IMG/VR virus record: IMGVR_UViG_3300020442_000006
Location: 64,001 to 128,000 of that record
DNA length: 64,000 nt
Direction: 5' to 3' (one strand)
Source of the DNA: a virus
The translations under genes and the position numbers were made by a program. Numbering within the stretch: position 1 is the first letter of the stretch; every line of letters begins with the position of its first letter. Below, piece after piece: positions 1 to 64,000 of the stretch. Below the pieces are notes generated by a model. It was given only the letters and a program-made list of their open reading frames with translations, ran no database searches and was not told where the DNA came from.

Positions 1-211
1 TAGTAGATTTATACTCTACTGGATTGCCAGATTGATCAAATGCATCAGCACCTGAGTAATCATCAGCAACTTTATGCCCTAGTATGCCTGCAAGATGTAT
101 CTCTCTTGATCTAGCATAACTGAATGGGTCACCCCATCCGTGCTGATCGCATAGAGCATACATTTGCTCAAATAACTGTTGATACTGTTGTTCGGGTGTG
201 GTCACTTGCAT
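1..211 (-). CDS. Hypothetical protein with PD-(D/E)XK-like motif; runs off the left window edge
   Basis: Manual translation from ATG at 211: MQVTTPEQQYQQLFEQMYALCDQHGWGDPFSYARSREIHLAGILGHKVADDYSGADAFDQSGNPVEYKST; D-x(7)-E-Y-K motif; TATAAT at 234-239 upstream. Confidence 0.7.
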   Translation of the reverse strand, partial: MQVTTPEQQYQQLFEQMYALCDQHGWGDPFSYARSREIHLAGILGHKVADDYSGADAFDQSGNPVEYKST

Positions 212-233
212 TTCTTTGTTTGTCGATACCTCT

Positions 234-291
234 ATTATAAGGGGTGAATCGCCCTGTTGTGCATTTAGTTGTGCCACTTGTTGAACTGTCA
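234..291 (-). promoter_or_regulatory. Early-type promoter: -10 TATAAT (239-234), GC-rich imperfect inverted repeat, and GTGCCAC-N7-ACTGTCA motif (271-291)
   Basis: Read directly; the same architecture recurs at 1510-1570, 3333-3392 and 58774-58830. Confidence 0.6.
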
Positions 292-296
292 TAGTA

Positions 297-473
297 TCAC
301 TCGTAAATTAGTCCTTCATCGATTAGAAGTTTAACAGTCCGACCATAATGCCCTTGCAACCATTGATATGCCTTTGTGTCATATATTTGTTGGAAGAGGA
401 AAAAGAAATCGTCCTCTGAGATTGTACCGTTCTCATATGAGAGCAGCAGGTCAAGATCAGGTGTCATAATCAT
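297..473 (-). CDS. Small hypothetical protein (58 aa)
   Basis: Manual translation MIMTPDLDLLLSYENGTISEDDFFFLFQQIYDTKAYQWLQGHYGRTVKLLIDEGLIYE; fills the gap between 487..705 and the promoter at 291. Confidence 0.65.
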   Translation of the reverse strand: MIMTPDLDLLLSYENGTISEDDFFFLFQQIYDTKAYQWLQGHYGRTVKLLIDEGLIYE

Positions 474-486
474 TTTTTAATTTGAA

Positions 487-705
487 TCAGCAGCAAGCGG
501 GAAAATACTCTTGTGGTTCAGTCAGGAAATCAGTCACTTGATAACCAATATCAATGCGTGAGTTGATTGTCTCCTTCATTTCTTTTTTAGTCATCAGTCT
601 GATAGACATTGCATCACCCTTCAATTTGAGAGTGTAAACAAACTTGTCAGTCAGGATGTTGTGGGGACGGAACTCGCATTGCATTGAACCAGATGTGAGT
701 TGCAT
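487..705 (-). CDS. Hypothetical early protein (72 aa)
   Basis: ORF track; co-oriented and tightly packed. Confidence 0.6.
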   Translation of the reverse strand: MQLTSGSMQCEFRPHNILTDKFVYTLKLKGDAMSIRLMTKKEMKETINSRIDIGYQVTDFLTEPQEYFPACC

Positions 706-728
706 AGTTGTCTCCGTTTGCTTTACTC

Positions 729-1052
729 TTATATTATAGAGGACGGTGCGAGGTCTAGTGGGTCAGGTGTGACAGTTTGTGGACTGGCACTAAGTGTCAT
801 TTGTTTCCAGTCTTCGAACTCCGTACCATAGTTTGCTTCAACTAGTGGTTTAATTTGTTTGAATAATCCTATGATTGCATCCTTACCGAAATCATCGTGT
901 TCAATAGTATCGTGACCAGTACAAGATGAACCCCACGATGTTACATCGCTATCAATACGTGCAACTAGTCCACGTGTATAGTAATGCAATAATCCTAGTT
1001 CTCTACGTGATAGAGCGATTGTAAATTCTTTTTTGTTGTTAGTATGATTCAT
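729..1052 (-). CDS. Hypothetical early protein (107 aa)
   Basis: ORF track; GGAG upstream of the start. Confidence 0.65.
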   Translation of the reverse strand: MNHTNNKKEFTIALSRRELGLLHYYTRGLVARIDSDVTSWGSSCTGHDTIEHDDFGKDAIIGLFKQIKPLVEANYGTEFEDWKQMTLSASPQTVTPDPLDLAPSSII

Positions 1053-1212
1053 AAATCTCCTTCATTATGTTGACTGCATTGAATAGGTCGATGTGTGCAG
1101 CGTCAGGTTCATCGCCATTTTCTTTAAGTTCTGATTTATAAATGTCAGGTAGATCTCTGACTGCATCATAAATTTCTTCGAACTGTCCTGTAGTGAGTTT
1201 TAGAGTTATCAT
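1039..1212 (-). CDS. Small acidic hypothetical protein (57 aa)
   Basis: Manual translation MITLKLTTGQFEEIYDAVRDLPDIYKSELKENGDEPDAAHIDLFNAVNIMKEIYESY; ATGA overlap with the upstream ORF. Confidence 0.6.
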   Translation of the reverse strand: MITLKLTTGQFEEIYDAVRDLPDIYKSELKENGDEPDAAHIDLFNAVNIMKEIYESY

Positions 1213-1367
1213 ACTATTCTCGCATCAATAACTGTTACTGGGTCTAAGAAGAAACCATTGTCAACTGCGTTGACTACTACATTTTGTGTGAGTGGTTCAC
1301 CGTCAGGGCAATTAATCTCGTCCTCGGTGTCAACTTCAACTAGTAATGTGACTTGTACTCTTGTCAT
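1209..1367 (-). CDS. Small hypothetical protein (52 aa)
   Basis: Manual translation MTRVQVTLLVEVDTEDEINCPDGEPLTQNVVVNAVDNGFFLDPVTVIDARIV. Confidence 0.6.
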   Translation of the reverse strand: MTRVQVTLLVEVDTEDEINCPDGEPLTQNVVVNAVDNGFFLDPVTVIDARIV

Positions 1368-1522
1368 TGTTTTGAATTAGTGAATATCGAGAGCGAGGGT
1401 ATCCCTCAGCGTTTGGTAATGTGAGCAACGCTCTCGAAATGGTGTGTGGAAGAGATTCGAATTAAAGAGCATTTTCCTCTGGGGTCGCTCACTCTTGCCT
1501 TCCACATTTATAATATACCAAT

Positions 1523-1544
1523 AAAAAAGACCCCTGTGGGGTCT
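1523..1544 (-). terminator. Intrinsic terminator-like hairpin (AGACCCC-aca-GGGGTCT plus T-run), also part of an early promoter
   Basis: 7-bp stem followed by a T-run on minus, downstream of 1576..2004; TATTAT at 1515-1510. Confidence 0.6.
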
Positions 1545-1575
1545 CATTAGTACAGTTATTTAATTGGCACATTGT

Positions 1576-2004
1576 TTACCAGAATGTTCCCAAATGTGTT
1601 ACTTTATCGAAGAATGCTTCGCGATATGTATCATCGATGCTGTTAGCGTCTACGTTGTAAAGATCTCCCTTGAGTTTCTTACATTTACCTGTAGACCCTT
1701 CAATCCACATTAAAACTTTAGTGTGTCCACCTCGGTCGGGTGGTGCTGTTGCGGTGATCTTGATGTCATCGCCATCATCTTCCTTAGCGAATGACCACGT
1801 GACACTACTGTCACCTGCTACAACTTTGTCTCTCTTACTGAGAATGACATTCACGTGGGTATGGATTTGTCTCGCGAGTTCTGTTGTGGTTCCTACAGAC
1901 TCAGCAATTCTCTTGTCAATATTGGCGAGTCTATATGCCTTCGCCTTCTCTGACAATTTAGTGAGTAGCAAATCTGCATACCCATTAACTGCTGTCGTTG
2001 CCAT
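1576..2004 (-). CDS. Hypothetical protein (142 aa)
   Basis: ORF track; followed by a terminator. Confidence 0.7.
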   Translation of the reverse strand: MATTAVNGYADLLLTKLSEKAKAYRLANIDKRIAESVGTTTELARQIHTHVNVILSKRDKVVAGDSSVTWSFAKEDDGDDIKITATAPPDRGGHTKVLMWIEGSTGKCKKLKGDLYNVDANSIDDTYREAFFDKVTHLGTFW

Positions 2005-2041
2005 TGTTAATCTCTGAAATAACTGTACTTGATAGAGTTAT

Positions 2042-3307
2042 TTATGCAACTAGCGACTCGGGGTGAATACCGTGGACGAAAATTGAATCTACAACTCTTT
2101 GAAGACGCTGTGCAATGTGCTTACCATAGTTTGTATAGGTCGGTACTGTCACATAACCAGTTGGTTTGCGATACATATCAAGTTTGCCTGCTGTCAACTG
2201 ACCTGATCGAATTCTTGCAGCGTCCTCTTTATGTAGGCGAATAACACGACCAATAGTTTGTGCCATTTCGACTGTCTGAAGTTGACGCAACAAAATGGTA
2301 TGAGTCAGACCGTGGACGTTGATACCTTCGCTAAGGATAGAGTAATGGAAGATGATAAACTTGCGATCATCATCACGTCCGAACTCATCCATAGTTTTGA
2401 AAAACTGCTCACGGTTCACTTTCTTGTCATTGACAAATGCACCAAACTTAGATGTGACGTGGAGAACATCATATCCACGTGACTTGAGTTCAACAAGCAA
2501 TTTAGTCTTACTGAGCATATGTCCCAAGATCTTAGAACTAGGAACTGCAACCAATACTTTGGATGCATTCTTGTCATCAAGATTGTCAAGTACGTCAAGA
2601 ACTGTCTGGGTATCAGTATCCCAACTCATTTTCTTGACTCTCTCAATATCTTGCTCAAAAGGAACAATAGTTGGGGGGATGATAGAACCACTTGCGATCA
2701 ACTCGGGTGCAGGTACTTGTTCAATGATTTGTCCATATACCTGACTGTTGTTCATACCACGTTGGTGCCTACGTGCTACACGTGGTGTTGCTGTAAAGAA
2801 GTAGCAACGCTTAGCGATTGCACTAATATCTTCAGTAGAATCAAAGAAATTACGTGTTACGCTGTTGTGTGCTTCATCAAAGTATGCTACGTCAATTTCA
2901 AGTTGGTGCTTAGTTACTGCTTCAACAACTCTACGAAGAGAGTGATAAGTTGTGAAAATAACATTAGTAGCAACTGCACTCTTTGCCCTGTTGTCCTTGA
3001 TGAACTGAGCAAGTTTATCTGGTTTGGTACCAGAATCATAATTTGTCTCACCTGAGTGGACGTGATAGACGTGAACCCAGTCTGCTTTAAGGAACTGCAT
3101 AAACTCCTCGCACAACTGATTGGCAAGAAGAATACGAGGTGCAACCACCACAATGGTGCTGTTGCTGTTAGTATTGAGCGTTCTCAAAGCATCGTAGATC
3201 ATACACATCGTCTTACCACCACCAGTAGGGATAATAACCTGTCCCTTAGTGTTACGCTTCATTGCGTCAACTGCTCTCTGTTGGTGCTTGCGAAGATTTA
3301 CGCTCAA
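2042..3307 (-). CDS. Superfamily II DEAH helicase (type III restriction Res-subunit-like); probable TTG start at 3307 (track start 3337)
   Basis: Walker A PTGGGKT, DEAH motif II, TAT motif III, QTIGRVIR motif VI; the track ATG at 3337 overlaps the -10 TATGAT. Confidence 0.85.
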   Translation of the reverse strand: MSVNLRKHQQRAVDAMKRNTKGQVIIPTGGGKTMCMIYDALRTLNTNSNSTIVVVAPRILLANQLCEEFMQFLKADWVHVYHVHSGETNYDSGTKPDKLAQFIKDNRAKSAVATNVIFTTYHSLRRVVEAVTKHQLEIDVAYFDEAHNSVTRNFFDSTEDISAIAKRCYFFTATPRVARRHQRGMNNSQVYGQIIEQVPAPELIASGSIIPPTIVPFEQDIERVKKMSWDTDTQTVLDVLDNLDDKNASKVLVAVPSSKILGHMLSKTKLLVELKSRGYDVLHVTSKFGAFVNDKKVNREQFFKTMDEFGRDDDRKFIIFHYSILSEGINVHGLTHTILLRQLQTVEMAQTIGRVIRLHKEDAARIRSGQLTAGKLDMYRKPTGYVTVPTYTNYGKHIAQRLQRVVDSIFVHGIHPESLVA

Positions 3308-3332
3308 ATGTCTGTCCGTGATTGATAGACAT

Positions 3333-3392
3333 ATCATAGCACATAAAAAACCACCCGAGGGGGTGTCGGGTGGTCACTTCTTGAACTGTCAC
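3333..3392 (-). promoter_or_regulatory. Early-type promoter/terminator composite: -10 TATGAT, T-run, 9-bp hairpin ACCACCCGA/TCGGGTGGT (3350-3374) and GGTCAC-N7-ACTGTCAC motif
   Basis: Perfect 9-bp inverted repeat plus A6 tract; motif matches 271-291. Confidence 0.65.
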
Positions 3393-3393
3393 T

Positions 3394-3552
3394 CTACCAT
3401 ATATCTTTACAGATTCGTTTGCACTCGTGTGGGTGCTGTTCGATAGAGCATTCAATTAAACAGTCGAAATAGTCATTGATTAAGTCCATTTCCTCGTTAG
3501 AGTGTGATTCAGACCATTCTGCTAACTGCTCCTTTGCTATAAGATTGTGCAT
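3394..3552 (-). CDS. Small Cys-containing protein (52 aa, C-x3-C...C-x3-C)
   Basis: Manual translation MHNLIAKEQLAEWSESHSNEEMDLINDYFDCLIECSIEQHPHECKRICKDIW; late-promoter core CTAAATA at 3629-3623. Confidence 0.7.
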   Translation of the reverse strand: MHNLIAKEQLAEWSESHSNEEMDLINDYFDCLIECSIEQHPHECKRICKDIW

Positions 3553-3696
3553 CTGCCTTACCTGTAACTGAAATCATAATGTAGGAAGATTAGGGTGCAT
3601 CGCTCTCCTCTAATTCTAGTATTATTTAGAAATGTTTGTAAATCATAACGTAGTTTTGTAAAAATAAAACACAACTAAACAATAATTCACACATCT

Positions 3697-4002
3697 TTAC
3701 CTGTTTCTGTCTGGTTGGTTCCAGTAGACTGAATGCTCGTATGTGTCTGTTGATGATGTGAAGTTAGGGGTATCGTCTCCGAAACTGATAACTCCGTCTC
3801 CGAGGGAATCGAGATCTCTCCTAATATGTCCACCATTGTTCTCTTGAATGAATCGCAAGTCAGCGGATTCTCGCAGGGTTTGTTGTCGTTCAAGTTCACA
3901 AATAACGGTGTTCAAATGTGATTGCAAATAAGATGTGTAATCAAGGTGCGTCACTTTCTGGTTCAACAGTCTCGCTAGACTGATCAACAGTTCCAAGTCC
4001 GT
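3697..4002 (-). CDS. Hypothetical protein; start uncertain (ACG at 4002, TTG at 3996, or track start 4077)
   Basis: ORF track frame; first about 25 track codons lie inside the 3941..4168 ORF. Confidence 0.5.
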   Translation of the reverse strand, partial: TDLELLISLARLLNQKVTHLDYTSYLQSHLNTVICELERQQTLRESADLRFIQENNGGHIRRDLDSLGDGVISFGDDTPNFTSSTDTYEHSVYWNQPDRNR

Positions 4003-4168
4003 GTTTGATTGCTGTGTTGACAAAATCCTGTACCTCAGTTTGTGATAGTTTTGATAAAAAATTCCATTGTGGGTCATTATTGTCCCAGTCGAGAGTTACC
4101 TGACCCTCGTCATTAATTTGGATGTTAAGAGAATCCCCTGCCTTTCCCTCCTTTTTTTCGTTTGGCAT
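3941..4168 (-). CDS. Hypothetical protein with DWDxNDPxW motif
   Basis: ORF track (3941..4180); probable ATG at 4168. Confidence 0.65.
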   Translation of the reverse strand: MPNEKKEGKAGDSLNIQINDEGQVTLDWDNNDPQWNFLSKLSQTEVQDFVNTAIKHGLGTVDQSSETVEPESDAP

Positions 4169-4328
4169 CAATAACCTCAATGTGTGATATATGTTGATGG
4201 AAGTTCCACCAAGCGGTTTGCACTTCCTCGTAAGACTCCACTATTTTAACTGAGTTGTCTTTGCACCATATTTTATACCAATGTCTGTCATATGGCAAGT
4301 CAGACGTATTTTTGAAGAAATCAGGCAA
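4125..4328 (-). CDS. Hypothetical protein (DLPYDRHWYK motif); probable TTG start at 4328
   Basis: C-terminal part of track ORF 4125..4436; start overlaps the stop of 4321..4530. Confidence 0.6.
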   Translation of the reverse strand: MPDFFKNTSDLPYDRHWYKIWCKDNSVKIVESYEEVQTAWWNFHQHISHIEVIDAKRKKGGKGRGFS

Positions 4329-4530
4329 TGCGTTCATAAGACCAATGGGGATCATCATCACCGTCAGACCAGATCCAGAATTCTGGATTGTGTTGCGATG
4401 ACATAAACATACGACCGTCCGCCCTCTTATCCTCAATGTTACAGATAGGGTTGCTGTTCATATGTTCAACAAATTGTTTTTTAGTTCGGTCTGATTTAGG
4501 TGTGACCTTCACCAATTTCCTCAAGGGCAT
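4321..4530 (-). CDS. Hypothetical protein (69 aa)
   Basis: ORF track; GAGGA SD-like site upstream. Confidence 0.65.
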   Translation of the reverse strand: MPLRKLVKVTPKSDRTKKQFVEHMNSNPICNIEDKRADGRMFMSSQHNPEFWIWSDGDDDPHWSYERIA

Positions 4531-4738
4531 TTTCTAATTTTTGATAGAGATCATTATATTTGATACCGAGAAGTGATTCCCAGTTTTGTTGTGACCTATC
4601 GTCAAGCATTTGCATTGCTGACATACATCCCAACAGTTCTTTAGGTGTGAGTGACGTGATTTGCATTTGATTGATGTGTGTTCTTGTCCATCTTAACAGA
4701 CTTTCGTATCTTTGTTTGTAAATCTGTTCGCTGTTCAT
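4496..4738 (-). CDS. Hypothetical protein (80 aa)
   Basis: ORF track. Confidence 0.6.
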   Translation of the reverse strand: MNSEQIYKQRYESLLRWTRTHINQMQITSLTPKELLGCMSAMQMLDDRSQQNWESLLGIKYNDLYQKLENALEEIGEGHT

Positions 4739-4780
4739 AATATTTTAGAATTTCATAATATAATTCTAAATCATAATGTT

Positions 4781-5110
4781 TCATCTATCCTCCACATCGG
4801 GTAACATCTCATTTCCTGGGTGGTCATTGGTTTTTCCCTTGTAATTCTTTTTATTTTTGAAGTGTTCATCATCAATTTCAAGGTCATCCCATTGATGTTG
4901 ATAGATGCACAAACAACACTTATTAAACGGTTGTCTAGACCCTTCTGGATTGGGTTTAGTGCCAACACATAGTGTAATGTATTCTTCAGACACGAATTCA
5001 ATCGTGCCTTCGAACTGTTCAAATCTTGCAGGCATTCCTACCTCAAGTGATTTTAGTATGTTCCGTAGTTCCAAGGGAATAGACTCCGAGATAAAAAGAG
5101 GTGTGGTCAT
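4781..5110 (-). CDS. Hypothetical protein (109 aa)
   Basis: ORF track; ATGA coupling with 5107..5295. Confidence 0.7.
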   Translation of the reverse strand: MTTPLFISESIPLELRNILKSLEVGMPARFEQFEGTIEFVSEEYITLCVGTKPNPEGSRQPFNKCCLCIYQHQWDDLEIDDEHFKNKKNYKGKTNDHPGNEMLPDVEDR

Positions 5111-5295
5111 TCTGAGACGTGTTTCAAGTGTAGTAGATCGGCAAGTGCGTCCACTTCAGCAAGTGCGTCAGTCAGCATTTCTTTGCTGATCTGTCCTCGG
5201 TGATGTCTTCGATGTGAAGACGAAATGTACAACAGTAGTGCTTTGCGTAGGACTCCTTGTTGTTTGTCGTTAAGCATTCTGGATTTTAGGAACAT
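5107..5295 (-). CDS. Hypothetical protein (62 aa)
   Basis: ORF track; GGGGGAG upstream. Confidence 0.65.
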   Translation of the reverse strand: MFLKSRMLNDKQQGVLRKALLLYISSSHRRHHRGQISKEMLTDALAEVDALADLLHLKHVSE

Positions 5296-5322
5296 CGCTC
5301 CCCCAAGCGAAGATAATACTAT

Positions 5323-5997
5323 TTACAATAATGGGATGAGTGAGAATTGATCATCGGGTAGATCGGACTGGGTATGAATATCAAACCCAAGTGTAATACG
5401 AGGTGTTTCAAATTCCTCGTGAACCACCACCCTGTGTTGCCTGTCCCACCCAGGCCCAAAGTAGATATTGCCCACTTCATTCTTTATAGAATAGAGTGGT
5501 TCGCCATCTTGTCTGAACTCGGTCGTTGTGTTGTGCGGTTCAATACTAATATAACCGTGATAATCAAATTTGTGGTCGTGCCAGTTTAAGACATTGTTAG
5601 GATTATGGTAGTTCATCCAACATTGAAACCATAGTGGTTCGTCAGTCTCAAGCGTGGTGCGTACCACAGTTTGAAGATCGCGGTTCAATAACCAGAATAG
5701 CGGACTTGGGGATGTAAGTGCAAATATGTTATAGAATCGATACCCAGAATACTGATTTTTACCCCAATTCTTAATAAAATCCTCATCTTCCTTGCGTTTC
5801 TCTTCATAATTGAATAGACTAGGAAGATTGCCTAGTGTTAACCCCTGATCAGTCAGGGATGAATCGAAACCAGTAAATGTATTTTTGAACAGTCGATATG
5901 CCCTGCCCAGTTGTGTTATCATTTCTTCTTTCTCGTGGATGATACAAGGAGATCTCCATAGAGACCAGTCATCACCCTTCTCAAGTAAAGTTGCCAT
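5323..5997 (-). CDS. 2OG-Fe(II) oxygenase-fold protein (HxH type)
   Basis: WHDH...YHGYI...QHRV...RITLGFD pattern; probable ATG at 5997 (track start 6042). Confidence 0.7.
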   Translation of the reverse strand: MATLLEKGDDWSLWRSPCIIHEKEEMITQLGRAYRLFKNTFTGFDSSLTDQGLTLGNLPSLFNYEEKRKEDEDFIKNWGKNQYSGYRFYNIFALTSPSPLFWLLNRDLQTVVRTTLETDEPLWFQCWMNYHNPNNVLNWHDHKFDYHGYISIEPHNTTTEFRQDGEPLYSIKNEVGNIYFGPGWDRQHRVVVHEEFETPRITLGFDIHTQSDLPDDQFSLIPLL

Positions 5998-6670
5998 AGT
6001 TAGGGTTGTAAGAAGTTCTTGGGTCTGTGGGTGTTTTCTCACTCACATTTATATTTACCACTAAACGTGGTTCGTTTGTTGGATAGGATGAACTGTGAAA
6101 CAGATCTCCCTTGAAAGCAACCGCTCTGCCCTTCTTAGGGGTTACACGTTGCTTTTCTGTCCAAGTATCCTTAGATACCATTGCAGGGTACTCAAAGGCA
6201 TCCTGAGTTCTCTCATTATAGATGATTGTATCTCCATCCGTGTCATTCAGATAGTAGATCACGTTCCAAGAATTAGGGACGTAACTATCAATGTGTGGCA
6301 TTTGTACCTGATTAGAACCCATAGCAGGTACTGCATTTATTCTCATTCGTAGCAGGCATTCAGCACTCAATGCTTCACGGAACTGTAAAGCGAGTGGCAT
6401 AAAACCATTTGTAAGTGTTGAGCAATGTGATTTGTCACCATACTCAATTTCATACAAATAATGTAGGTTAGCGAACCCATTGCGGGGGTCATCAATAAAA
6501 TCAGGAATATCCGTGATTGCTTTATCTTTACGATACCAAGCAAGATCTGGATTGTTTGCACATAATAGTAACCAGTCCTGATATACTGGTGGGATAATGT
6601 TCTCAAAGACGATCACATCATCCAGTTTCTTATATGCTGTATCAAATGGATTGCTGACTGTTAGTTTCAT
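5981..6670 (-). CDS. 2OG-Fe(II) oxygenase
   Basis: PHID, IYYLNDTDGDT, FHSSS and RLVVNIN motifs. Confidence 0.85.
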   Translation of the reverse strand: MKLTVSNPFDTAYKKLDDVIVFENIIPPVYQDWLLLCANNPDLAWYRKDKAITDIPDFIDDPRNGFANLHYLYEIEYGDKSHCSTLTNGFMPLALQFREALSAECLLRMRINAVPAMGSNQVQMPHIDSYVPNSWNVIYYLNDTDGDTIIYNERTQDAFEYPAMVSKDTWTEKQRVTPKKGRAVAFKGDLFHSSSYPTNEPRLVVNINVSEKTPTDPRTSYNPNYGNFT

Positions 6671-7314
6671 TACGGTGCTACGTTAAATGTCAGGGTGATA
6701 CGATTGTGTTCACCATTTGTCTCATATCCGTGAGTCATATTGCTCGGGAAGATAACAATATCTCCCTCTGCTGTTGGTACGGTAGCGTCCAACAAATTAA
6801 ATGGTGTCATCCCAGTCTGTTTACATTGCATAATTGGATAGAATGTAGACTGTGTAGTTCTCTTGAACCTGAGTGGTGCGTGCTTCATCGGGTCGTAGTT
6901 AATGAAATAACAACCTGAGTACAAACAATTAGAGAACTCGTGTGGTGCATAGATTGAATTCTGTGATGCTACTTCAATGTGTGAGTCAATCAACTCCATA
7001 GTTGAGAGATCATATTGCATTGATGCTTCATTGATCTGTCTAACAGCGTCCAGAATCGTCTCCTTCACCGTTGCAAGCAAAGGATGATCCAACACATTAT
7101 TCTCTCCTATTTGCGTCACACCGTGGCATATAGACGTGTTAGGTGATTGATGTAGATCATCTTGTGAGCATTGATTGATGAAGTTAGTGATCGCGTTCTT
7201 GTCCCGTTCGTGATTCTCATTTGTGTAGTTTCCCACGGGGTTCATAAACAAACCGTACACGTTGGTTTGTTGGATGCTCTCGAAATCGTCAGATAATTCT
7301 TTAGGGGAATGCAT
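6670..7314 (-). CDS. 2OG-Fe(II) oxygenase-fold protein (TIGR02466-like); second Fe ligand apparently replaced
   Basis: PHEFSNCLYSGCYFI, IFPSNMTHG and RITLTFN motifs. Confidence 0.75.
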   Translation of the reverse strand: MHSPKELSDDFESIQQTNVYGLFMNPVGNYTNENHERDKNAITNFINQCSQDDLHQSPNTSICHGVTQIGENNVLDHPLLATVKETILDAVRQINEASMQYDLSTMELIDSHIEVASQNSIYAPHEFSNCLYSGCYFINYDPMKHAPLRFKRTTQSTFYPIMQCKQTGMTPFNLLDATVPTAEGDIVIFPSNMTHGYETNGEHNRITLTFNVAP

Positions 7315-7967
7315 TATGTGTAATAGGGTGAAGTGTTAATCATTGACTGTTCATTCTGAATCCTTTGACTCGCTGTTTCCCAAGGTGCTGCTAACATCGG
7401 ACGACCGTCCCATTTATTGTCAGCGTACCTACCATCTTGATCGACATAGGATACAAATGCCTGTATCTGTAGATCTCCCTGATACTTTGGTCTCCAATGG
7501 AAATCTTTATGTCCACGGAAGATAATCATATCACCTTGATTCATCAATAAGTCATACGATTTACCATCAATTTCTATATAAAAGGGCCAATTAGTCTCAT
7601 CCCTTGTTATACATATATTTCCGACCCATTCGCCACTTGTTCTGTCTCTGTGTCGTACCAGATTAGTGCCTTTGGTATATACTCTAGCATAACTAAATGT
7701 CTGCCATAATTTACAACCAACAGCGTCTTCAATCTGTTTTTTAATTACCTGTCCCATCGCTTCAAAACATACTGGAGAGTACATTGCGAATGCCCCTGGC
7801 ATAATGGGATCGCTTGTGGGACCTGAAGTTGTCGCTTCAATTATGTTTTTAATCATAATGAATTCGTGCTTCAAATGTTCACAAGTTTCTTGTGATAATG
7901 CATTACGAATTCGCCAAAGTTTACCCTTTGCGAACTCTTCAATTTTCTCATCAATAACCACTTCCAT
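7314..7967 (-). CDS. 2OG-Fe(II) oxygenase
   Basis: SYARVY...RHRDR (HxD), GDMIIFRG...HWR. Confidence 0.8.
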   Translation of the reverse strand: MEVVIDEKIEEFAKGKLWRIRNALSQETCEHLKHEFIMIKNIIEATTSGPTSDPIMPGAFAMYSPVCFEAMGQVIKKQIEDAVGCKLWQTFSYARVYTKGTNLVRHRDRTSGEWVGNICITRDETNWPFYIEIDGKSYDLLMNQGDMIIFRGHKDFHWRPKYQGDLQIQAFVSYVDQDGRYADNKWDGRPMLAAPWETASQRIQNEQSMINTSPYYT

Positions 7968-7973
7968 AACCCA

Positions 7974-8633
7974 TTAATTGTTTACTAGATCGTGAGTAAT
8001 TCCGTGAAAGAATCCCACAATAGTTAGGCGTGAATCGTTGACATCATTTCCGAAGAAATCCATACCACCGTGAAACTTCCTACCATCAAAGATTAAGCAA
8101 CGATTATATCTACTTTCAATACTAATTGAAGTTTGATACATCGAATTACACTCCTCTTTATACTTTTCATATGCTGCTGCCGATTCCTCATCATCCTGAG
8201 CAAGTAATTGTTTCTTGAATTCTTCTTCGAAACCTTGCCCATTAAAATGTGGTGGCACATCGTAGATAGTTGTACCACGATTAGGTACAACACCCTCATT
8301 CAAATAGATAACCATACCTACACCTAAGTGTGGTGGGTCAGAATGAATCCATCCACGTTTGTTGTTACCATCGCATACGTGAAATGCAATATCTGCAATA
8401 TCAAATCCGATGAAAGATGGTAGATACGATACTACTTTACGACATATGATTTCGTGCAAGATAGGGTCAACTGAATCAAGGAGAGTTGATCTCTTCCCAG
8501 GCCAATTACCCTTATTGGGGTGATCATAACACCTCATATATTCTTGCTGTTTCGCTAAGTTAACGACCAACGATGGTGTCTCGAAAAAATTATCGATTAC
8601 GATGGTTGGTACATACTCCTCAACAAATCTCAT
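7974..8633 (-). CDS. 2OG-Fe(II) oxygenase (DUF6445-like)
   Basis: IDNFF, GWIHSD (HxD), IYLN, YNRCLIFDGRKFHG, RLT. Confidence 0.8.
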   Translation of the reverse strand: MRFVEEYVPTIVIDNFFETPSLVVNLAKQQEYMRCYDHPNKGNWPGKRSTLLDSVDPILHEIICRKVVSYLPSFIGFDIADIAFHVCDGNNKRGWIHSDPPHLGVGMVIYLNEGVVPNRGTTIYDVPPHFNGQGFEEEFKKQLLAQDDEESAAAYEKYKEECNSMYQTSISIESRYNRCLIFDGRKFHGGMDFFGNDVNDSRLTIVGFFHGITHDLVNN

Positions 8634-9343
8634 TTTCTAAACCATCTGAAAGGGCATTTCTTTTCTTTCTCTCCAAAGATAATATCCTTGGCAAGAAATG
8701 GTGTGAATTGTTTCACCGATAGACGCTTATGCATCTGTAACAGCATTTCCTGTGGTGGTGCTGCCTTGGTCAACTTGAATGACTCTCTAAGATCGCCTTC
8801 CTTATAGAATGCAAACTTATAAATTGGGTCACCTCGTTTAATTTTGACCTGTTCATTAGGATCACAAATATTGATCCCAAAAGATATAGGTCTGCACCAA
8901 TCAGATAGGTTAAACCAACCGTTTACTAGTGTATAGTTATTATTCCTACTTGTCAATGGGTAGTCTCTCGCTTCCACCCATACACCTTTCTGTTTTGTCC
9001 ACAGCAACAACTGTGGTACTGAGATCTGTAGAGTTTTGATAGGTGGTTCTAAATCTTCTACCTTGAGATATTTCTGGATTTGCTGATCATTAAATTCTTT
9101 ACACTTGACTCCACCCTCATAGATTGTGAATGTCATATCCTTCGGACTGTACATAATGAACTCACGTGAGTTCTTATGTGTCCAAGCAGGGCATTGCATA
9201 TATGGTACGAATTTATTTCCCTCGTACTCATCGATAACTTTCTTTGGTTCAATACCAATACCTTCTAAACTTAGAGGTGAATCCCAACAGTTTAGAACAT
9301 CCTGACCACCGTCATACTGATAGTAAAAGATCTCAATAGTCAT
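8630..9343 (-). CDS. Hypothetical protein (CPAW motif); possible beta-clip/dUTPase-like fold
   Basis: ORF track; CP motif and IKRGDP ending resemble 10350..11135; the fold is inference. Confidence 0.65.
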   Translation of the reverse strand: MTIEIFYYQYDGGQDVLNCWDSPLSLEGIGIEPKKVIDEYEGNKFVPYMQCPAWTHKNSREFIMYSPKDMTFTIYEGGVKCKEFNDQQIQKYLKVEDLEPPIKTLQISVPQLLLWTKQKGVWVEARDYPLTSRNNNYTLVNGWFNLSDWCRPISFGINICDPNEQVKIKRGDPIYKFAFYKEGDLRESFKLTKAAPPQEMLLQMHKRLSVKQFTPFLAKDIIFGEKEKKCPFRWFRK

Positions 9344-9866
9344 AATTAAAATTTAATGTCATTCTATTTGTAGTGGTGGTAGGGCAACTCGATGCGTGGT
9401 AAGTAGAACCATCAAAAATAACGACTTTACCCTGTTCTGGTTTTACTCTCCTAGTTTCCTTGTTTTCCTCATCAAAGAACACCGTGTCACCATCACTTGT
9501 GTTCACATAATATATTGCAGTTGTATGTTTGTTGTGTCTGTCAATGTGTGGCATATTGTATCCTGTGCCTGTTGGCAATAGGAGACCACCTTTAATCCTA
9601 TACAGTTCATAATCCTTTGTCTCTACAAATGTGAAGAGAAGAGGCATTATGATATTACAAAACTCTGAGTGAGTACCAGTCTCTGCGTCATAAAACAAAT
9701 GTGCGAACCCTTGACTCCCATTTGCATTAGGGAATCGGTTTCGCACTTCGTCTGTCTCTCTGTATGTGACATCCTTAAGATAACCCCAAGGGAATCCCAC
9801 ATCTTCCATCATTTGTTTGATTCTCATCTGATATACAGGTGGAATCACATTACGAATAATTCGCAT
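9333..9866 (-). CDS. 2OG-Fe(II) oxygenase
   Basis: PHID, IYYVNTSDGDT, YHASS and RMTLNFN motifs; paralogue of 5981..6670. Confidence 0.85.
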   Translation of the reverse strand: MRIIRNVIPPVYQMRIKQMMEDVGFPWGYLKDVTYRETDEVRNRFPNANGSQGFAHLFYDAETGTHSEFCNIIMPLLFTFVETKDYELYRIKGGLLLPTGTGYNMPHIDRHNKHTTAIYYVNTSDGDTVFFDEENKETRRVKPEQGKVVIFDGSTYHASSCPTTTTNRMTLNFNYDY

Positions 9867-10036
9867 TAGTAACTCTGCTCACACTCCTCTAAATTTTCTT
9901 CACCACATTTCTCATATGAAATGCTGTCAGTATGATACGAATGATAAATCCTACCCCATACTACCTCGAACTCTTCCTCATTCAAGTTCTTGAATAAGAC
10001 TTTACCGTTGTAGTAAACGTGATAAGATTCTGCCAT
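9866..10036 (-). CDS. Small hypothetical protein (56 aa)
   Basis: Manual translation MAESYHVYYNGKVLFKNLNEEEFEVVWGRIYHSYHTDSISYEKCGEENLEECEQSY; TAATG coupling at both ends. Confidence 0.7.
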   Translation of the reverse strand: MAESYHVYYNGKVLFKNLNEEEFEVVWGRIYHSYHTDSISYEKCGEENLEECEQSY

Positions 10037-10353
10037 TAATCATCCTCCTGATTTTCTTCTGATACGTTTCCGATAATTTCCATTTCAGTATCCTCAGCGT
10101 CAAGTTCTGCCATTGGCATCCCGACTTCATCTTCCTCACCCATAATGTCTCGTTTCACAATAAAGAGAGCATCGATAGCACCCTCCAATCTAGATCTCTG
10201 AGAATATGCATCAGATCTCTTTTGAAACTCGATAGTGGTGACACCATACGGATTCAGTTTCTTGTTTGCGAAATCCGTATCGTATTTTTCAATGATCTTG
10301 TCAACTTCCTCTTTTTGCAAGTGAAAGTTTTGAATCAATTCATTAATGTTCAT
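10036..10353 (-). CDS. Coiled-coil acidic hypothetical protein (105 aa)
   Basis: ORF track; ATGA coupling. Confidence 0.7.
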   Translation of the reverse strand: MNINELIQNFHLQKEEVDKIIEKYDTDFANKKLNPYGVTTIEFQKRSDAYSQRSRLEGAIDALFIVKRDIMGEEDEVGMPMAELDAEDTEMEIIGNVSEENQEDD

Positions 10354-11135
10354 CGGTCAATTCCGTTACTGTGGTGTTTGATCGCCCTCATAGCACGAGC
10401 AACCTTGTGTGATACATCGTCATCATTAGGATACTCTGCCTTCAAAGAATAGTTGAAAGCATTTTCAAGATCCCAATCTTCAGTCGTTGCATTATCTATA
10501 CGAATATCATACCAACCTTTGTCAAGTGTTGCTCTGGGCATAGGTATGAACTGTGCTAGTGGTGTCCCTGCTTTGATTAGAGTTTCACCATCTAATACGT
10601 GCCAGATAAGTTGCACGTTAACTTGCATAGCAAATCTTGGATCATAGATCCCTGCAGTTGCTTCGAAACGGGACTCATTGTTCCAGTACACGGGTGTCTG
10701 CATAAAGATTAGATCGTCACTTGCTCTCACTCTCCACGGTGTTTCGAGTTTAATGATGTGTGCAAGTGAATCACGTGGACTGTCCACCAAAGGTACAGTT
10801 TGGTCAGGTGGATGATCTCCAATAAAGTTCGCGTGTCTCGTGAACATTGTAGGGATTTCATACTCATAACCAACTCCATCACCGTTTGTACGAATGATGA
10901 AATCCATTGGTGCGACTACAACATAACCCATACGAGTGATCTGTTTCAACCCTGGGCAGTTTGCCACATTCATATTTCCACGAAAGGGGCATTTCTTTTG
11001 TCGTTCTTCTTTCGACATCCAACGTCTTCTTACCGAACTCGTTGGTATCAAAGGATAGTTCTCGACCAACCCTGGTTCTAGAGAGAAGAACCTCAACCAC
11101 GGTTTCTTCTTTTTATTCCTCAGGAAGTTGAACAT
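10350..11135 (-). CDS. Hypothetical protein (CPGL...KLETPW...IKAGTPLAQ); possible beta-clip/dUTPase-like fold
   Basis: Track ORF 10350..11213; probable start MFNFLR at 11135, overlapping the halogenase stop. Confidence 0.7.
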   Translation of the reverse strand: MFNFLRNKKKKPWLRFFSLEPGLVENYPLIPTSSVRRRWMSKEERQKKCPFRGNMNVANCPGLKQITRMGYVVVAPMDFIIRTNGDGVGYEYEIPTMFTRHANFIGDHPPDQTVPLVDSPRDSLAHIIKLETPWRVRASDDLIFMQTPVYWNNESRFEATAGIYDPRFAMQVNVQLIWHVLDGETLIKAGTPLAQFIPMPRATLDKGWYDIRIDNATTEDWDLENAFNYSLKAEYPNDDDVSHKVARAMRAIKHHSNGIDR

Positions 11136-12765
11136 TGTCTTCACCATAGATGTTTTCAAGTAAGAATTCATAATGTGTTGGGCATTCATCAGACTTGATA
11201 AACTCATCAACACTCTTGATATAGTCTAGACGCTCATTTCCAATATGAGTGAGTTCATCAATGTTTCCATATCCATTAAACCTAGTTCCCAATCTCAATC
11301 CCATACCTGCAGCGATGAAGTTCATACCTGCAATGTTTGCTCTGAGTGGTCTACCAAGATCAAGAATATCTCCCATCCTCTCGTACTCATCGTTCACCTT
11401 GATGTTACCATCAAACTGTTCGAGCATATACTCACATCTTTGTGATGCGTGTCTCCAATATGGATTATCAGTTCGTTTGCTCAATGCATAGTGCATTGCT
11501 ACGAAGTGACTGAACCCAATCACCTCACGTTGTGCAGCATAGTTGAACCATTGACGCTCAATACCTGATACATAACCCTGACGACGATTAAGAACATCGA
11601 CCAGTCTAAGGATATTCTCGTGAGTTGTCAACAGACCAGTGGATTCTAGTGGTTCAATGAAACCATATGACATCCCGATTGCTACACAATTCAACTCCCA
11701 CGCTTTCTCTCTATATCCGTGCTTGATGTCAATAGACTGGATTTCATACTCATCAGGTTCCAGATCGAATTCTTCATCAATCCACATCTCGAATTCCTGT
11801 CTCGCCTCATTTTCCATAGCGAAACGTGACGACCAACAGTATCCAACTCCGATCCTATCCCACAACGGAATAGTCCACATCCATCCATTATTTGCACCAC
11901 GACAGTCTGTCACATTGTGCATCTTTTCCTTACGTTGTTTCTGTGATGTGTAAGGAATGCGAGCAAAGAATGCTTTGTCGTTTGGTAGATATTTCTCGAA
12001 ACTAATATGACGTACTGCCATCATTTCCTCAATGAGTGCACCCTTAAATCCTGTGCAGTCAATGAAGAGATCGCCTTGTACCCCGATTGTCTTTTTATCT
12101 GCTGCTAGTTTTACTGCAAGTTGTTTGATGACTCTGTTACTTTGGGCGGGAGATCCACCTGCCATAACATCCTTGACCATTCCTCGTACATCACCTGTGA
12201 TGTGTGTGAATCTATCCTGTGATGCAAACGGATAGCATACATCAGTCTTCAAGTATTCTGCGAATCGATCAGCATCAATATGGTAGGCAGTATCACTAGC
12301 AAAGTCAAAATCACGAATCCTCCCATCTTCGTTACCGTATTCTTTATTATGTTCTGCCATACAGGTGTTACCTGCCAAGTAATACTTAGCAAACAACTCT
12401 GGCGGGAACTCATCAGGATATAATCTTTGAAGATCAAAGAAATCTTGAATATCGTTCTTACAATTATATAGATCTGCAGGTCCAAATGGATACTGGAATG
12501 TAGATCCCTTCTCACGGAAGTCTGTGAACTGAATACTGTTCTTATATGTTGCTCCTACCTTCGGCATCCAGTCTTCGTCTTTAAGACCAAGTGAACGCAA
12601 ATACTTATTAAACTGTCCGATAGTTGATTCACCAACTCCGACTGGTTTATGCTTCTTGGATTCGACTAGTACAACACTAATCCAAGGGCATAATTTCAAT
12701 AGTGCTGCTGCTGTCATCCATCCAGATGACCCACCGCCAACCACTACAACATTGTTAACTTGCAT
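11113..12765 (-). CDS. prnA: Flavin-dependent halogenase (tryptophan halogenase PrnA-like) 1
   Basis: GGGSSG FAD motif, GVGEST, catalytic-Lys context ATYK, WMWTIP (WxWxIP), FIEPLESTG. Confidence 0.9.
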   Translation of the reverse strand: MQVNNVVVVGGGSSGWMTAAALLKLCPWISVVLVESKKHKPVGVGESTIGQFNKYLRSLGLKDEDWMPKVGATYKNSIQFTDFREKGSTFQYPFGPADLYNCKNDIQDFFDLQRLYPDEFPPELFAKYYLAGNTCMAEHNKEYGNEDGRIRDFDFASDTAYHIDADRFAEYLKTDVCYPFASQDRFTHITGDVRGMVKDVMAGGSPAQSNRVIKQLAVKLAADKKTIGVQGDLFIDCTGFKGALIEEMMAVRHISFEKYLPNDKAFFARIPYTSQKQRKEKMHNVTDCRGANNGWMWTIPLWDRIGVGYCWSSRFAMENEARQEFEMWIDEEFDLEPDEYEIQSIDIKHGYREKAWELNCVAIGMSYGFIEPLESTGLLTTHENILRLVDVLNRRQGYVSGIERQWFNYAAQREVIGFSHFVAMHYALSKRTDNPYWRHASQRCEYMLEQFDGNIKVNDEYERMGDILDLGRPLRANIAGMNFIAAGMGLRLGTRFNGYGNIDELTHIGNERLDYIKSVDEFIKSDECPTHYEFLLENIYGEDNVQLPEE

Positions 12766-12767
12766 AA

Positions 12768-14258
12768 CTAAGAATCTTCTGTCTTATATAGGGTAGTTTG
12801 ATAATACTCCAACGGTGTTGGATAGTCTGGATCACGTTTAGTTAGGTGATCCATAAACATATCGTCAAAGTCGGGTGATTCGTAACCATCGTGTGCTTTG
12901 ATGACATCGAACCTGTCAGGAATTATATCATATTCATACCCACCTAGCAAGTATAATGCACCCTCAGACAGGTAGTTTAGATTTCCAATCTGTTCGAATC
13001 TCTGTGTCAACACATCAGGGAACTCTGATTGAAAGTTCATTTGATTATAGTGTTTCCAGAATGGTGTGTCATCCCTAGGACTTAGACAATAGTGTGCCAA
13101 TACGAAATCCTTGAATGACTGTAGTCTTCGCTTGGATCCCCAGTTGAATTGTTCTCTGATAAAACCATTGTAGTTGTCCCTCTCTTTAGGAAGAACCTGT
13201 ATCAGATTGAATAAGAACTCGTGTACTGAGTATAGTCCACCTGATTCTAGTGGTTCAATGAAACCACCTGCCAATCCAATAGACACTACATTCTTCTTCC
13301 ATATCTCCTTCCTTACACCTGTAGGGAACTCAAGGAATCTGAATTCCTGTTCATCACCTACACCTAAATGCTGTTTGAATTCTGTTAGTGCATCCTCTTT
13401 GGATTGATGACGGGAAGAGAATACATAACCCGTTCCAATTCGTGACCACGTGGGTGCTCTCCATACCCATCCACTGCTCATTCCTGTGCAGTTTGTGTAT
13501 GCAACTAATTCTTTTGCTTTGTCCTTATATGGTATTCTCGTTGTCCACGCTGAGTCACAACACAATTCATCTACACCACAAATATCTGAGTTCCACGCTT
13601 CCCACTCGGATCCTACTTCATTGCTAAGGATCGCAGCAAAACCTGTGCAGTCTATAAAAAGGTCTGCATCGTGCCAATCGCCACTAGAAACGCGAACTCT
13701 GCTAATCCCATCCACGCAGGATTCAATCTCGCGGACTGTATCTTCAATAAGTTTAACACCTTTAGGAATTGCATAGTTGTGTTTTAGATATTCTGCAAAG
13801 GAAATAGCGTCGAAATGGTAACCAACGTTAAAATGAGTGAGATCTGGGATAAGTTTGCCATTTTCGGCACCGCGTACTGTGTCTGAATATATCAGACCAA
13901 ACGTCATACTGTCAATGTGTCCAACCTTTCTCCAAGTGTAGTAATCAGCAACAGATGCAGGACCTTCAGTCTTGCCGAATGGGTAATGAAAAGGACCCTT
14001 CGGATTGAAGTTCTCGAACCGTACACTGTGCTTATACGTTGCGTCACACTTAGGCATCCAGTCCTCATCCTTGAGACCAAGATACCTGACAAATGTATTA
14101 AAAAATTGTGTTGTCGCTTCTCCCACACCAATTCGAGGTGTAGTAGGAGATTCGATCAACACAATCTCTTTTGTATTACCAAAATGTTTCGCTAGAACAC
14201 TAGCGGTCATCCACCCTGCACTGCCACCACCGACAATACAGATTTTATGTAGTTGCAT
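12768..14258 (-). CDS. prnA: Flavin-dependent halogenase (PrnA-like) 2
   Basis: GGGSAG, GVGEAT, ATYK, WVWRAP, FIEPLESGG. Confidence 0.9.
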   Translation of the reverse strand: MQLHKICIVGGGSAGWMTASVLAKHFGNTKEIVLIESPTTPRIGVGEATTQFFNTFVRYLGLKDEDWMPKCDATYKHSVRFENFNPKGPFHYPFGKTEGPASVADYYTWRKVGHIDSMTFGLIYSDTVRGAENGKLIPDLTHFNVGYHFDAISFAEYLKHNYAIPKGVKLIEDTVREIESCVDGISRVRVSSGDWHDADLFIDCTGFAAILSNEVGSEWEAWNSDICGVDELCCDSAWTTRIPYKDKAKELVAYTNCTGMSSGWVWRAPTWSRIGTGYVFSSRHQSKEDALTEFKQHLGVGDEQEFRFLEFPTGVRKEIWKKNVVSIGLAGGFIEPLESGGLYSVHEFLFNLIQVLPKERDNYNGFIREQFNWGSKRRLQSFKDFVLAHYCLSPRDDTPFWKHYNQMNFQSEFPDVLTQRFEQIGNLNYLSEGALYLLGGYEYDIIPDRFDVIKAHDGYESPDFDDMFMDHLTKRDPDYPTPLEYYQTTLYKTEDS

Positions 14259-14264
14259 ACCAAA

Positions 14265-14783
14265 TTAGAGTTCTTCGTAGGTTCTTCCCCAGTTAGAGTA
14301 TCTCTCCCAACAAGGTTGTTCTTGTGTTGAGAGTTTGCAGGGTCTGCTAGTAGCAGGTTCTACGTTGTCAGACATAAATTCTGCAATTTCTTCCTCTGTC
14401 ATCGTGGGATCCATTGGTTCCTCAACTGATGAAGGTGAAGTTGTGTTTTCTTTAACTGTCTTGACGTGATTATACCAAAGAGCATCGTCTGCTGTCAACG
14501 CTCTGCCTGCTGCGAGGTCTTTGTAGAGCATATCCAACTGTGCTCCCACCTCACCATATGCAACTCTACGTGTAGTAGCAGGATCTGCATATGTTTCTGT
14601 TCTCTTGACCCAGATCATATCCTCTGCCGAGGGTGACCACTCAAGTGTCCAAACCTTAGTAATATCGTCAGGTGCATTCACCCACATCTGTGCACAACCA
14701 CGACCAAGGAATAGTGCGTATTCCTCCCCTGGTTCTACGATGTCAGCGACATACCCTGTGAAATCCATCAATGCTTTTTTCAT
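14265..14783 (-). CDS. Acidic protein following a Gly-rich fibre gene; putative tail-fibre assembly/chaperone-like
   Basis: ORF track; QLDMLY...W..HVK pattern; position suggests the role. Confidence 0.55.
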   Translation of the reverse strand: MKKALMDFTGYVADIVEPGEEYALFLGRGCAQMWVNAPDDITKVWTLEWSPSAEDMIWVKRTETYADPATTRRVAYGEVGAQLDMLYKDLAAGRALTADDALWYNHVKTVKENTTSPSSVEEPMDPTMTEEEIAEFMSDNVEPATSRPCKLSTQEQPCWERYSNWGRTYEEL

Positions 14784-14792
14784 CGTGACCCC

Positions 14793-15593
14793 TTATTTGT
14801 AGTTGATAACAGTAACAACACCATACTTACCGTTTGAACCACGGAAAGAGTGGAAGTGACCACCTGAACCACCAGAACCATATGCTGAGTGATCTTGGTG
14901 ATTATGACTGAAGTTTCCACCATTTGGCCAACCTGCAGCAACAGATCCTCCAAAGTGAGAAGGTCCACCAGTTCCACCACCGTGAGCAGCGTGGGACTGT
15001 CCACCACCACCCCAGATGTTCAAGTCTCCACCAGAACCATTTCTGCCGAGACCACCTGAGTGTGAGTTATTTCTTGCAGCACCGTGTCCTCCACCTGCTG
15101 ACATATAAGGACCGAATGAAGATGATCCTCCATCACCACCACGGTTGAAGTACCAAGTACCACCGCCACCACCACCAATAGTGATACCAACGGATGAAAT
15201 GTTTGCCACAGACATCACACGTTCGGAGTAACCTCCTGCACCGCCTGATTCACCGTGACCCGCACCTCCTCCACCGCCGCCTTGTACGCGAACGTGGATA
15301 TACTTGACACCACTTGGTCTGTTCCAAGTACCATTACCTGTCCAAACCTGTAGTGATGAAATGTTTTCTGAACTTACGTCTGTCCAAGACATTGACGAAC
15401 CGTTCGTGGTAAGAAACTTACCACTCTGACCTGAGACACTAGGCACAATCTGACTAGATGAACCTGACATCGTACCGTTAACGGTCAAGTTACTAACAGT
15501 CAGCGTACCATTAGCAGTAATATTACCAGATGCGAGGGTAAAACCGCCAATGCCAGACAGGTCTCTAATAGATGCAACTTTGAGTGTACTCAT
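14793..15593 (-). CDS. Gly-rich tail-fibre/adhesin-like protein (His-rich loops)
   Basis: Repeated GGGG motifs, GKFLTTNG linker, WNRPSGVKYIHVRVQGGGGGG; TATAAATA upstream. Confidence 0.75.
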   Translation of the reverse strand: MSTLKVASIRDLSGIGGFTLASGNITANGTLTVSNLTVNGTMSGSSSQIVPSVSGQSGKFLTTNGSSMSWTDVSSENISSLQVWTGNGTWNRPSGVKYIHVRVQGGGGGGAGHGESGGAGGYSERVMSVANISSVGITIGGGGGGTWYFNRGGDGGSSSFGPYMSAGGGHGAARNNSHSGGLGRNGSGGDLNIWGGGGQSHAAHGGGTGGPSHFGGSVAAGWPNGGNFSHNHQDHSAYGSGGSGGHFHSFRGSNGKYGVVTVINYK

Positions 15594-15621
15594 TTTAGCC
15601 TGTTAAAATTTCCTCGTTAGT

Positions 15622-15629
15622 TATTTATA
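15622..15629 (-). promoter_or_regulatory. T4-type late promoter TATAAATA
   Basis: Exact match on minus, 28 nt upstream of ATG 15593. Confidence 0.75.
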
Positions 15630-15631
15630 CA

Positions 15632-16165
15632 TTATGTAGGTGGCACAGGGCGTTCGAAACCAGAAGGGAGATAAGGTTGGTCTCTTTCCCATTGCTCATC
15701 ATCAGGATAGTATCCTTCGTGATACACAACTGTGTTCGCAGGATTCTCTCTCTGAGTAGACGGATCCTGATAATCAGGAACTTCAATCGTCTCTCTATGA
15801 ATCATTGATTTAGTATCGTCTCCTGCCCACATTTGAACAGAATACTTAACCTCTGTATTTAGCACAGGTAGTGATACTGTTAGTTGATACTTATCATCAC
15901 TTGATAAGATGTTATCAAGTTGTGTCGTAAAGATCTGAAATCCAGAAGGTTCAGAGACTGAGATACCAACTCTTAACCCATCCTCCCATTTCAGTTTGTA
16001 TTCTCCAAATTTCCTTACGCTCATTTTAATAGTGACATCTCTAGATTTAATCGTAGAGAATCCACTACCAATACTTGTGTCTTCTCCCAAATCGAAGACT
16101 ACAGCAGCAACGTTATACTTTTCGTATTGATCGTCTGCTGTTTTTGGGTCGTAAATTGTTGCCAT
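15632..16165 (-). CDS. Acidic hypothetical protein (177 aa) following a Gly-rich fibre gene
   Basis: ORF track. Confidence 0.65.
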   Translation of the reverse strand: MATIYDPKTADDQYEKYNVAAVVFDLGEDTSIGSGFSTIKSRDVTIKMSVRKFGEYKLKWEDGLRVGISVSEPSGFQIFTTQLDNILSSDDKYQLTVSLPVLNTEVKYSVQMWAGDDTKSMIHRETIEVPDYQDPSTQRENPANTVVYHEGYYPDDEQWERDQPYLPSGFERPVPPT

Positions 16166-16167
16166 AA

Positions 16168-17151
16168 TTAACTTACAATGTAACCAAGAGTGGCAATACC
16201 TGATCCACCATTAGGTTGTGCATAACCCTGTCTAAACTGAGAAGAGTTATCCCCTGGGGTATTCCAGTCACCATTACTTATATAACCACCAACGTGGTAT
16301 GGAGAAGAAATCCAAGAATTACCTCCACCACCACCTGCGGCACCGTTACAGTCACAACCTGGGTTTCCACCACAGTTACCTGCATTGTAACCGCCGCCAC
16401 CGCCGCCTCCACCTGAAGCGTCGTTCCCTGGTCTGCCACACTCATCACCGTTGGTATCACTGTTACCACCTGCTGATCCACCCTGTGAACCACACTGTCC
16501 GTTTGCTCCTCTTTGTCCACCTGCTCCACCATTACCTGCACCAGAGCAACCTTCACGACCTCCACCTCCGCCGCCTGCACCTGCGACTTGAAGGATGTGA
16601 TCACTCGACATACTTACTCCAAGTGGTGAGAAAAGCATAGTTGCTGCTCCTCCTCCACCTCCTCCTGCTGAACATCCTCTGCAAGAAGCGTGTGTACCAC
16701 GTCCCCCTGAACCATAACCAGATCCATTGGTACCGTTTCCACCGCCACCCCAACATCCGTAGCATCCGTTTCCTCCTCCACCGCCGCCACCGACGTAGAT
16801 TCTCATTCTGCCACCTGCATTAACCCAAGAATCTTGAACTGTAATCTCACCATATGACATACCACCTGCACCACCGTTGGCACCACCTTGACCGCCGCGG
16901 CCACCTGCAGCACCCCACATCCAAACGTATAGAGTTGCACCTGCACCACCACGAATGTATAGACTATTATCTCCTGTGCTTGTAAATCTGTGGAACCTGA
17001 AGTTCAATCCGTTATATGCTTGATCGAATACAGTTCCGTTATCATCAGCAATAATTCTGATAGCACCACCGCCACCTGCTCCACCACCACGAGAACATAG
17101 TGTGGACGACAGGGGATTGAACATCCCAGAATAACCAATGTTAGTTGACAT
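16168..17151 (-). CDS. Gly-rich, Cys-containing tail-fibre tip/adhesin-like protein
   Basis: Many GGGGG runs separated by short loops; VWMWGAAGGRGG motif. Confidence 0.75.
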   Translation of the reverse strand: MSTNIGYSGMFNPLSSTLCSRGGGAGGGGAIRIIADDNGTVFDQAYNGLNFRFHRFTSTGDNSLYIRGGAGATLYVWMWGAAGGRGGQGGANGGAGGMSYGEITVQDSWVNAGGRMRIYVGGGGGGGNGCYGCWGGGGNGTNGSGYGSGGRGTHASCRGCSAGGGGGGAATMLFSPLGVSMSSDHILQVAGAGGGGGGREGCSGAGNGGAGGQRGANGQCGSQGGSAGGNSDTNGDECGRPGNDASGGGGGGGGYNAGNCGGNPGCDCNGAAGGGGGNSWISSPYHVGGYISNGDWNTPGDNSSQFRQGYAQPNGGSGIATLGYIVS

Positions 17152-17153
17152 AA

Positions 17154-18020
17154 TTATGCAGGATAATATCCAGTAGCAGAACCAAAGATAGTGAATGAAT
17201 GTTGATTGGTATTTGGTGTGTAAACCAATGCGAATGACACAACCACATAGTTATCATCATCACCCCAAGCGGGTTCGTTACCACCTGACCAGTAGATTGT
17301 TGTTCCTTGTCCGTTAACGTTAACTGAGGTAGGAATACCCTCACCACCTGCGTTCTTGATAGCAACAGTCATACCATATGCGTGTGCACCATCAGTAGGA
17401 ACGTTGGTGAAACTGATAGTAAAGTTACCACCACCAGTTTTGTTGATCCAGATAGAGTTTGAATTATTGTAATCGTGAGTTAGAGAACCACTTGTTGTGT
17501 AATAGTAAACGCTCTCTTTTGTTTCACCGTAATGAAGTGTACCAGTGAATGTAGCGTGCTGTGATTCAATATCAACAAATTCAGCGTATGACAGGTCATC
17601 GTCACCGAGCAATGTCCAAGATGCACCGTTCTCGATAGTAACTGTATAACCTGAGTCAATTTGGATAGGACCCGCTGAGAATCCGTTTGTGAACTCTACA
17701 CCACCGTTTGCAGTAGGACCGACAGTTAAGTTCTCTTGAATATTTGTACCGTTCGTTCTAATGATAGAACCTTCACCAATAGCAGGACCACCTCCACCAA
17801 CGTCTGTCCACCCAGGGTTACCTTGGTTGGCATCTTGTTTGTAGATCTGTGCCATATCCTCGGTGTTATTATACACCAAGGTACCAAACGCGGGTGTACC
17901 TAGAGAGTTAACCTGCGATTGGTTCAGAGAGGGGAGATTTAATTGTTCGGAAATAGACCACGCTTCGACCAAACCTCTGGTCGTTGCTTGAATCTGATTA
18001 CCATTAATCTTTGTTGACAT
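17154..18020 (-). CDS. Virion/tail-fibre associated protein (288 aa)
   Basis: Beta-rich; SAGPIQIDSGYTVTIENGASW motif; located in the fibre block. Confidence 0.65.
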   Translation of the reverse strand: MSTKINGNQIQATTRGLVEAWSISEQLNLPSLNQSQVNSLGTPAFGTLVYNNTEDMAQIYKQDANQGNPGWTDVGGGGPAIGEGSIIRTNGTNIQENLTVGPTANGGVEFTNGFSAGPIQIDSGYTVTIENGASWTLLGDDDLSYAEFVDIESQHATFTGTLHYGETKESVYYYTTSGSLTHDYNNSNSIWINKTGGGNFTISFTNVPTDGAHAYGMTVAIKNAGGEGIPTSVNVNGQGTTIYWSGGNEPAWGDDDNYVVVSFALVYTPNTNQHSFTIFGSATGYYPA

Positions 18021-18044
18021 AGGATCCTACCGTTCCTGTTCTAT

Positions 18045-21000
18045 TTAGATGACTAGTTCTCTGATCTGGATCACATCACCAGTAGAGGGTGGAGTACCGA
18101 TTGAGAAGTCAACAGCGTTGCCGCTAACTTGATAGTCAGTGCCTGGGATTTGGGCGACACCATTCAAGAACACAAGAACAGAGAAAGAGGTATGCCCTGG
18201 GGAAATAGCAAAGGATGATGTTGACCCGTTACCATTGTATGTGACCCCGTTGTTATTGTTAGCAAGACCAGTTGCAAGTCTATACTTATCAGCAGCACCA
18301 TACTTACCAGTGACATCAAGGTCACCAGAAATGAATGTGTTACCACTGATCTTCATTCTATTGGAAGCATCAGGTGCCATTCCAATACCATAGTTAGTAA
18401 CACCTGAGAACCTGCGTGCAGTAATAGGTGAGGTATCTGTCATACCAAACTTATACCATACACCTGCATCATAGATCCAACCAAGTGAATCACCTGCCTG
18501 CCAGTCAATGTTATAGATAATATCACCATCGTTAAATGCTAATGCACCATCAATATCTGGTTGACCTGACCCATCATCTTCTGCAAGGAACGTCTGCTTT
18601 AGTACAGTTCCATCGTCGTTGGAGTATGTTAACTTCAGAGTCTGAATATTTTCCTGAGAAGTAATTCTCTTCTGGAATGTAACAGGACCTGAGAATACAG
18701 ATTCCAACTGGTTAGATGCACCACCGATAACAGTTAGTTTGTCGGTAAGAACGATCTCGGAGAAGGTCTCAATAGTTGTACCTTCTTCACCCAAGACGTT
18801 CAACTGTGCAATATCTTCGTTAGTGATCTGACCTGTAACTGGGTTAATAACTTGGTTACCAACGAATAGTTCACCGTCAGAGTTAACACCTGAATAGTAT
18901 GCCACACCTGCTGCTTCCTTCAGGGACTGAGACAGTCTGACCTGTGCGGGTGATAGAACTTCCACCTGTGTAGATGGGAATGCAGTTGAGTAGTTCCCTG
19001 GTCCGAATCCAAGGTATTCAAACGTGTGACCAGATGCTCTAAGAATAGAGTATCTTCTTAGTTCACATAGGATAGGAGCAACAGAGTTATCAGCATTCAA
19101 CTTCAGAGGAATCTTTCTCTCTTCTTCATCACCAAGACGTGCAGTAACAACAATACTGTTCAGTGTATTAGATGTTGTGTTATATCCTAAGTTATTTTCC
19201 TGTTCAAGTAAGAAGAACTGAGTTGTCTCTTTAGTGATAGAGAGTTTAGTATCTTCATTTGGTGTAGGTGTAGCACCATCAGTTGTTGTAACAACACCAA
19301 GCACATCATTGTCAGCGACTGATACAGCAGGACCTGGGTCTGCTACTGGGTTGTCTCTGTCAAATGCAGGGTATAGATCAACTGTCTGCTGTGAGAATGC
19401 GAAGTCATCAAAGTTTGAAGTTGAAGGTGCAACTGATGCATTCAGGAATGTCAGATAGTAGATACCATCCTTCAGACCTCTTTCGAACTCTTGATATGTT
19501 TCTACTTCGTAGATGTAATATGTTTTGTCGTATGCAGGTGAGTTAGTCTCTGAAGATCTAGGTTGTACCACGAAACCAGTAATGGGTTGCCTAGGAATCG
19601 GGAACGCATCCTTGTCCAGTACATATCTAAATCTGTAAATTCTATCCTTAAGGTCTCTTGCGTCGGGAACTCTTCGGATGAATGATGTAGGTGTGAATCC
19701 AAGATTTTGATACTGACTGTTAGCGATTAGAGTTGTATAGATGTCGTTCTGGTTAGAATCTACCTGTAGATACCAGTTAGACTGGTTGGCATCATACTTG
19801 ATAGGTGAGTTGTCATCACCTGGGGATGTACCAGTAACGTCTTGTCCTGAAGGATCAATCTTTGCTGTGTGTGTTGTAGGAGCATTTGCACCAGATGCGA
19901 TCAACAGCACATTGATCTTGTCAGGCAATGTGGGTGAATCTCTTCTAGCACCAATGGTATAACCCTGAATCTTAGAGGGTGGTTTGGCATTCTCGTTTGT
20001 ATAACCGTAGAGATATAACTTAGTTGGGTCTGCTGCTGCACGAATCTTATTAATATCAAATGTAACCCAGTTGATAGAGATCTCAGGTACGTCAGAAATA
20101 TCTTTTGGTGGGATTACGTGAGTAATCTGTCCTGCCTTATCTTTTGTAAATGCTGCTGACTTGAATCCTTTTGATCGTAGCGACGTGTTTCCGAAGTTTG
20201 AGTTACTGTTAGTAATAGAAAGGTCACCACCGCTGTCAGAAAAGAAATGGTCACCAAATCCCACAGCAAACACAGACACAACCTGAATGAAACTGTCGTT
20301 GGATGCTTTAATGTGGACGTGACGCCATCCTTTACGGTATTTGCATAGACCGTTAATGTGTGCACCAGATCCAGATGCCTGTGCTTCATAGTTACCTGTT
20401 GATGGATTATAAAGTACAAATGCACGGTCATCCTTTTGTAGAGAGATACCCGTGAACTGTGCCACAACCATTGATTTGAAACCAGTTGCCTTCGAACCAT
20501 CGGCGTGCATACCACAAATACCCCACACTGAGCGGAGAGAGCAGTTGAACACATATGGTGACGCTGAGTCAACAGTATCAATCTCAACTTTAACCAGTAC
20601 GTTAGAACCAATAGCATTACCTGACGGTTCTGCTGACATCTGATAAGTAAACTGGTTACCCTGTGCTGACGTTACAAGGAATGATCCGTTGTATAGGTTA
20701 GCATCTGCTTCAGTTGGTCCCGTGACACCTGAGATATTAACAGCAACACCCACAGAGAAACCGTGGTTGACAGGGTTATCCTGAATATCAACTGTGAAAG
20801 CAGTTGCAGTTTGACCATTACGGATGATCTGAGAGACTCTAAATTCGTCAGAAATCGGACCAACGATTCTGTTTTCCTCGACCCTTGCCTGCAACTGGTC
20901 TTGTGCGATAGTTCCAGATGTGTCAGGAATTGTTGCGTATGCCTTCGAGATCTTCTGGTAGTAGAGATCAAGGTCATTAACCGTAGCGTATTCAAAGCAG

Positions 21001-21620
21001 GTAATCTTGTGGTGTGAGAAGTTTGGAGCAATAGTATCTGCAACGTCTCCTCTATAATATACCCCGTTATTGTCCCCGTCGAAGAAGGACATCTGCCAGA
21101 AGTAAGTACCACCAGTCAGTCTGAAGATTGCTGACGCTGTTGGTTCGTTTGCACCTGTGATACCAAGTGATGCGTTGATAGTAGGATATGGAACATACTT
21201 AGGAATGATCTTAGTTCTTCTAAGGTCAGATCCAACAACAGAACAACCCCTTGGGACGATGATTCCACCGTCTACGGAGTTGAACTTGTAAAGAATATTG
21301 TTTGGTGAGGTGAGATCGAAGTTAGTGTTCTCGTCAAATGGTGTGATCTCGTTGAAATTACTTGTCCCTGGTCTATTATCTAAAACGTACTCTGAAGGAT
21401 ATAGGTATATACTGAATGCGTCAAATTCGTCATTACTAAGTCCAACTCTATATGAAAATCTAGATACCTCAAGGAAGGCACGTTGCAACGTCTTAAAAGG
21501 ACGCAACGCTGAGTTACCTCGGTTGTCGTAAGCATCCGATGCATCAAAGTCGTCGGGGTTGACGTAAATAATACGACCAGTCCTCGACGTGATGATATTT
21601 TTAAGACGTGTTAGTGCCAT
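18045..21620 (-). CDS. Large virion structural protein/tail fibre (1191 aa)
   Basis: N-terminal YV...D..GNSALRPFKTLQRA motif; C-terminal NGNGS...VFLNGVAQ Ig-like module; AATAAATA upstream. Confidence 0.75.
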   Translation of the reverse strand: MALTRLKNIITSRTGRIIYVNPDDFDASDAYDNRGNSALRPFKTLQRAFLEVSRFSYRVGLSNDEFDAFSIYLYPSEYVLDNRPGTSNFNEITPFDENTNFDLTSPNNILYKFNSVDGGIIVPRGCSVVGSDLRRTKIIPKYVPYPTINASLGITGANEPTASAIFRLTGGTYFWQMSFFDGDNNGVYYRGDVADTIAPNFSHHKITCFEYATVNDLDLYYQKISKAYATIPDTSGTIAQDQLQARVEENRIVGPISDEFRVSQIIRNGQTATAFTVDIQDNPVNHGFSVGVAVNISGVTGPTEADANLYNGSFLVTSAQGNQFTYQMSAEPSGNAIGSNVLVKVEIDTVDSASPYVFNCSLRSVWGICGMHADGSKATGFKSMVVAQFTGISLQKDDRAFVLYNPSTGNYEAQASGSGAHINGLCKYRKGWRHVHIKASNDSFIQVVSVFAVGFGDHFFSDSGGDLSITNSNSNFGNTSLRSKGFKSAAFTKDKAGQITHVIPPKDISDVPEISINWVTFDINKIRAAADPTKLYLYGYTNENAKPPSKIQGYTIGARRDSPTLPDKINVLLIASGANAPTTHTAKIDPSGQDVTGTSPGDDNSPIKYDANQSNWYLQVDSNQNDIYTTLIANSQYQNLGFTPTSFIRRVPDARDLKDRIYRFRYVLDKDAFPIPRQPITGFVVQPRSSETNSPAYDKTYYIYEVETYQEFERGLKDGIYYLTFLNASVAPSTSNFDDFAFSQQTVDLYPAFDRDNPVADPGPAVSVADNDVLGVVTTTDGATPTPNEDTKLSITKETTQFFLLEQENNLGYNTTSNTLNSIVVTARLGDEEERKIPLKLNADNSVAPILCELRRYSILRASGHTFEYLGFGPGNYSTAFPSTQVEVLSPAQVRLSQSLKEAAGVAYYSGVNSDGELFVGNQVINPVTGQITNEDIAQLNVLGEEGTTIETFSEIVLTDKLTVIGGASNQLESVFSGPVTFQKRITSQENIQTLKLTYSNDDGTVLKQTFLAEDDGSGQPDIDGALAFNDGDIIYNIDWQAGDSLGWIYDAGVWYKFGMTDTSPITARRFSGVTNYGIGMAPDASNRMKISGNTFISGDLDVTGKYGAADKYRLATGLANNNNGVTYNGNGSTSSFAISPGHTSFSVLVFLNGVAQIPGTDYQVSGNAVDFSIGTPPSTGDVIQIRELVI

Positions 21621-21666
21621 CTTCTATAGGAATCCTGTCTATATGGTTATTTATTAGGGGTTGGGA

Positions 21667-23586
21667 TTAGGGAGCAGCACCGCCTCCACCGCCTGCGCCA
21701 CCACCACCTGCAGCAGCTTGGTTATACTGATCAGGAGCGTAGTCAGGAGGTGAAACCTCGTTCTCGAATCCGTTCACTTGGAATGTTAAATCCGCACTTG
21801 AAGCATAAACCACAATGTGTGAGTTAGGTCCAACAACGATACCACTGTGTTTGTTAGCACCGTTTGCAGCAATAGCATAATCGTACATAATGTAGTCTGC
21901 AGTCTCAAGGTCAGCAGGTTGTGTAACTGAGTTGACCGTAGCAGATGTTCTATCAGCACCTTGTTCAGGTGGTGTATCTACAAATGTGTCTGAAGCAGCG
22001 AAAGCACTAGACCCAGGTCCAAGAGTAACTGAAAGAACTGGAGCAGTCCAATCTGAAACCCATCCATACTTACCACCAGTTACAGTACCAACAGTAATTG
22101 TTGAAGTACCAACCAAGAATGTATCACCAGTGATCCAAGTTCCTTTCACGTCATAGAGAAGAATCTCTGTGTATTGTGGATCTTGAACAACAGTCAAACT
22201 AGCAGAGTAAACTGTTTCACCTGCAGTTGAAGGTGCACCCTCAGCATAGTAGTACAGTGGGTTTGGTGACTGTGCAGTCGGAATAATATCAATGATTCCG
22301 TCTGTACCCGCAGTACCAGACTTCGTTACACCAGTTGTATATTCTGTACCTGCAACTGGAGTCGCTCCTGTACCCTCTTGTGTATCAGAGAATCTAAGAG
22401 GAAGTGAAGTGTTTGTTGAGTCTGACTGATCAAATCTGTATGTTCTTTCCACATCCATAGTGAATGAAGTAGGAACAATTTCTTGACCTGCAACAGTACC
22501 CCAAACAAATCCTGTTGTGTAGATAGCACTTGAAGTTGCAGTGAACTGAGTGTCTACAGTAGCGTTTGAGTTTGTACCTGTAAGAGTTTCAGCAGAATCA
22601 AACCAGTTGATCATTGCTTGAGAACCCTGTGACATAGGAGTTACAGTTGCACCATCAGCGTGGTTTGCATCTGTAGTACCCCACTGACCTCTAGTAACTG
22701 AGAGATCGTTACCAGTAACACCAGTAACAAGCATAATCTCGTTGCCAACACGAATGTATTGACCAGAGACAACCACAGTAGCATCAGAAACAGTCAGTGT
22801 AGTGTCCGCTGCTTGGAACTGTGCACCTTCGTTAATTGTTGTAGTCTGACCTGCATCCTGATAGAAGGAAACCATCTGTCCTGATCTGTGTGCAGCAGCA
22901 GATGTACCGAACTGTCCTCTTGTGACAGTTACGTTAGCACCACCAGTTGTTCCACTGTAGAAAGTAGGAGTGCCGACAAGGATGATCTCAGGAGTATATC
23001 CGTTAACTCCATCAGATAGCACAAAGTATGAAGCACCAACAGATGCTGTACCATCAGATACTTTCAGTGTGGTTGCACCTGAAGCGATGTCTGCAATCTC
23101 AATATTCATTGTGGTCCCGATACCACGGAATGATGCAGTTACACCTGAAGTACCACCAGTTACAGTTTCACCGCCCTGAAATGTTCCTGAGATAGCGTTC
23201 GAATCAATACCAATAGAAGTATATGTCTTAACCTTCACATAGTTTGTAATGACACTGGTATCAACAACCACGTCCAAAACGTTCGCTGACTTAGCAAAAT
23301 CTCCTGAGTTAATAGTCAAACCAGGGGTTGCATCAGACCTAGAAATCCCAGGTGCAATCTCAAGTTTGTATGTAGAAACTGGGTTTCCCCTATTAAACTT
23401 GTAACTACTGGCATCTAAAGTCAGTTTCTGTGTATAGTCTTTGAGACCAACACGATATGTTGCAGCAGAACCACCTCTCTCCGCTGCTAGAAGAATTGTC
23501 GATGCTGTAGTCGTGACGTTTGACGAATACAGCACAGTATTTGTTGTTGCTGCAGGGGCGGATGCAGCGAGTCTACCTGCCGTCAT
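21667..23586 (-). CDS. Virion structural protein with two RGxxGT..H repeats and a degenerate cupredoxin-like domain
   Basis: RGQFGTSAAAH and RGQWGTTDANH repeats; TYRFDQSD...PLRFS...LYYY. Confidence 0.7.
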   Translation of the reverse strand: MTAGRLAASAPAATTNTVLYSSNVTTTASTILLAAERGGSAATYRVGLKDYTQKLTLDASSYKFNRGNPVSTYKLEIAPGISRSDATPGLTINSGDFAKSANVLDVVVDTSVITNYVKVKTYTSIGIDSNAISGTFQGGETVTGGTSGVTASFRGIGTTMNIEIADIASGATTLKVSDGTASVGASYFVLSDGVNGYTPEIILVGTPTFYSGTTGGANVTVTRGQFGTSAAAHRSGQMVSFYQDAGQTTTINEGAQFQAADTTLTVSDATVVVSGQYIRVGNEIMLVTGVTGNDLSVTRGQWGTTDANHADGATVTPMSQGSQAMINWFDSAETLTGTNSNATVDTQFTATSSAIYTTGFVWGTVAGQEIVPTSFTMDVERTYRFDQSDSTNTSLPLRFSDTQEGTGATPVAGTEYTTGVTKSGTAGTDGIIDIIPTAQSPNPLYYYAEGAPSTAGETVYSASLTVVQDPQYTEILLYDVKGTWITGDTFLVGTSTITVGTVTGGKYGWVSDWTAPVLSVTLGPGSSAFAASDTFVDTPPEQGADRTSATVNSVTQPADLETADYIMYDYAIAANGANKHSGIVVGPNSHIVVYASSADLTFQVNGFENEVSPPDYAPDQYNQAAAGGGGAGGGGGAAP

Positions 23587-23589
23587 TGT

Positions 23590-24915
23590 TTAGAAACCAG
23601 AGAAAAAGTGTTGTTGTAATCTTAGTCTACCACCGAGATCGGGAGCAGAAATTGAACCACCGAAACTAACACCAAGTGTTGTAACGTTTTCGGTTGAAAG
23701 CAACGTCGCATCAGCATTCGGGAATCTGATTGAACGTGTACCCTCTACATTATCTAGGAGGAAATTGATCTTGTTCTGATCGTTATCTGAACTGATTAGT
23801 TGGAAACCAACCGCAGATTTGTTCTCCATAACCTGCTGTGCTTTAGCAGTAAGAACAATGTTGTTCTCGGAGATAGGAACGTTTAAGTTGTTATGTGGGA
23901 ATGCATAACGTAAGAGTGTAGTTCCAGAGATCTCAGACAAATCGAACTGGATACGCTTGGTAACGTCAGTTCCGTCTGCAAATCTAGGATCAGCATACTC
24001 TTTGTTCTTAAGTACCTGTGTTGATTCAGTACCTGCAACTGTAAGTGACTGGTCAGGGAAAGTAACAATACGATCAGAAGTTACATCACCAGATTGGAAT
24101 GTAACCTTTGGTGTCGGGTTGTTAGGATCACCAGACTCAATATTACTAATTGAGGGGTTGATAAAGTTTTTATTACTGACGTTTTGTTCACTAATAGTGT
24201 CAAGTAGTGTTGACTGTGCAACACCTGAACCATAATCAGGTAGTCTGTAAATATGAGTTCCTGGGGATTCCCAAGAGTCACACTCAAAGAGTGCAACCTT
24301 AGCAGTGTCAGATGAACCAGTAACTCTTAAGTCACCGTCCTTGATGATAATGGTTTTGTTACTGATCGTTTGAGCAGTATCATTACCAAGAAGAGTTGTT
24401 GATGTAAAGTTACCTGTGCTAGGAAGTGCGAAAGTACGAATACCTGCACCAGTAGAAACACCAGAGATCTCGAACTTTGCTTTCTTATCTGGGTTCTGGT
24501 CATCTGCAATGAGCAGGTTGACATCTTGGAACTCAGCAGGTCCGTTCACCAAGAATCTACCAGATCCCTGTGGACGCATATCGATGTTTACGTTGGCACT
24601 CGTTGTATCCCCCGCAATCATCCTGATCGTAGCAGAACCGTCAGCGTTAGGTTGCTTCCTGTAGTACATACTAGATGTACCAAAAGCAATACCTATCTCA
24701 TTATATGCATTCTGGTATAGTCCTGTGTCCCTGTCCAAATCGAACGCTAGTCCAGGTTGGGACTGACTTCCTGCTGATACACCTTTGAAAAGTTGATTGA
24801 TTTTCGCTTTTCTATTTGGAATCAGCGGGTCAGAAATCACAACGGGGAGGATCGCCTCTCCCGTCAAGACAGCATCTGCCAGAGTCTCTAATTGTGAAAT
24901 TCTTTTTGTTCCCAC
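23590..24915 (-). CDS. Tail-fibre-like virion protein with internal repeats (441 aa)
   Basis: RISQL N-terminus, PGLAFDLDRDTGLY, repeated (F/L)P...T...Q..NK units; TATAAATA upstream. Confidence 0.7.
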   Translation of the reverse strand: MGTKRISQLETLADAVLTGEAILPVVISDPLIPNRKAKINQLFKGVSAGSQSQPGLAFDLDRDTGLYQNAYNEIGIAFGTSSMYYRKQPNADGSATIRMIAGDTTSANVNIDMRPQGSGRFLVNGPAEFQDVNLLIADDQNPDKKAKFEISGVSTGAGIRTFALPSTGNFTSTTLLGNDTAQTISNKTIIIKDGDLRVTGSSDTAKVALFECDSWESPGTHIYRLPDYGSGVAQSTLLDTISEQNVSNKNFINPSISNIESGDPNNPTPKVTFQSGDVTSDRIVTFPDQSLTVAGTESTQVLKNKEYADPRFADGTDVTKRIQFDLSEISGTTLLRYAFPHNNLNVPISENNIVLTAKAQQVMENKSAVGFQLISSDNDQNKINFLLDNVEGTRSIRFPNADATLLSTENVTTLGVSFGGSISAPDLGGRLRLQQHFFSGF

Positions 24916-24943
24916 TTAACTCAGGCGCTATTTTATACAATCT

Positions 24944-24951
24944 TATTTATA
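24944..24951 (-). promoter_or_regulatory. T4-type late promoter TATAAATA
   Basis: Exact match 28 nt upstream of ATG 24915. Confidence 0.75.
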
Positions 24952-25186
24952 CACGTTGGAGATAGAGGTCTTGAAGCGTCTCTTTTAGACTACCAATATG
25001 CTTGGATCCAATAGAGATCTGTGGATATGTTGCATCCTCTCCAAATTCTTGCTCAAATGCTCTCTGTGTAAAATGTTGATTTAATTTATATGTTGTAAAC
25101 TCGAAATCTTGAGAATTGAGGAACTGTTCTGCTCTCTCACTCTCTTGTGAACCATTGCTATACAAAACTGCTTTTGGATGGATCAT
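24947..25186 (-). CDS. Glutaredoxin-fold protein with no cysteines
   Basis: FEQEFGEDATYPQI parallels FWEEFGRSATFPQL of 50099..50341; the CxxC position reads SQES. Confidence 0.75.
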   Translation of the reverse strand: MIHPKAVLYSNGSQESERAEQFLNSQDFEFTTYKLNQHFTQRAFEQEFGEDATYPQISIGSKHIGSLKETLQDLYLQRV

Positions 25187-25210
25187 TTCTCGTCCTTTTG
25201 GTACTACTAT

Positions 25211-25456
25211 TTACCCATACAAAGACTTCATAATAAACTCTTTTGATAACACTGGGTTGCCGAACAATTCTAACTGTAACTTATCTGCGTCTACGAATCT
25301 GTCTTCTTCATCTTTTCGACAATGCTGCCAGTAATATGTGCTATCTTCTCGTCGATATAGGTAAGAAGTGTTGTGTGAATCGAGGGTGAATAGGGCGACA
25401 CATTCTTGCTTGTGTTGCCAACAAGGATCGATTGCTCTCTTTTCATATTCGGTCAC
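25211..25456 (-). CDS. Hypothetical protein (81 aa)
   Basis: ORF track; GTGA/ATGA-type coupling. Confidence 0.7.
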   Translation of the reverse strand: MTEYEKRAIDPCWQHKQECVALFTLDSHNTSYLYRREDSTYYWQHCRKDEEDRFVDADKLQLELFGNPVLSKEFIMKSLYG

Positions 25457-25683
25457 TGAGGTTTGTGGTCTTTGAATTTGTCGTGGTTACCGTCACCAGG
25501 CATTTTACCAAAGGCAACGTATTCGATTGCTTGAAGAGATCCTTGCAATCTGTCTAGATCTTTCTCGATCTTGACGTACTCTTCGTACCATCCTTGCAAC
25601 TCATCTTTTCTATCAGAGAGTTGTTTTGTACGTTTATTAAAACGTGCAATGAGTTGTTCGTAATTTTCAGTTGGTTTAGTCAC
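25453..25683 (-). CDS. Coiled-coil hypothetical protein; probable GTG start at 25683
   Basis: Track ORF 25453..25779; the GTG overlaps the end of 25676..25987. Confidence 0.65.
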   Translation of the reverse strand: MTKPTENYEQLIARFNKRTKQLSDRKDELQGWYEEYVKIEKDLDRLQGSLQAIEYVAFGKMPGDGNHDKFKDHKPQ

Positions 25684-25987
25684 GTTGTCTCCAATCGTCT
25701 GGTTTGTCACGGGTGAACCAATCATTGATGTCATCCGCAGATCCGAACCCTGTTCTATGATCGGATGGGTCGGGTTCACCTAATCCCATCCTATTCAGAA
25801 AATCATCTGTACTTCCTTCCTCAATACCCTTGGATGCTCTCCTTGCTTGACGCAACCACTCACGAGCAGTTGTATATCTCTTTGCGAGTTTCTCTGCCCA
25901 GATCATATCGTCTAGTGAAACGTCCTGACCTTTAGAAATTTTCGAACAAATCCCTTCCAATCGAAGGCGATAGGCGGTTGAGAGCAT
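25676..25987 (-). CDS. Conserved-type hypothetical protein (103 aa)
   Basis: ORF track; MLSTAYRLRLE...DWF.RDKPDDWRQRD. Confidence 0.7.
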   Translation of the reverse strand: MLSTAYRLRLEGICSKISKGQDVSLDDMIWAEKLAKRYTTAREWLRQARRASKGIEEGSTDDFLNRMGLGEPDPSDHRTGFGSADDINDWFTRDKPDDWRQRD

Positions 25988-26005
25988 AGTCTACGAGTGT
26001 TTTGG

Positions 26006-26206
26006 TTATTTAGAACTAAGTATTTCCTTCAGTGCATCAATCTTTGTGAATTCAGCATATGCTGACTCTGATCGATCTGAGAGGATACCAAGAATGTCTG
26101 ACAAGATGTCATCGTTATCAACGTTATCGTCAATATAGGAGTTCAACGCTTCTTGTAGATAGCGTCTCCTATTCCATTCTGGTGAGTAAGGTTTGTAATG
26201 TGTCAT
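26006..26206 (-). CDS. Hypothetical protein (66 aa)
   Basis: ORF track; YKPYSPEW motif. Confidence 0.7.
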   Translation of the reverse strand: MTHYKPYSPEWNRRRYLQEALNSYIDDNVDNDDILSDILGILSDRSESAYAEFTKIDALKEILSSK

Positions 26207-26222
26207 AATTAAAATTTATGAG

Positions 26223-26295
26223 AGCCATTTATCGGATTTGAACCGATGACCTCCGCTTTACAAAAGCGATGCACTATCCGCTGTGCTAAAATGGC
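26223..26295 (-). tRNA. trnT: tRNA-Thr(UGU); CCA not encoded
   Basis: Cloverleaf: GCCATTT/AAATGGC acceptor, GCAC/GTGC D-stem, TCGCT-TTTGTAA-AGCGG anticodon arm, ATCGG-TTCAAAT-CCGAT T-arm. Confidence 0.95.
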
Positions 26296-26543
26296 AATTC
26301 CTCTTCGCATTTTACCACATCTGTCATCTCAAAGACAATAGGGTGGCAAGATTCCATAATGAGGTATTGAGAATGCCTGTAAAGATCTTCCATAGTATAG
26401 CACATCTTTTCAGAACACGCATCAATCAACTCGATTGATGGTTGATCAACTTCATCAAATGTAAAAGGAATACCATTGATGTACCACATCTTAACGATAC
26501 CCTGTCCCTCGATGAGTCTGTAGTCTGAATTTACCGTGTACAT
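26286..26543 (-). CDS. Hypothetical protein (85 aa); stop codon lies inside tRNA-Thr
   Basis: Track ORF 26286..26603; probable ATG at 26543. Confidence 0.7.
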   Translation of the reverse strand: MYTVNSDYRLIEGQGIVKMWYINGIPFTFDEVDQPSIELIDACSEKMCYTMEDLYRHSQYLIMESCHPIVFEMTDVVKCEEELPF

Positions 26544-26965
26544 TTTACGAACTGAAAAGGTCCTTTTTCTGATCCCCATAGAAGGGTTCCTGATTTGTCC
26601 CATCCTTTATCGGATGTTTCCCACGAGTCTTTAGTAAGTCGTGCTGTTGTTTCAACTCTCCTACCTAGTTCGTCAACCCTTTCAGATTTACCAACCCAAA
26701 CACAATCTTTGACTTCTGTAAACGTCATATCACTGACGTTGATTCCATCTTTGAAAGTTTGTAGGATGATTTGATCATTATCTATAACAATTTTATGATC
26801 TCTCTGGCGATATACATCACCGTTCCAGTCATACCATTGTTTAGTCTTCAATACATCGTCTTCATAGTACCACTCGTAATGAACATAAGCGAATGACGTT
26901 GGATTTAGTTGACATTGCTTGATGTTATGCCAGTGGTGGACTAAGTGATCAAGAAATTTCTTCAT
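26531..26965 (-). CDS. cpeT: CpcT/CpeT-like phycobiliprotein lyase, copy A
   Basis: W.N..Q...NP..F.YV, YRQR, beta-barrel pattern, D.G......WGSEKGPFQF C-terminal motif. Confidence 0.75.
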   Translation of the reverse strand: MKKFLDHLVHHWHNIKQCQLNPTSFAYVHYEWYYEDDVLKTKQWYDWNGDVYRQRDHKIVIDNDQIILQTFKDGINVSDMTFTEVKDCVWVGKSERVDELGRRVETTARLTKDSWETSDKGWDKSGTLLWGSEKGPFQFVKCTR

Positions 26966-26969
26966 AGAT

Positions 26970-27401
26970 CTAATCTATATATTTCCTTTCGAATATGAAT
27001 GGTCCAGGGGTTTTACCCCAAGTTCTACCTTCGTCAATACTGGTGAATTTATCAGCAGTAATAGTAACATAAGAGTAACAATCATCACCCTTGCTGTTCT
27101 TAGCACCTTCTTCAGTTCTACCAGTAAAACCATCTTCAGACTTCTGAAAGATCATACTAGGTTCTTTTGTACCATCCTTGCGAAAGGTTTGTAACTCAAG
27201 GTGATTACCTTTGTCCAAGAGTTTGTGATCTCGCTCTCGGTACATCTCTCCACTCCAGTCATACCACTGAGCAGAATGAATCTCCCCCTCAGGTTCTTCC
27301 CAGAACTGATAGTGAACGTGGGAGAAATGAGAAGGAGAGTTTTGTGCCTGACGAAAGTTCGTCCAAGGATGAAATAGTAGTTTCTTAAACTCTTCGATCA
27401 C
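26970..27401 (-). CDS. cpeT: CpcT/CpeT-like phycobiliprotein lyase, copy B
   Basis: WTNFRQAQNSP.HF, YRER, DEG..WGKTPGPFIF; paralogue of copy A. Confidence 0.7.
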   Translation of the reverse strand: MIEEFKKLLFHPWTNFRQAQNSPSHFSHVHYQFWEEPEGEIHSAQWYDWSGEMYRERDHKLLDKGNHLELQTFRKDGTKEPSMIFQKSEDGFTGRTEEGAKNSKGDDCYSYVTITADKFTSIDEGRTWGKTPGPFIFERKYID

Positions 27402-27658
27402 AGCATTTTGTGAGCAGCAGCAGTCTCCGCAGCGACGTGTGCACCAAGTGCTGCCTCGCTAGGAAGGTTATCCAAATTAGGTAGTGCGTCATTCTGAAGA
27501 AGTTCAGTGACATCAGCACCAATATTGCGTCCTGGGGCAACTTGTGTCATCACAACATTACCTTTAGGTGCTTCGATGAGAATATTCTCACCGCGCTCAA
27601 CAAGTTTAAGTAGAAAATCGAAGTTCTCTTGTGCTTCGTCGATAGTAACTCTAATCAT
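27398..27658 (-). CDS. Phd/YefM-like antitoxin-domain protein (orphan)
   Basis: VTIDEAQENFDFLLKLVERGENILIE matches the Phd N-terminal pattern. Confidence 0.7.
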   Translation of the reverse strand: MIRVTIDEAQENFDFLLKLVERGENILIEAPKGNVVMTQVAPGRNIGADVTELLQNDALPNLDNLPSEAALGAHVAAETAAAHKML

Positions 27659-27663
27659 AGTTC

Positions 27664-27810
27664 TTAATGGTCGTGGTCATCAAATGGATCCTCAAGTCCC
27701 TCGTTAGCGAAGAACCCTTTGTAAACACCATAGATCACAAACAAGATCACGATAACCATAATGGAAATCGGGAATGTGATGTTGGGGTCTGCGTTGTAGT
27801 GGTGAATCAT
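27664..27810 (-). CDS. psbN: PsbN-like single-TM photosystem assembly protein (48 aa)
   Basis: Manual translation MIHHYNADPNITFPISIMVIVILFVIYGVYKGFFANEGLEDPFDDHDH; TM helix, YG.Y..F and L.DPFDDH terminus. Confidence 0.75.
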   Translation of the reverse strand: MIHHYNADPNITFPISIMVIVILFVIYGVYKGFFANEGLEDPFDDHDH

Positions 27811-28010
27811 AGCAAATAATGAATAGACTCGGTGTCAACCGCTCCTTGAACATTGGTCACGGATTGTTGGAATCCTTCTGCTCCTTCTTCGGTGAATGTA
27901 AACCGAATCTTTTCAATGTTTCCATCACTAACTTGTATGGACAGGGTGCGTTTCGGAAAATCGATCCAAACATAATCAACGTACAGGTGGTCTAGGTACT
28001 CGTCGGTCAT
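27807..28010 (-). CDS. Hypothetical protein (67 aa)
   Basis: ORF track; ATGA coupling. Confidence 0.7.
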   Translation of the reverse strand: MTDEYLDHLYVDYVWIDFPKRTLSIQVSDGNIEKIRFTFTEEGAEGFQQSVTNVQGAVDTESIHYLL

Positions 28011-28162
28011 TTGTATGTAGGGTAACAGTCAATCACTTGCAGACCATACATTGATGCTGCAGTTTGACGTGCTTCTTGTGCTGAGAAGACCTCATCAATG
28101 ATAACACGTTTGATAGGACCGTTGGGGCGACGAAGCAAAACTTCGTACTTCCTTGCAGGCAT
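28007..28162 (-). CDS. Small basic hypothetical protein (51 aa)
   Basis: Manual translation MPARKYEVLLRRPNGPIKRVIIDEVFSAQEARQTAASMYGLQVIDCYPTYK. Confidence 0.6.
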   Translation of the reverse strand: MPARKYEVLLRRPNGPIKRVIIDEVFSAQEARQTAASMYGLQVIDCYPTYK

Positions 28163-28192
28163 TGAAATCTTGTAACTGAATTTAGTATAGCA

Positions 28193-30655
28193 CTAATTCA
28201 GCATAATGGGTAGTCCTACGAACTGTGCTAGACCACCTGTGCAACCTGCTGTGAATACACCTGTTCCGACTGTATATGTAGCAACACCATTGGTGACAGT
28301 GTTTAGAATACCACCACCTGCTCCAGTAACGAATTCTCCGATACCACCTTTAGGAGTCTTAACAAGAGTCAAGTGACCACCTGCTGTACCAGAAACTAGA
28401 TCCACCATACCCCCAGGTTGTCCTGTACACTCAGCAATACGAACGTGTGCAGCAGGGAGAGCAGATGTACCACCACCTGATCCACAGATAGTAAGGTCAA
28501 GACCTTTGATCATTGTGCATCTACCTGTCAACCCAGGCATAGGGTTAAGTGCTCCGATATTCTGGAAGATAACGTTGTTAATAAATTCTGATTTCCACGC
28601 TGCCTCATTAATAATCTCACCAGAGACAGTGTTCATCAACGTTGCACACTTATGATTGATAGCAGATGCGTTGAGACTGATTTCATTGTGAGCATTCAAC
28701 TTAATGTTTGCTGCTTGAATCATATAGTCACCCTCATAAGCAACGTTATAGTCTGATGAGAATGTCTGTGCAGTTTTAGACTGCTTTGCACCTGATACAG
28801 GTTCACCATCGTCACCTGTCTCAACATTCTGTGAGAGGTGTGTATTCATTGCACCACCAACTTCAAGGTTGAGATCACCCATAACCTTCAGAGTGAAGTC
28901 ACCTTCAACAGTCAGTGTTTTATTCTTCTTGATAGTCTTACATTCATCTCTACCAATGATCTTTGTATCATTTCCAGGGACGTTTGTATGCTGATCACCA
29001 AGTGCAGTAGCGATTACAGTTTGACCACCTGCGTGCTGTACAATAGTTTTCTCTTTTCCTGGGGTGTTATCTTGAATAGTCTTTGCACCATTCAAGAATG
29101 TCTCTGCCTTAACAGCATAAACATCAATATCTTTCATCAAAGACTTGAAGTATTCTCCCTTTGATTTTGGTTTAGATCCACCTACACTACCCCCATCATA
29201 CAGAGTTACCTCCTGCATTAAGAATTCTGGTGCTGTTTCACAAGTTGATGTACCCAACAAGGGTAACCAGAATTTTTGTTTCGGTTGTTTTATCGATCGT
29301 CCACAATCTTTGTTGCCAAAGAGTGCTGCGATGATTCCCATAATAATAGAAACGACTGAAGCAAAGTCAAGTTTTGAGAAGTCAAACTCAAATAGAGTGT
29401 TCAATGAACCTTGAACTTTACGTGCAACACCTGCTGCTTTTTGAGCAACACCGATTGCTGATGTAATTGTATTAGCAACACTAGAAACTTTGCTGATACC
29501 GTTCTGAATCTTACCAAGAACACCGTTTACTGTATCAGTAACTTTTTCAGCGAAACCACCAACCACTTTGTCAACAACTTTCCCTGCAATATCATCGGCG
29601 AATCCCGATATATCACCCATCGCAGATTTAAGTTGTCCAAGAATAAATTTACCTTCGAAACTACAGAACAAATTGGTGATGAAATCAGCAAGTTTCGTAA
29701 TGGAACTAATAACACCTGTAGGGACGACGTTACTAATTGCACCAAGAATCGAACTCATCAGCGATTCGATCTGTTTCGCGAGCATTTGTTTTAGAGAACT
29801 CATAATGCCGCTCATAGCAGAAGAAACATAGTTCTTGATACCTGCCAGAGATTCATTCACGACATCGTTGAAAACCTTCTTACCAGTAATGAGTGAAGTT
29901 AGGTTACCATTTAGGTCTCTGCCTAAAGTTCCACTAAGTTGTCCAAACTCCGTCAACATTCTGTTAAGGTCTTTCTCAAAACCTTCTCCACTGGGACCGA
30001 CCACTCCATTTCCGATGCCTTGAACATCTGGAGGAACACCAGTAGGGTTCGTGTACACGTTTCCATTCGATTCCTGCTCAAGAATCGATAGAACACCATT
30101 GGATTTCTCTTCACCACCATTCTCATCCCCAGGTGTAACGCTTCCATCTACAACGAAACTGTTACCCTGATTGACAACCTGCCCTTTAATATCCTTGGCA
30201 GTTTCGGGCATCTCTTCTTCGGTGAGTGCCTCTGTGTTGTCAGCGATAGTGGTTGCCGAGACACCCTCGTCGCTTGTGGCAGAATCGTCACCTTGTTTAG
30301 GATCAGACATACCACGGAATCCACGAATAGATCCCATCACAACGGGGAGTTGTGCTTCTTCCCCGTCAAGGAAAAAACCTAATACCTGTGCACCAACTTG
30401 CAGTTCAGTCTTTGTACCAGTATTCTTGATACCTGCCTGATCAGTAGGCAGCATAACGACTGCCCAAGGAAGATCCTCTGTAGGAATTTGATCAAGATAT
30501 GACTGACCACCAGTACCTGTGTACCATCCAACAATCCTCACCTTGACTCTGCCAAGCATTTGAGGATCCTTGATCGATTCGACTTCACCTAACCACCAGG
30601 TGAACCCGTCACGACCCATTACGTCAGATTTTCCAATAGGTGCTACTGTTGCCAC
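28193..30655 (-). CDS. gp5: Baseplate central spike gp5-like protein; no recognisable T4-lysozyme domain
   Basis: N-terminal OB domain FTWW.GEVE...DP..LGRVKVRI.G...LPWA...VLGFFLDG; beta-helix repeats near the C-terminus; CTAAATA at 30683-30677. Confidence 0.85.
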   Translation of the reverse strand: MATVAPIGKSDVMGRDGFTWWLGEVESIKDPQMLGRVKVRIVGWYTGTGGQSYLDQIPTEDLPWAVVMLPTDQAGIKNTGTKTELQVGAQVLGFFLDGEEAQLPVVMGSIRGFRGMSDPKQGDDSATSDEGVSATTIADNTEALTEEEMPETAKDIKGQVVNQGNSFVVDGSVTPGDENGGEEKSNGVLSILEQESNGNVYTNPTGVPPDVQGIGNGVVGPSGEGFEKDLNRMLTEFGQLSGTLGRDLNGNLTSLITGKKVFNDVVNESLAGIKNYVSSAMSGIMSSLKQMLAKQIESLMSSILGAISNVVPTGVISSITKLADFITNLFCSFEGKFILGQLKSAMGDISGFADDIAGKVVDKVVGGFAEKVTDTVNGVLGKIQNGISKVSSVANTITSAIGVAQKAAGVARKVQGSLNTLFEFDFSKLDFASVVSIIMGIIAALFGNKDCGRSIKQPKQKFWLPLLGTSTCETAPEFLMQEVTLYDGGSVGGSKPKSKGEYFKSLMKDIDVYAVKAETFLNGAKTIQDNTPGKEKTIVQHAGGQTVIATALGDQHTNVPGNDTKIIGRDECKTIKKNKTLTVEGDFTLKVMGDLNLEVGGAMNTHLSQNVETGDDGEPVSGAKQSKTAQTFSSDYNVAYEGDYMIQAANIKLNAHNEISLNASAINHKCATLMNTVSGEIINEAAWKSEFINNVIFQNIGALNPMPGLTGRCTMIKGLDLTICGSGGGTSALPAAHVRIAECTGQPGGMVDLVSGTAGGHLTLVKTPKGGIGEFVTGAGGGILNTVTNGVATYTVGTGVFTAGCTGGLAQFVGLPIMLN

Positions 30656-30675
30656 GATTTAATATAGGTTTTTTA

Positions 30676-30834
30676 TTATTTAGCAAGTGACTCAACATAA
30701 TTGTTGAAACTGTCTGCCATACGGTGATAACCGCTGCCAATGTAGACCTGTCCTGCTACAACAGCAACAGAACAAAGTCCCCAAAAGATGTAATAAGGTG
30801 ATGATTTCACTTGATGCCAACGTTTCTTTTTCAT
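30676..30834 (-). CDS. Small membrane protein (52 aa)
   Basis: Manual translation MKKKRWHQVKSSPYYIFWGLCSVAVVAGQVYIGSGYHRMADSFNNYVESLAK. Confidence 0.65.
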   Translation of the reverse strand: MKKKRWHQVKSSPYYIFWGLCSVAVVAGQVYIGSGYHRMADSFNNYVESLAK

Positions 30835-30989
30835 TGTCTAGGATAATAAACTTCAACAAAAGAATTGCACTTAGGGCAACTCAAATTTGTGACCATAGAA
30901 TATTCTGAGGAGGTGACTGGATAGTCTTCTTCGTCAAGACTATGGTCTCCTCCCCAGATCAATTCAGTTTGGCAATGCCAACATTTCAT
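30831..30989 (-). CDS. Small zinc-ribbon protein (52 aa, CxxC...CxxC)
   Basis: Manual translation MKCWHCQTELIWGGDHSLDEEDYPVTSSEYSMVTNLSCPKCNSFVEVYYPRQ; ATGA coupling on both sides. Confidence 0.75.
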   Translation of the reverse strand: MKCWHCQTELIWGGDHSLDEEDYPVTSSEYSMVTNLSCPKCNSFVEVYYPRQ

Positions 30990-31675
30990 TTAATGTAATT
31001 GTTTTCGATTAACCACTTCTTTGTGAGAGGAGTGGGGTTGTAGTGTTCCCACATCGGAGTATCTGATGCACACACTTTAAGTGCGTCAGCAGTTAGATCC
31101 TCTGTGTGACCTGCCCAAAATGCTTCCTTTTCCCAAGGAATTGCTCCAGGGTTTTGAAAATACGTTCTCTCTGCCATATCCTGCCACATTTTAGGAACTC
31201 TGTCCTCTGGGTAGATAATAGCGAGAAGCGAATTCTCAAGGGTGCCTGCCATACAATCCTGAGCAGCGTGCCAACCTTCGTGTCTGACTACTGCCATAAA
31301 CACGTGAGGACGACTAACGTATGCTTCGTTGAGATAGAAGTTATTACTCACAGTGTGGTAAACACCTCTATGTCCAACAGGAAAATACTTTGGACTTGCA
31401 ATATAAACGTTTATTCCTAATTTGTCAAATGACCTTGAAATACTGTCGAATTCTTGTCTAACTACGTTGAAGTTTTGGTTAGAAAAAATCTTTTGAACAT
31501 CGTCCGTATTACGGACCCTTTTTACATCTTCAGTACACTCCTGTAGTAACATACAACCCATAGCATCATTTGTAAACCACCCTTTAGTAATTTTACCTTC
31601 AACGGGTTTTGGTAGTGAATGTGCTGCTACAGGTAAACTCAAACTCAACAATGTCGCCAATAGGACATTACGCAT
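30986..31675 (-). CDS. Exported HExxH metallopeptidase-like protein
   Basis: Signal-peptide-like N-terminus; VRHEGWH motif and downstream E (EKEA). Confidence 0.7.
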   Translation of the reverse strand: MRNVLLATLLSLSLPVAAHSLPKPVEGKITKGWFTNDAMGCMLLQECTEDVKRVRNTDDVQKIFSNQNFNVVRQEFDSISRSFDKLGINVYIASPKYFPVGHRGVYHTVSNNFYLNEAYVSRPHVFMAVVRHEGWHAAQDCMAGTLENSLLAIIYPEDRVPKMWQDMAERTYFQNPGAIPWEKEAFWAGHTEDLTADALKVCASDTPMWEHYNPTPLTKKWLIENNYIK

Positions 31676-32231
31676 ACGAAATCCATCCAGTTACAATAAG
31701 TTTCTTTTCATTGGGAGCAGGAACACCGTGATGAATATGAGTCCAATCAACTGGCCACAGCAATGTCAGTCCCTTTTCGGGTTGAATTGTGAGGTCTTGA
31801 TGCACCCATTGGGTCTCACCGCCTTCTTGCACTGTATTTAGGTAGGTCATCCAGACAAGATGTCTGAAAGATGTAGTCTTATTTGAACCCACTCTTTCGC
31901 AGTGGGGTTGTGAAAATGCTTGCCCTGGTTCATATTCTTGGATATTGAATGGTTCGATAACCTCCAAATCCGCCATTTTTGCCCAAGGATATTGATCAAC
32001 GTACAGTTGAATGCACGCTTGTACCTCATCCAAGTAATTTGTAATTCTCGGATCTTTAATCCAAGATGGCACAGACATATCCGTGGAGTTCTTAATGAGT
32101 GGATCGGTTCCACCACTATATTCGCCAGGGACTTTGGCAAGATAATCACAGGTATTGTAGAAATCTACTACACCGTCAATAATTTCTTCTTTTATTTTGC
32201 CACCCGCAATAAACGATTGTACTGCTGCCAT
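31668..32231 (-). CDS. 2OG-Fe(II) oxygenase (prolyl-4-hydroxylase-like)
   Basis: PHCE (HxE), TYLN...GGET, HIHHG, K.IVTGW. Confidence 0.85.
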   Translation of the reverse strand: MAAVQSFIAGGKIKEEIIDGVVDFYNTCDYLAKVPGEYSGGTDPLIKNSTDMSVPSWIKDPRITNYLDEVQACIQLYVDQYPWAKMADLEVIEPFNIQEYEPGQAFSQPHCERVGSNKTTSFRHLVWMTYLNTVQEGGETQWVHQDLTIQPEKGLTLLWPVDWTHIHHGVPAPNEKKLIVTGWISYA

Positions 32232-32247
32232 AATGATAGATGATAAA

Positions 32248-32475
32248 TTAGTCGTCGTAAACTAGACACTCAGGTTCAGATGGTTCTACTTCGCAGAACA
32301 GTTCTAGTGCAGTAGGATCGTGATGATCTCCTGCTTCGATCTCTGCTTTGTGGTTTTTGACGTAAGTTTCCAACTCGTGAAGTTCACCCTCAATATGACG
32401 ACGAGTCTGTGGACTTGTCTGTGGGTTATCGAGAATCTCTTTATCGTGTTGGATGTGTTGTTCTAGTGTTTGCAT
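32248..32475 (-). CDS. cp12: CP12 Calvin-cycle inhibitor (phage type)
   Basis: C-terminal LELFCEVEPSEPECLVYDD with a Cys pair. Confidence 0.9.
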   Translation of the reverse strand: MQTLEQHIQHDKEILDNPQTSPQTRRHIEGELHELETYVKNHKAEIEAGDHHDPTALELFCEVEPSEPECLVYDD

Positions 32476-32486
32476 TTGAATGTCTC

Positions 32487-33860
32487 CTATGAGGTTACAC
32501 TATCTTTAGATAGGTGTAAACGTGTGGTTAACCCAGTGGGACTATAATCGTGTATGAGTCCCGTGATAAGATACCGTCCTGAATAAATTGGATCCAATAC
32601 AGTTCTATCCTCTTCGTTTTTCGAAGCAGGTATTTTACATTCAATAACCATACCGACAGTTAATGATACATTACCTGGGATGGTTATGTCAAGTGTGATA
32701 GAGTTCAGCAACTGCCATCGTGAATACGAATATGCACTAGCAGCAACTGTATCTGTATCCATACTGCCTGCGGATGCGGATCCGTCCAAGGCGGTTTTTG
32801 CATCCTTCATCCCTGGCAAGGCACGAATCTTCGTACGAGTTGGTTTTTTCTCATCGAAGTATTCCTCCTTAATTTTAGGGAATGGGAATGCATCGTTAAG
32901 CGTTTCTGCTTCACTAAACACCTGTAACAGGGTTTGAGTCACAGGTTTTTTGATTGAACCAGATGGTCCATCAGATCCACTACCTGCTGAAGGTAGATTC
33001 CCTGAGGTAAGTGCAGGTGCTTTAACACCGATAACAGTATTTACATAAGCACCAGTCCTCATCTTTTCCAGATGGTTTCCCTGATCTGGATAGTTCATCG
33101 ATTCTATATTATAAGCGTTAAACTCAGAATCGCCAACATTTGCTTGTTCATATGTGAATTGCGGGATATTTCCCTCCACATTCATCAATTCTCCCTTGGT
33201 AAGGGTGTCTATTGTATTAAAATAGAACCCATTCTTGTTTTCAAAGAACATATACCCCGATTTTTTTGTTTCCGAAGAAACAATTTTGTCTGAGATATAC
33301 GCAATTACATCAAATGGTCTCCAAGAGGGAGATATAAAATTGAAGTTGCCTGTCGATGCCTCATACGAGTATTCTCGACCTGCAGACTTCAAATACTTTT
33401 CGACAACCTCTTTTACGTGATCTACACCAGTCTTATTTTTGAATGACTTAAAGACTCTGTTGGTTTCATTATTATATGCTTCTGGTGAAACAGTGTATAT
33501 CACATATGCTTGCATTCTCTCAGATTTGGTTACAGAACCAATCTTGAAAATACGTTGTCTGATTGACAGAGGTTGATCTGGAGCACTATCTGACTCCAAT
33601 TCGATTTGAATAAATTCATTACCAGTCAAATCAGAAATCAAGTCCATAGTATCTGCTATTGCGAGTTCCATCCTGAGAGAAGGAGACTGGAGAGATTCAA
33701 TATACTTAAATCCAGGGCAAATACCTCTAATATCGATCGGGTTACCATCCTCAGGTGCTATCTCCTCGATCGTTTCTGAAGGTTTATACTCATCACTCAT
33801 ATACAGATTGAACTGTTTGATCGTATAACCTTTCGCCTGATATGTGGATTCTTCTGCCAT
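32487..33860 (-). CDS. Baseplate hub protein (gp27-like)
   Basis: I.IPGN..LTVG..I and YSGRYLITGL.H motifs; synteny. Confidence 0.7.
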   Translation of the reverse strand: MAEESTYQAKGYTIKQFNLYMSDEYKPSETIEEIAPEDGNPIDIRGICPGFKYIESLQSPSLRMELAIADTMDLISDLTGNEFIQIELESDSAPDQPLSIRQRIFKIGSVTKSERMQAYVIYTVSPEAYNNETNRVFKSFKNKTGVDHVKEVVEKYLKSAGREYSYEASTGNFNFISPSWRPFDVIAYISDKIVSSETKKSGYMFFENKNGFYFNTIDTLTKGELMNVEGNIPQFTYEQANVGDSEFNAYNIESMNYPDQGNHLEKMRTGAYVNTVIGVKAPALTSGNLPSAGSGSDGPSGSIKKPVTQTLLQVFSEAETLNDAFPFPKIKEEYFDEKKPTRTKIRALPGMKDAKTALDGSASAGSMDTDTVAASAYSYSRWQLLNSITLDITIPGNVSLTVGMVIECKIPASKNEEDRTVLDPIYSGRYLITGLIHDYSPTGLTTRLHLSKDSVTS

Positions 33861-35908
33861 TAGAATAGATTACTCAAAGAACTAGATGCTTCAGCAACTC
33901 GACCAAATCTACTGGTGAGGAACTCAGCAGCAGGATTGGGATGTGTTTTCTGGTTAACTACAGTACCACCGCCACCTGCATTTGTTGCAGTTTTCTCTGT
34001 GGGTAATATGATAGCATCAGCAACTATAGTCTCTACTGCAGCATTTAGGTCATCACTCTTGACCTTTGTAGCAAGACTCTTAATATTGGTAACTGTCTTC
34101 TGGATAATTTTACCAGTTCGCTCTTTTAGAGCAGGGGGCATAATATCAACAACTTTATTGACGACACCACCAATATTTTCACTAGCAGATTCAATATGAG
34201 GTTTGATGAATTTCATCGCTGCTGCTGCGTGTGGCGGTAAAGTCGCATTTGCTGCTACAGATGAAATTTTATCTAAAAATCCACCAAATGAGTATCCTTT
34301 ATATTGACCATAATTTGTAGGGGGCAATGCAGGGGGTGATGTGAGAGATGATTTTGAACCACCGAAGTTAAATGGAACTACACCACCTTTTGAGAATTTT
34401 GGTACTTTATATCCTGCAGCAGACGCCTGTCTAATTCTTTGACTTGTAAGATTGGGATTTTTTCGCGTATGGGGGGTATCAAACGGTACCACAAATCCCC
34501 CAGAGGATCTTTGTGCCACATATTCAGTTCCGTGTCCGATAAAGGAAACCGACTTACCACCATCGAGTGATACTGGGTAACCTGATTGTGGTCCAGAGAT
34601 CCACCCACCTTTGGACTTCTCTGGTAGCACTGCGGTCTGTGGTCGAATCAGACCACCTTTTGACATCTCATCTGGATTGCCTGTATTGTCCCCTGTAGTG
34701 TCCGCTGCGTCCATCCTGTCTTGGACCCCAGGAATCATTTTGAGGAATCCAGTCAATCCTTCCAACATTTTGATCAATGGGAAGAATACGACCGTACCCA
34801 TCGTCTCAGCAAATGACATCAATCTAGGTAGATGTGGTTTTATCGCATCTACGATCATCTGCAATGGTGGACCCATTGCCTTGAAAAGTTCGTCTATCGC
34901 ATCTCTAAGTGGTTTGAACAATTTGTCCAAAAACTCCATCATAGTATCGAACATTTCCTTCATTGTATTGAAGAAATTGCCCACCATAGGTCCGAGGAAC
35001 TTACCTGCCTCTTTTCCTAGTAATCCACCAACAGCGTTACCAATCAATCCACCGATAGGACCTGCAATCTTGTTACCGATCATACCAAGTGCTATACCGC
35101 CACCTGCAGCACCTACACCTGCACCTCTCGCTGCTGCTACTCGATCTTCTTCAGCACCATCGTAGTTCTGCATCACATCTTGGTATGCCATATAACCTTG
35201 GGCACCCGCCATCGCCATCTGACCAAGGGCATTCCCGCCAAGGAATTTACCCAAATTCATAATACCTTTACCAACAGTGGTGATGATACCACTAAATGCT
35301 TTGATGGTTCCGATAGGATTCTTCAGGAACGCTATACCTGCTAATACAGCAATTCCTGCACCAAGCATTTTTGCTGCCGCTTTGAATCTAGTCCATCCAT
35401 CGCTATCTTCACCAAATAACTCACCAAATTTCTGTTTCCACCAATTTATCGTGTCTCCAATCCACTTGAAGAACCCACTTATCATCTCAAACCCTTTTAT
35501 TATCTTCTCTCGGTTCTCTTTCTTAGATAAGAAGTTCAGTGCACCAAAGATCAACAGATTCTTGAGGAATTTCCACAAGTAATCCATAAAACCCATAGCA
35601 GAACCAGTGGTGTTTCTGATTGCGCTATCTGCACTTACTTCTTCTGCCTCTATCGCTGCTTCTCTTTGTCTATCTGCTTGGAGGGCAGCAGCACGTCTCT
35701 GGTCCTCCATTATTCGTGCTTGTGCCTGCTGATTCTTCTTTAGAGCAATACCAATGCTGTTTACAGTTGCTCCTAGGGAATTAATTGCTTTAACTGTTGG
35801 GACGAAACCTGTGGTGGTAAATGTTTTTTTACCCACAGTCATCTGTGCACCATCCGCCTCTTTGGGTGGTGTTACATACTTATATAACCTGATACGATTT
35901 TCTGACAT
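33860..35908 (-). CDS. Tape-measure/baseplate-hub-like tail protein 2 (682 aa)
   Basis: Helical Gly/Ala-rich amphipathic segments, repeated xSxGG motifs; TAATG coupling. Confidence 0.65.
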   Translation of the reverse strand: MSENRIRLYKYVTPPKEADGAQMTVGKKTFTTTGFVPTVKAINSLGATVNSIGIALKKNQQAQARIMEDQRRAAALQADRQREAAIEAEEVSADSAIRNTTGSAMGFMDYLWKFLKNLLIFGALNFLSKKENREKIIKGFEMISGFFKWIGDTINWWKQKFGELFGEDSDGWTRFKAAAKMLGAGIAVLAGIAFLKNPIGTIKAFSGIITTVGKGIMNLGKFLGGNALGQMAMAGAQGYMAYQDVMQNYDGAEEDRVAAARGAGVGAAGGGIALGMIGNKIAGPIGGLIGNAVGGLLGKEAGKFLGPMVGNFFNTMKEMFDTMMEFLDKLFKPLRDAIDELFKAMGPPLQMIVDAIKPHLPRLMSFAETMGTVVFFPLIKMLEGLTGFLKMIPGVQDRMDAADTTGDNTGNPDEMSKGGLIRPQTAVLPEKSKGGWISGPQSGYPVSLDGGKSVSFIGHGTEYVAQRSSGGFVVPFDTPHTRKNPNLTSQRIRQASAAGYKVPKFSKGGVVPFNFGGSKSSLTSPPALPPTNYGQYKGYSFGGFLDKISSVAANATLPPHAAAAMKFIKPHIESASENIGGVVNKVVDIMPPALKERTGKIIQKTVTNIKSLATKVKSDDLNAAVETIVADAIILPTEKTATNAGGGGTVVNQKTHPNPAAEFLTSRFGRVAEASSSLSNLF

Positions 35909-38322
35909 TAGAACCCACCTGATGTGAATGATCCGAGATCAGTGTGAATGACCTGAGTATTGTCAACGCCAACAGTTTCTTTCACTGTCTTGATGATTGG
36001 TTGCATAACGACCACCTGTGAAGAATCACCTGAAGTAAGTTCAGTGTCTTGTCTTTGAGATGATGATGTTAATTCACTAGTCTTCGTACTATTTAGATCT
36101 GTACTAGTAATACTCCTGTTATCAGGAGTGCTTGGTGGTCCACTGCTCAACTTTTTGGCACCTTTAGCGATAGCAACTCTTATAGTTTTTGGCATCACCT
36201 TTTTATATTTTTTCACAAAATCCTTATCTTTTTTATTACCTGCAACACCACCAAGAGTCACACCAACACAACCTGCAGTACCATTGTCATTAATATCATT
36301 ATGAAGTTGAATTGCAGATCTTTTACCAATCGTACCACTCATATTGTTAATAAAGGTAGACCAAATTCCAATACCTTTTACATTTCCGTGTTCTGCAAAT
36401 CCAACAAGAGGATAAGTACCATCTGGTAAAGGATAATAAGCACCAGATACGTTTCTTCTTTGTTTCTGTGATGTACCTGCTGTATTATATGTACCACTGA
36501 TTGCTTCCCACTGACCAACCTTCTTATTCTTACCATCAAACAGACGTAACACACCAGTAGCACCATCACCGTGTCCTTGGAAATCTAAACGTCCTCCTGG
36601 TGGCACAGGACCGTCATCTGGACCCTTACCTTTATTAGCAATAGATGGATCGGAAACCATATCAGTTTGAGGTTGTGCCATCTCAATCTCTTGTAATGCT
36701 ATTGCTGCTTCTCTTGCTTTCTTTTTAGCGTGGGGTATTAAAACCTCTTCCCAGTGCTTCGCTTTTTCATCGTTAGTTGAACCAAGTGGGTTACCGTGAC
36801 CATTTCCGATGTGCATACCTGGTGCACCATTGGATGTCCTGATGACACCATCAACACCAAACCAGATTGATCTGCTTCCACCCTTACCCTTTGCTTGACG
36901 CTTCTTAATCTTCTCTAACTGCTTAGTCAGATTTCGAACATCATAATCCTCATTCTCTGCCTGAGCGATTGCTTTCTGAGCATCTGAACCAAATGCTCTC
37001 GCGAAATTATTCGCTGTTCCTTGTGCAAGTTTGACACCATTCTTAATGAACCACGCTGCTTTCTCAATGATCCAGACAATACCATCTAACGCTCCTTGAG
37101 CAAGAGGACCTGCAATGAAATCCATAATGGCACTGAACGCCTTGGTTGCAATAGGTGCAACCGCATCAATAATGATTCCAAATAATGCTTTCAGTGGTTC
37201 AAACAAATCTTTCAGTGGTTCTACCAGTGGCATTAGATATGCTTTCCATATTGGTAGAGCAATATTCTTAAAGAAATCACCCATAGGTTTCAGAATGGGT
37301 TCCATTGACTCTCCAAGGAACGCTCCAATCTTATCTCCAATAAATCCACCCAAGACACCACCAACAAGAGGTGCAAATGGTCCTAAGACAGGCACCAACA
37401 ATGCAGTTACCGCAGTAGTACCAACAGCAGCACCGATACCTCCACCTGCTGCAACGTTCAACTTGTCACCTGCAGCGAGTCTAGATCCAAATGCAAACAC
37501 ACCTGACAGTGCACCTGCACCGACAGGAGATTTGAAGAACTTACCCATCTTACCTAGCAACTTGCCGCCACCACCAGGTTTCATCCCAGGTTTTCCTTTT
37601 AATCCTGGTCTTGTGCCAGTATTTTGCATCTGGCGCTGTTGGATGCGCTGCTTCTGTAACTGACCTGCCTTTCTATTTCCTTTGAATAGTTTAGATAGTT
37701 TACTTATATCTCCTGCAATTTTCCACGGTCTTAATATTCTACCTGCTACAAAAATACCTGCGAGACCACCTATAACTTTCAGTGCTCTCATTACAGGTCC
37801 GTCGTTACCATCTGGATCAAACAGACCATCGTAGATCATAGAGAAACCCCACGATCCAACTTTCCATACAGTTCCCAACCACTTACCGATCCACGAGAAA
37901 CCAGTCTTGATCATCTCTTTGTTCTCTGGTTTGGATAAGAAATCCAATGCAAAGAACGTTGCAATAGTACCTGCAAATTGAATTAGAGGTTGGATTAGTG
38001 GTGATAGCAGTCCAAAGATACCACTGCCACCCTTCTTATATCCTCTTGCTTCTGACTCCTTGTCAATATTTTCTGCTGTCTTCTTCTCAATCTTTTTCTC
38101 TCTCGCCCTGTCTTGTGCTAAAGACCTTCTTCCTTGCACCTGATACGCTGCATCTAGTCTCGCTTGATGTGAACTGGTTAGAATTTTACCTACATCAGTT
38201 ACAGTTGCTCCAAGTCTGTTGACCGCCAAGGTCATTGACATAGCAGGATCTCTCTTGTCCATACCTGAGGTAGTGACAGGAAGAAAGTTTCTTATTTGTA
38301 ACTTGGGTGCTGATTTTGCCAT
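35908..38322 (-). CDS. Tape-measure-like tail protein 1 with C-terminal Tlde1/DUF2778-like L,D-transpeptidase-fold domain
   Basis: Helical N-terminal region; AISG...PLPDGTY...R...LH......GTAGCVG motif. Confidence 0.65.
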   Translation of the reverse strand: MAKSAPKLQIRNFLPVTTSGMDKRDPAMSMTLAVNRLGATVTDVGKILTSSHQARLDAAYQVQGRRSLAQDRAREKKIEKKTAENIDKESEARGYKKGGSGIFGLLSPLIQPLIQFAGTIATFFALDFLSKPENKEMIKTGFSWIGKWLGTVWKVGSWGFSMIYDGLFDPDGNDGPVMRALKVIGGLAGIFVAGRILRPWKIAGDISKLSKLFKGNRKAGQLQKQRIQQRQMQNTGTRPGLKGKPGMKPGGGGKLLGKMGKFFKSPVGAGALSGVFAFGSRLAAGDKLNVAAGGGIGAAVGTTAVTALLVPVLGPFAPLVGGVLGGFIGDKIGAFLGESMEPILKPMGDFFKNIALPIWKAYLMPLVEPLKDLFEPLKALFGIIIDAVAPIATKAFSAIMDFIAGPLAQGALDGIVWIIEKAAWFIKNGVKLAQGTANNFARAFGSDAQKAIAQAENEDYDVRNLTKQLEKIKKRQAKGKGGSRSIWFGVDGVIRTSNGAPGMHIGNGHGNPLGSTNDEKAKHWEEVLIPHAKKKAREAAIALQEIEMAQPQTDMVSDPSIANKGKGPDDGPVPPGGRLDFQGHGDGATGVLRLFDGKNKKVGQWEAISGTYNTAGTSQKQRRNVSGAYYPLPDGTYPLVGFAEHGNVKGIGIWSTFINNMSGTIGKRSAIQLHNDINDNGTAGCVGVTLGGVAGNKKDKDFVKKYKKVMPKTIRVAIAKGAKKLSSGPPSTPDNRSITSTDLNSTKTSELTSSSQRQDTELTSGDSSQVVVMQPIIKTVKETVGVDNTQVIHTDLGSFTSGGF

Positions 38323-38495
38323 TAAAGTGATTGATGTTGACCCGACTGTTGTCGTTGCCTTGCTTCTTCTTCACGTAGATAACGCATCAGAAGATTCACA
38401 TAAACATCACGTTCCCAGGGCATCATATTTTCTAACTCAGTGAGACTATACTTATGGTGTTGCATCAAAGCAAAGTTAGTCTCAAACATATTCAT
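38322..38495 (-). CDS. gp51: gp51-like baseplate hub assembly catalyst; reading frame is open from 38540 and may be reached by -1 frameshift from gp26
   Basis: Manual translation MNMFETNFALMQHHKYSLTELENMMPWERDVYVNLLMRYLREEEARQRQQSGQHQSL. Confidence 0.85.
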   Translation of the reverse strand: MNMFETNFALMQHHKYSLTELENMMPWERDVYVNLLMRYLREEEARQRQQSGQHQSL

Positions 38496-38515
38496 CAAGG
38501 AGTCGTGCGCTAGGG

Positions 38516-39220
38516 CTACGCGAAAAAACTTGCTAGTCCTTCAAGCACGATGGGTGATGTAACTTCAGTTTTAGGATTGAAAACCTCAATAGTATGAGTA
38601 AGTTTAGGCATAGTTTCAAAGAACTTCTGAACCTTAGCGAACTGTACTGAATCCATACTCTCGTAGAATTCTACAAGTTCCTTGGTTGTATGATCCTTTC
38701 CTTCATATACTTCCTCGCCTTCAGCAATATTATCAGTACAAGAGGCAGCGAGTTTGAATAGATCATCTACACCTGGATCATCAACGAGATTATTTTTCAC
38801 GAACACATCCAGTGAAGGATACTTCATAGTAATAGTAATATCATCGTTGAGTACAAGTTTGTTGGTATGTTCCTTAGGAATTTGTACCTTAACTTCATCC
38901 AGATTGACTTGAATGTCAACCTTAGTGGTCTCATCGTCAGGACAAGTGATTTTGAATTCACTCACCTCACCTACAGATTTACCACGGATCTTAAGGAAAA
39001 GATATTCAATATCAAAAGTGGCAAGTTCATTAACGTTCTTAATGTTAGTGCACGCTTTGATAATATCTTTAACCGCTTTGATCATCTCCTTGTTATCCTG
39101 TGTCTCCATAGCAAGGTAAAGAAGTTTCTCTTCTCTTACTAGGAAAGGTCTGTAGGTAACCTTTTGTCCACGAGGAAGCACGCATTCATAATCTGGAATG
39201 CTCAGTTTAGGTAAAGGCAT
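38516..39220 (-). CDS. gp26: Baseplate hub subunit gp26
   Basis: MPLPK...YRPFLVREEKLL...DIEYLFLKIRGKS.GE...LEGLASFF. Confidence 0.9.
   Translation of the reverse strand: MPLPKLSIPDYECVLPRGQKVTYRPFLVREEKLLYLAMETQDNKEMIKAVKDIIKACTNIKNVNELATFDIEYLFLKIRGKSVGEVSEFKITCPDDETTKVDIQVNLDEVKVQIPKEHTNKLVLNDDITITMKYPSLDVFVKNNLVDDPGVDDLFKLAASCTDNIAEGEEVYEGKDHTTKELVEFYESMDSVQFAKVQKFFETMPKLTHTIEVFNPKTEVTSPIVLEGLASFFA
38522..38528 (-). promoter_or_regulatory. Candidate -1 ribosomal frameshift heptamer T TTT TTC
   Basis: X XXY YYZ in the gp26 frame, one sense codon before its stop; the -1 frame runs into gp51. Confidence 0.6.
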
Positions 39221-39249
39221 TGTGTAAAATTACAATTCAGTAAAACTAT

Positions 39250-39972
39250 TTAGACCCCGACGTAGGTCCTAAAGTCACTACTGTCGAGCACATTATCTAT
39301 ATTGTTTATAACCTTTTCGGTAGTCCATCCGTTGACTCTGTTCTCTTTCGTAGTAAATCTATAACGCTCGAACTTAAACTGTACATCCAATCTCATAACA
39401 TCTGCAGCAGCGTTTCCAAAGTTCATTGTACCTAGGTTGAATGGATATGCACCCGTGAATCTCCAGATACCCGTCGCTTTATTCAGACGTGTCTCGTACT
39501 TTATATTCTTCCTAGTTGTCTCTACCTTAAAATTAGATCCTCTCTCCCACTTTCTAACGATGATGTCACAGATGTAATCATCATAGAAACAGACTCTGTT
39601 CTCACCATCAGGTGCGATAGCATTCATCCAAGTCTCAAAGAAATTTCTATGCCACTGGTTCTTAGTCACCAGGAATGACATACCTAGTTCATTAGGTGTC
39701 TGTCCTGTAGCATATGATCTTTGAAGACCAAAGTTTTGTGTGTCACCTGTAGTAATATTTCTAGAAGGAATTGTAACTGAGTCAGCAAAATAATTTACAG
39801 CATCATAATACTCTGCACTAGGTTTGAATTCATTAGGTTGCAAAGCACCTGCACCAAGAACTCTCGGGAAACCAATGTCTACAGAGTACAGGTTGCCACG
39901 AACGGGTTCCCAAGCACCTTTAGCAACAAGGGATTGGAACTGTGTGAATGAATTGGGTGCTGAATATGCCAT
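39250..39972 (-). CDS. Tail-tube-fold protein (gp54/gp19-like baseplate-tube initiator)
   Basis: SVTIPSR.I, FF..W...I, AYP..L...FG...V.F.FERY motifs. Confidence 0.7.
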   Translation of the reverse strand: MAYSAPNSFTQFQSLVAKGAWEPVRGNLYSVDIGFPRVLGAGALQPNEFKPSAEYYDAVNYFADSVTIPSRNITTGDTQNFGLQRSYATGQTPNELGMSFLVTKNQWHRNFFETWMNAIAPDGENRVCFYDDYICDIIVRKWERGSNFKVETTRKNIKYETRLNKATGIWRFTGAYPFNLGTMNFGNAAADVMRLDVQFKFERYRFTTKENRVNGWTTEKVINNIDNVLDSSDFRTYVGV

Positions 39973-40427
39973 TAAAGTTTCTTCAATACTGCCGACGTTG
40001 GTACGGGTATGTTTCTTCCGTTAATCGTGGTGACGAATTCTTCGGAGGGAATCAAACCAATATCTGCCCACTCAGAGTTTTCAATGTTGTAATAGGGAGA
40101 TAAAACATTACTTCTCAAGTATTTATGCAGAGTAACGGGAGGTGGTGACGGGGAGAACCCTGACACCCGTGCTTGAGGTGGTAGATAGTGCACGTTGGCA
40201 CCCCAAAAGTGTTCTGCTGACTCACCTATCACGTACACCATAGGACACTTGTCCCAGAACTGATACTTCTCTGCATACTCTGCTGTGTACTTGAATGTAC
40301 ACACCCCACCGACAGCAGGACTATCCAGACCACGACCTGCAAGGTAGAAGAACAACTGACTCCTCCACCACGATGGTGCCATAGATTTATAGTTTGCTAG
40401 GTCTCTTAGATCTTGATAGACAGTCAT
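39972..40427 (-). CDS. gp2: DNA end-protector protein gp2-like
   Basis: WDKCPMV...WGANVHYLPPQAR motif; synteny with gp4. Confidence 0.7.
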   Translation of the reverse strand: MTVYQDLRDLANYKSMAPSWWRSQLFFYLAGRGLDSPAVGGVCTFKYTAEYAEKYQFWDKCPMVYVIGESAEHFWGANVHYLPPQARVSGFSPSPPPVTLHKYLRSNVLSPYYNIENSEWADIGLIPSEEFVTTINGRNIPVPTSAVLKKL

Positions 40428-40861
40428 ACTTTGAGTTCTTTTTCGGTGAGGATCATAAATTTCATCTTACGATCTGCACAATACTCACGTGCTGCTTTCC
40501 ACTTCGCTTGATTGACTCCGTAAGTGGCGATCTCATTCAATAATCTCTTCGTCCTCCTACCTTTCTTAGGTGGGAGAGTTTGTGCTTTAGGTTTTACCTC
40601 CACTATATATTTAGTAGTACCAGAGGAAGTTTTTCCTTTGATGTAGAAGTCTGGGAAATATCTGTGAACTCTACCGTCAACAGGTGATATGTAAGGGATA
40701 ATAATCTCCTCACTACCCCACTCTAGAACGTTCTCATTCTTATCACACCACACCATTAATTTTCTTTCCCATAAACTCCTATAAATAATGTTTGTGGGAT
40801 CCCCTTTGTATTTTCCTGGGTAACTAGGTCTGAACCGTCCTGAATAACTACGCTGTGTCAT
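40424..40861 (-). CDS. gp4: Head completion nuclease gp4
   Basis: YRSLWE...WGSEE..IPY...HRYFPDF...VEVKP...NQAKW. Confidence 0.9.
   Translation of the reverse strand: MTQRSYSGRFRPSYPGKYKGDPTNIIYRSLWERKLMVWCDKNENVLEWGSEEIIIPYISPVDGRVHRYFPDFYIKGKTSSGTTKYIVEVKPKAQTLPPKKGRRTKRLLNEIATYGVNQAKWKAAREYCADRKMKFMILTEKELKV
40780..40787 (+). promoter_or_regulatory. T4-type late promoter TATAAATA for gp48-gp53, located inside gp4
   Basis: Exact match on plus, 74 nt upstream of ATG 40862. Confidence 0.7.
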
Positions 40862-41950
40862 ATGACTGCTCCATTAGTCTACCCAAGAACCCTTCCAACA
40901 GACATCCTCTCTAGTAGAAGAGAGATTGATGCTGAGGATACATATCGGACAGAACTTGTTGATTATTTGAAGATTCAAGTTTTTGATTCGGAGATTGCTA
41001 ACCCTTATACTTATGCAGGAAGCGGTGGACAAGATATAAAATCATTGAATGCTCAGAGATCTACTGCAGGATTAGTGGGTAATGTGTTCTTATATTTACC
41101 CAATGGATTGCAGGAAAGTTATCAAGCAATGTATAACGAGACAACACTGGGTGCAGTTGGTGTTGGTGCGATTGGTGCAATAGGAGATCTAACTAATAAA
41201 GAAAATCTTGTAGAACAATTACAAAGTACAGCGGGTGCATTGAAACCAGAGTTCTTGATGAACTCAGTGTCATCTGCTCTCGGTACAGTTAACTCTACTC
41301 TAGGTGCAAGTGGTAACATCGATGGTGATGCTCTGTCTGCTCTTACAACTAAGAAAGTTTTCAACCCATACCAAGAAGTAACATTCAAAGGTGTGGCATA
41401 TAGAAACCATACATTTAACTTTAAGATTGCACCACGTAATGCATCTGAAGCAGAGGAAGCACTAAGAATATTCAAACTACTAAGAATTACTATGCACCCT
41501 GCTATGTCAGGTGGTAACGATGAAGCAGTTAATAAGATGTTTGGTCTAGATAATAAGAATGAGAAGACTGAAAAAGAGTCAGGTGATGATAAAACCAAAG
41601 AGAATGTAGCAAACTTTGTAGCAGTTAAAGATGGTGAGACTGCTAACAACGCTAGGTTCCTAAACATTCCTCATCATTATCGTCTGTCTGTCGTTCGTGT
41701 GAAAGCACAAGAGACTGAGACGGGTGATGATCTTACGATCACTGGTAAAGGTGGGTTCCTGAAACAGATTCATAACTTCCCATCGAAAGTTGTGCTTGAG
41801 AATCTTTCTTTGAGTTCTTCACCTGATAACTTTATGAATACGCTGAGAGACATTGCTAACAACACTTGGGACTATGGTCCTGTTGCATACACTTTGACGA
41901 TGACCTTCAAAGAAACTCAGTTCCTTACAAACGATATGTTCCCTGCATAA
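40862..41950 (+). CDS. gp48: Baseplate tail-tube cap gp48
   Basis: LYLP..LQESY, NPYQE..FKGV..R.HTF.FK.APRN.SEA, TMTFKE motifs. Confidence 0.85.
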   Translation: MTAPLVYPRTLPTDILSSRREIDAEDTYRTELVDYLKIQVFDSEIANPYTYAGSGGQDIKSLNAQRSTAGLVGNVFLYLPNGLQESYQAMYNETTLGAVGVGAIGAIGDLTNKENLVEQLQSTAGALKPEFLMNSVSSALGTVNSTLGASGNIDGDALSALTTKKVFNPYQEVTFKGVAYRNHTFNFKIAPRNASEAEEALRIFKLLRITMHPAMSGGNDEAVNKMFGLDNKNEKTEKESGDDKTKENVANFVAVKDGETANNARFLNIPHHYRLSVVRVKAQETETGDDLTITGKGGFLKQIHNFPSKVVLENLSLSSSPDNFMNTLRDIANNTWDYGPVAYTLTMTFKETQFLTNDMFPA

Positions 41951-42937
41951 ATGGCATACTTTAAGTTTTTCCCCAACGTATATGTAAGAAATAGGACGTT
42001 CCAAAACGGTAACCATCCTTATGAACTTACAAAAAACATCTTCCGTCGTATCAAGATCAAGGAGAAGGTCGTAGGTAAACTCCTAGGTTTTACTCAGTAT
42101 TCTATCAAGGAAGGTGAGCGTCCAGATATGGTTGCCAAGAAAGTGTATGGTGATTCTGGATTGGACTGGGTTGTGTTACTTTGCAACAACATCATCAATG
42201 TAAATGAAGAATGGCCAGTAACAAGAGATGAAATGTATGCTATATGTCAAGACAGGTTTGGTGATGTAGATTCAATCAGTCACTACGAAACTAGAGAGAT
42301 TAAAAATCTTGATGGTACTGTGGTTCTACCCGAAGGTATAGTTGTCAATGAAGATTATCAATACATCAAAAGTGATGGGACTGTAATGCCCAAGAGTGAA
42401 TCTCGTAGACCTATCAGTAACTTTGAGAAACTTGATGCAGAGAATGAATACAAACGTAACATACATCTCTTGCGTGGTGCATACATTGATGACTTTGTGA
42501 ATGAGTTCAGAAGACTTGCCAAGTATCTACCTAACGATGAAGTAGATGCTAAAGGCAATAAGAAAACCCCTACCACATTGGCAGAGGAGTTCATTGGTAT
42601 CACTAACTATAGAAAACCAAGTCAGAGCACAGCATCAACTGGTTCTGCACGTGGTGGTGGATCATCTACAGCACTCATCTCATCTGGTGGAGGAGTATCA
42701 GCAGTAACATCAGCAGTAGAGACAGAGGCAGACAACACACAAGCATCAACGTCCACGACATCCACATCGAGTGTGTCTTCTGGATCATACACTGGCACTC
42801 AGACTGGTAGTGGTGACACCTCAAGTAGTTCTAGTTCCTCTAGCAGTAGCAGCAGTTCCAGTTCTTCTAGCGGTAGTTCCAGTAGTGGAGGATCCAGTAG
42901 TTCTGGTGGAGGTTACGGTTACGGAGGAGGATATTAA
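41951..42937 (+). CDS. gp53: Baseplate wedge gp53 with long Ser/Gly-rich C-terminal tail
   Basis: MAYFKFFPNV, GERPDMVA..VYGDS.LDWVVLL.NNI...EWP, ENE.KR.I.LL motifs. Confidence 0.9.
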   Translation: MAYFKFFPNVYVRNRTFQNGNHPYELTKNIFRRIKIKEKVVGKLLGFTQYSIKEGERPDMVAKKVYGDSGLDWVVLLCNNIINVNEEWPVTRDEMYAICQDRFGDVDSISHYETREIKNLDGTVVLPEGIVVNEDYQYIKSDGTVMPKSESRRPISNFEKLDAENEYKRNIHLLRGAYIDDFVNEFRRLAKYLPNDEVDAKGNKKTPTTLAEEFIGITNYRKPSQSTASTGSARGGGSSTALISSGGGVSAVTSAVETEADNTQASTSTTSTSSVSSGSYTGTQTGSGDTSSSSSSSSSSSSSSSSSGSSSSGGSSSSGGGYGYGGGY

Positions 42938-43182
42938 TGCTGTACATCGAAGGTTGCCAGTCTCTTAAATTAGAGTGTGCCCTTCGGCAGTTAGGTTTTG
43001 TTGATATAGGTTGGAAGACAGTAGCACACGCAGGTATATTTTTCGTGCAACCAGTAGGAGTTCCTGACGTACCAGACGGAGACCTCCTAGGATTTCTTGT
43101 GACTATTCCATACGCAGAATGGCGGCGTCCTAAACTTAAGACGACCGCCAAACTTGCTTTAGATTATGCTCTACACGGTTAG
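42937..43182 (+). CDS. Hypothetical protein (81 aa)
   Basis: ORF track; TAATG-coupled to gp53. Confidence 0.65.
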   Translation: MLYIEGCQSLKLECALRQLGFVDIGWKTVAHAGIFFVQPVGVPDVPDGDLLGFLVTIPYAEWRRPKLKTTAKLALDYALHG

Positions 43183-43475
43183 AAACACCAACCGTCTTTC
43201 TTGTAGAAATAACAGGGAACACCGTGTTCGTTGTACCGATTAGGTCTGAACACAGGGGGACGATAATAATCCCTGTGATAATGATGGTGATGATGATGCT
43301 CTCGCTTTGGTCTTACTGGTGAGTACCAACAGTTCCAAGTCTCGAACAGTTTATCATACACGCAATGTGATGGATGCACTTCAAATCCATCAGCAGTTTT
43401 AATACGAGGTTTGTGTGCTGCCACCGCAGGTGATGCGATGGTAAGTGCAAGGAGTGCGATGGCAAACTTTTTCAT
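43179..43475 (-). CDS. Exported small protein with His6 tract and four Cys
   Basis: Signal peptide MKKFAIALLALTIASPAVA; REHHHHHHYH. Confidence 0.7.
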   Translation of the reverse strand: MKKFAIALLALTIASPAVAAHKPRIKTADGFEVHPSHCVYDKLFETWNCWYSPVRPKREHHHHHHYHRDYYRPPVFRPNRYNEHGVPCYFYKKDGWCF

Positions 43476-43482
43476 TGGTTCT

Positions 43483-44403
43483 TTACTCTTCTTCTGCTAG
43501 TTTAGCAAAGTATGAGAGAGTGTCGTCCTCGTCTGTGCCACTTGTTGAAGTGGACACCTGTTCTGTCCAAGCAGGAGCAGTAGGTGTGATGTCAGCAGCG
43601 TTGAATGAACCACGTCCTTCAGACTCATCCTCAAGTGACTCATCGATCTGCATAGCAGCAGTCTTAGGACCGAGCACAGACTTCAGACGAGCATCAAGTT
43701 CCTCGTAGGTCTTGAACTGATCTGGAGCAGTGAACGATGCAAGATCGTGAGTAGATGTGTAAATCTCTTCAAGTTTAGCATCATCAAAACTACCCAAGAC
43801 ATTAGGAGTAGTGAAAGAACTATCATCATAGTTCCAGTAACCTGCAACCTGCTTGATCTTCAACTTGAAGTCAGCACCCTTCCAAAGATCGAAAGGATTG
43901 AATGCGGGTTCTGGATCGTAGTCATTCTCATTGGGTTGCATCTTTGCCATAATCTTGTCAAAGATACGCTTGCCATACTTATACAGGAATACCTTACCTT
44001 CGTTCTCAGGATTCAATGGATCCTTAACAACGTAGATGTTGCTGTAGTACGACAACTTACGCTTTTGCTTACGTGCGATGTCTTTATCTGACTCGTTACC
44101 AGAGTTCCAAAGTGAAGAGTTGAGTGCAGAGACAGGATCCTTTTGACCAAGGGTTGTGAGAGAGTTCTCAATGTACCAACCACCAGGACCTTGGAATGCG
44201 TGACTCCAAACCTGTGCCCAAGGAAGGTCTGCTCCTTCAGACTCTGGGAGGAAACGGATTACTGCGAACCCATTACCTGATTTGTCCACCTGTGGTTTCC
44301 AGAAGCGTTCGTCTACCTTCTTTCCTCCACTGGACATTTTCTCAATTTCTTTAGTCAGGTTAGCGAATGAACCAGACTTCTTCTTAAGATCTGCAAATGC
44401 CAT
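43483..44403 (-). CDS. gp32: Single-stranded DNA-binding protein gp32
   Basis: DERFWKP..DK.GNG.AVIRFLP, WYIENSLTT, YGKRIFDKI, acidic tail ending SYFAKLAEEE. Confidence 0.95.
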   Translation of the reverse strand: MAFADLKKKSGSFANLTKEIEKMSSGGKKVDERFWKPQVDKSGNGFAVIRFLPESEGADLPWAQVWSHAFQGPGGWYIENSLTTLGQKDPVSALNSSLWNSGNESDKDIARKQKRKLSYYSNIYVVKDPLNPENEGKVFLYKYGKRIFDKIMAKMQPNENDYDPEPAFNPFDLWKGADFKLKIKQVAGYWNYDDSSFTTPNVLGSFDDAKLEEIYTSTHDLASFTAPDQFKTYEELDARLKSVLGPKTAAMQIDESLEDESEGRGSFNAADITPTAPAWTEQVSTSTSGTDEDDTLSYFAKLAEEE

Positions 44404-44465
44404 TTGATTAGTGTCGTTGTGTGTTGTGTGTTTGTACTACCCATACAGGGTAACGTACTATTTAG
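44404..44465 (-). promoter_or_regulatory. gp32 leader: late promoter CTAAATA, hairpin and unstructured AC-rich tract (candidate autogenous operator)
   Basis: GTAC-GT-TACCC-TGTAT-GGGTA-GTAC hairpin, then AAACACACAACACACAACGACACTAATCAA-ATG without an SD. Confidence 0.55.
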
Positions 44466-44803
44466 TCGTTGTCAAGGTGCTTTCTTCGCATATCCCTGAG
44501 TTTTGTCTCCATATCATCAAGAACCTCGTTGATGTGCTTGCCTCCAGAATACATCTCTGAAAGCGTATCAATTTTGAACTTGATGGACCTTGCCTCCTCG
44601 TCTGTGTGGGACATCAGAGCAAGTCTAGCATAGAATACCTTTTGCTTGGCGATCAGTTCCAGAGTTCCCTCTAGATGCTGTCGTCTGCCTTCCTCATCGA
44701 GTTCAGCAAACTTTACTGACAGTTTTGCAAGTTCGAGATAGAGTTGCTCCATCTCTTGTACTTCGCCACGTACAACGTCCGATTCGTAGAATGGTTTCGT
44801 CAT
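44462..44803 (-). CDS. DUF1825-like helical protein
   Basis: F..S..V..E...QK.FYARL.L pattern; position between gp33 and gp32. Confidence 0.65.
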   Translation of the reverse strand: MTKPFYESDVVRGEVQEMEQLYLELAKLSVKFAELDEEGRRQHLEGTLELIAKQKVFYARLALMSHTDEEARSIKFKIDTLSEMYSGGKHINEVLDDMETKLRDMRRKHLDND

Positions 44804-45045
44804 ATTGGTAGGACTCCTCTGCTTGTGCGTTTAACGTAGTTTAATTCTTGGGCATTAAACTTAATCTTATCCTTCAGCGGTTTGCTGATGAGTTTGTTAA
44901 CAGTGTCCACCTCAATGTCAAGATCATCACAGACAACAATGACTGCATCAATATAGTTGACAAGACCGTTGCTGTTTTTGACAACCTCTTCCACAGCAGC
45001 AGAAAATTTCGCTTGTGTCATAAATTTGTCTTTGTATTCCTTCAT
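44800..45045 (-). CDS. gp33: Late-transcription coactivator gp33
   Basis: YIDA.V..C....I.V..V.KLISKPLK.KI...A..LNY.K. Confidence 0.85.
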   Translation of the reverse strand: MKEYKDKFMTQAKFSAAVEEVVKNSNGLVNYIDAVIVVCDDLDIEVDTVNKLISKPLKDKIKFNAQELNYVKRTSRGVLPI

Positions 45046-45713
45046 TGTAGTTTTGACTGCATAAATTCGTTGATGTATTCAACAAGTAATTGGTAGTAAT
45101 AATCAAGATCAGTTTTCTGAATGACCTGCATAGATCCTTCTTCAGTGGCGATAAGAGTTACAATCTTATCAACCTTGACACCACACCGCTCGTAATACAT
45201 CACAGCGTATGCAGTTTCTTGAACAAAGTAGTTCTCAATCCAGTTTTCTTTCTTAGGTTTCGTAGAAGTTTTGAAATCAATGACTGCTAGTTCACCTTCA
45301 TACTCAGCGATGCAGTCTACTCGACCTGCAACACGGAGGTGATCACTGAACAAAGGACTTTCAAGAAGATGAATGTTGTCAATGTTCTTAAGAGTTTCCT
45401 TTGCTGTTCTGAATAAAAAGGATGCTAAAGGATTCTTATCGTCGAACTTGACAGTTTCATTCTTCAGATAACATTCTACCATACTATGAAACTTATTGCC
45501 ACGTGATGAAGCACGACCAGAGATCTTGTTTGCCTCTGCCTCTCCAACACGCTTTCTCCATTTCATAATCTTGTCCTTGGTCCGATGACTGGTGACAGTC
45601 GTCACGGAAGGATACCATTTGCCATCACCAACTTCATATAAACGAAGACCATTAGTTTTAGTAACAGCATTCATTTCAGTCAGTGGAACGGGAGGTCCCA
45701 CTAAGTTAAACAT
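45042..45713 (-). CDS. PD-(D/E)XK exonuclease (RecB/Cas4-like family)
   Basis: YPSVTTV, RGNKFH, AGRVDCI, VIDFKTS, Q..AYA motifs. Confidence 0.85.
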   Translation of the reverse strand: MFNLVGPPVPLTEMNAVTKTNGLRLYEVGDGKWYPSVTTVTSHRTKDKIMKWRKRVGEAEANKISGRASSRGNKFHSMVECYLKNETVKFDDKNPLASFLFRTAKETLKNIDNIHLLESPLFSDHLRVAGRVDCIAEYEGELAVIDFKTSTKPKKENWIENYFVQETAYAVMYYERCGVKVDKIVTLIATEEGSMQVIQKTDLDYYYQLLVEYINEFMQSKLQ

Positions 45714-45715
45714 AA

Positions 45716-46468
45716 TTAGAAACCAAGATTAATTTTGCTGATCAGATACTCTCGTACCAGACCAGAGCGAACGATGTCTTCAATACCAAACTCTACACAA
45801 TCAAACGAACTCATAGTCTGAATGATCTTCATAAAATCTAGAACACCGTTCTTCTCATTTGTTTTGATGAGGTCAGACTGTGTGTAGTCACCTGCGAAGA
45901 TGATCTTACAGTTCTCTCCCACCCTTGTAATTATACTATCTAATTCGTGAAAGTTCAAGTTACTAAACTCATCAACGATGACAATACAATTATCCATCGT
46001 GACACCACGGATGAATGAGGTTGACCAGAATGAAATAGTTTCCTGTGCTCTAAGATTATCGTAAAGCATTTCGAATGCAGCATCGTCTGGCATTTCGAAC
46101 ATATACTTCACCATATTCTTGTAAGGAATCTGGTATAGGTTTGACTTGTCCTCGTGATCACCTGGAAGGAAACCAATCTCCCTCGTAGGTACCAGAGAAC
46201 GCACCATATAAACCTTCTCATAATTATTATCAGGTTCAAGCACTTGTTTCAGTGCCATATACAGACTGATAAATGTTTTACCAGTACCTGCTGCACCGTG
46301 TAGACACAAGTTCTTACCTTCACCATAAGACTTGAACACTCTCTCCTGATTAGGAGTGATAGGTTCAATGGTTTTTAGATGTTCAAGATTGATAGGTTTC
46401 TTTCTTCGCATCTGTTTCGCTGAACGTGAAAATGATGATGAGGGTGTCTTCCTTTTCCTTTGTGGCAT
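45716..46468 (-). CDS. phoH: PhoH-family ATPase
   Basis: GAAGTGKT, RSLVP.R.IGFLPG, IRG.T, DE..N, GD..Q.D, DIVRSGLV. Confidence 0.95.
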   Translation of the reverse strand: MPQRKRKTPSSSFSRSAKQMRRKKPINLEHLKTIEPITPNQERVFKSYGEGKNLCLHGAAGTGKTFISLYMALKQVLEPDNNYEKVYMVRSLVPTREIGFLPGDHEDKSNLYQIPYKNMVKYMFEMPDDAAFEMLYDNLRAQETISFWSTSFIRGVTMDNCIVIVDEFSNLNFHELDSIITRVGENCKIIFAGDYTQSDLIKTNEKNGVLDFMKIIQTMSSFDCVEFGIEDIVRSGLVREYLISKINLGF

Positions 46469-46471
46469 AGT

Positions 46472-46702
46472 TTAAGTAAAGCGACTGAGGTTCGCTGCAG
46501 GGTGATTCTTTTGAATCTTTTGCATCACGTTTTTGAATCCTTCGGACTGTTTAGGTTTACCGTAAATAGTTCCGTTGGTTTGGTTGCCCAAGTATCTTTC
46601 CAACTCGGGATGTTCTTCTTTGTATTTATCGAGATCAGCGATCTTCATAAAGTTGGTCGTGATCTCTCCAGTCTCTTTGTTAATCCATTCGTAGGTTGGC
46701 AT
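46472..46702 (-). CDS. FmdB-like small protein lacking the zinc cysteines
   Basis: MPTYE N-terminus; F..V...I.K.HP motif. Confidence 0.65.
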   Translation of the reverse strand: MPTYEWINKETGEITTNFMKIADLDKYKEEHPELERYLGNQTNGTIYGKPKQSEGFKNVMQKIQKNHPAANLSRFT

Positions 46703-47302
46703 TTATCTGAGGTCCAAAGATTTTGTGTGAATACCGAACAATCCTCTGATAAAAATATTAAAAGAGAGACTCATTCGTGGGGTAAGATTTGTACCCTGTG
46801 GTACATAGTGTACTAGATGTGAGGGAAAAATACAAATCATCCCTTGTTGAGGGGTAACTTTATATAGGGAACTATTGTACATATTCCATCCCTCAATGTC
46901 TGGTTCGATCATCTTGTACTGATTCTTATTGAAGATCAATTCGGATGATCCCACAGGTGCTGTAAGGAATATGACACCACTGTACATACTATTAGTATGG
47001 TCGTGGGAGTCCGCTGCTTCACCATCATTCAGTTTACTGATCCAAGAATTAGTAACTTGGATGTCGTGCTTCTGACTGATACCTTGAACAGCATACACAT
47101 ACTGTTTGATGTGGTGGTTTGTCCATTCGACAAACTCTTTAGGCATTCTAGCAAGAACGTTAGGGTATTGCGTCAGTGCTCCACCACTAGGTACGCTTTC
47201 GAATGAAAAACCTGACACTACTTCAGTAACGTCAGGCATCTTACCATCATTATCAATGTAAAGAGGAGATGAAAACAATGGAATAACTTCCATCGTCATC
47301 AA
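46703..47302 (-). CDS. 2OG-Fe(II) oxygenase (TIGR02466-like)
   Basis: SW, HDHTNSMYSGV, IFPSHL.H, R.SLSFNI. Confidence 0.85.
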   Translation of the reverse strand: MMTMEVIPLFSSPLYIDNDGKMPDVTEVVSGFSFESVPSGGALTQYPNVLARMPKEFVEWTNHHIKQYVYAVQGISQKHDIQVTNSWISKLNDGEAADSHDHTNSMYSGVIFLTAPVGSSELIFNKNQYKMIEPDIEGWNMYNSSLYKVTPQQGMICIFPSHLVHYVPQGTNLTPRMSLSFNIFIRGLFGIHTKSLDLR

Positions 47303-48021
47303 TCAATCCTCAAGCAAGGTTGTAGATCATCCCAATCCTCAGGACAACCACAGTCTTCATCTGGACACCAGTCAAGTGCACTAGAAATGATAGGGAACTG
47401 ACAGATGAAGTGTGTCTTCACGATGTCAGCGATACGTTTGTGCTCTAGTTGCGTACCGTTCTTCTCACGCAACTGAATATAATGAATCCAGTTACGAAGA
47501 TTACCTGTCATATAAAGTTTGGTTGGTGTGGCGAGTGGAAGCACAAATCTTGCACACTCTTTTGCGATCCCATCCTCTACCATTTTCTTGTAGAGATCCA
47601 TCGCTTCATCAAAATGTTTTGCAACTAGAATCTCATAACGTTGCTTAGTATATTCATCAACGTCATCGATACTGTTCTGTCTGTTCTTTGTATCTTGTCT
47701 GCGTAGATCAAACATAGGAATTTTATTGTCCAACTGTGATGCATCAGCATACCGTTGGGAAAACTCTTGGAATGTGAATGACCTGTGTCTCAAGATCTGA
47801 GCAGCGATTGCTCTAGTCGTACTGATTTCCAGAGTCATACTTGCCTGCTCAAACACAGACCAGTGACCGTGCTTAATACAATACTTAAGGAGTCCTGATA
47901 CGTTAGGGTTCTCCTGATTCTTGGGGTTGCTTACGCGAGCGATGTATCCGATAGTCTTCTCAGCGTCAGGTGTGACAGAGACTAGGCATACCTTGGTGGT
48001 GTCAGTCGGCATTAGTAACAA
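47299..48021 (-). CDS. thyX: Flavin-dependent thymidylate synthase ThyX
   Basis: HWSVFE, RHRSFTFQEFSQRY signature, E.ARFVLP, GNLRNW. Confidence 0.95.
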   Translation of the reverse strand: MLLMPTDTTKVCLVSVTPDAEKTIGYIARVSNPKNQENPNVSGLLKYCIKHGHWSVFEQASMTLEISTTRAIAAQILRHRSFTFQEFSQRYADASQLDNKIPMFDLRRQDTKNRQNSIDDVDEYTKQRYEILVAKHFDEAMDLYKKMVEDGIAKECARFVLPLATPTKLYMTGNLRNWIHYIQLREKNGTQLEHKRIADIVKTHFICQFPIISSALDWCPDEDCGCPEDWDDLQPCLRID

Positions 48022-48268
48022 ATCTGATAATTACAATCATACAAAATGCGTGGAGATAGTTCAGTGTCTTTAGACCAAAGAGGTAAGGCATTAAACCATT
48101 CCAACATACCATCAGAAGTAGCGGTCCGAGAAGGAAAACTCCAATGAACTTTCCAACTTGCTCGGGTGTGACTTCGTATTCTGGTTTCTTGATCTCATCA
48201 GGAGCATCTTTCTGCCCCCTCATATAGATCATTTTTTCTTTCCAGGTTTCTCTGGGTTTGGATTCCAT
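48002..48268 (-). CDS. Membrane protein (2 TM)
   Basis: ORF track; hydrophobic C-terminal half. Confidence 0.65.
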   Translation of the reverse strand: MESKPRETWKEKMIYMRGQKDAPDEIKKPEYEVTPEQVGKFIGVFLLGPLLLMVCWNGLMPYLFGLKTLNYLHAFCMIVIIRFVTNAD

Positions 48269-48483
48269 AATTTAGGTGAGATTCTTCCTTGTGTTTGTTC
48301 AAATCCTTTGAACTTCTTCTTGTACTTGTCGTAGTAATGATCAAAGATTTTGACCTGTACTCCCATCACTATATCATACTTTGGTTGATCCTTCTCGTCA
48401 AGATAATTAACAAGATAGGCATTGTTAGGAAGGTCGCGATTGTTCGCGTCCTCAGGACGTGCATTCTCTTTAATCATTTTCAT
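48229..48483 (-). CDS. Hypothetical protein (84 aa)
   Basis: ORF track; FD.YYD and P.LW motifs. Confidence 0.7.
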   Translation of the reverse strand: MKMIKENARPEDANNRDLPNNAYLVNYLDEKDQPKYDIVMGVQVKIFDHYYDKYKKKFKGFEQTQGRISPKLWNPNPEKPGKKK

Positions 48484-48929
48484 CAGGCAGAACCCCGATT
48501 ACCCCAGTTGATTGATGGGAACGCTTCACTTACAACGTTCTTTGTGATGCGAAACTTCTTGTGCAGTTTCTTATCCTTTACAAGACAGAGGATCTTCGCT
48601 TCATCTGCGTGCAATCCTTCGCACATTTGGATGAACATATTCTCTCGTTGCATACGAGGTACATTCTCAGCACCACCCTTGATGAAGTAATAGAACTTAC
48701 GTCCTTCCTTCTCTAGAAGAGTATGCTCTGTGCCTTGAGGTGCATCGTTAGGTGTGTAAGGTACTTCACCCTCGGGTACAACAGACTGTACAGTCTCATC
48801 AAAGTTCCAGATGAACAGAGACCTGAGTGCCTGTGAATTATTTTCTTGAAGGATTTTCACCTTCTCTGCTTTTGTCTTAGCGTTGTGCGCTTTCTGCAGA
48901 ATTTCTGAGATCATAAGTTTGAATGCCAT
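48483..48929 (-). CDS. Conserved T4-like hypothetical protein (148 aa) downstream of rnh
   Basis: P.GE.PY.P, RE.MFIQ..EGLH..EA. Confidence 0.75.
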   Translation of the reverse strand: MAFKLMISEILQKAHNAKTKAEKVKILQENNSQALRSLFIWNFDETVQSVVPEGEVPYTPNDAPQGTEHTLLEKEGRKFYYFIKGGAENVPRMQRENMFIQMCEGLHADEAKILCLVKDKKLHKKFRITKNVVSEAFPSINWGNRGSA

Positions 48930-48931
48930 AG

Positions 48932-49801
48932 TTAAAAGTCTCCGATCTGTTGGAGCAAATCATTTAGTTCGTTGTCTACAAGATACTTCCACACGTACTT
49001 ACGTGCAGGAGGATTAAAACTCTCATAGTTATCTATAATCTTTTCTTCAACCTCTTTTGGGATACAAGAAAAGTCTATCAGAGTTTTGTTCCTTTCGTAG
49101 TTTGCTTTGTTTTCCTCAGGGATGTAGTCCACGTTCTGTGCCCAGACATCTATCTTCTTACGTGCCAGAGGGCGCTGTCTGCGTCCTTCTGTGAGGCAGG
49201 AGTCATCTGATAGGACGTTGGGGATTCCGTCGCTTCTATCGCCTTTGAGGATGTGCTCAGAGATGTAGATGTGAGGGTCTACACCGTTCACATACTTCTT
49301 GAGGCAGGGATTGTACTGGGTGACAAATCTAAAGCGTTGAAGTTGGATGAAGTCTTTATCTCCAGAGAGAATCAAGACCTTCTGAGCAGGTTGCATATTG
49401 TTTTGCAGTCGTATGTTCTTCAGACCTTGGTCCTTAACAAGAACTGCGATGATGTCATCTGCTTCAGCACCATCAACTTCGACAACTTTATATGGAAGTG
49501 ACTCTCTGAACTCATCCTTAAGTTTATTAAGGAGGTCAAAGATGTTGTTCCAGTTGTGCTTGGACTTCTCTCGATCCTTCTTCCTCGTACCTTTATAGTA
49601 AGGAAAGTATTCACGTCGCCAGTAATGTTTACTGTCATAACAAAGGACTAATTCACCGTACTCTTTCCGAAACTCGTGGCGATAATTTCGCAGTGAGTTA
49701 AGGATCATATGGCGAACCAGTCCTTCCTGTAGTTCTTCAGATTGTGTCAAACTAACCATCAGGTTAGCGATCATTACCTGATTCATATCGACCAGGATCA
49801 T
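48932..49801 (-). CDS. rnh: T4-type RNase H / 5'-3' exonuclease
   Basis: ILVD, YKG.R, EADD.I, S.DKDF.QL, GDRSDGIPN. Confidence 0.95.
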   Translation of the reverse strand: MILVDMNQVMIANLMVSLTQSEELQEGLVRHMILNSLRNYRHEFRKEYGELVLCYDSKHYWRREYFPYYKGTRKKDREKSKHNWNNIFDLLNKLKDEFRESLPYKVVEVDGAEADDIIAVLVKDQGLKNIRLQNNMQPAQKVLILSGDKDFIQLQRFRFVTQYNPCLKKYVNGVDPHIYISEHILKGDRSDGIPNVLSDDSCLTEGRRQRPLARKKIDVWAQNVDYIPEENKANYERNKTLIDFSCIPKEVEEKIIDNYESFNPPARKYVWKYLVDNELNDLLQQIGDF

Positions 49802-49804
49802 AAC

Positions 49805-50047
49805 TCAGTCGTCATCTTCAGCGTCTAGTGTATCATCATTGTCCGTGAATCGCAAGTAAAGTAGTTCTGATTGATCTACATTACCATCTTCATCTAGCAT
49901 CTCAGGATGCACAATGGACTTTGCGTATGCTGCATTGTCAATGTATGCATCAACGTAGTCTTTCGCTGTCCAAGTTACCAGTCCTCCAATGAGGAATGCT
50001 CCTATGATTGCGAAGACATATAATGCTGTGACCATCGGTCTCTCCAA
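49805..50047 (-). CDS. Single-TM protein with HPEMLDE.G motif (DUF2973-like)
   Basis: ORF track; TATAAATA at 50103-50096 upstream. Confidence 0.65.
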   Translation of the reverse strand: MERPMVTALYVFAIIGAFLIGGLVTWTAKDYVDAYIDNAAYAKSIVHPEMLDEDGNVDQSELLYLRFTDNDDTLDAEDDD

Positions 50048-50098
50048 GTAAGGTGAACAAAGGGTGCAAGATAGAGACCTCCTATAACTCTGATTTAT

Positions 50099-50341
50099 TT
50101 ATAGAAGACCTTGGGATCTAAACTGTGTGATGGTTTCATTGCATCCACCAGTCCTTTTCCCATCTACGATTAGTTGTGGGAATGTAGCAGAGCGACCAAA
50201 CTCTTCCCAGAATTGTGGACGTGTGAAGTTCACATCAAGTTTCTGTTCTTGGAACTTCCATCCCTTCATCTCGTAGAGTTTTTTAATTTTAACACAGAAG
50301 GGACAACCTTCACGAGTGTAGATAATAGTGTTGCTTGGCAT
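50099..50341 (-). CDS. nrdC: Glutaredoxin (NrdC/NrdH-like)
   Basis: CPFC active site; TFPQ; GG motif. Confidence 0.9.
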   Translation of the reverse strand: MPSNTIIYTREGCPFCVKIKKLYEMKGWKFQEQKLDVNFTRPQFWEEFGRSATFPQLIVDGKRTGGCNETITQFRSQGLL

Positions 50342-50356
50342 CAGTCTTCAGAGAAT

Positions 50357-50379
50357 AAAAAAGGGAGCGAGTGCTCCCT
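50357..50379 (-). terminator. Intrinsic terminator after the porin gene
   Basis: AGGGAGC-actc-GCTCCCT plus T-run. Confidence 0.8.
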
Positions 50380-50403
50380 AGTATCTATTATAGTACGAAA
50401 CAA

Positions 50404-50772
50404 TTAGAATGCGTACTTAACTCCGAGTTTACCACCAAATGAGGTGTCCTTAACATCGTCTGTCAAGAAAGAAACTTCACCATATACTCCAACTGCCTCA
50501 GAAACAGCAACACCAAGTCCGCCCTTACCAGAGAACTCAGTCTTACCGTCAGCACCGTCAACAGAAATCAAACTTGGACCTGCCTGCACGTAGTATGAAG
50601 CAGCGCCAGTAGTACCCTCGTAACCCACGTGAAGATCTGTGGTTGCACCAGTGTAGTCAGATCCCGTCCAACCCGCATTGGTTTCTACGTTGACGTAGGG
50701 TCCTGCAATGGATGCAGATGGGGCAGCAATAGCGGTTGCTGCAGCAAGAGCAGCGAATGCAGTTTTAATCAT
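50404..50772 (-). CDS. Small outer-membrane beta-barrel/porin-like protein
   Basis: Signal peptide MIKTAFAALAA..., alternating beta-strands, terminal Phe (KYAF); TATAAATA at 50847-50840; track start 50832. Confidence 0.75.
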   Translation of the reverse strand: MIKTAFAALAAATAIAAPSASIAGPYVNVETNAGWTGSDYTGATTDLHVGYEGTTGAASYYVQAGPSLISVDGADGKTEFSGKGGLGVAVSEAVGVYGEVSFLTDDVKDTSFGGKLGVKYAF

Positions 50773-50869
50773 TGAAATTTTACTCCTTAAAATAGAAATG
50801 GACAATTCGTGTTTACGATGCGCTTCGAGCACGAATGGTTATTTATACACAAAATGTTTCATTGTGTAA

Positions 50870-50954
50870 CGGAAAAGGTGGGATTCGAACCCACGGACGC
50901 TCTCACGTCGTCGGTTTTCAAGACCGATGCCATCAACCACTCGACCACTTTTCC
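50870..50954 (-). tRNA. trnS: tRNA-Ser(UGA) with long variable arm; CCA not encoded
   Basis: GGAAAAG/CTTTTCC acceptor, TCGGT-CTTGAAA-ACCGA anticodon arm, GTGGG-TTCGAAT-CCCAC T-arm, G discriminator. Confidence 0.95.
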
Positions 50955-51142
50955 TTGTATTTGAAAACGCCAGAGCGATCATACACCAAACGATAGTTAT
51001 CTGTCAACACATAGTGACCAGTAATATCAGAACCGTCACAGTGATACCCATACGAAATGACTGACTCGTAAACACCATCAATGCAGAACTTCTTTTCCTT
51101 GTCAGCAAGGTAGGAGTGATAGTATTCATCGAGGTTTATCAT
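50933..51142 (-). CDS. Hypothetical protein (69 aa); last codons lie inside tRNA-Ser
   Basis: Track ORF 50933..51175; probable ATG at 51142. Confidence 0.7.
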   Translation of the reverse strand: MINLDEYYHSYLADKEKKFCIDGVYESVISYGYHCDGSDITGHYVLTDNYRLVYDRSGVFKYKEKWSSG

Positions 51143-51312
51143 TGGTTTTGAATCTCCTTCAAACGACGGTGGCAATAGTCAAGGAGTTCATCACGGTACC
51201 CTAAGAGTTCGTGATAGCACTCCTGATTATGTGCACAATTTCTTAACGCAGGATCAGGTTTGTGAAGACTCTCGATCAGCAGGGTCATCCCCCGTATCTG
51301 TTTGTCCTTCAT
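51139..51312 (-). CDS. Small protein (57 aa) with CAHNQECYHEL motif
   Basis: Manual translation MKDKQIRGMTLLIESLHKPDPALRNCAHNQECYHELLGYRDELLDYCHRRLKEIQNQ; GGAGG upstream; ATGA coupling. Confidence 0.7.
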   Translation of the reverse strand: MKDKQIRGMTLLIESLHKPDPALRNCAHNQECYHELLGYRDELLDYCHRRLKEIQNQ

Positions 51313-51511
51313 TCATTTCCTCCTGTGTTGAATCCTTAACATTATATAGAGAACCGTCAAGTCTGGCAACTTCTCCGAGGGGAGATTTGAAAAACTTACG
51401 GATTTTCTTTAGTTTCTTTGCCGCTTTTCTCTGGTCTCCAGACTTGAGTGCTCCTTTAACAGCATCCAACTCCATCTTAGACTTGAGGAAACGACGGTCC
51501 CAATAATCCAT
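51254..51511 (-). CDS. Basic helical hypothetical protein (85 aa)
   Basis: ORF track; TAATG-coupled to 51511..55167. Confidence 0.6.
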   Translation of the reverse strand: MDYWDRRFLKSKMELDAVKGALKSGDQRKAAKKLKKIRKFFKSPLGEVARLDGSLYNVKDSTQEEMNEGQTDTGDDPADRESSQT

Positions 51512-54500
51512 TAGTCAGTATCTTTAATTACTATGTTGAAATACCTTATCTGTGTGGGTTGATAAGGCGTCCTATTACTATACCATACATTGCTAGTTTT
51601 GTCGTGCATCTTCTGGTACAGTGCCATCCTAGCGTTGCGTTTGTACCTACCAGTCGTGGCATCTCTTACAAGAACTTTCTTCGGTAGGTTAGTTTGATTA
51701 GGATAGTACGGTGACTGTGCTTCTGAACCATCAGAATACTGTAAGTCTGCAGGTGGCCACTGAATATTAATCACATCGTCAGTATCATATCTCTTACCAT
51801 AATCAAACACGTCAGAGATACTTACCATACCAAACCATCCATACTTATCAAACTTATATGAATCACCAGAATCATAATGATCTTGGAATACAACTCTGAT
51901 CTTGAGTCTGAAATGCAGTCCACCTTTGTCTCTATAATCTGTCCTAAAGATTACGTTTTGACCTGCAGTAGTTTTTTCCATCCAATACTGGTGGAATGAA
52001 GTGGCATTACCATTCTCATACAGGAAGAAACTCTGGAAGATCTCATTCATATTAACTGCATACTCATTACCTGTAGTGCTCTGGTTGTTGACCACCAACG
52101 CTCCAGGTTGTCTAGGAATTGTTAGGTCACTGTAACTGTCAAGTTCAATGTCTTGAATCCTACCTTGGTTTTCAGCAGGGTCGGGACACTGATCACTATT
52201 GATTGCTGTCACTTTGAATCCTAACATATACCACTTAGGACCACTCCAAGTAATGCCATCAAATCCGCGTTGATCTGTATTGAAATATTCATCCTGATTA
52301 TCAATGTGTAAATTAAATTCATCGTTAACTTTGAAACCACCACTACCCCAGTCTTCGACACTATCAAGGTACCATCTGACAAAATATTGCTCTGCATCCT
52401 CAACGAGATACTTGAGTCTAACTGAGAATCCATTCTTTGCGACGACATCAACGAACCCTGTGTCACCATCTTCCATATCTTGTGCAACATCTTTACCATT
52501 AATGATCCTACATCTCTGTGATGATCTCTCGTGATTATCCAAATAGACGTTTGCTGCTTGGTCAACTACTTTATTTGTGAGTACAGTTGTGTAATCTTCT
52601 TTATCTGGATCATCATCCAAGTGATTATCCCAAACAAATAACTGACCACTGATAGGTAGACCACACGGTTCTGTAATATCAGGACCTGATTGTGGTTGTC
52701 CCTCTGCCTGATCCTTACTATCAGTTCCATAACTATGTGACTGTGTGATCAGATTGACAGTCCAAGTGTTTACATATACACCTTCGTTCTCATCCCTCAA
52801 TGCAAAGGCAGGAGATGTCTTTCCATTGTAGTGTCCTGTGTTAATTGCTTTAATTTTGAATACTAAGTTGTCTCCCTTCTCTACATTAAACGTATGTAAG
52901 ACAGCACCGATCCTTTTCCATTCAGATACTAGTGACTTCTCTTCATAGATTACATTACCATTTAATTTGAGTTGCCAAGTGAACTTGGTACAGTCACCAT
53001 AACCTGCAGTCATACCACCGTGTGATCTGATGGTCATTGTTGTAGTCTTTGCAATCTTAACTTTCTGTACTCTGTTTATACTGTTCGCATAGTCACCCTT
53101 ACATTTACCACACTCCCACTGGTCAGCACCTGTCTTAGGATGTTCTGAATAGTTTCCACACTCAGTACGAGTCAGCATCACGTCACCGAATGCTCCTTCC
53201 TTAAATGCTGCCTTCTCACAATCATCTTGAGTGTTTATAGATGCGAAGACTGGTTGTGCAGGTTCAGAGAAGACATAACATTCAATACCTTCATAGTAAT
53301 ACTCACTGTCACCATAACCTACTTTATATGATAGGCGAGTGTCATTATAATCTTCATCACCAGACCATAAGTCCTCCCAGTATTGCCAAACAGCATCTGG
53401 CCACTTAGTCATATCTTTCTTGCCAGGGTTCAGTCTCCTGTCTGAGAACCATACATATCCATTCTGTTTAGGGTGACTGTTCTGACCATTGGTTGTGTAC
53501 CCATCACCGTACTGATTATTGTGTGCTACAAATGTGATGTCTTGACCATCACTTGCACCACCACGTCCACCATCAGGAATCATAAAGAACCCGAGGTTGC
53601 AGGGCATATAAGAATTGATTTCGTCCTTAGGAATAGATCTATGGAATGTACCAGAAGAATCAGTAGCGTTTGCTAGAAGAACCCGACCAAAGATAGGTAC
53701 ATTGTTTTCATCTGTGACGTACCATCCAATAGTATTATCATACTGAGCACTACCACGTCGTGTATTCAAAGTAATCTTGAGTCTAGACTCAGCAGGGGTA
53801 TCAAACCTGAATATATTGTTCTTGAGATCTGGTGCTCTCATTACTTTCCCAAGTGGTTCAATAGAATATTTGTGATCATTACCCTCAAAACTATAGTAAC
53901 GATGGAGAGCAGCAGGTTCCTCACCTTCCATCAGTTCTGAGATCATATCCTCTGCCTCTCTGTACCCAAAGAAGAGAACCTCATCACGTGGTTGGTATCC
54001 ACCTGCATCTAGATCTGCTTGCTCCCCTGCAGGGTCAGAGAGCAACTGAGTGTCCTGTCTGGATGCTGAGAATGTCCTATAGACAGGGACGCTGCGTCCT
54101 GTACCAGAGGGTACAAGGTTACCGTACCACCTGATACCACCCATCTCATAACCTGCATCAGGTATATCAAACTTGCCATAGCGATGATCTCTACCGAGGT
54201 TATTGTTACCTAGGATAGAGAACCTTGCGTTGGCATCGTTACCATCATTATCTTTGAATGCAATCGACTTATTATTACCATAGTTCTTATCATTATCAAC
54301 TGAGTATCCAGAACCAGATAGTCCTGTATAACTGATGGTGTAATCCCCAGGTGCTAGTGTGAGTGCTTGCGTTAACTTTCCTTTCTCTCCACTTCTAGTG
54401 AACGTAGTACCACTAACTGTCACAGTATCTACAGCAGTGCCTGCTGTCCTAGGATTATCATCCCACTGAAGTTCAAAACTAATTGTCTGTGATGTGTTAC

Positions 54501-55167
54501 CAGTAACAGTAACTGTGTTGGGTCCGTTGAACACAGCACCACCTGTGTTACTCATACCCTTTTTGTATTCAAATATAGGTACTCTCTCTGTTACACAATT
54601 TCTAATACATACCTGATTGGTAGTTCCATATGATGCCTTAGGTACAAACGAATCACAGTCTGCCTGAGGTGGTTTCCAAGCACCACCAACATAAGGTCTG
54701 AAGTGACAGTCAAGATGATTCTGAAGACATCTCTCAAGGTCAGGGTTCTTTCCCTTATCACAATCTACTGTGGTGCGACTCATATTAGTTGTCTCTGGTG
54801 GTGAGTTGCAAATGTCACCAGAGTTCTCATCGTCAGGATCAATCACAGAGATTGAAATGTCACCTGTATCAGGTGCACTCAGTCCTAGTCCTAAGATGGT
54901 ATCTAAAATAGGTTTCCAACTGATATATGTTGGAGGTGGTAGTGGTTCTTCCGTTAGGTCAGGGAAGTTGTTAGGTTGCAACGTACCTTGGTCACCATAA
55001 CATTGACCAAGGAGTTGCTCCACTACTGCTGTTAGTGTGTTAGGGGAGGGAGCACCACCAGGCGCACCAGTTCCTCCACCACCAGACGGGACAGGTTGTT
55101 CCTGTTGTTCTACGTCTGAGGGATCACAATTTCGTTCGAACCAATGATCGTTCGAGAGGTTGGACAT
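51511..55167 (-). CDS. Large multidomain virion-type protein (1218 aa) with DUF4114-like and DxDxND Ca-binding-like motifs
   Basis: KDNDGNDANARF, WEDLWSGDEDYND, Cys-rich segments; CTAAATA at 55194-55188. Confidence 0.65.
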   Translation of the reverse strand: MSNLSNDHWFERNCDPSDVEQQEQPVPSGGGGTGAPGGAPSPNTLTAVVEQLLGQCYGDQGTLQPNNFPDLTEEPLPPPTYISWKPILDTILGLGLSAPDTGDISISVIDPDDENSGDICNSPPETTNMSRTTVDCDKGKNPDLERCLQNHLDCHFRPYVGGAWKPPQADCDSFVPKASYGTTNQVCIRNCVTERVPIFEYKKGMSNTGGAVFNGPNTVTVTGNTSQTISFELQWDDNPRTAGTAVDTVTVSGTTFTRSGEKGKLTQALTLAPGDYTISYTGLSGSGYSVDNDKNYGNNKSIAFKDNDGNDANARFSILGNNNLGRDHRYGKFDIPDAGYEMGGIRWYGNLVPSGTGRSVPVYRTFSASRQDTQLLSDPAGEQADLDAGGYQPRDEVLFFGYREAEDMISELMEGEEPAALHRYYSFEGNDHKYSIEPLGKVMRAPDLKNNIFRFDTPAESRLKITLNTRRGSAQYDNTIGWYVTDENNVPIFGRVLLANATDSSGTFHRSIPKDEINSYMPCNLGFFMIPDGGRGGASDGQDITFVAHNNQYGDGYTTNGQNSHPKQNGYVWFSDRRLNPGKKDMTKWPDAVWQYWEDLWSGDEDYNDTRLSYKVGYGDSEYYYEGIECYVFSEPAQPVFASINTQDDCEKAAFKEGAFGDVMLTRTECGNYSEHPKTGADQWECGKCKGDYANSINRVQKVKIAKTTTMTIRSHGGMTAGYGDCTKFTWQLKLNGNVIYEEKSLVSEWKRIGAVLHTFNVEKGDNLVFKIKAINTGHYNGKTSPAFALRDENEGVYVNTWTVNLITQSHSYGTDSKDQAEGQPQSGPDITEPCGLPISGQLFVWDNHLDDDPDKEDYTTVLTNKVVDQAANVYLDNHERSSQRCRIINGKDVAQDMEDGDTGFVDVVAKNGFSVRLKYLVEDAEQYFVRWYLDSVEDWGSGGFKVNDEFNLHIDNQDEYFNTDQRGFDGITWSGPKWYMLGFKVTAINSDQCPDPAENQGRIQDIELDSYSDLTIPRQPGALVVNNQSTTGNEYAVNMNEIFQSFFLYENGNATSFHQYWMEKTTAGQNVIFRTDYRDKGGLHFRLKIRVVFQDHYDSGDSYKFDKYGWFGMVSISDVFDYGKRYDTDDVINIQWPPADLQYSDGSEAQSPYYPNQTNLPKKVLVRDATTGRYKRNARMALYQKMHDKTSNVWYSNRTPYQPTQIRYFNIVIKDTD

Positions 55168-55411
55168 CTACTAACACTTTGTTTAGGTATTTAGGGGTTT
55201 GTTCTGGAGGGTTCCAATGTCGTATGACTCCGCTGATAATAAAACAATTAGTGACAAGATAACTGAGAAATAGAATGGTCCGTACAACCACAATGTAGTT
55301 GTCATACTGTTCTGTTTTGTCATCAGAGAAACTCCCAAGGGAATACTTCCAGACATCCCACATTTTTTTAGGCATAAAAAAAGGGACCGTAAGGTCCCTA
55401 TAGAATATCAT
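55124..55411 (-). CDS. Small membrane protein (W..WKYSLGS...RT...TN.FIISGV.RHW)
   Basis: ORF track; real start probably near 55361. Confidence 0.65.
   Translation of the reverse strand: MIFYRDLTVPFFMPKKMWDVWKYSLGSFSDDKTEQYDNYIVVVRTILFLSYLVTNCFIISGVIRHWNPPEQTPKYLNKVLVDVQPLERSLVRTKL
55376..55399 (-). terminator. psbA intrinsic terminator
   Basis: AGGGACC-ttac-GGTCCCT plus T-run, 27 nt after the psbA stop. Confidence 0.85.
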
Positions 55412-55426
55412 AATGTAATGAGAAGA

Positions 55427-56515
55427 TCAACCGATGCTAGGTGCAGTAAGTGCAACAGGCACAGACTCAGCAGCAGCAAGATCAAGAGGGAAGTTGTGAG
55501 CGTTACGCTCGTGCATAACTTCCATTCCAAGACCTGCTCTGTTCAAGATGTCTGCCCAAGTAGGAATCACAGAACCGTTTGCGTCAAGCACAGACTGGTT
55601 GAAGTTGAAACCATTTAGGTTGAATGCCATTGTACTTACACCCATTGCAGTAAACCAGATGCAGACCACAGGGAATGCAGCAAGGAAGAAGTGCAGTGAA
55701 CGTGAGTTGTTGAATGAAGCATATTGGAAGATCAAACGACCAAAGTAACCGTGAGCGGCAACGATGTTGTAAGTCTCTTCTTCTTGACCGAACTTGTAAC
55801 CGTAGTTCTGTGACTCTTGCTCAGTTGTTTCTCTGATAAGAGAAGATGTAACAAGAGAACCGTGCATAGCACTGAAAAGTGAACCACCGAATACACCTGC
55901 AACTCCAAGCATATGGAATGGGTGCATCAGAATGTTGTGCTCTGCTTGGAACACGAACATATAGTTAAAAGTACCTGAGATACCAAGAGGCATAGCATCA
56001 GAGAAAGAACCTTGACCGAAAGGATAGACCAAGAACACAGCGAATGCTGCTGAAACTGGTGCAGAGTATGCAACACAGATCCAAGGTCTCATACCCAAGC
56101 GGTATGAAAGTTCCCACTGACGACCACAGTATGCTGTGATTCCGATAAGGAAGTGGAATACAACGAGTTGGAAAGGACCACCGTTATACAACCACTCGTC
56201 TAGTGATGCTGCTTCCCAGATAGGGTAGAAGTGTAGACCAATAGCGTTTGAACTAGGTACAACAGCACCAGAGATGATGTTGTTACCGTAAAGCAATGAA
56301 CCTGCAACAGGTTCTCTGATTCCATCGATGTCCACAGGAGGAGCAGCGATGAATGCGATGATGAAGCAAGTAGCAGCAGTAAGCAGGCAGGGGATCATCA
56401 AGACACCGAACCAACCGACATAAAGACGGTTGTCTGTGCTTGTCACCCACTGACAAAACTCGTCCCAACCTGAGAGGAGTCCGCCACGCTGACGTGTAAG
56501 TGTTGAACTAGACAT
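55427..56515 (-). CDS. psbA: Photosystem II D1 protein, intronless
   Basis: [42 protein letters not shown]. Confidence 0.99.
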
Positions 56516-56534
56516 TGAAAAAAGGGTTAAGTAT

Positions 56535-56634
56535 GAGTGCGGGGAACACTGAATTAAATATTCCTGCCTTACCCTCCAAGGCAGGTATGAGAGACTGTTA
56601 TTTAATGTCGCTGTTTAGTCTCGGTGAGGCGACG
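56535..56634 (-). ncRNA. Structured psbA 5' leader (PhotoRC-II-like motif)
   Basis: Interleaved pairings GTCGC/GCGAC and GAGACT/AGTCTC plus 8-bp hairpin CCTGCCTT/AAGGCAGG; family name recalled, not searched. Confidence 0.6.
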
Positions 56635-56675
56635 AAGTATGAAGTGTTTACGTTTCGTAACATTCAACAGTATAT

Positions 56676-56705
56676 ATAATACTCTGAATGCTCAGGATTT
56701 GTCAA
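56676..56705 (-). promoter_or_regulatory. sigma70-type psbA promoter TTGACA-N18-TATTAT
   Basis: TTGACA 56705-56700; TATTAT 56681-56676. Confidence 0.7.
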
Positions 56706-56874
56706 CCCTGTGTGCCACTTCGTTTTGTGTCTCCTTGATCTTTTCGACCTTGATGTGGCGAAGTGTCGCAAACGCATAGTTGATCTCTTCCTGAGTGTAG
56801 TTCTCAGGATGTTTCATTGCCTTAGTAATCAATAATTTCGCTGCTTTTTTTCTTGTTAGTGATTTCTGTGTCAT
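56692..56874 (-). CDS. Hypothetical protein (60 aa)
   Basis: Track ORF 56692..56943; probable ATG at 56874. Confidence 0.6.
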   Translation of the reverse strand: MTQKSLTRKKAAKLLITKAMKHPENYTQEEINYAFATLRHIKVEKIKETQNEVAHRVDKS

Positions 56875-57094
56875 AGTAGTATTCCAAATAGAGTGCGGAT
56901 AATTCGTGCGTAAATAAACTTTCGTCAGTCTTTTCGATCTCAATAAGTCTCTTGTAAAGTCCGCTGCTCATCACCCAGTCACAAAAATCATAGTGACGGT
57001 TGGTTAATTCTCCATTCAGTTTTACACATCTCTGCAATAGGGTTGCTCGATACTCCATCATATCATCAGAGTATCTCCAATCATTAATTGTCAT
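56822..57094 (-). CDS. Hypothetical protein (INDWRYSD motif)
   Basis: ORF track. Confidence 0.65.
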   Translation of the reverse strand: MTINDWRYSDDMMEYRATLLQRCVKLNGELTNRHYDFCDWVMSSGLYKRLIEIEKTDESLFTHELSALYLEYYYDTEITNKKKSSEIIDY

Positions 57095-57251
57095 CGGGAA
57101 TCATCCTTACATTACAATAGTATGGTACATAAGGTTTTGCCATCTCGCAAACCTTTGTATAGAAATTACACTTTAATTCCGACAAACCCGAGTATTTCCT
57201 CAAGGTAACCCAGTCGTTTTTGATTTGAACTTGTAGATTGAACTTTTTCAT
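57084..57251 (-). CDS. Hypothetical protein (55 aa)
   Basis: C-terminal part of track ORF 57084..57434; ATG at 57251. Confidence 0.5.
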   Translation of the reverse strand: MKKFNLQVQIKNDWVTLRKYSGLSELKCNFYTKVCEMAKPYVPYYCNVRMIPDDN

Positions 57252-57717
57252 CGGAGACTTTTGAGAGTCTGTCCAGGTAATTATATGTATATGTCTTCCT
57301 TGGTCCTTCGATTCCCCATCCCAACCATCTGTATGCTGCATTGTGGTACTCACCGTAGGTACGACCTGGGATCTTCCAAGTGAGTAGTGCCTGTTGGAAC
57401 TGGTACTCGTTAGACATATAACGTAACTGTCCATAGAAAGAAGATGGATTCAATCCATACTTGGCACAGAACCTACCGAGTCCTTCATAGCGTGACTCAG
57501 TTGTCCATTGAATCAAACCATACCCACCCACGTGGCAGTCTTGATACTCTACACGAGCACCACCTTCACAAATGTTAGGGGTGAAGTTCGATTCCTGTTT
57601 GATGTTTGCCATAACAACAGAAAGCGCCAGAGGATCTGTGATCCCTTGACGCTGCTGTAGATACTGTAGTGCCCTTGTCTCGTTGAAGGTACACGTTGCA
57701 CAGATCCATTCAATCAT
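57166..57717 (-). CDS. Lysozyme-fold (phage tail lysozyme 2-like) cell-wall hydrolase
   Basis: ANIKQES (catalytic Glu), GYGLIQWT...R, QL.YM. Confidence 0.75.
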   Translation of the reverse strand: MIEWICATCTFNETRALQYLQQRQGITDPLALSVVMANIKQESNFTPNICEGGARVEYQDCHVGGYGLIQWTTESRYEGLGRFCAKYGLNPSSFYGQLRYMSNEYQFQQALLTWKIPGRTYGEYHNAAYRWLGWGIEGPRKTYTYNYLDRLSKVSDEKVQSTSSNQKRLGYLEEILGFVGIKV

Positions 57718-57862
57718 TTCGTTTCTTGATGACGATAACGTTTTTAGAGTCTACCACGGCAAGACCGAACTCAAGTTCGTCGTCGGGGTCCCAACACAAT
57801 TCTTGATAAAGTGTGTTGAGTTTTTCCATATCCTCCCACAACTGGTCTGGGTTCGGTGCCAT
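57710..57862 (-). CDS. Small acidic hypothetical protein (50 aa)
   Basis: Manual translation MAPNPDQLWEDMEKLNTLYQELCWDPDDELEFGLAVVDSKNVIVIKKRND. Confidence 0.65.
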   Translation of the reverse strand: MAPNPDQLWEDMEKLNTLYQELCWDPDDELEFGLAVVDSKNVIVIKKRND

Positions 57863-57894
57863 AGTTAAGTTATTTACTGAACGTATTTATTCTA

Positions 57895-58080
57895 TCAGAA
57901 TAATCCGAAGAACATATGTCCAGTTAGCAAATCAGAACACGCTGCTGCAAGTAAACCAAGCATTGCGAGTCTGCCATTCCAAGTCTCTGCCCAAACCTTC
58001 TGAGGTTCGATAGCGATTGCTTTCGCCTGTGCCTGTGGTTGTTGTTGGGGCACAGAGAATTGTGTGCGTGATGTTCTCAT
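57895..58080 (-). CDS. hli: High-light-inducible protein
   Basis: AETWNGRLAMLG chlorophyll-binding motif; probable ATG at 58080. Confidence 0.9.
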   Translation of the reverse strand: MRTSRTQFSVPQQQPQAQAKAIAIEPQKVWAETWNGRLAMLGLLAAACSDLLTGHMFFGLF

Positions 58081-58081
58081 C

Positions 58082-58189
58082 TTAGAATATGCCAGGAATG
58101 ATTTGTCCTGTTGTAACGTAAGCACCAACTGCTGCTACGAAACCGAGCATTGCTGCCCAACCATTAAAACGTTCTGCTTCTGGGGTCAT
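58082..58189 (-). CDS. hli: High-light-inducible protein (35 aa)
   Basis: Manual translation MTPEAERFNGWAAMLGFVAAVGAYVTTGQIIPGIF; AGGAG SD. Confidence 0.95.
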   Translation of the reverse strand: MTPEAERFNGWAAMLGFVAAVGAYVTTGQIIPGIF

Positions 58190-58238
58190 TGTTAGTCTCC
58201 TGTAAAATTGAATTGATAGCATTGAGGGTACCATAGGT

Positions 58239-58436
58239 CTAACCTAGGATACCGAAGAAAAAGAAGTTGCCTGTAGCAACATAAGAAATGAATCCTGTAG
58301 CAAGACCGAGCATTGCCAGTCTTCCATTGAGGAGTTCTGCACGTTCGTTGTGTGTCACGGATACATCCATTACTCTCATCTGTGGTTCTTTTGCGAAGAT
58401 GTTTTGTCTTCCGCCTTGTTCAGTGATTGTGGTCAT
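58239..58436 (-). CDS. hli: High-light-inducible protein
   Basis: NIFAKEP; AELLNGRLAMLG. Confidence 0.95.
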   Translation of the reverse strand: MTTITEQGGRQNIFAKEPQMRVMDVSVTHNERAELLNGRLAMLGLATGFISYVATGNFFFFGILG

Positions 58437-58461
58437 TAGTCAAGTATTAAGAACTGTTACA

Positions 58462-58490
58462 ATTATATAGGGATTGTAAACTTTTGTCAA
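58462..58490 (-). promoter_or_regulatory. Consensus sigma70 promoter of the hli cluster, TTGACA-N17-TATAAT
   Basis: Exact consensus: 58490-58485 and 58467-58462. Confidence 0.9.
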
Positions 58491-58512
58491 CCCCCAAGTC
58501 AGTTTTTCTTGA

Positions 58513-58752
58513 CTACTGTGACGAAACTGTATCACGTTCGTAACAGGGAACACCTGCAGGGTCCAACCACTTGGTGTACTCGAAGTCCTCGATGGCGGTC
58601 ATCATCTGATCCATATTGTCACAGTAGTACATCGTCTGATACCGCTCAGTGTATTCATTGTACTTGAGGATCCTGCAATCTGGTTTGCCATTGATCTCAA
58701 GCAACCCACAAGTCACGTACTTGTAGGGATAGCGTTCGTGGATTAGGTCCAT
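58513..58752 (-). CDS. Hypothetical protein (79 aa)
   Basis: ORF track; early-type promoter upstream. Confidence 0.75.
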   Translation of the reverse strand: MDLIHERYPYKYVTCGLLEINGKPDCRILKYNEYTERYQTMYYCDNMDQMMTAIEDFEYTKWLDPAGVPCYERDTVSSQ

Positions 58753-58773
58753 TGAATTTGTTTGACTGTTATT

Positions 58774-58830
58774 ACTATACTAATAAAAAGACCCTCTTGT
58801 CGAGGGTCAGTGTGCCACTTTAATAAGTGA
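58774..58830 (-). promoter_or_regulatory. Early-type promoter/terminator composite: TATAGT, T-run, GACCCTC/GAGGGTC hairpin and GTGCCAC motif
   Basis: Same architecture as 234-291 and 3333-3392. Confidence 0.65.
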
Positions 58831-59020
58831 ATCCGATGTCTAGAGCAAGATTGTCTACGAAGAGTTCATAATCTTCGTCTGGATCTCCAAAGAACTGGAC
58901 ACCAACAGACTCATAATATTTGAACAGTCGCTTGAACAAGGAGGGGTTTTCTTGATCCAATGCGATGTCTCCGTTTACAACATCCCTCAAGTATGAGAGA
59001 TCTCTATTGCTGATAGGCAT
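58820..59020 (-). CDS. Hypothetical protein (66 aa)
   Basis: ORF track; GAGG upstream. Confidence 0.7.
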   Translation of the reverse strand: MPISNRDLSYLRDVVNGDIALDQENPSLFKRLFKYYESVGVQFFGDPDEDYELFVDNLALDIGFTY

Positions 59021-59062
59021 AATGCTACCTCTTTTGACTAGACTATAATCCCCAAAGGGGAA

Positions 59063-59135
59063 CGGGTCAGGCAGGATTCGAACCTGCGACCGACTGCTTA
59101 GAAGGCAGTTGCACTATCCACTGTGCTACTGACCC
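59063..59135 (-). tRNA. trnR: tRNA-Arg(UCU); CCA not encoded
   Basis: GGGTCAG/CTGACCC acceptor, ACTGC-CTTCTAA-GCAGT anticodon arm, GCAGG-TTCGAAT-CCTGC T-arm. Confidence 0.95.
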
Positions 59136-59142
59136 ATCTATG

Positions 59143-59298
59143 CTAGGAGTCTAGTTGAGCGATACGCTCTGCGATAATCTCTGCTTTGTGTAGTTCGTTT
59201 CTCTCCAGATACTCGTGCATCTTATCGATGAGAACCTCTAGTGTAGAGTTGAGAAATGCATTGTCAGAATCGTAATCATCCGTTTGATAGGAGGACAT
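59143..59298 (-). CDS. Hypothetical protein (51 aa)
   Basis: Track ORF 59143..59325; probable ATG at 59298 downstream of the promoter. Confidence 0.65.
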   Translation of the reverse strand: MSSYQTDDYDSDNAFLNSTLEVLIDKMHEYLERNELHKAEIIAERIAQLDS

Positions 59299-59325
59299 TG
59301 TTCTTGCCTTTGAACTACAGAGCAT

Positions 59326-59354
59326 ACTATATATCAGGTTTTACTCTCTGTCAA
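59326..59354 (-). promoter_or_regulatory. sigma70 promoter TTGACA-N17-TATAGT upstream of the small ORF and tRNA-Arg
   Basis: 59354-59349 and 59331-59326. Confidence 0.8.
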
Positions 59355-59780
59355 GGGGTCTGGGAAGTAGTCCTTTCTGTAGTAGCGTCCGAGTATGTTG
59401 GAGTTGTAGAAATGGGGGGTTCCATCGGTTCGGGACTCGGTAAGGACTCCATTGACGAATAGTTGTCGAGTCTCTTCGTAGTTTGTTTTGCCTGTAGTGA
59501 GATGGAGTGATAAAATTTCTCGTCTGAATCTAGACTTACCGAGTCGCTTAATATCATCAGTAAGTTCAGGGCACGATCCGTAGTATTTTTTCCAGTCGCT
59601 TTCAGATGTAACTCTCCTAGACTTACCTCTAGGTTTTCGTTTTTGCCAAAAGTATTTTCTTCCGATGTACTCTCTCCCCGATTCGAGATTTGTAATCCGA
59701 TAGACAAAACCGAAATAAGAGTTAATGTCCTCAGATAGAAAAGGGGATCCGTTATAAATCCAGGGGTTTTCATAGTCAAT
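59334..59780 (-). CDS. GIY-YIG endonuclease; start uncertain (ATT at 59780 or GTG at 59840)
   Basis: GFVY.ITN...YIGRK, W..YYGS, E and FYN motifs. Confidence 0.85.
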   Translation of the reverse strand: MDYENPWIYNGSPFLSEDINSYFGFVYRITNLESGREYIGRKYFWQKRKPRGKSRRVTSESDWKKYYGSCPELTDDIKRLGKSRFRREILSLHLTTGKTNYEETRQLFVNGVLTESRTDGTPHFYNSNILGRYYRKDYFPDPLTESKT

Positions 59781-59943
59781 CGCAGATTCCTTCTTCGTCG
59801 TTGATGTCACGGTAGGTAGTAGTCCTGTCAGTGTCACCATTAGTTATACGATACGCTGCAGCGTCTGCGTAAACTTCTGATTTTAGTTCTGCTAATGCTT
59901 TTTCTATGTCAGCAATGAGAACCTTTAGGTTTCTTTTTTTCAT
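59776..59943 (-). CDS. Hypothetical protein (L..LKSEVY.D motif)
   Basis: Track ORF 59776..59973; probable ATG at 59943. Confidence 0.65.
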   Translation of the reverse strand: MKKRNLKVLIADIEKALAELKSEVYADAAAYRITNGDTDRTTTYRDINDEEGICD

Positions 59944-60006
59944 AGTGTTTGTGAGGATAGACCCCAGTAGCAAAAGTAAGCGATGAGTGAGAATAAGACA
60001 AGTGCC

Positions 60007-60189
60007 TTAAGATAGATCATCAGGTACAACTTCTTCGGGTGCACCTATCATATCAAACTTTTTGACTCCGTGGTCAAATTTGAGGATACGCTCAATATGT
60101 CCTTTAACTTCCCAAGGAAATTTGGTCTCCGCTTCCACGAAGACCTCACCAACCTCAGGAATGTTTACCTTCTGTCTCCAAAGTTTCAT
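60007..60189 (-). CDS. Hypothetical protein (60 aa)
   Basis: ORF track; ATGA coupling to talC. Confidence 0.6.
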   Translation of the reverse strand: MKLWRQKVNIPEVGEVFVEAETKFPWEVKGHIERILKFDHGVKKFDMIGAPEEVVPDDLS

Positions 60190-60854
60190 TCGTCTATGTG
60201 CAGTTCCTCTTGAAGTTTTGCCCAGTCGTTTTCAAACCTCTCAAGACCATTGTCTGTGAGGATATGTTTGTACATTTTATTGAAGACTTCGTATGGCATA
60301 GTCACAATGTCTGCCCCTGCATCAAAGCAACGTGCGACGTGGTGCACTTCGCGTACAGATGCAGCAAGGATCTCTGTCTCTACATCGTGCATACGATATA
60401 CTCTAGAGATTGCTTGGACTAATGAAATACCTGAGAAAGAATTGTCGTTCAGTCTGCCAACAAAAGGAGACATCATAGATGCTCCTGCCTTTGCAGCGAG
60501 GATTGCTTGTGCGACTGAAAAGATTAACGTTACGTTTGTACTGATACCATCTGCTGATAGATCACTACAAGCAATCAAACCTTCACGTGTACAGGGTAGT
60601 TTGATTGTGACGTTGGGTGCGATACTATAGTATTCGTTTGCTGCTTCAAGCATTTCTTCAGCAGTATCACCCATAACCTCTGCTGAAATTGAAGCATCCC
60701 AAGAGAACAGATCACTGATTTCCTGTATAACATCTCTTGGATTTCTACCTGCCTTCAACATAAGAGAAGGGTTAGTAGTAACACCATCGATTAGAGAAGT
60801 CTCCATCGCGTGTTGGATAAGTTCGGGGTCCGAACAATCGAGAAAGATTTTCAT
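60186..60854 (-). CDS. talC: Transaldolase TalC
   Basis: IFLD, GVTTNPSL, VTIKLP (Schiff-base Lys), TNVTLIFS, SPFVGR, ILAASVR. Confidence 0.95.
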   Translation of the reverse strand: MKIFLDCSDPELIQHAMETSLIDGVTTNPSLMLKAGRNPRDVIQEISDLFSWDASISAEVMGDTAEEMLEAANEYYSIAPNVTIKLPCTREGLIACSDLSADGISTNVTLIFSVAQAILAAKAGASMMSPFVGRLNDNSFSGISLVQAISRVYRMHDVETEILAASVREVHHVARCFDAGADIVTMPYEVFNKMYKHILTDNGLERFENDWAKLQEELHIDE

Positions 60855-60895
60855 TCGGCAATACCTCTATCATCTTGTATTATATATCTTAGCAT

Positions 60896-60921
60896 AAAAA
60901 AAACACCCTGTGAAGGGTGTT
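60896..60921 (-). terminator. Intrinsic terminator after the YRG peptide gene
   Basis: AACACCCT-tcac-AGGGTGTT plus T-run. Confidence 0.85.
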
Positions 60922-60945
60922 CGTTTCACGAAGTTATATCTAAGA

Positions 60946-61089
60946 TTAACTCTTAGATGCGAACTTACGCTCAACCTTGATGCCTCTGTACATCATTTCG
61001 TGGTTACGATTTGATTGTGCTTCGGCGAGTACCTTTGCTTTGTACTCTTTAGCGTTGTACTTAACGCCTCTGTAAGTAATTAGTTCCAT
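60946..61089 (-). CDS. DUF4278-like basic peptide with two YRG motifs (47 aa)
   Basis: Manual translation MELITYRGVKYNAKEYKAKVLAEAQSNRNHEMMYRGIKVERKFASKS; AGGAG SD at 61101-61097. Confidence 0.85.
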   Translation of the reverse strand: MELITYRGVKYNAKEYKAKVLAEAQSNRNHEMMYRGIKVERKFASKS

Positions 61090-61123
61090 TGAAATACTCC
61101 TAAAGTAGTTGGATGTTTTAAGT

Positions 61124-61327
61124 CCGTTCCTTTAGTCGTTTGCGTCCCACGGACATTCAGGAGTTGCCTCTTGAATGACTTGAACCAACTCGATCTTCTC
61201 CCCAGGGGAGAGTTGTTCGTGCCCCTGTACGTTTTGGATAAACCTCAACGCATCGTGACACTGAATATCGGTGTACATTAACAGCAACAAGTGCATTAAC
61301 ATAGTTGTTCAAGCATAGGGATGAACG
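61124..61327 (-). ncRNA. Glutamine-II (Downstream-peptide) riboswitch-like aptamer 2 with about 170-nt insertion (Yfr6-like arrangement)
   Basis: 5' CGTTCATCCC (61327-61318) and 3' GGGACGCAAACGACTAAAGGAACGG (61148-61124). Confidence 0.7.
61132..61302 (-). CDS. 56-aa peptide nested in aptamer 2
   Basis: Manual translation MLMHLLLLMYTDIQCHDALRFIQNVQGHEQLSPGEKIELVQVIQEATPECPWDAND. Confidence 0.7.
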   Translation of the reverse strand: MLMHLLLLMYTDIQCHDALRFIQNVQGHEQLSPGEKIELVQVIQEATPECPWDAND

Positions 61328-61329
61328 CT

Positions 61330-61370
61330 CCGTTCCGCGACTTACTTGCGTCCTCCAAGGAGGATGAACG
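61330..61370 (-). ncRNA. Compact glutamine-II riboswitch-like aptamer 1
   Basis: CGTTC-A-TCCTCC-TT-GGAGGA-CGCAAGTAAGTCGCG-GAACG-G; late-promoter core CTAAATA at 61403-61397. Confidence 0.65.
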
Positions 61371-61445
61371 TATGGATATGATAACATACCCTGTATTATT
61401 TAGCAACATCTTTCTTTTTGTAACGTTTTCTATTCCTACGGATAC

Positions 61446-62075
61446 CTATACCTTTATCTCGTTTAAGATCCCGCTTAAGTTGCCTGAGGAACTTAAGATG
61501 TAGTTTAAGTTGATTATGCATCGATAGTCATTGTACTGCGGATTACTGCTCGCGTGAAAGTTATGACCATCGAAGATAATAAACCTACCTTGACGTGGTT
61601 CGATCTTAGTTTTCAGCGTCAGTTTCTTACGTGATCCATCGTACATTTCATTGAAGAAGAACGTAGGACCATCTGAATCGTTCACATAATACAGCAACGT
61701 CATATGTGGAAAATCATAATCCACGTGTGGTGTATGGTATAGATGCTTCGATTCTTTCTTAGTTAATAGATTGATTTTGATACGTCTGAACTTTTCAAAG
61801 TCTCCTAGTTCGTCAGCGAAGTTCTCAGAAATATATTTCCACAGTGGTTCCACCACAATATCCCAAGCGTGTTGGGAAGAAATTTCTCCGTGGTTGTTTA
61901 CAACTGTGTGCTGAAACTGGGGATCCTCCCCCGACAATTCATCGGGGATAGAATCATTGAACTTAGGGTCATACCCAGTTGTTTCAGTAATCATATACCA
62001 AGGCCAATACGGACTATTCAATAGTCTTGCCTTGATGGGTTCCGACACAGTGGTCGGGACTTCACCAATAAACAT
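61446..62075 (-). CDS. 2OG-Fe(II) oxygenase
   Basis: PHVD, LYYVNDSDGPT, FHASS and RCIINLN motifs. Confidence 0.85.
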   Translation of the reverse strand: MFIGEVPTTVSEPIKARLLNSPYWPWYMITETTGYDPKFNDSIPDELSGEDPQFQHTVVNNHGEISSQHAWDIVVEPLWKYISENFADELGDFEKFRRIKINLLTKKESKHLYHTPHVDYDFPHMTLLYYVNDSDGPTFFFNEMYDGSRKKLTLKTKIEPRQGRFIIFDGHNFHASSNPQYNDYRCIINLNYILSSSGNLSGILNEIKV

Positions 62076-62077
62076 AG

Positions 62078-63268
62078 TTAAAGTTTGAAACCAGAGAACG
62101 TATCTTTTTTAATGTCTTGTTTGATTGCTCCTACAACATAGGATTCAATCTCTGTTTCCTGTGGTGCATTCTGTTGACCTTTAGAGTTCAACCAATGATT
62201 TGTCCAAGGAAGTGGATTGTTTCTAGCAGGAATATCGTAGATAGGATCGATGCCGATCGCTTTCATTCTACGGTTAGCAGTCCACTCAACATATTGTCCG
62301 AGAAGTTTAGCATTGAGTCCGATCATTGAACCATCTTTGAACAGATACTCTGCCCAGTCCTTCTCTTCTTCTACACAACGTTGGAACATTTCAACAACGT
62401 TGTCTTTTTCCTCTTTGATGATGTCGATCATATCAGGATCGTCACCGTCTGCCCACTTGTTAAGAATGTTCTGAGTGATTACGAGGTGCTGTGATTCATC
62501 ACGTGCAATAAGTGAAATGATCTTAGCAGATCCTTCCATCTTTTTAAGTTCACCGAATCCAAAAGAACAAGCGAATGAAACATAGAAGCGAATACCCTCA
62601 AGGATATTCACATTCATAACTGCTCTATAGAGTCTACGCTTAAGTTCTTTCTTCTCCCAGTAAGCAGAAGGAGAATCTTTCCAGTCCTTCTTCCACCAGT
62701 TACCTTGTCCCCATTCCTGTGCGTAGTTGATGAACTCATCATACGCTTCAGTCACAGACTTAGCACGTGCAATAATTCTTTCGTCGTCAAGAATCGTATC
62801 GAAAACCTCTTCTGGATTTGAGTAAACGTTCTTGATGATGTATGTGTAAGAGCGACTATGGATCATCTCCATAAACTCCCACGCAATCATCGCAGACTCA
62901 AGTTCAGGTAGTGAGCAATATGGAATGAATGCCATCCCAGGACCACGACCTTGTACAGAGTCAAGGAGGATCTGGTACCGTAGATTGCTCGTAAAGATGT
63001 GCTTTTGTGCATCAGTTAATTCTTGAAAGTCAGAACGATCCTTTTGGAGAGACACCTCTTCGGGTCTCCAGAAGAATCCTAATTGTGAATTGGTTAGTCT
63101 ATCAAAGACAGGATACTTAAAACCATCGTATCTCTGGACACCAAGTGGTTGTCCAAAGAACATAGGTTGTTTCTTAGTATCGTGTTGTGTTTGATTAAAT
63201 ACTGTAATTTTATCGATGCCTGTTTTTTTATTGTCTTCGGATGAGACCTTAAACTTTGCAACTGTCAC
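62078..63268 (-). CDS. nrdB: Class Ia ribonucleotide reductase beta subunit
   Basis: FWRPEEV, LLDSVQ, EMIHSRSY, LEGIRFY, RDESQH, APQE.E..SY. Confidence 0.97.
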   Translation of the reverse strand: MTVAKFKVSSEDNKKTGIDKITVFNQTQHDTKKQPMFFGQPLGVQRYDGFKYPVFDRLTNSQLGFFWRPEEVSLQKDRSDFQELTDAQKHIFTSNLRYQILLDSVQGRGPGMAFIPYCSLPELESAMIAWEFMEMIHSRSYTYIIKNVYSNPEEVFDTILDDERIIARAKSVTEAYDEFINYAQEWGQGNWWKKDWKDSPSAYWEKKELKRRLYRAVMNVNILEGIRFYVSFACSFGFGELKKMEGSAKIISLIARDESQHLVITQNILNKWADGDDPDMIDIIKEEKDNVVEMFQRCVEEEKDWAEYLFKDGSMIGLNAKLLGQYVEWTANRRMKAIGIDPIYDIPARNNPLPWTNHWLNSKGQQNAPQETEIESYVVGAIKQDIKKDTFSGFKL

Positions 63269-64000
63269 AGTCTTCCTCTGCCTCCAAAAGTTCGTTTACT
63301 AGTTGATCAACGCTTTGCGTTAGTTGTACGGTTGGTTCTTCTTCACCATCTTTCTTATTGTCATAAGTGTTATGATAGTAACTTGTCTTCCAACCGTACT
63401 TGTAAGTAGTCAATAGGTCCATTGCCATAACGGAAGAGGGGACTTCGTTGTTTTCATAATTGCCTGGATTATAACTCCAGTTGCCACTGATTGCTTGGTC
63501 GAAGAACTTTTGCATCACAGCGACAATTTTAATATAACCTTCGTTGGAAGGCATATCCCATAGTAGGGTGTATTTATTTTTTAAGTATGGAAAACCTGGA
63601 ACAATCTGCTTAAGAGGTCCTTTCTTTGATTTCTTAATGGACAAGTAGTCTCTAGGCGGTTCGATTCCATTGGTAGCGTTTGACACAACGGAACTAGATT
63701 CCGATGGCATTTGTGCGGACAGAGTGCTGTGCCTGAGTCCGAACTCTTTGATAGAAGACCTAAGACTATCCCAATCATAAGCAAGATCTACGTTTGTAAT
63801 TTCATCTACCTCACTCTTATATGTATCGATAGGAAGAATTCCATCTGCATACTTTGTGTGTTGGAATCCATCACACGCACCCTTCTCCATTGCCAGAGCA
63901 TTTGATGCCTTGAGCAAGTTGAATTGGAATGACTCAGTTAGTTGATGAACGATGTCATATGCACCCTGATCATCATACTTGAAACCATTCTTAGCAAGGT
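63249..64000 (-). CDS. nrdA: Ribonucleotide reductase alpha subunit, C-terminal part; continues beyond the right edge
   Basis: LSAQMPSESSS..NATNGIEP, DQAISGN, KT.YY, C-terminal CDSC; frame open to 64000. Confidence 0.95.
   Translation of the reverse strand, partial: LAKNGFKYDDQGAYDIVHQLTESFQFNLLKASNALAMEKGACDGFQHTKYADGILPIDTYKSEVDEITNVDLAYDWDSLRSSIKEFGLRHSTLSAQMPSESSSVVSNATNGIEPPRDYLSIKKSKKGPLKQIVPGFPYLKNKYTLLWDMPSNEGYIKIVAVMQKFFDQAISGNWSYNPGNYENNEVPSSVMAMDLLTTYKYGWKTSYYHNTYDNKKDGEEEPTVQLTQSVDQLVNELLEAEEDCDSCKV

Follow-up and report, generated by a model that had tools for sequence, protein, structure and literature searches.

A putative glutamine sensor of two interlocked junctions closing around a small gene in the leader of a T4-like cyanophage mini-operon

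Riboswitch aptamers are, to our knowledge, generally viewed as compact non-coding domains, and the leader described here raises the question of how a glutamine sensor could be built around a gene that is itself translated. The leader lies on the minus strand of a 64,000-nt stretch of DNA (the window; positions 64,001 to 128,000 of IMG/VR record IMGVR_UViG_3300020442_000006), which is that of a T4-like cyanophage. It opens a two-gene mini-operon in which ORF B is nested within the sensor and is followed by ORF C (Table 1). Every element listed in a preliminary description of the locus was read on the minus strand at the position claimed for it, and the set was conserved in 248 distinct phage loci, these being distinct metagenomic versions of the element; 242 of the 248 carried a nested gene and 6 had both hairpins compact. 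The region was matched by 429 phage records, and the full arrangement was also present in the genomes of 7 isolates that belong to different Kyanoviridae genera. The element adjoins the auxiliary metabolic genes talC and nrd. A search of species-representative genomes for host-encoded copies returned only 5 matches, all of them phage-like contigs inside MAGs. One or two hairpins per element enclose whole protein-coding genes, 153-234 nt.

Table 1. Features of the leader and mini-operon in the window, in minus-strand order
Feature	Position	Strand	Remark
Sigma70-like promoter TTGCTA-17-TATCAT	61406-61378	-	its -35 overlaps the CTAAATA box
Late-promoter-like box CTAAATA	61397..61403	-	direct reading and promoter scan
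Leader hairpin GGGUAUG-UUAU-CAUAUCC	61374..61391	-	3 nt upstream of the sensor
Outer P1, 5' strand CGUUC(1)	61366..61370	-	partner GAACG(2), 61129-61125
Outer P2 hairpin UCCUCC-UU-GGAGGA	61351..61364	-	covariation
J2/3 CGCAAGUA, including the AGUA E-loop strand	61343..61350	-	fits RF01739 consensus CGGAAGUA
Shared P3, 5' strand AGUCG	61338..61342	-	partner CGACU, 61138-61134
Inner P1' hairpin GAACG(1)-GAG-CGUUC(2)	61323..61335	-	covariation in 99 loci; GAACG(1) 61335-61331, GAG 61330-61328, CGUUC(2) 61327-61323
Inner P2', 5' strand UCCC	61318..61321	-	partner GGGA across 169 nt
ORF B, 56-aa nested gene, phrog_504	61132..61302	-	phrog_504 match, E 5.8e-17
Inner P2', 3' strand GGGA	61145..61148	-	within the ORF B Trp-Asp codons
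Shared P3, 3' strand CGACU	61134..61138	-	ends on the first nucleotide of the ORF B stop codon
AAAG E-loop strand, then outer P1 3' strand GAACG(2)	61125..61133	-	GAAG in relatives with a UGA stop
Alternative SD-proximal helix, CUAAAG 61135-61130 / CUUUAG 61105-61100	61100..61135	-	covariation
ORF C Shine-Dalgarno AGGAG	61097..61101	-	in all loci, a conserved GGAG lies 6-9 nt ahead of the ATG
ORF C, 47-aa basic peptide, two YRG motifs, DUF4278-like	60946..61089	-	phrog_5049, E 5e-22
Intrinsic terminator, 9-bp stem then T run	60901..60922	-	terminator prediction

The unit had been described as bounded by a late-type promoter box and a terminator, and both a late-promoter-like box and a terminator were found. 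The late-type box in the window is GCTAAATA, a 7/8 match to the late promoter consensus NATAAATA; across loci the aligned box was TATAAATA or CTAAATA, with (C/A)TAAATA in most. For cyanophages, NATAAATA has been published as the late promoter, and early promoters that overlap with late ones are described for such phages (PMC2984593). In T4-type late promoters this consensus stands approximately 6-8 nt upstream of the transcript start. The covarying leader hairpin begins 5-10 nt downstream of the late-type box, was found at the same position in nearly all loci with differing stem sequences, and probably forms the hairpin at the 5' end of the late transcript. An upstream mini-ORF specific to the window was considered as a conserved feature and rejected, as it was absent from the nearest relatives.

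The nested 56-aa ORF had been proposed from the letters of the window, and it behaves as a real gene. The codon-position entropy was 1.05/0.61/1.42, pN was 0.35 and pS 0.73, dN/dS was 0.44 in frame vs 0.79 and 1.71 out of frame, and indels came in multiples of three codons; the match to phrog_504 is consistent with this. The families phrog_504 and phrog_13397 were joined through intermediates. The ORF B product was modelled with AlphaFold (pLDDT 82) as a small protein of three helices in which two Cys are conserved, and a Foldseek comparison of this fold with the PDB gave no match at E <= 0.001. The reading of the downstream peptide as YRG/DUF4278-like is likewise supported. In addition to its two YRG motifs and its match to phrog_5049, ORF C scored 24.7 bits against PF14105 (E 3.1e-5), just under the Pfam gathering score of 25.3, and its homologues are named DUF4278 domain-containing in RefSeq. 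The ORF C peptide resembles the glutamine synthetase inactivating factor IF17 and might have the glutamine synthetase of the host as its target; the interaction of IF17 with the enzyme needs a C-terminal region that is missing from short DUF4278 proteins of picocyanobacteria (PMC6212724).

The outer part of the sensor in the window has the arrangement of the glutamine-I family RF01739. Outer P1 (CGUUC/GAACG) closes a three-way junction, the P2 hairpin stands right after CGUUCA and is closed before CG(C/G)AAGUA, and a covarying P3 is flanked by E-loop strands, with AGUA present. P2 occurred as 20 distinct hairpins, with four to five Watson-Crick pair types at pairs 3-6. J2/3 agrees with the crystallised glutamine-I sequence (PMC5393176). 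The 3' strand of the E-loop is AAAG in the window vs the consensus GAAG of most relatives, and the E-loop is only partly canonical in the window. P3 joins the two halves of the leader and was paired at 5/5 positions in 222/222 loci, with eight strand combinations that included double compensatory changes (G-C to A-U or U-A, U-A to A-U, G-C to U-A); this and the other covariation figures given here are raw locus counts, with kinship ignored.

Inside P3 lies a second core, whose helices P1' and P2' are listed in Table 1. The GAACG-GAG-CGUUC pairing had been put forward as a fold competing with the aptamers; it was found instead to be a native helix of the inner core, covarying in 99 loci. The fifth P1 pair was changed on both sides as CAACG(1) with CGUUG(2) in 90 loci, and in 9 loci the same change was accompanied by CGUUU(1) with AAACG(2) in outer P1. 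As a local hairpin P1' had a dG of -3.9 kcal/mol. The strands of P2' covaried across nested-gene families (UA/CG at pair 1, CG/UA/UG at pair 4), with the observed pairing reached in 27/2000 trials of a permutation test; P2 split by a nested gene covaried likewise. With its shorter joiners (CGCAAA, CG) and the E-loop missing, the inner core may be unable to bind ligand. At the level of predicted secondary structure, the covariation thus shows the leader as a pair of three-way junctions of the glutamine-I type that interlock in cis, much as two repeats do in a domain-swapped dimer. In the inner core, a circular permutation, P1' is GAACG(1)-GAG-CGUUC(2) and P2' is UCCC...GGGA, and the two cores occupy opposite ends of one shared P3 (AGUCG/CGACU).

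The 3' side of this structure is written in coding sequence. The last codons of ORF B, W-D-A-N-D-stop, double as the 3' core of the sensor, and the UAA stop (61134-61132, in the context ...GAC UAA AGGAACGG) falls in P3 and the E-loop strand. A CCCC/GGGG variant of P2' turns the C-terminus of ORF B from WDAND into WGAND, an AGACU/AGUCU variant of P3 turns it into WDAQV, and RNA pairing overrides the protein sequence at this end.

A further helix, whose 5' strand takes in the stop codon, was found beside the Shine-Dalgarno of ORF C. At least 5/6 positions of this SD-proximal helix were paired in 209/210 loci, A-U, G-C and G-U pairs replacing one another where the stop codon takes part, and it has 6 nt in common with P3 and the E-loop strand. 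Because it covaries beside the DUF4278 Shine-Dalgarno and shares these six bases, it is likely to be the platform of an ON switch; the alternative helix to which the covariation points is CUAAAG/CUUUAG, not GAACG-GAG-CGUUC. In the window, the SD-proximal-helix state was approximately 6 kcal/mol below the sensor fold, which fits the expectation if ligand is required for switching.

In the mechanism that we propose, L-glutamine bound at each junction would stabilise P3, the E-loop and outer P1. We infer glutamine binding by each junction from the known glutamine riboswitches. The folded sensor would withdraw CU(A/G)AAG from pairing with the strand beside the ORF C Shine-Dalgarno, and the DUF4278 peptide would thereby be switched ON, the same direction as in the published glutamine riboswitches, both types of which turn ON the DUF4278 genes that they precede (PMC6212724). 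The same fold would bury the initiation region of ORF B, and ribosomes translating or terminating on ORF B would keep the sensor unfolded. As the sensor stem closes around ORF B, glutamine sensing and ORF B translation would compete on one RNA, and the two inputs would be integrated there, possibly reciprocally. Unmasking of ORF C could also come about with no glutamine present, through ribosomes that terminate in the SD-proximal helix. This model as a whole, an interlocked glutamine sensor with ORF B inside P2' and with ligand and translation integrated to gate ORF C, is in our judgement probable.

The reading that comes closest to it accepts the sensor and denies the coupling. ORF B would simply be the first gene of the operon, nested genes would fill loops that tolerate insertion, and the sensor would fold once the last ribosome had passed, or on copies that are not translated. 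Several observations fit such loops: hairpin 1 ranges in length from 12 to 47 nt, the P1' loop of loci L035/36 and L116/153 carries an ORF, at least 188 aa long, or what is left of one, and both-compact elements exist (6/248). The position of the start codon speaks to both sides. In most loci it lies 0-3 nt from the 5' strand, with the AUG of ORF B abutting or joining P2', and the stop codon falls within the 3' strand or next to it; a GGAG suited to ORF B sits in the P1' triloop region (61331-61328, minus strand, in the window) and in most relatives probably serves the nested gene as its Shine-Dalgarno. In the subclade of the window the ATG has drifted to 16-22 nt from P2', the GGAG is too distant to be its Shine-Dalgarno, and start-codon burial is thus not universal. 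Nested genes as mere filling would also have to explain why two unrelated gene families occupy two different loops with equal precision (242/248 elements) and why the C-terminus of ORF B is sacrificed to RNA pairing; moreover, a helix spanning the ORF cannot physically coexist with a ribosome that is translating it. We consider uncoupled passenger genes unlikely, and ORF B as part of the switch the better account.

The second gene family is that of ORF A (phrog_6471), which occupies outer P2 in roughly one locus in four. Homology of ORF A to ORF B was considered and rejected (hhalign probability 2%), and Pfam searches gave zero hits, both for ORF A and for the 188-aa ORF that L035 carries in its P1' loop. 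An AUG-CAU extension of P2' was also considered as a universal start-codon trap and was rejected: pairs 6-7 were paired in 45-48% of distinct sequences of the phrog_504 clade, where the third base of the Pro codon is freely variable and the extension is not conserved, a point that also fits passenger genes. The extension is kept in many loci with ORF A nested in P2.

The preliminary description had itself proposed two independent tandem glutamine-II aptamers, with GAACG(1)-GAG-CGUUC(2) coupling them as an exclusive alternative. A leader of the glutamine-riboswitch class is retained from that proposal; two self-contained glutamine-II units are not, and we regard them as very improbable. The tandem register is possible in the window, where all four strands are CGUUC or GAACG, and the SD-proximal hairpin with its GAACG loop looks like a glutamine-II P2. 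All 99 loci with changed P1 strands have mismatches in the tandem register, and compensation was seen only in the interlocked one. Furthermore, the covarying P3 joins the two halves, so that no single tandem unit holds both of its strands, and AGUA is confined to half 1 and GAA to half 2. The topology of glutamine-II, a P1-PK-P2 pseudoknot without P3, does not describe a leader with a covarying P3 and a fully nested register. In folding energy the interlocked form was 2.6-4.8 kcal/mol better than the tandem form in the six compact loci and -75.5 vs -73.1 kcal/mol in the window, the tandem fold being 2.4-4.8 kcal/mol worse throughout.

Scans with Rfam covariance models, that for RF01704 having been suggested as a check, gave a divided result. 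No glutamine family was found in a whole-window Rfam scan at gathering thresholds. In a 631-nt search, core 1 resembled both families, with 30.1 bits for RF01704 (E 1.8e-5) and 28.3 bits for RF01739, each under its gathering score (33 and 35 bits, respectively). The resemblance of the halves to RF01704, which extends to the compact second core of L076 (34.0 bits), would also suit tandem units. A compact double element of the L076 type is about 85 nt long. The compact homologues L076, L083 and L098 (three scanned of six) reached 38.4-42.9 bits for RF01739, and their alignments follow the interlocked CGUUC(1)/GAACG(2) register. As compact homologues pass, the window element misses the RF01739 gathering score because of its 169-nt insert.

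Finally, it is hardly credible that these strings are a relic maintained by protein coding and ordinary translation signals with no ligand-sensing structure: the 3' half does overlap the last codons of ORF B and the window element lies under the Rfam thresholds, but the non-coding strands CGUUCAUCC and AGUCG are just as invariant, AAC GAC hardly varies at its synonymous sites and changes there are matched by the distant partner, amino acids are altered to keep pairing, and compact homologues exceed the thresholds.

The interlocked sensor invites a stronger version of the model, to which we give rather less than even credence: a reciprocal toggle in which two glutamine-binding junctions are coupled mechanically through the shared P3. 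At high glutamine the sensor would be folded, the ORF C Shine-Dalgarno exposed and the nested gene buried; at low glutamine ribosomes would enter the nested gene and act as an anti-ligand that holds the sensor open. If true, this would be the first natural riboswitch with an aptamer helix that encloses a protein-coding gene, and a phage nitrogen-status switch between two small effectors. A sensor stem selected to close across a translated gene, with two cores on one helix, would in any case represent a new coupling of metabolite sensing, cooperativity and translation. As the element goes undetected when standard covariance models are run at curated thresholds, glutamine riboswitches are probably under-annotated in phage genomes. 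The position of the element beside auxiliary metabolic genes makes the reading of host nitrogen status by cyanophages directly testable, and the roles of DUF4278 peptides and nested small proteins during infection likewise become testable.

No description of the layout (interlocked register, shared P3, nested genes) was found in the accessible literature, Ames & Breaker 2011 lying outside that scope. Among the nearest known systems is glutamine-I (the glnA RNA motif, RF01739), found for example in the gifB leader of Synechocystis (PMC6212724). It forms a three-way junction that contains an E-loop (PMC6698751), and ligand binding rearranges its P3 (PMC5393176). The outer core corresponds to it in every element, with the order CGUUC-A-P2-CG(C/G)AAGUA-P3...P3-(G/A)AAG-GAACG, the reference for this likeness being the crystallised 61-nt aptamer (Ren et al. 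2015, sequence given in PMC5393176). Shared features include the three-way junction, the E-loop adjoining P3, the location in the 5' UTR of a DUF4278 gene and an RBS-proximal alternative pairing consistent with an ON switch. Unlike glutamine-I, the P3 'loop' here is an entire second, circularly permuted core that uses the same P3, and the element is phage-encoded, encloses genes and is missed at the Rfam gathering thresholds.

The likeness to glutamine-II (the Downstream-peptide motif, RF01704; PMC6698751) lies in the conserved ligand-site nucleotides CGUUCA, GGACGC and GGAACG, in the link to short YRG/DUF4278 peptides that glutamine-II shows in marine picocyanobacteria, in a hairpin with GAACG in its loop beside the start site, and in assembly from separate strands, as in the two-piece glutamine-II aptamer that comes together on glutamine addition (PMC6698751). 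The helices here are nested, a pseudoknot is not required and P3 covaries, whereas glutamine-II lacks this helix. Two aptamer repeats also stand side by side in the tandem glnA RNAs (Weinberg et al. 2010, PMC2864571), and glnA matches have been annotated in cyanophages, for example one of 99 nt in S-CREM1 (PMC9964418). The accessible literature gives these as tandem or single elements only, without interlocking, a shared P3 or nested genes; existing cyanophage glnA and tandem annotations probably cover the compact double form.

A coding gene in the loop of a structured RNA has a further parallel in the group I introns of T4-like phages, where ORFs sit in peripheral loops and translation and folding can interfere. 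Those introns are ribozymes with homing endonucleases as cargo, whereas the structure here would be a ligand sensor carrying a small, conserved, non-mobile gene, and the start and stop of that gene are built into the helix.

The source of the window is a T4-like cyanomyovirus, in which the glutamine-riboswitch-like element and its ORFs lie between the 2OG-Fe(II) oxygenase and talC genes. Direct reading of the sequence located every element named in the preliminary description. The same gene neighbourhood is kept in isolates from several Kyanoviridae genera (S-SSM5, P-TIM40, ACG-2014b, S-SSM4, P-RSM1 and ACG-2014d); in S-SKS1 the same element adjoins a thymidylate synthase gene. S-SSM5 (locus L001:1047-1211) and S-SSM4 (L005:1149-1316) carry an extra small TYRG-motif ORF between the DUF4278 gene and talC; it encodes a second YRG peptide that does not belong to the riboswitch-controlled pair.

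Features of the element and its surroundings in the window
Feature	Position	Strand	Remark
nrdB	62078-63268	minus	
2OG-Fe(II) oxygenase	61446-62075	minus	
Late-promoter-like CTAAATA box	61403-61397	minus	
Compact CGUUC...GAACG unit with UCCUCC/GGAGGA hairpin		minus	first unit of the element
Second unit, 5' part CGUUCAUCCC	61327-61318	minus	
Nested 56-aa ORF B	61302-61132	minus	stop UAA inside GAC UAA AGG
Second unit, matching 3' part GGGACGCAAACGACUAAAGGAACGG	61148-61124	minus	
AGGAG		minus	precedes ORF C
ORF C, 47 aa	61089-60946	minus	two YRG motifs
Terminator	60922-60901	minus	
Transaldolase talC	60186-60854	minus	
tRNA genes (n = 3)	59063-59135, 50870-50954, 26223-26295	minus (all)	
PhotoRC-II RNA (RF01717)	56550-56646	minus	62.5 bits, above gathering

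The whole-window Rfam scan at gathering thresholds returned no match of the element to the glutamine riboswitch families. In a permissive scan, the first unit scored 30.1 bits (E 1.8e-5) against RF01704 (glutamine-II) and 28.3 bits against RF01739 (glutamine-I), both below gathering. Homologous loci were fetched via protein (42) and via DNA patterns (several hundred more). Among 248 distinct full elements, a gene-sized insert was present in the second hairpin only in 182, in both hairpins in 57, in the first only in 3 and in neither in 6. Five of the six elements with both hairpins compact (L076, L083, L098, L058 and L082) had an identical 3' core, with a short hairpin replacing the gene. The three compact loci scanned (L076, L083 and L098) reached 38.4-42.9 bits for RF01739 (gathering 35), and L076 was also above gathering for RF01704 (34.0 bits; gathering 33). 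As compact loci with the same core pass the curated thresholds, the gene-split form is a homologue of a genuine glutamine riboswitch.

The preliminary description had proposed two separate tandem aptamers, with GAACG-GAG-CGUUC as a mutually exclusive alternative fold. In half 1, the AGUCG located 3' of CGCAAGUA complements the CGACU located 5' of (G/A)AAGGAACG in half 2, and this helix (P3) was paired at 5/5 positions in 222/222 loci having both strands, a set that includes variants sought on purpose. The strand combinations were AGUCG/CGACU, AAUCG/CGAUU, AUUCG/CGAAU, AGACU/AGUCU and AAUCU/AGAUU, with G-U intermediates; the AGACU/AGUCU variant gives an ORF B protein ending in WDAQV. In the CGUUC/GAACG helices, the fifth pair varied in the crossed register only: CAACG of half 1 occurred with CGUUG of half 2 in 90 loci, and CGUUU(1)/AAACG(2) together with CAACG(1)/CGUUG(2) in 9 loci, the tandem register being mismatched in all 99. 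The P3 covariation and the fifth-pair register contradict separate tandem aptamers, and GAACG-GAG-CGUUC, whose crossed register is kept in the 99 loci, instead forms the native P1'. When aligned to RF01739, the compact loci matched from CGUUC(1) to GAACG(2), with everything between AGU and ACU assigned to P3. In six compact loci that were folded, the interlocked fold was the minimum free energy structure or lay within 1.3 kcal/mol of it, and was favoured over the tandem fold by 2.6-4.8 kcal/mol; the corresponding energies in the window were -75.5 and -73.1 kcal/mol.

The comparative data thus indicate that the two cores are interlocked, not tandem. Glutamine-I is a three-way junction with an E-loop (PMC6698751). 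Based on the pairing register, P3 covariation, fifth-pair variants and fold energies, the outer core is assigned the canonical glutamine-I order of P1, P2, CG(C/G)AAGUA, P3, (G/A)AAG and P1. The inner core is a circular permutation of this core, in which a GAG triloop closes P1' and the gene occupies P2', and a single P3 is common to both cores.

The P2' strands co-varied across the nested genes (UCCC/GGGA, UCCU/AGGA, CCCC/GGGG, GAUUAUG/CAUAAUC, UCCUCAU/AUGAGGA and UCCUA/UAGGA), and when the 3' strands were shuffled among loci the observed pairing was reached in 27/2000 trials. The ORF B C-terminus tracked the helix, WDAND becoming WGAND with CCCC/GGGG. This covariation argues that the split stem around the nested gene is real. 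In L085, P2' holds an unrelated 53-aa ORF with its UAG stop inside the 3' strand (UCCUA/UAGGA), and in L100 the stem is wholly different (GAUUAUG/CAUAAUC) and the ORF passes the usual stop to reach 92 aa.

In approximately one quarter of the loci, a ~66-aa ORF (phrog_6471) lies inside the first hairpin (outer P2), as seen in L011, L012 and L022-L025 (about 446-680) and ~60 further loci. Its product has a hydrophobic N-terminus and two cysteines ~35 residues apart, and no relationship to ORF B was found (hhalign probability 2%). In many loci, its AUG pairs with bases overlapping its own stop (UCCUAUG/CAUAGGA, UCUCAUG/CAUGAGA, UCUUAUG/CAUAAGA and UCCAAUG/UAUUGGA); in others, the helix is shorter or has a mismatch. 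The observed pairing was reached in 3/2000 trials of the permutation test. The P1' loop also holds cargo in L035 (3-566) and L036, namely an ORF of at least 188 aa that ends directly 5' of CGUUC(2), with a C-terminus (...LAEVYQTSHTSIRRWKNSL) that is HTH-like by eye and no Pfam match. Remnants of its 3' end (63-98 nt) occupy the same site in L116 and L153, and this ORF may be a mobile gene that exploited the third loop.

The nested ORF B had been described as a gene, and phrog_504 membership (E 5.8e-17), an open frame, codon-position entropy and dN/dS all agreed. The frame was open in every fetched locus holding the whole gene, with indels of whole codons. Entropy at the three codon positions was 1.05/0.61/1.42, pN was 0.35 versus a pS of 0.73, and dN/dS was 0.44 in frame versus 0.79 and 1.71 for the two alternative frames. 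The comparative sequence data demonstrate that the element helices are under selection and that the nested ORF is coding. AlphaFold modelled ORF B as a confident three-helix protein (pLDDT 82), for which no structural relative was found in the PDB. The downstream YRG peptide, ORF C, is DUF4278-like, with a score of 24.7 bits, just under the cut-off of 25.3, and a phrog_5049 match (E 5e-22). In other loci, it is replaced by a 55-aa paralogue (phrog_545), likewise with two YRG motifs.

A (C/A)TAAATA box is conserved ~30 nt upstream, and 3' of it a hairpin with compensatory changes begins where a late transcript would start. In many loci, TTGACT-17-TATAAT overlaps this box (TTGCTA-17-TATCAT in the window); overlapping early and late promoters have been described in cyanomyoviruses (PMC2984593).

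The motif CU(A/G)AAG, which comprises the last two P3 bases and the E-loop strand and includes the stop codon of ORF B, pairs with CUU(U/C)AG, directly 5' of GAG in the ORF C Shine-Dalgarno sequence. The pairing holds at 5 or more of 6 positions in 209/210 loci, and UAA/UGA exchanges are accompanied by U-to-C changes on the opposite strand. The ORF B stop and last codons form part of the sensor core, and in most loci the sensor also incorporates the ORF B start. The Shine-Dalgarno-proximal helix and P3/E-loop cannot coexist. In the window, nearest-neighbour energies place the former state ~6 kcal/mol below the sensor fold, which fits a switch that requires ligand and tertiary contacts for sensor folding.

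Glutamine riboswitches of both types have been shown to act as ON switches for DUF4278 genes (PMC6212724), and ligand binding has been proposed to compete with a structure occluding the ribosome-binding site (PMC6698751). Ribosome occupancy of ORF B and folding of P2', P3 and the E-loop are physically incompatible. Glutamine would stabilise the double junction, freeing the ORF C Shine-Dalgarno sequence (ON), and in most relatives would also bury the region where ORF B translation begins, whose GGAG lies in the P1' triloop and whose AUG lies at P2'. Start-codon burial would be weaker in the window, as 16-22 nt separate UCCC from the ORF B ATG in its subclade. The switch logic would be different if coupling exists, with ORF C also being unmasked by ribosomes that terminate at the ORF B stop. 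The window also contains a mini-ORF, MLEQLC* (AUG CUU GAA CAA CUA UGU UAA; 61296-61316, minus strand), which starts 1 nt past UCCC and whose UAA shares bases (UAAUG) with the AUG at codon 3 of ORF B, which is in alignment with the start normally used by other phages. It is not conserved, the ATG being absent there in the nearest relatives (L008-L010), and may represent coupling restored in a lineage whose real ORF B start drifted from the stem.

Among the species-representative genomes searched, no genuine host genome carried the exact phage variant. The sole phage-type-core matches there were phage-like contigs (L171-L175) in MAGs labelled Synechococcus, Nonlabens, Verrucomicrobiales, Euryarchaeota and one uncultured bacterium, which are likely phage DNA mis-binned or co-assembled with the genome. 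Earlier publications cover glutamine riboswitches and their occurrence in tandem, the DUF4278 link and glnA matches in cyanophages (PMC2864571, PMC6212724, PMC9964418). No description of genes nested in an aptamer or of an interlocked double core was found in the searchable literature, which did not cover Ames & Breaker 2011. The glnA match in cyanophage S-CREM1 (99 nt, 44 bits; PMC9964418, Table 4) has the length expected of a compact interlocked double element, not of a single 53-61-nt aptamer. The outer core agrees element for element with the crystallised glutamine-I RNA (sequence in PMC5393176).
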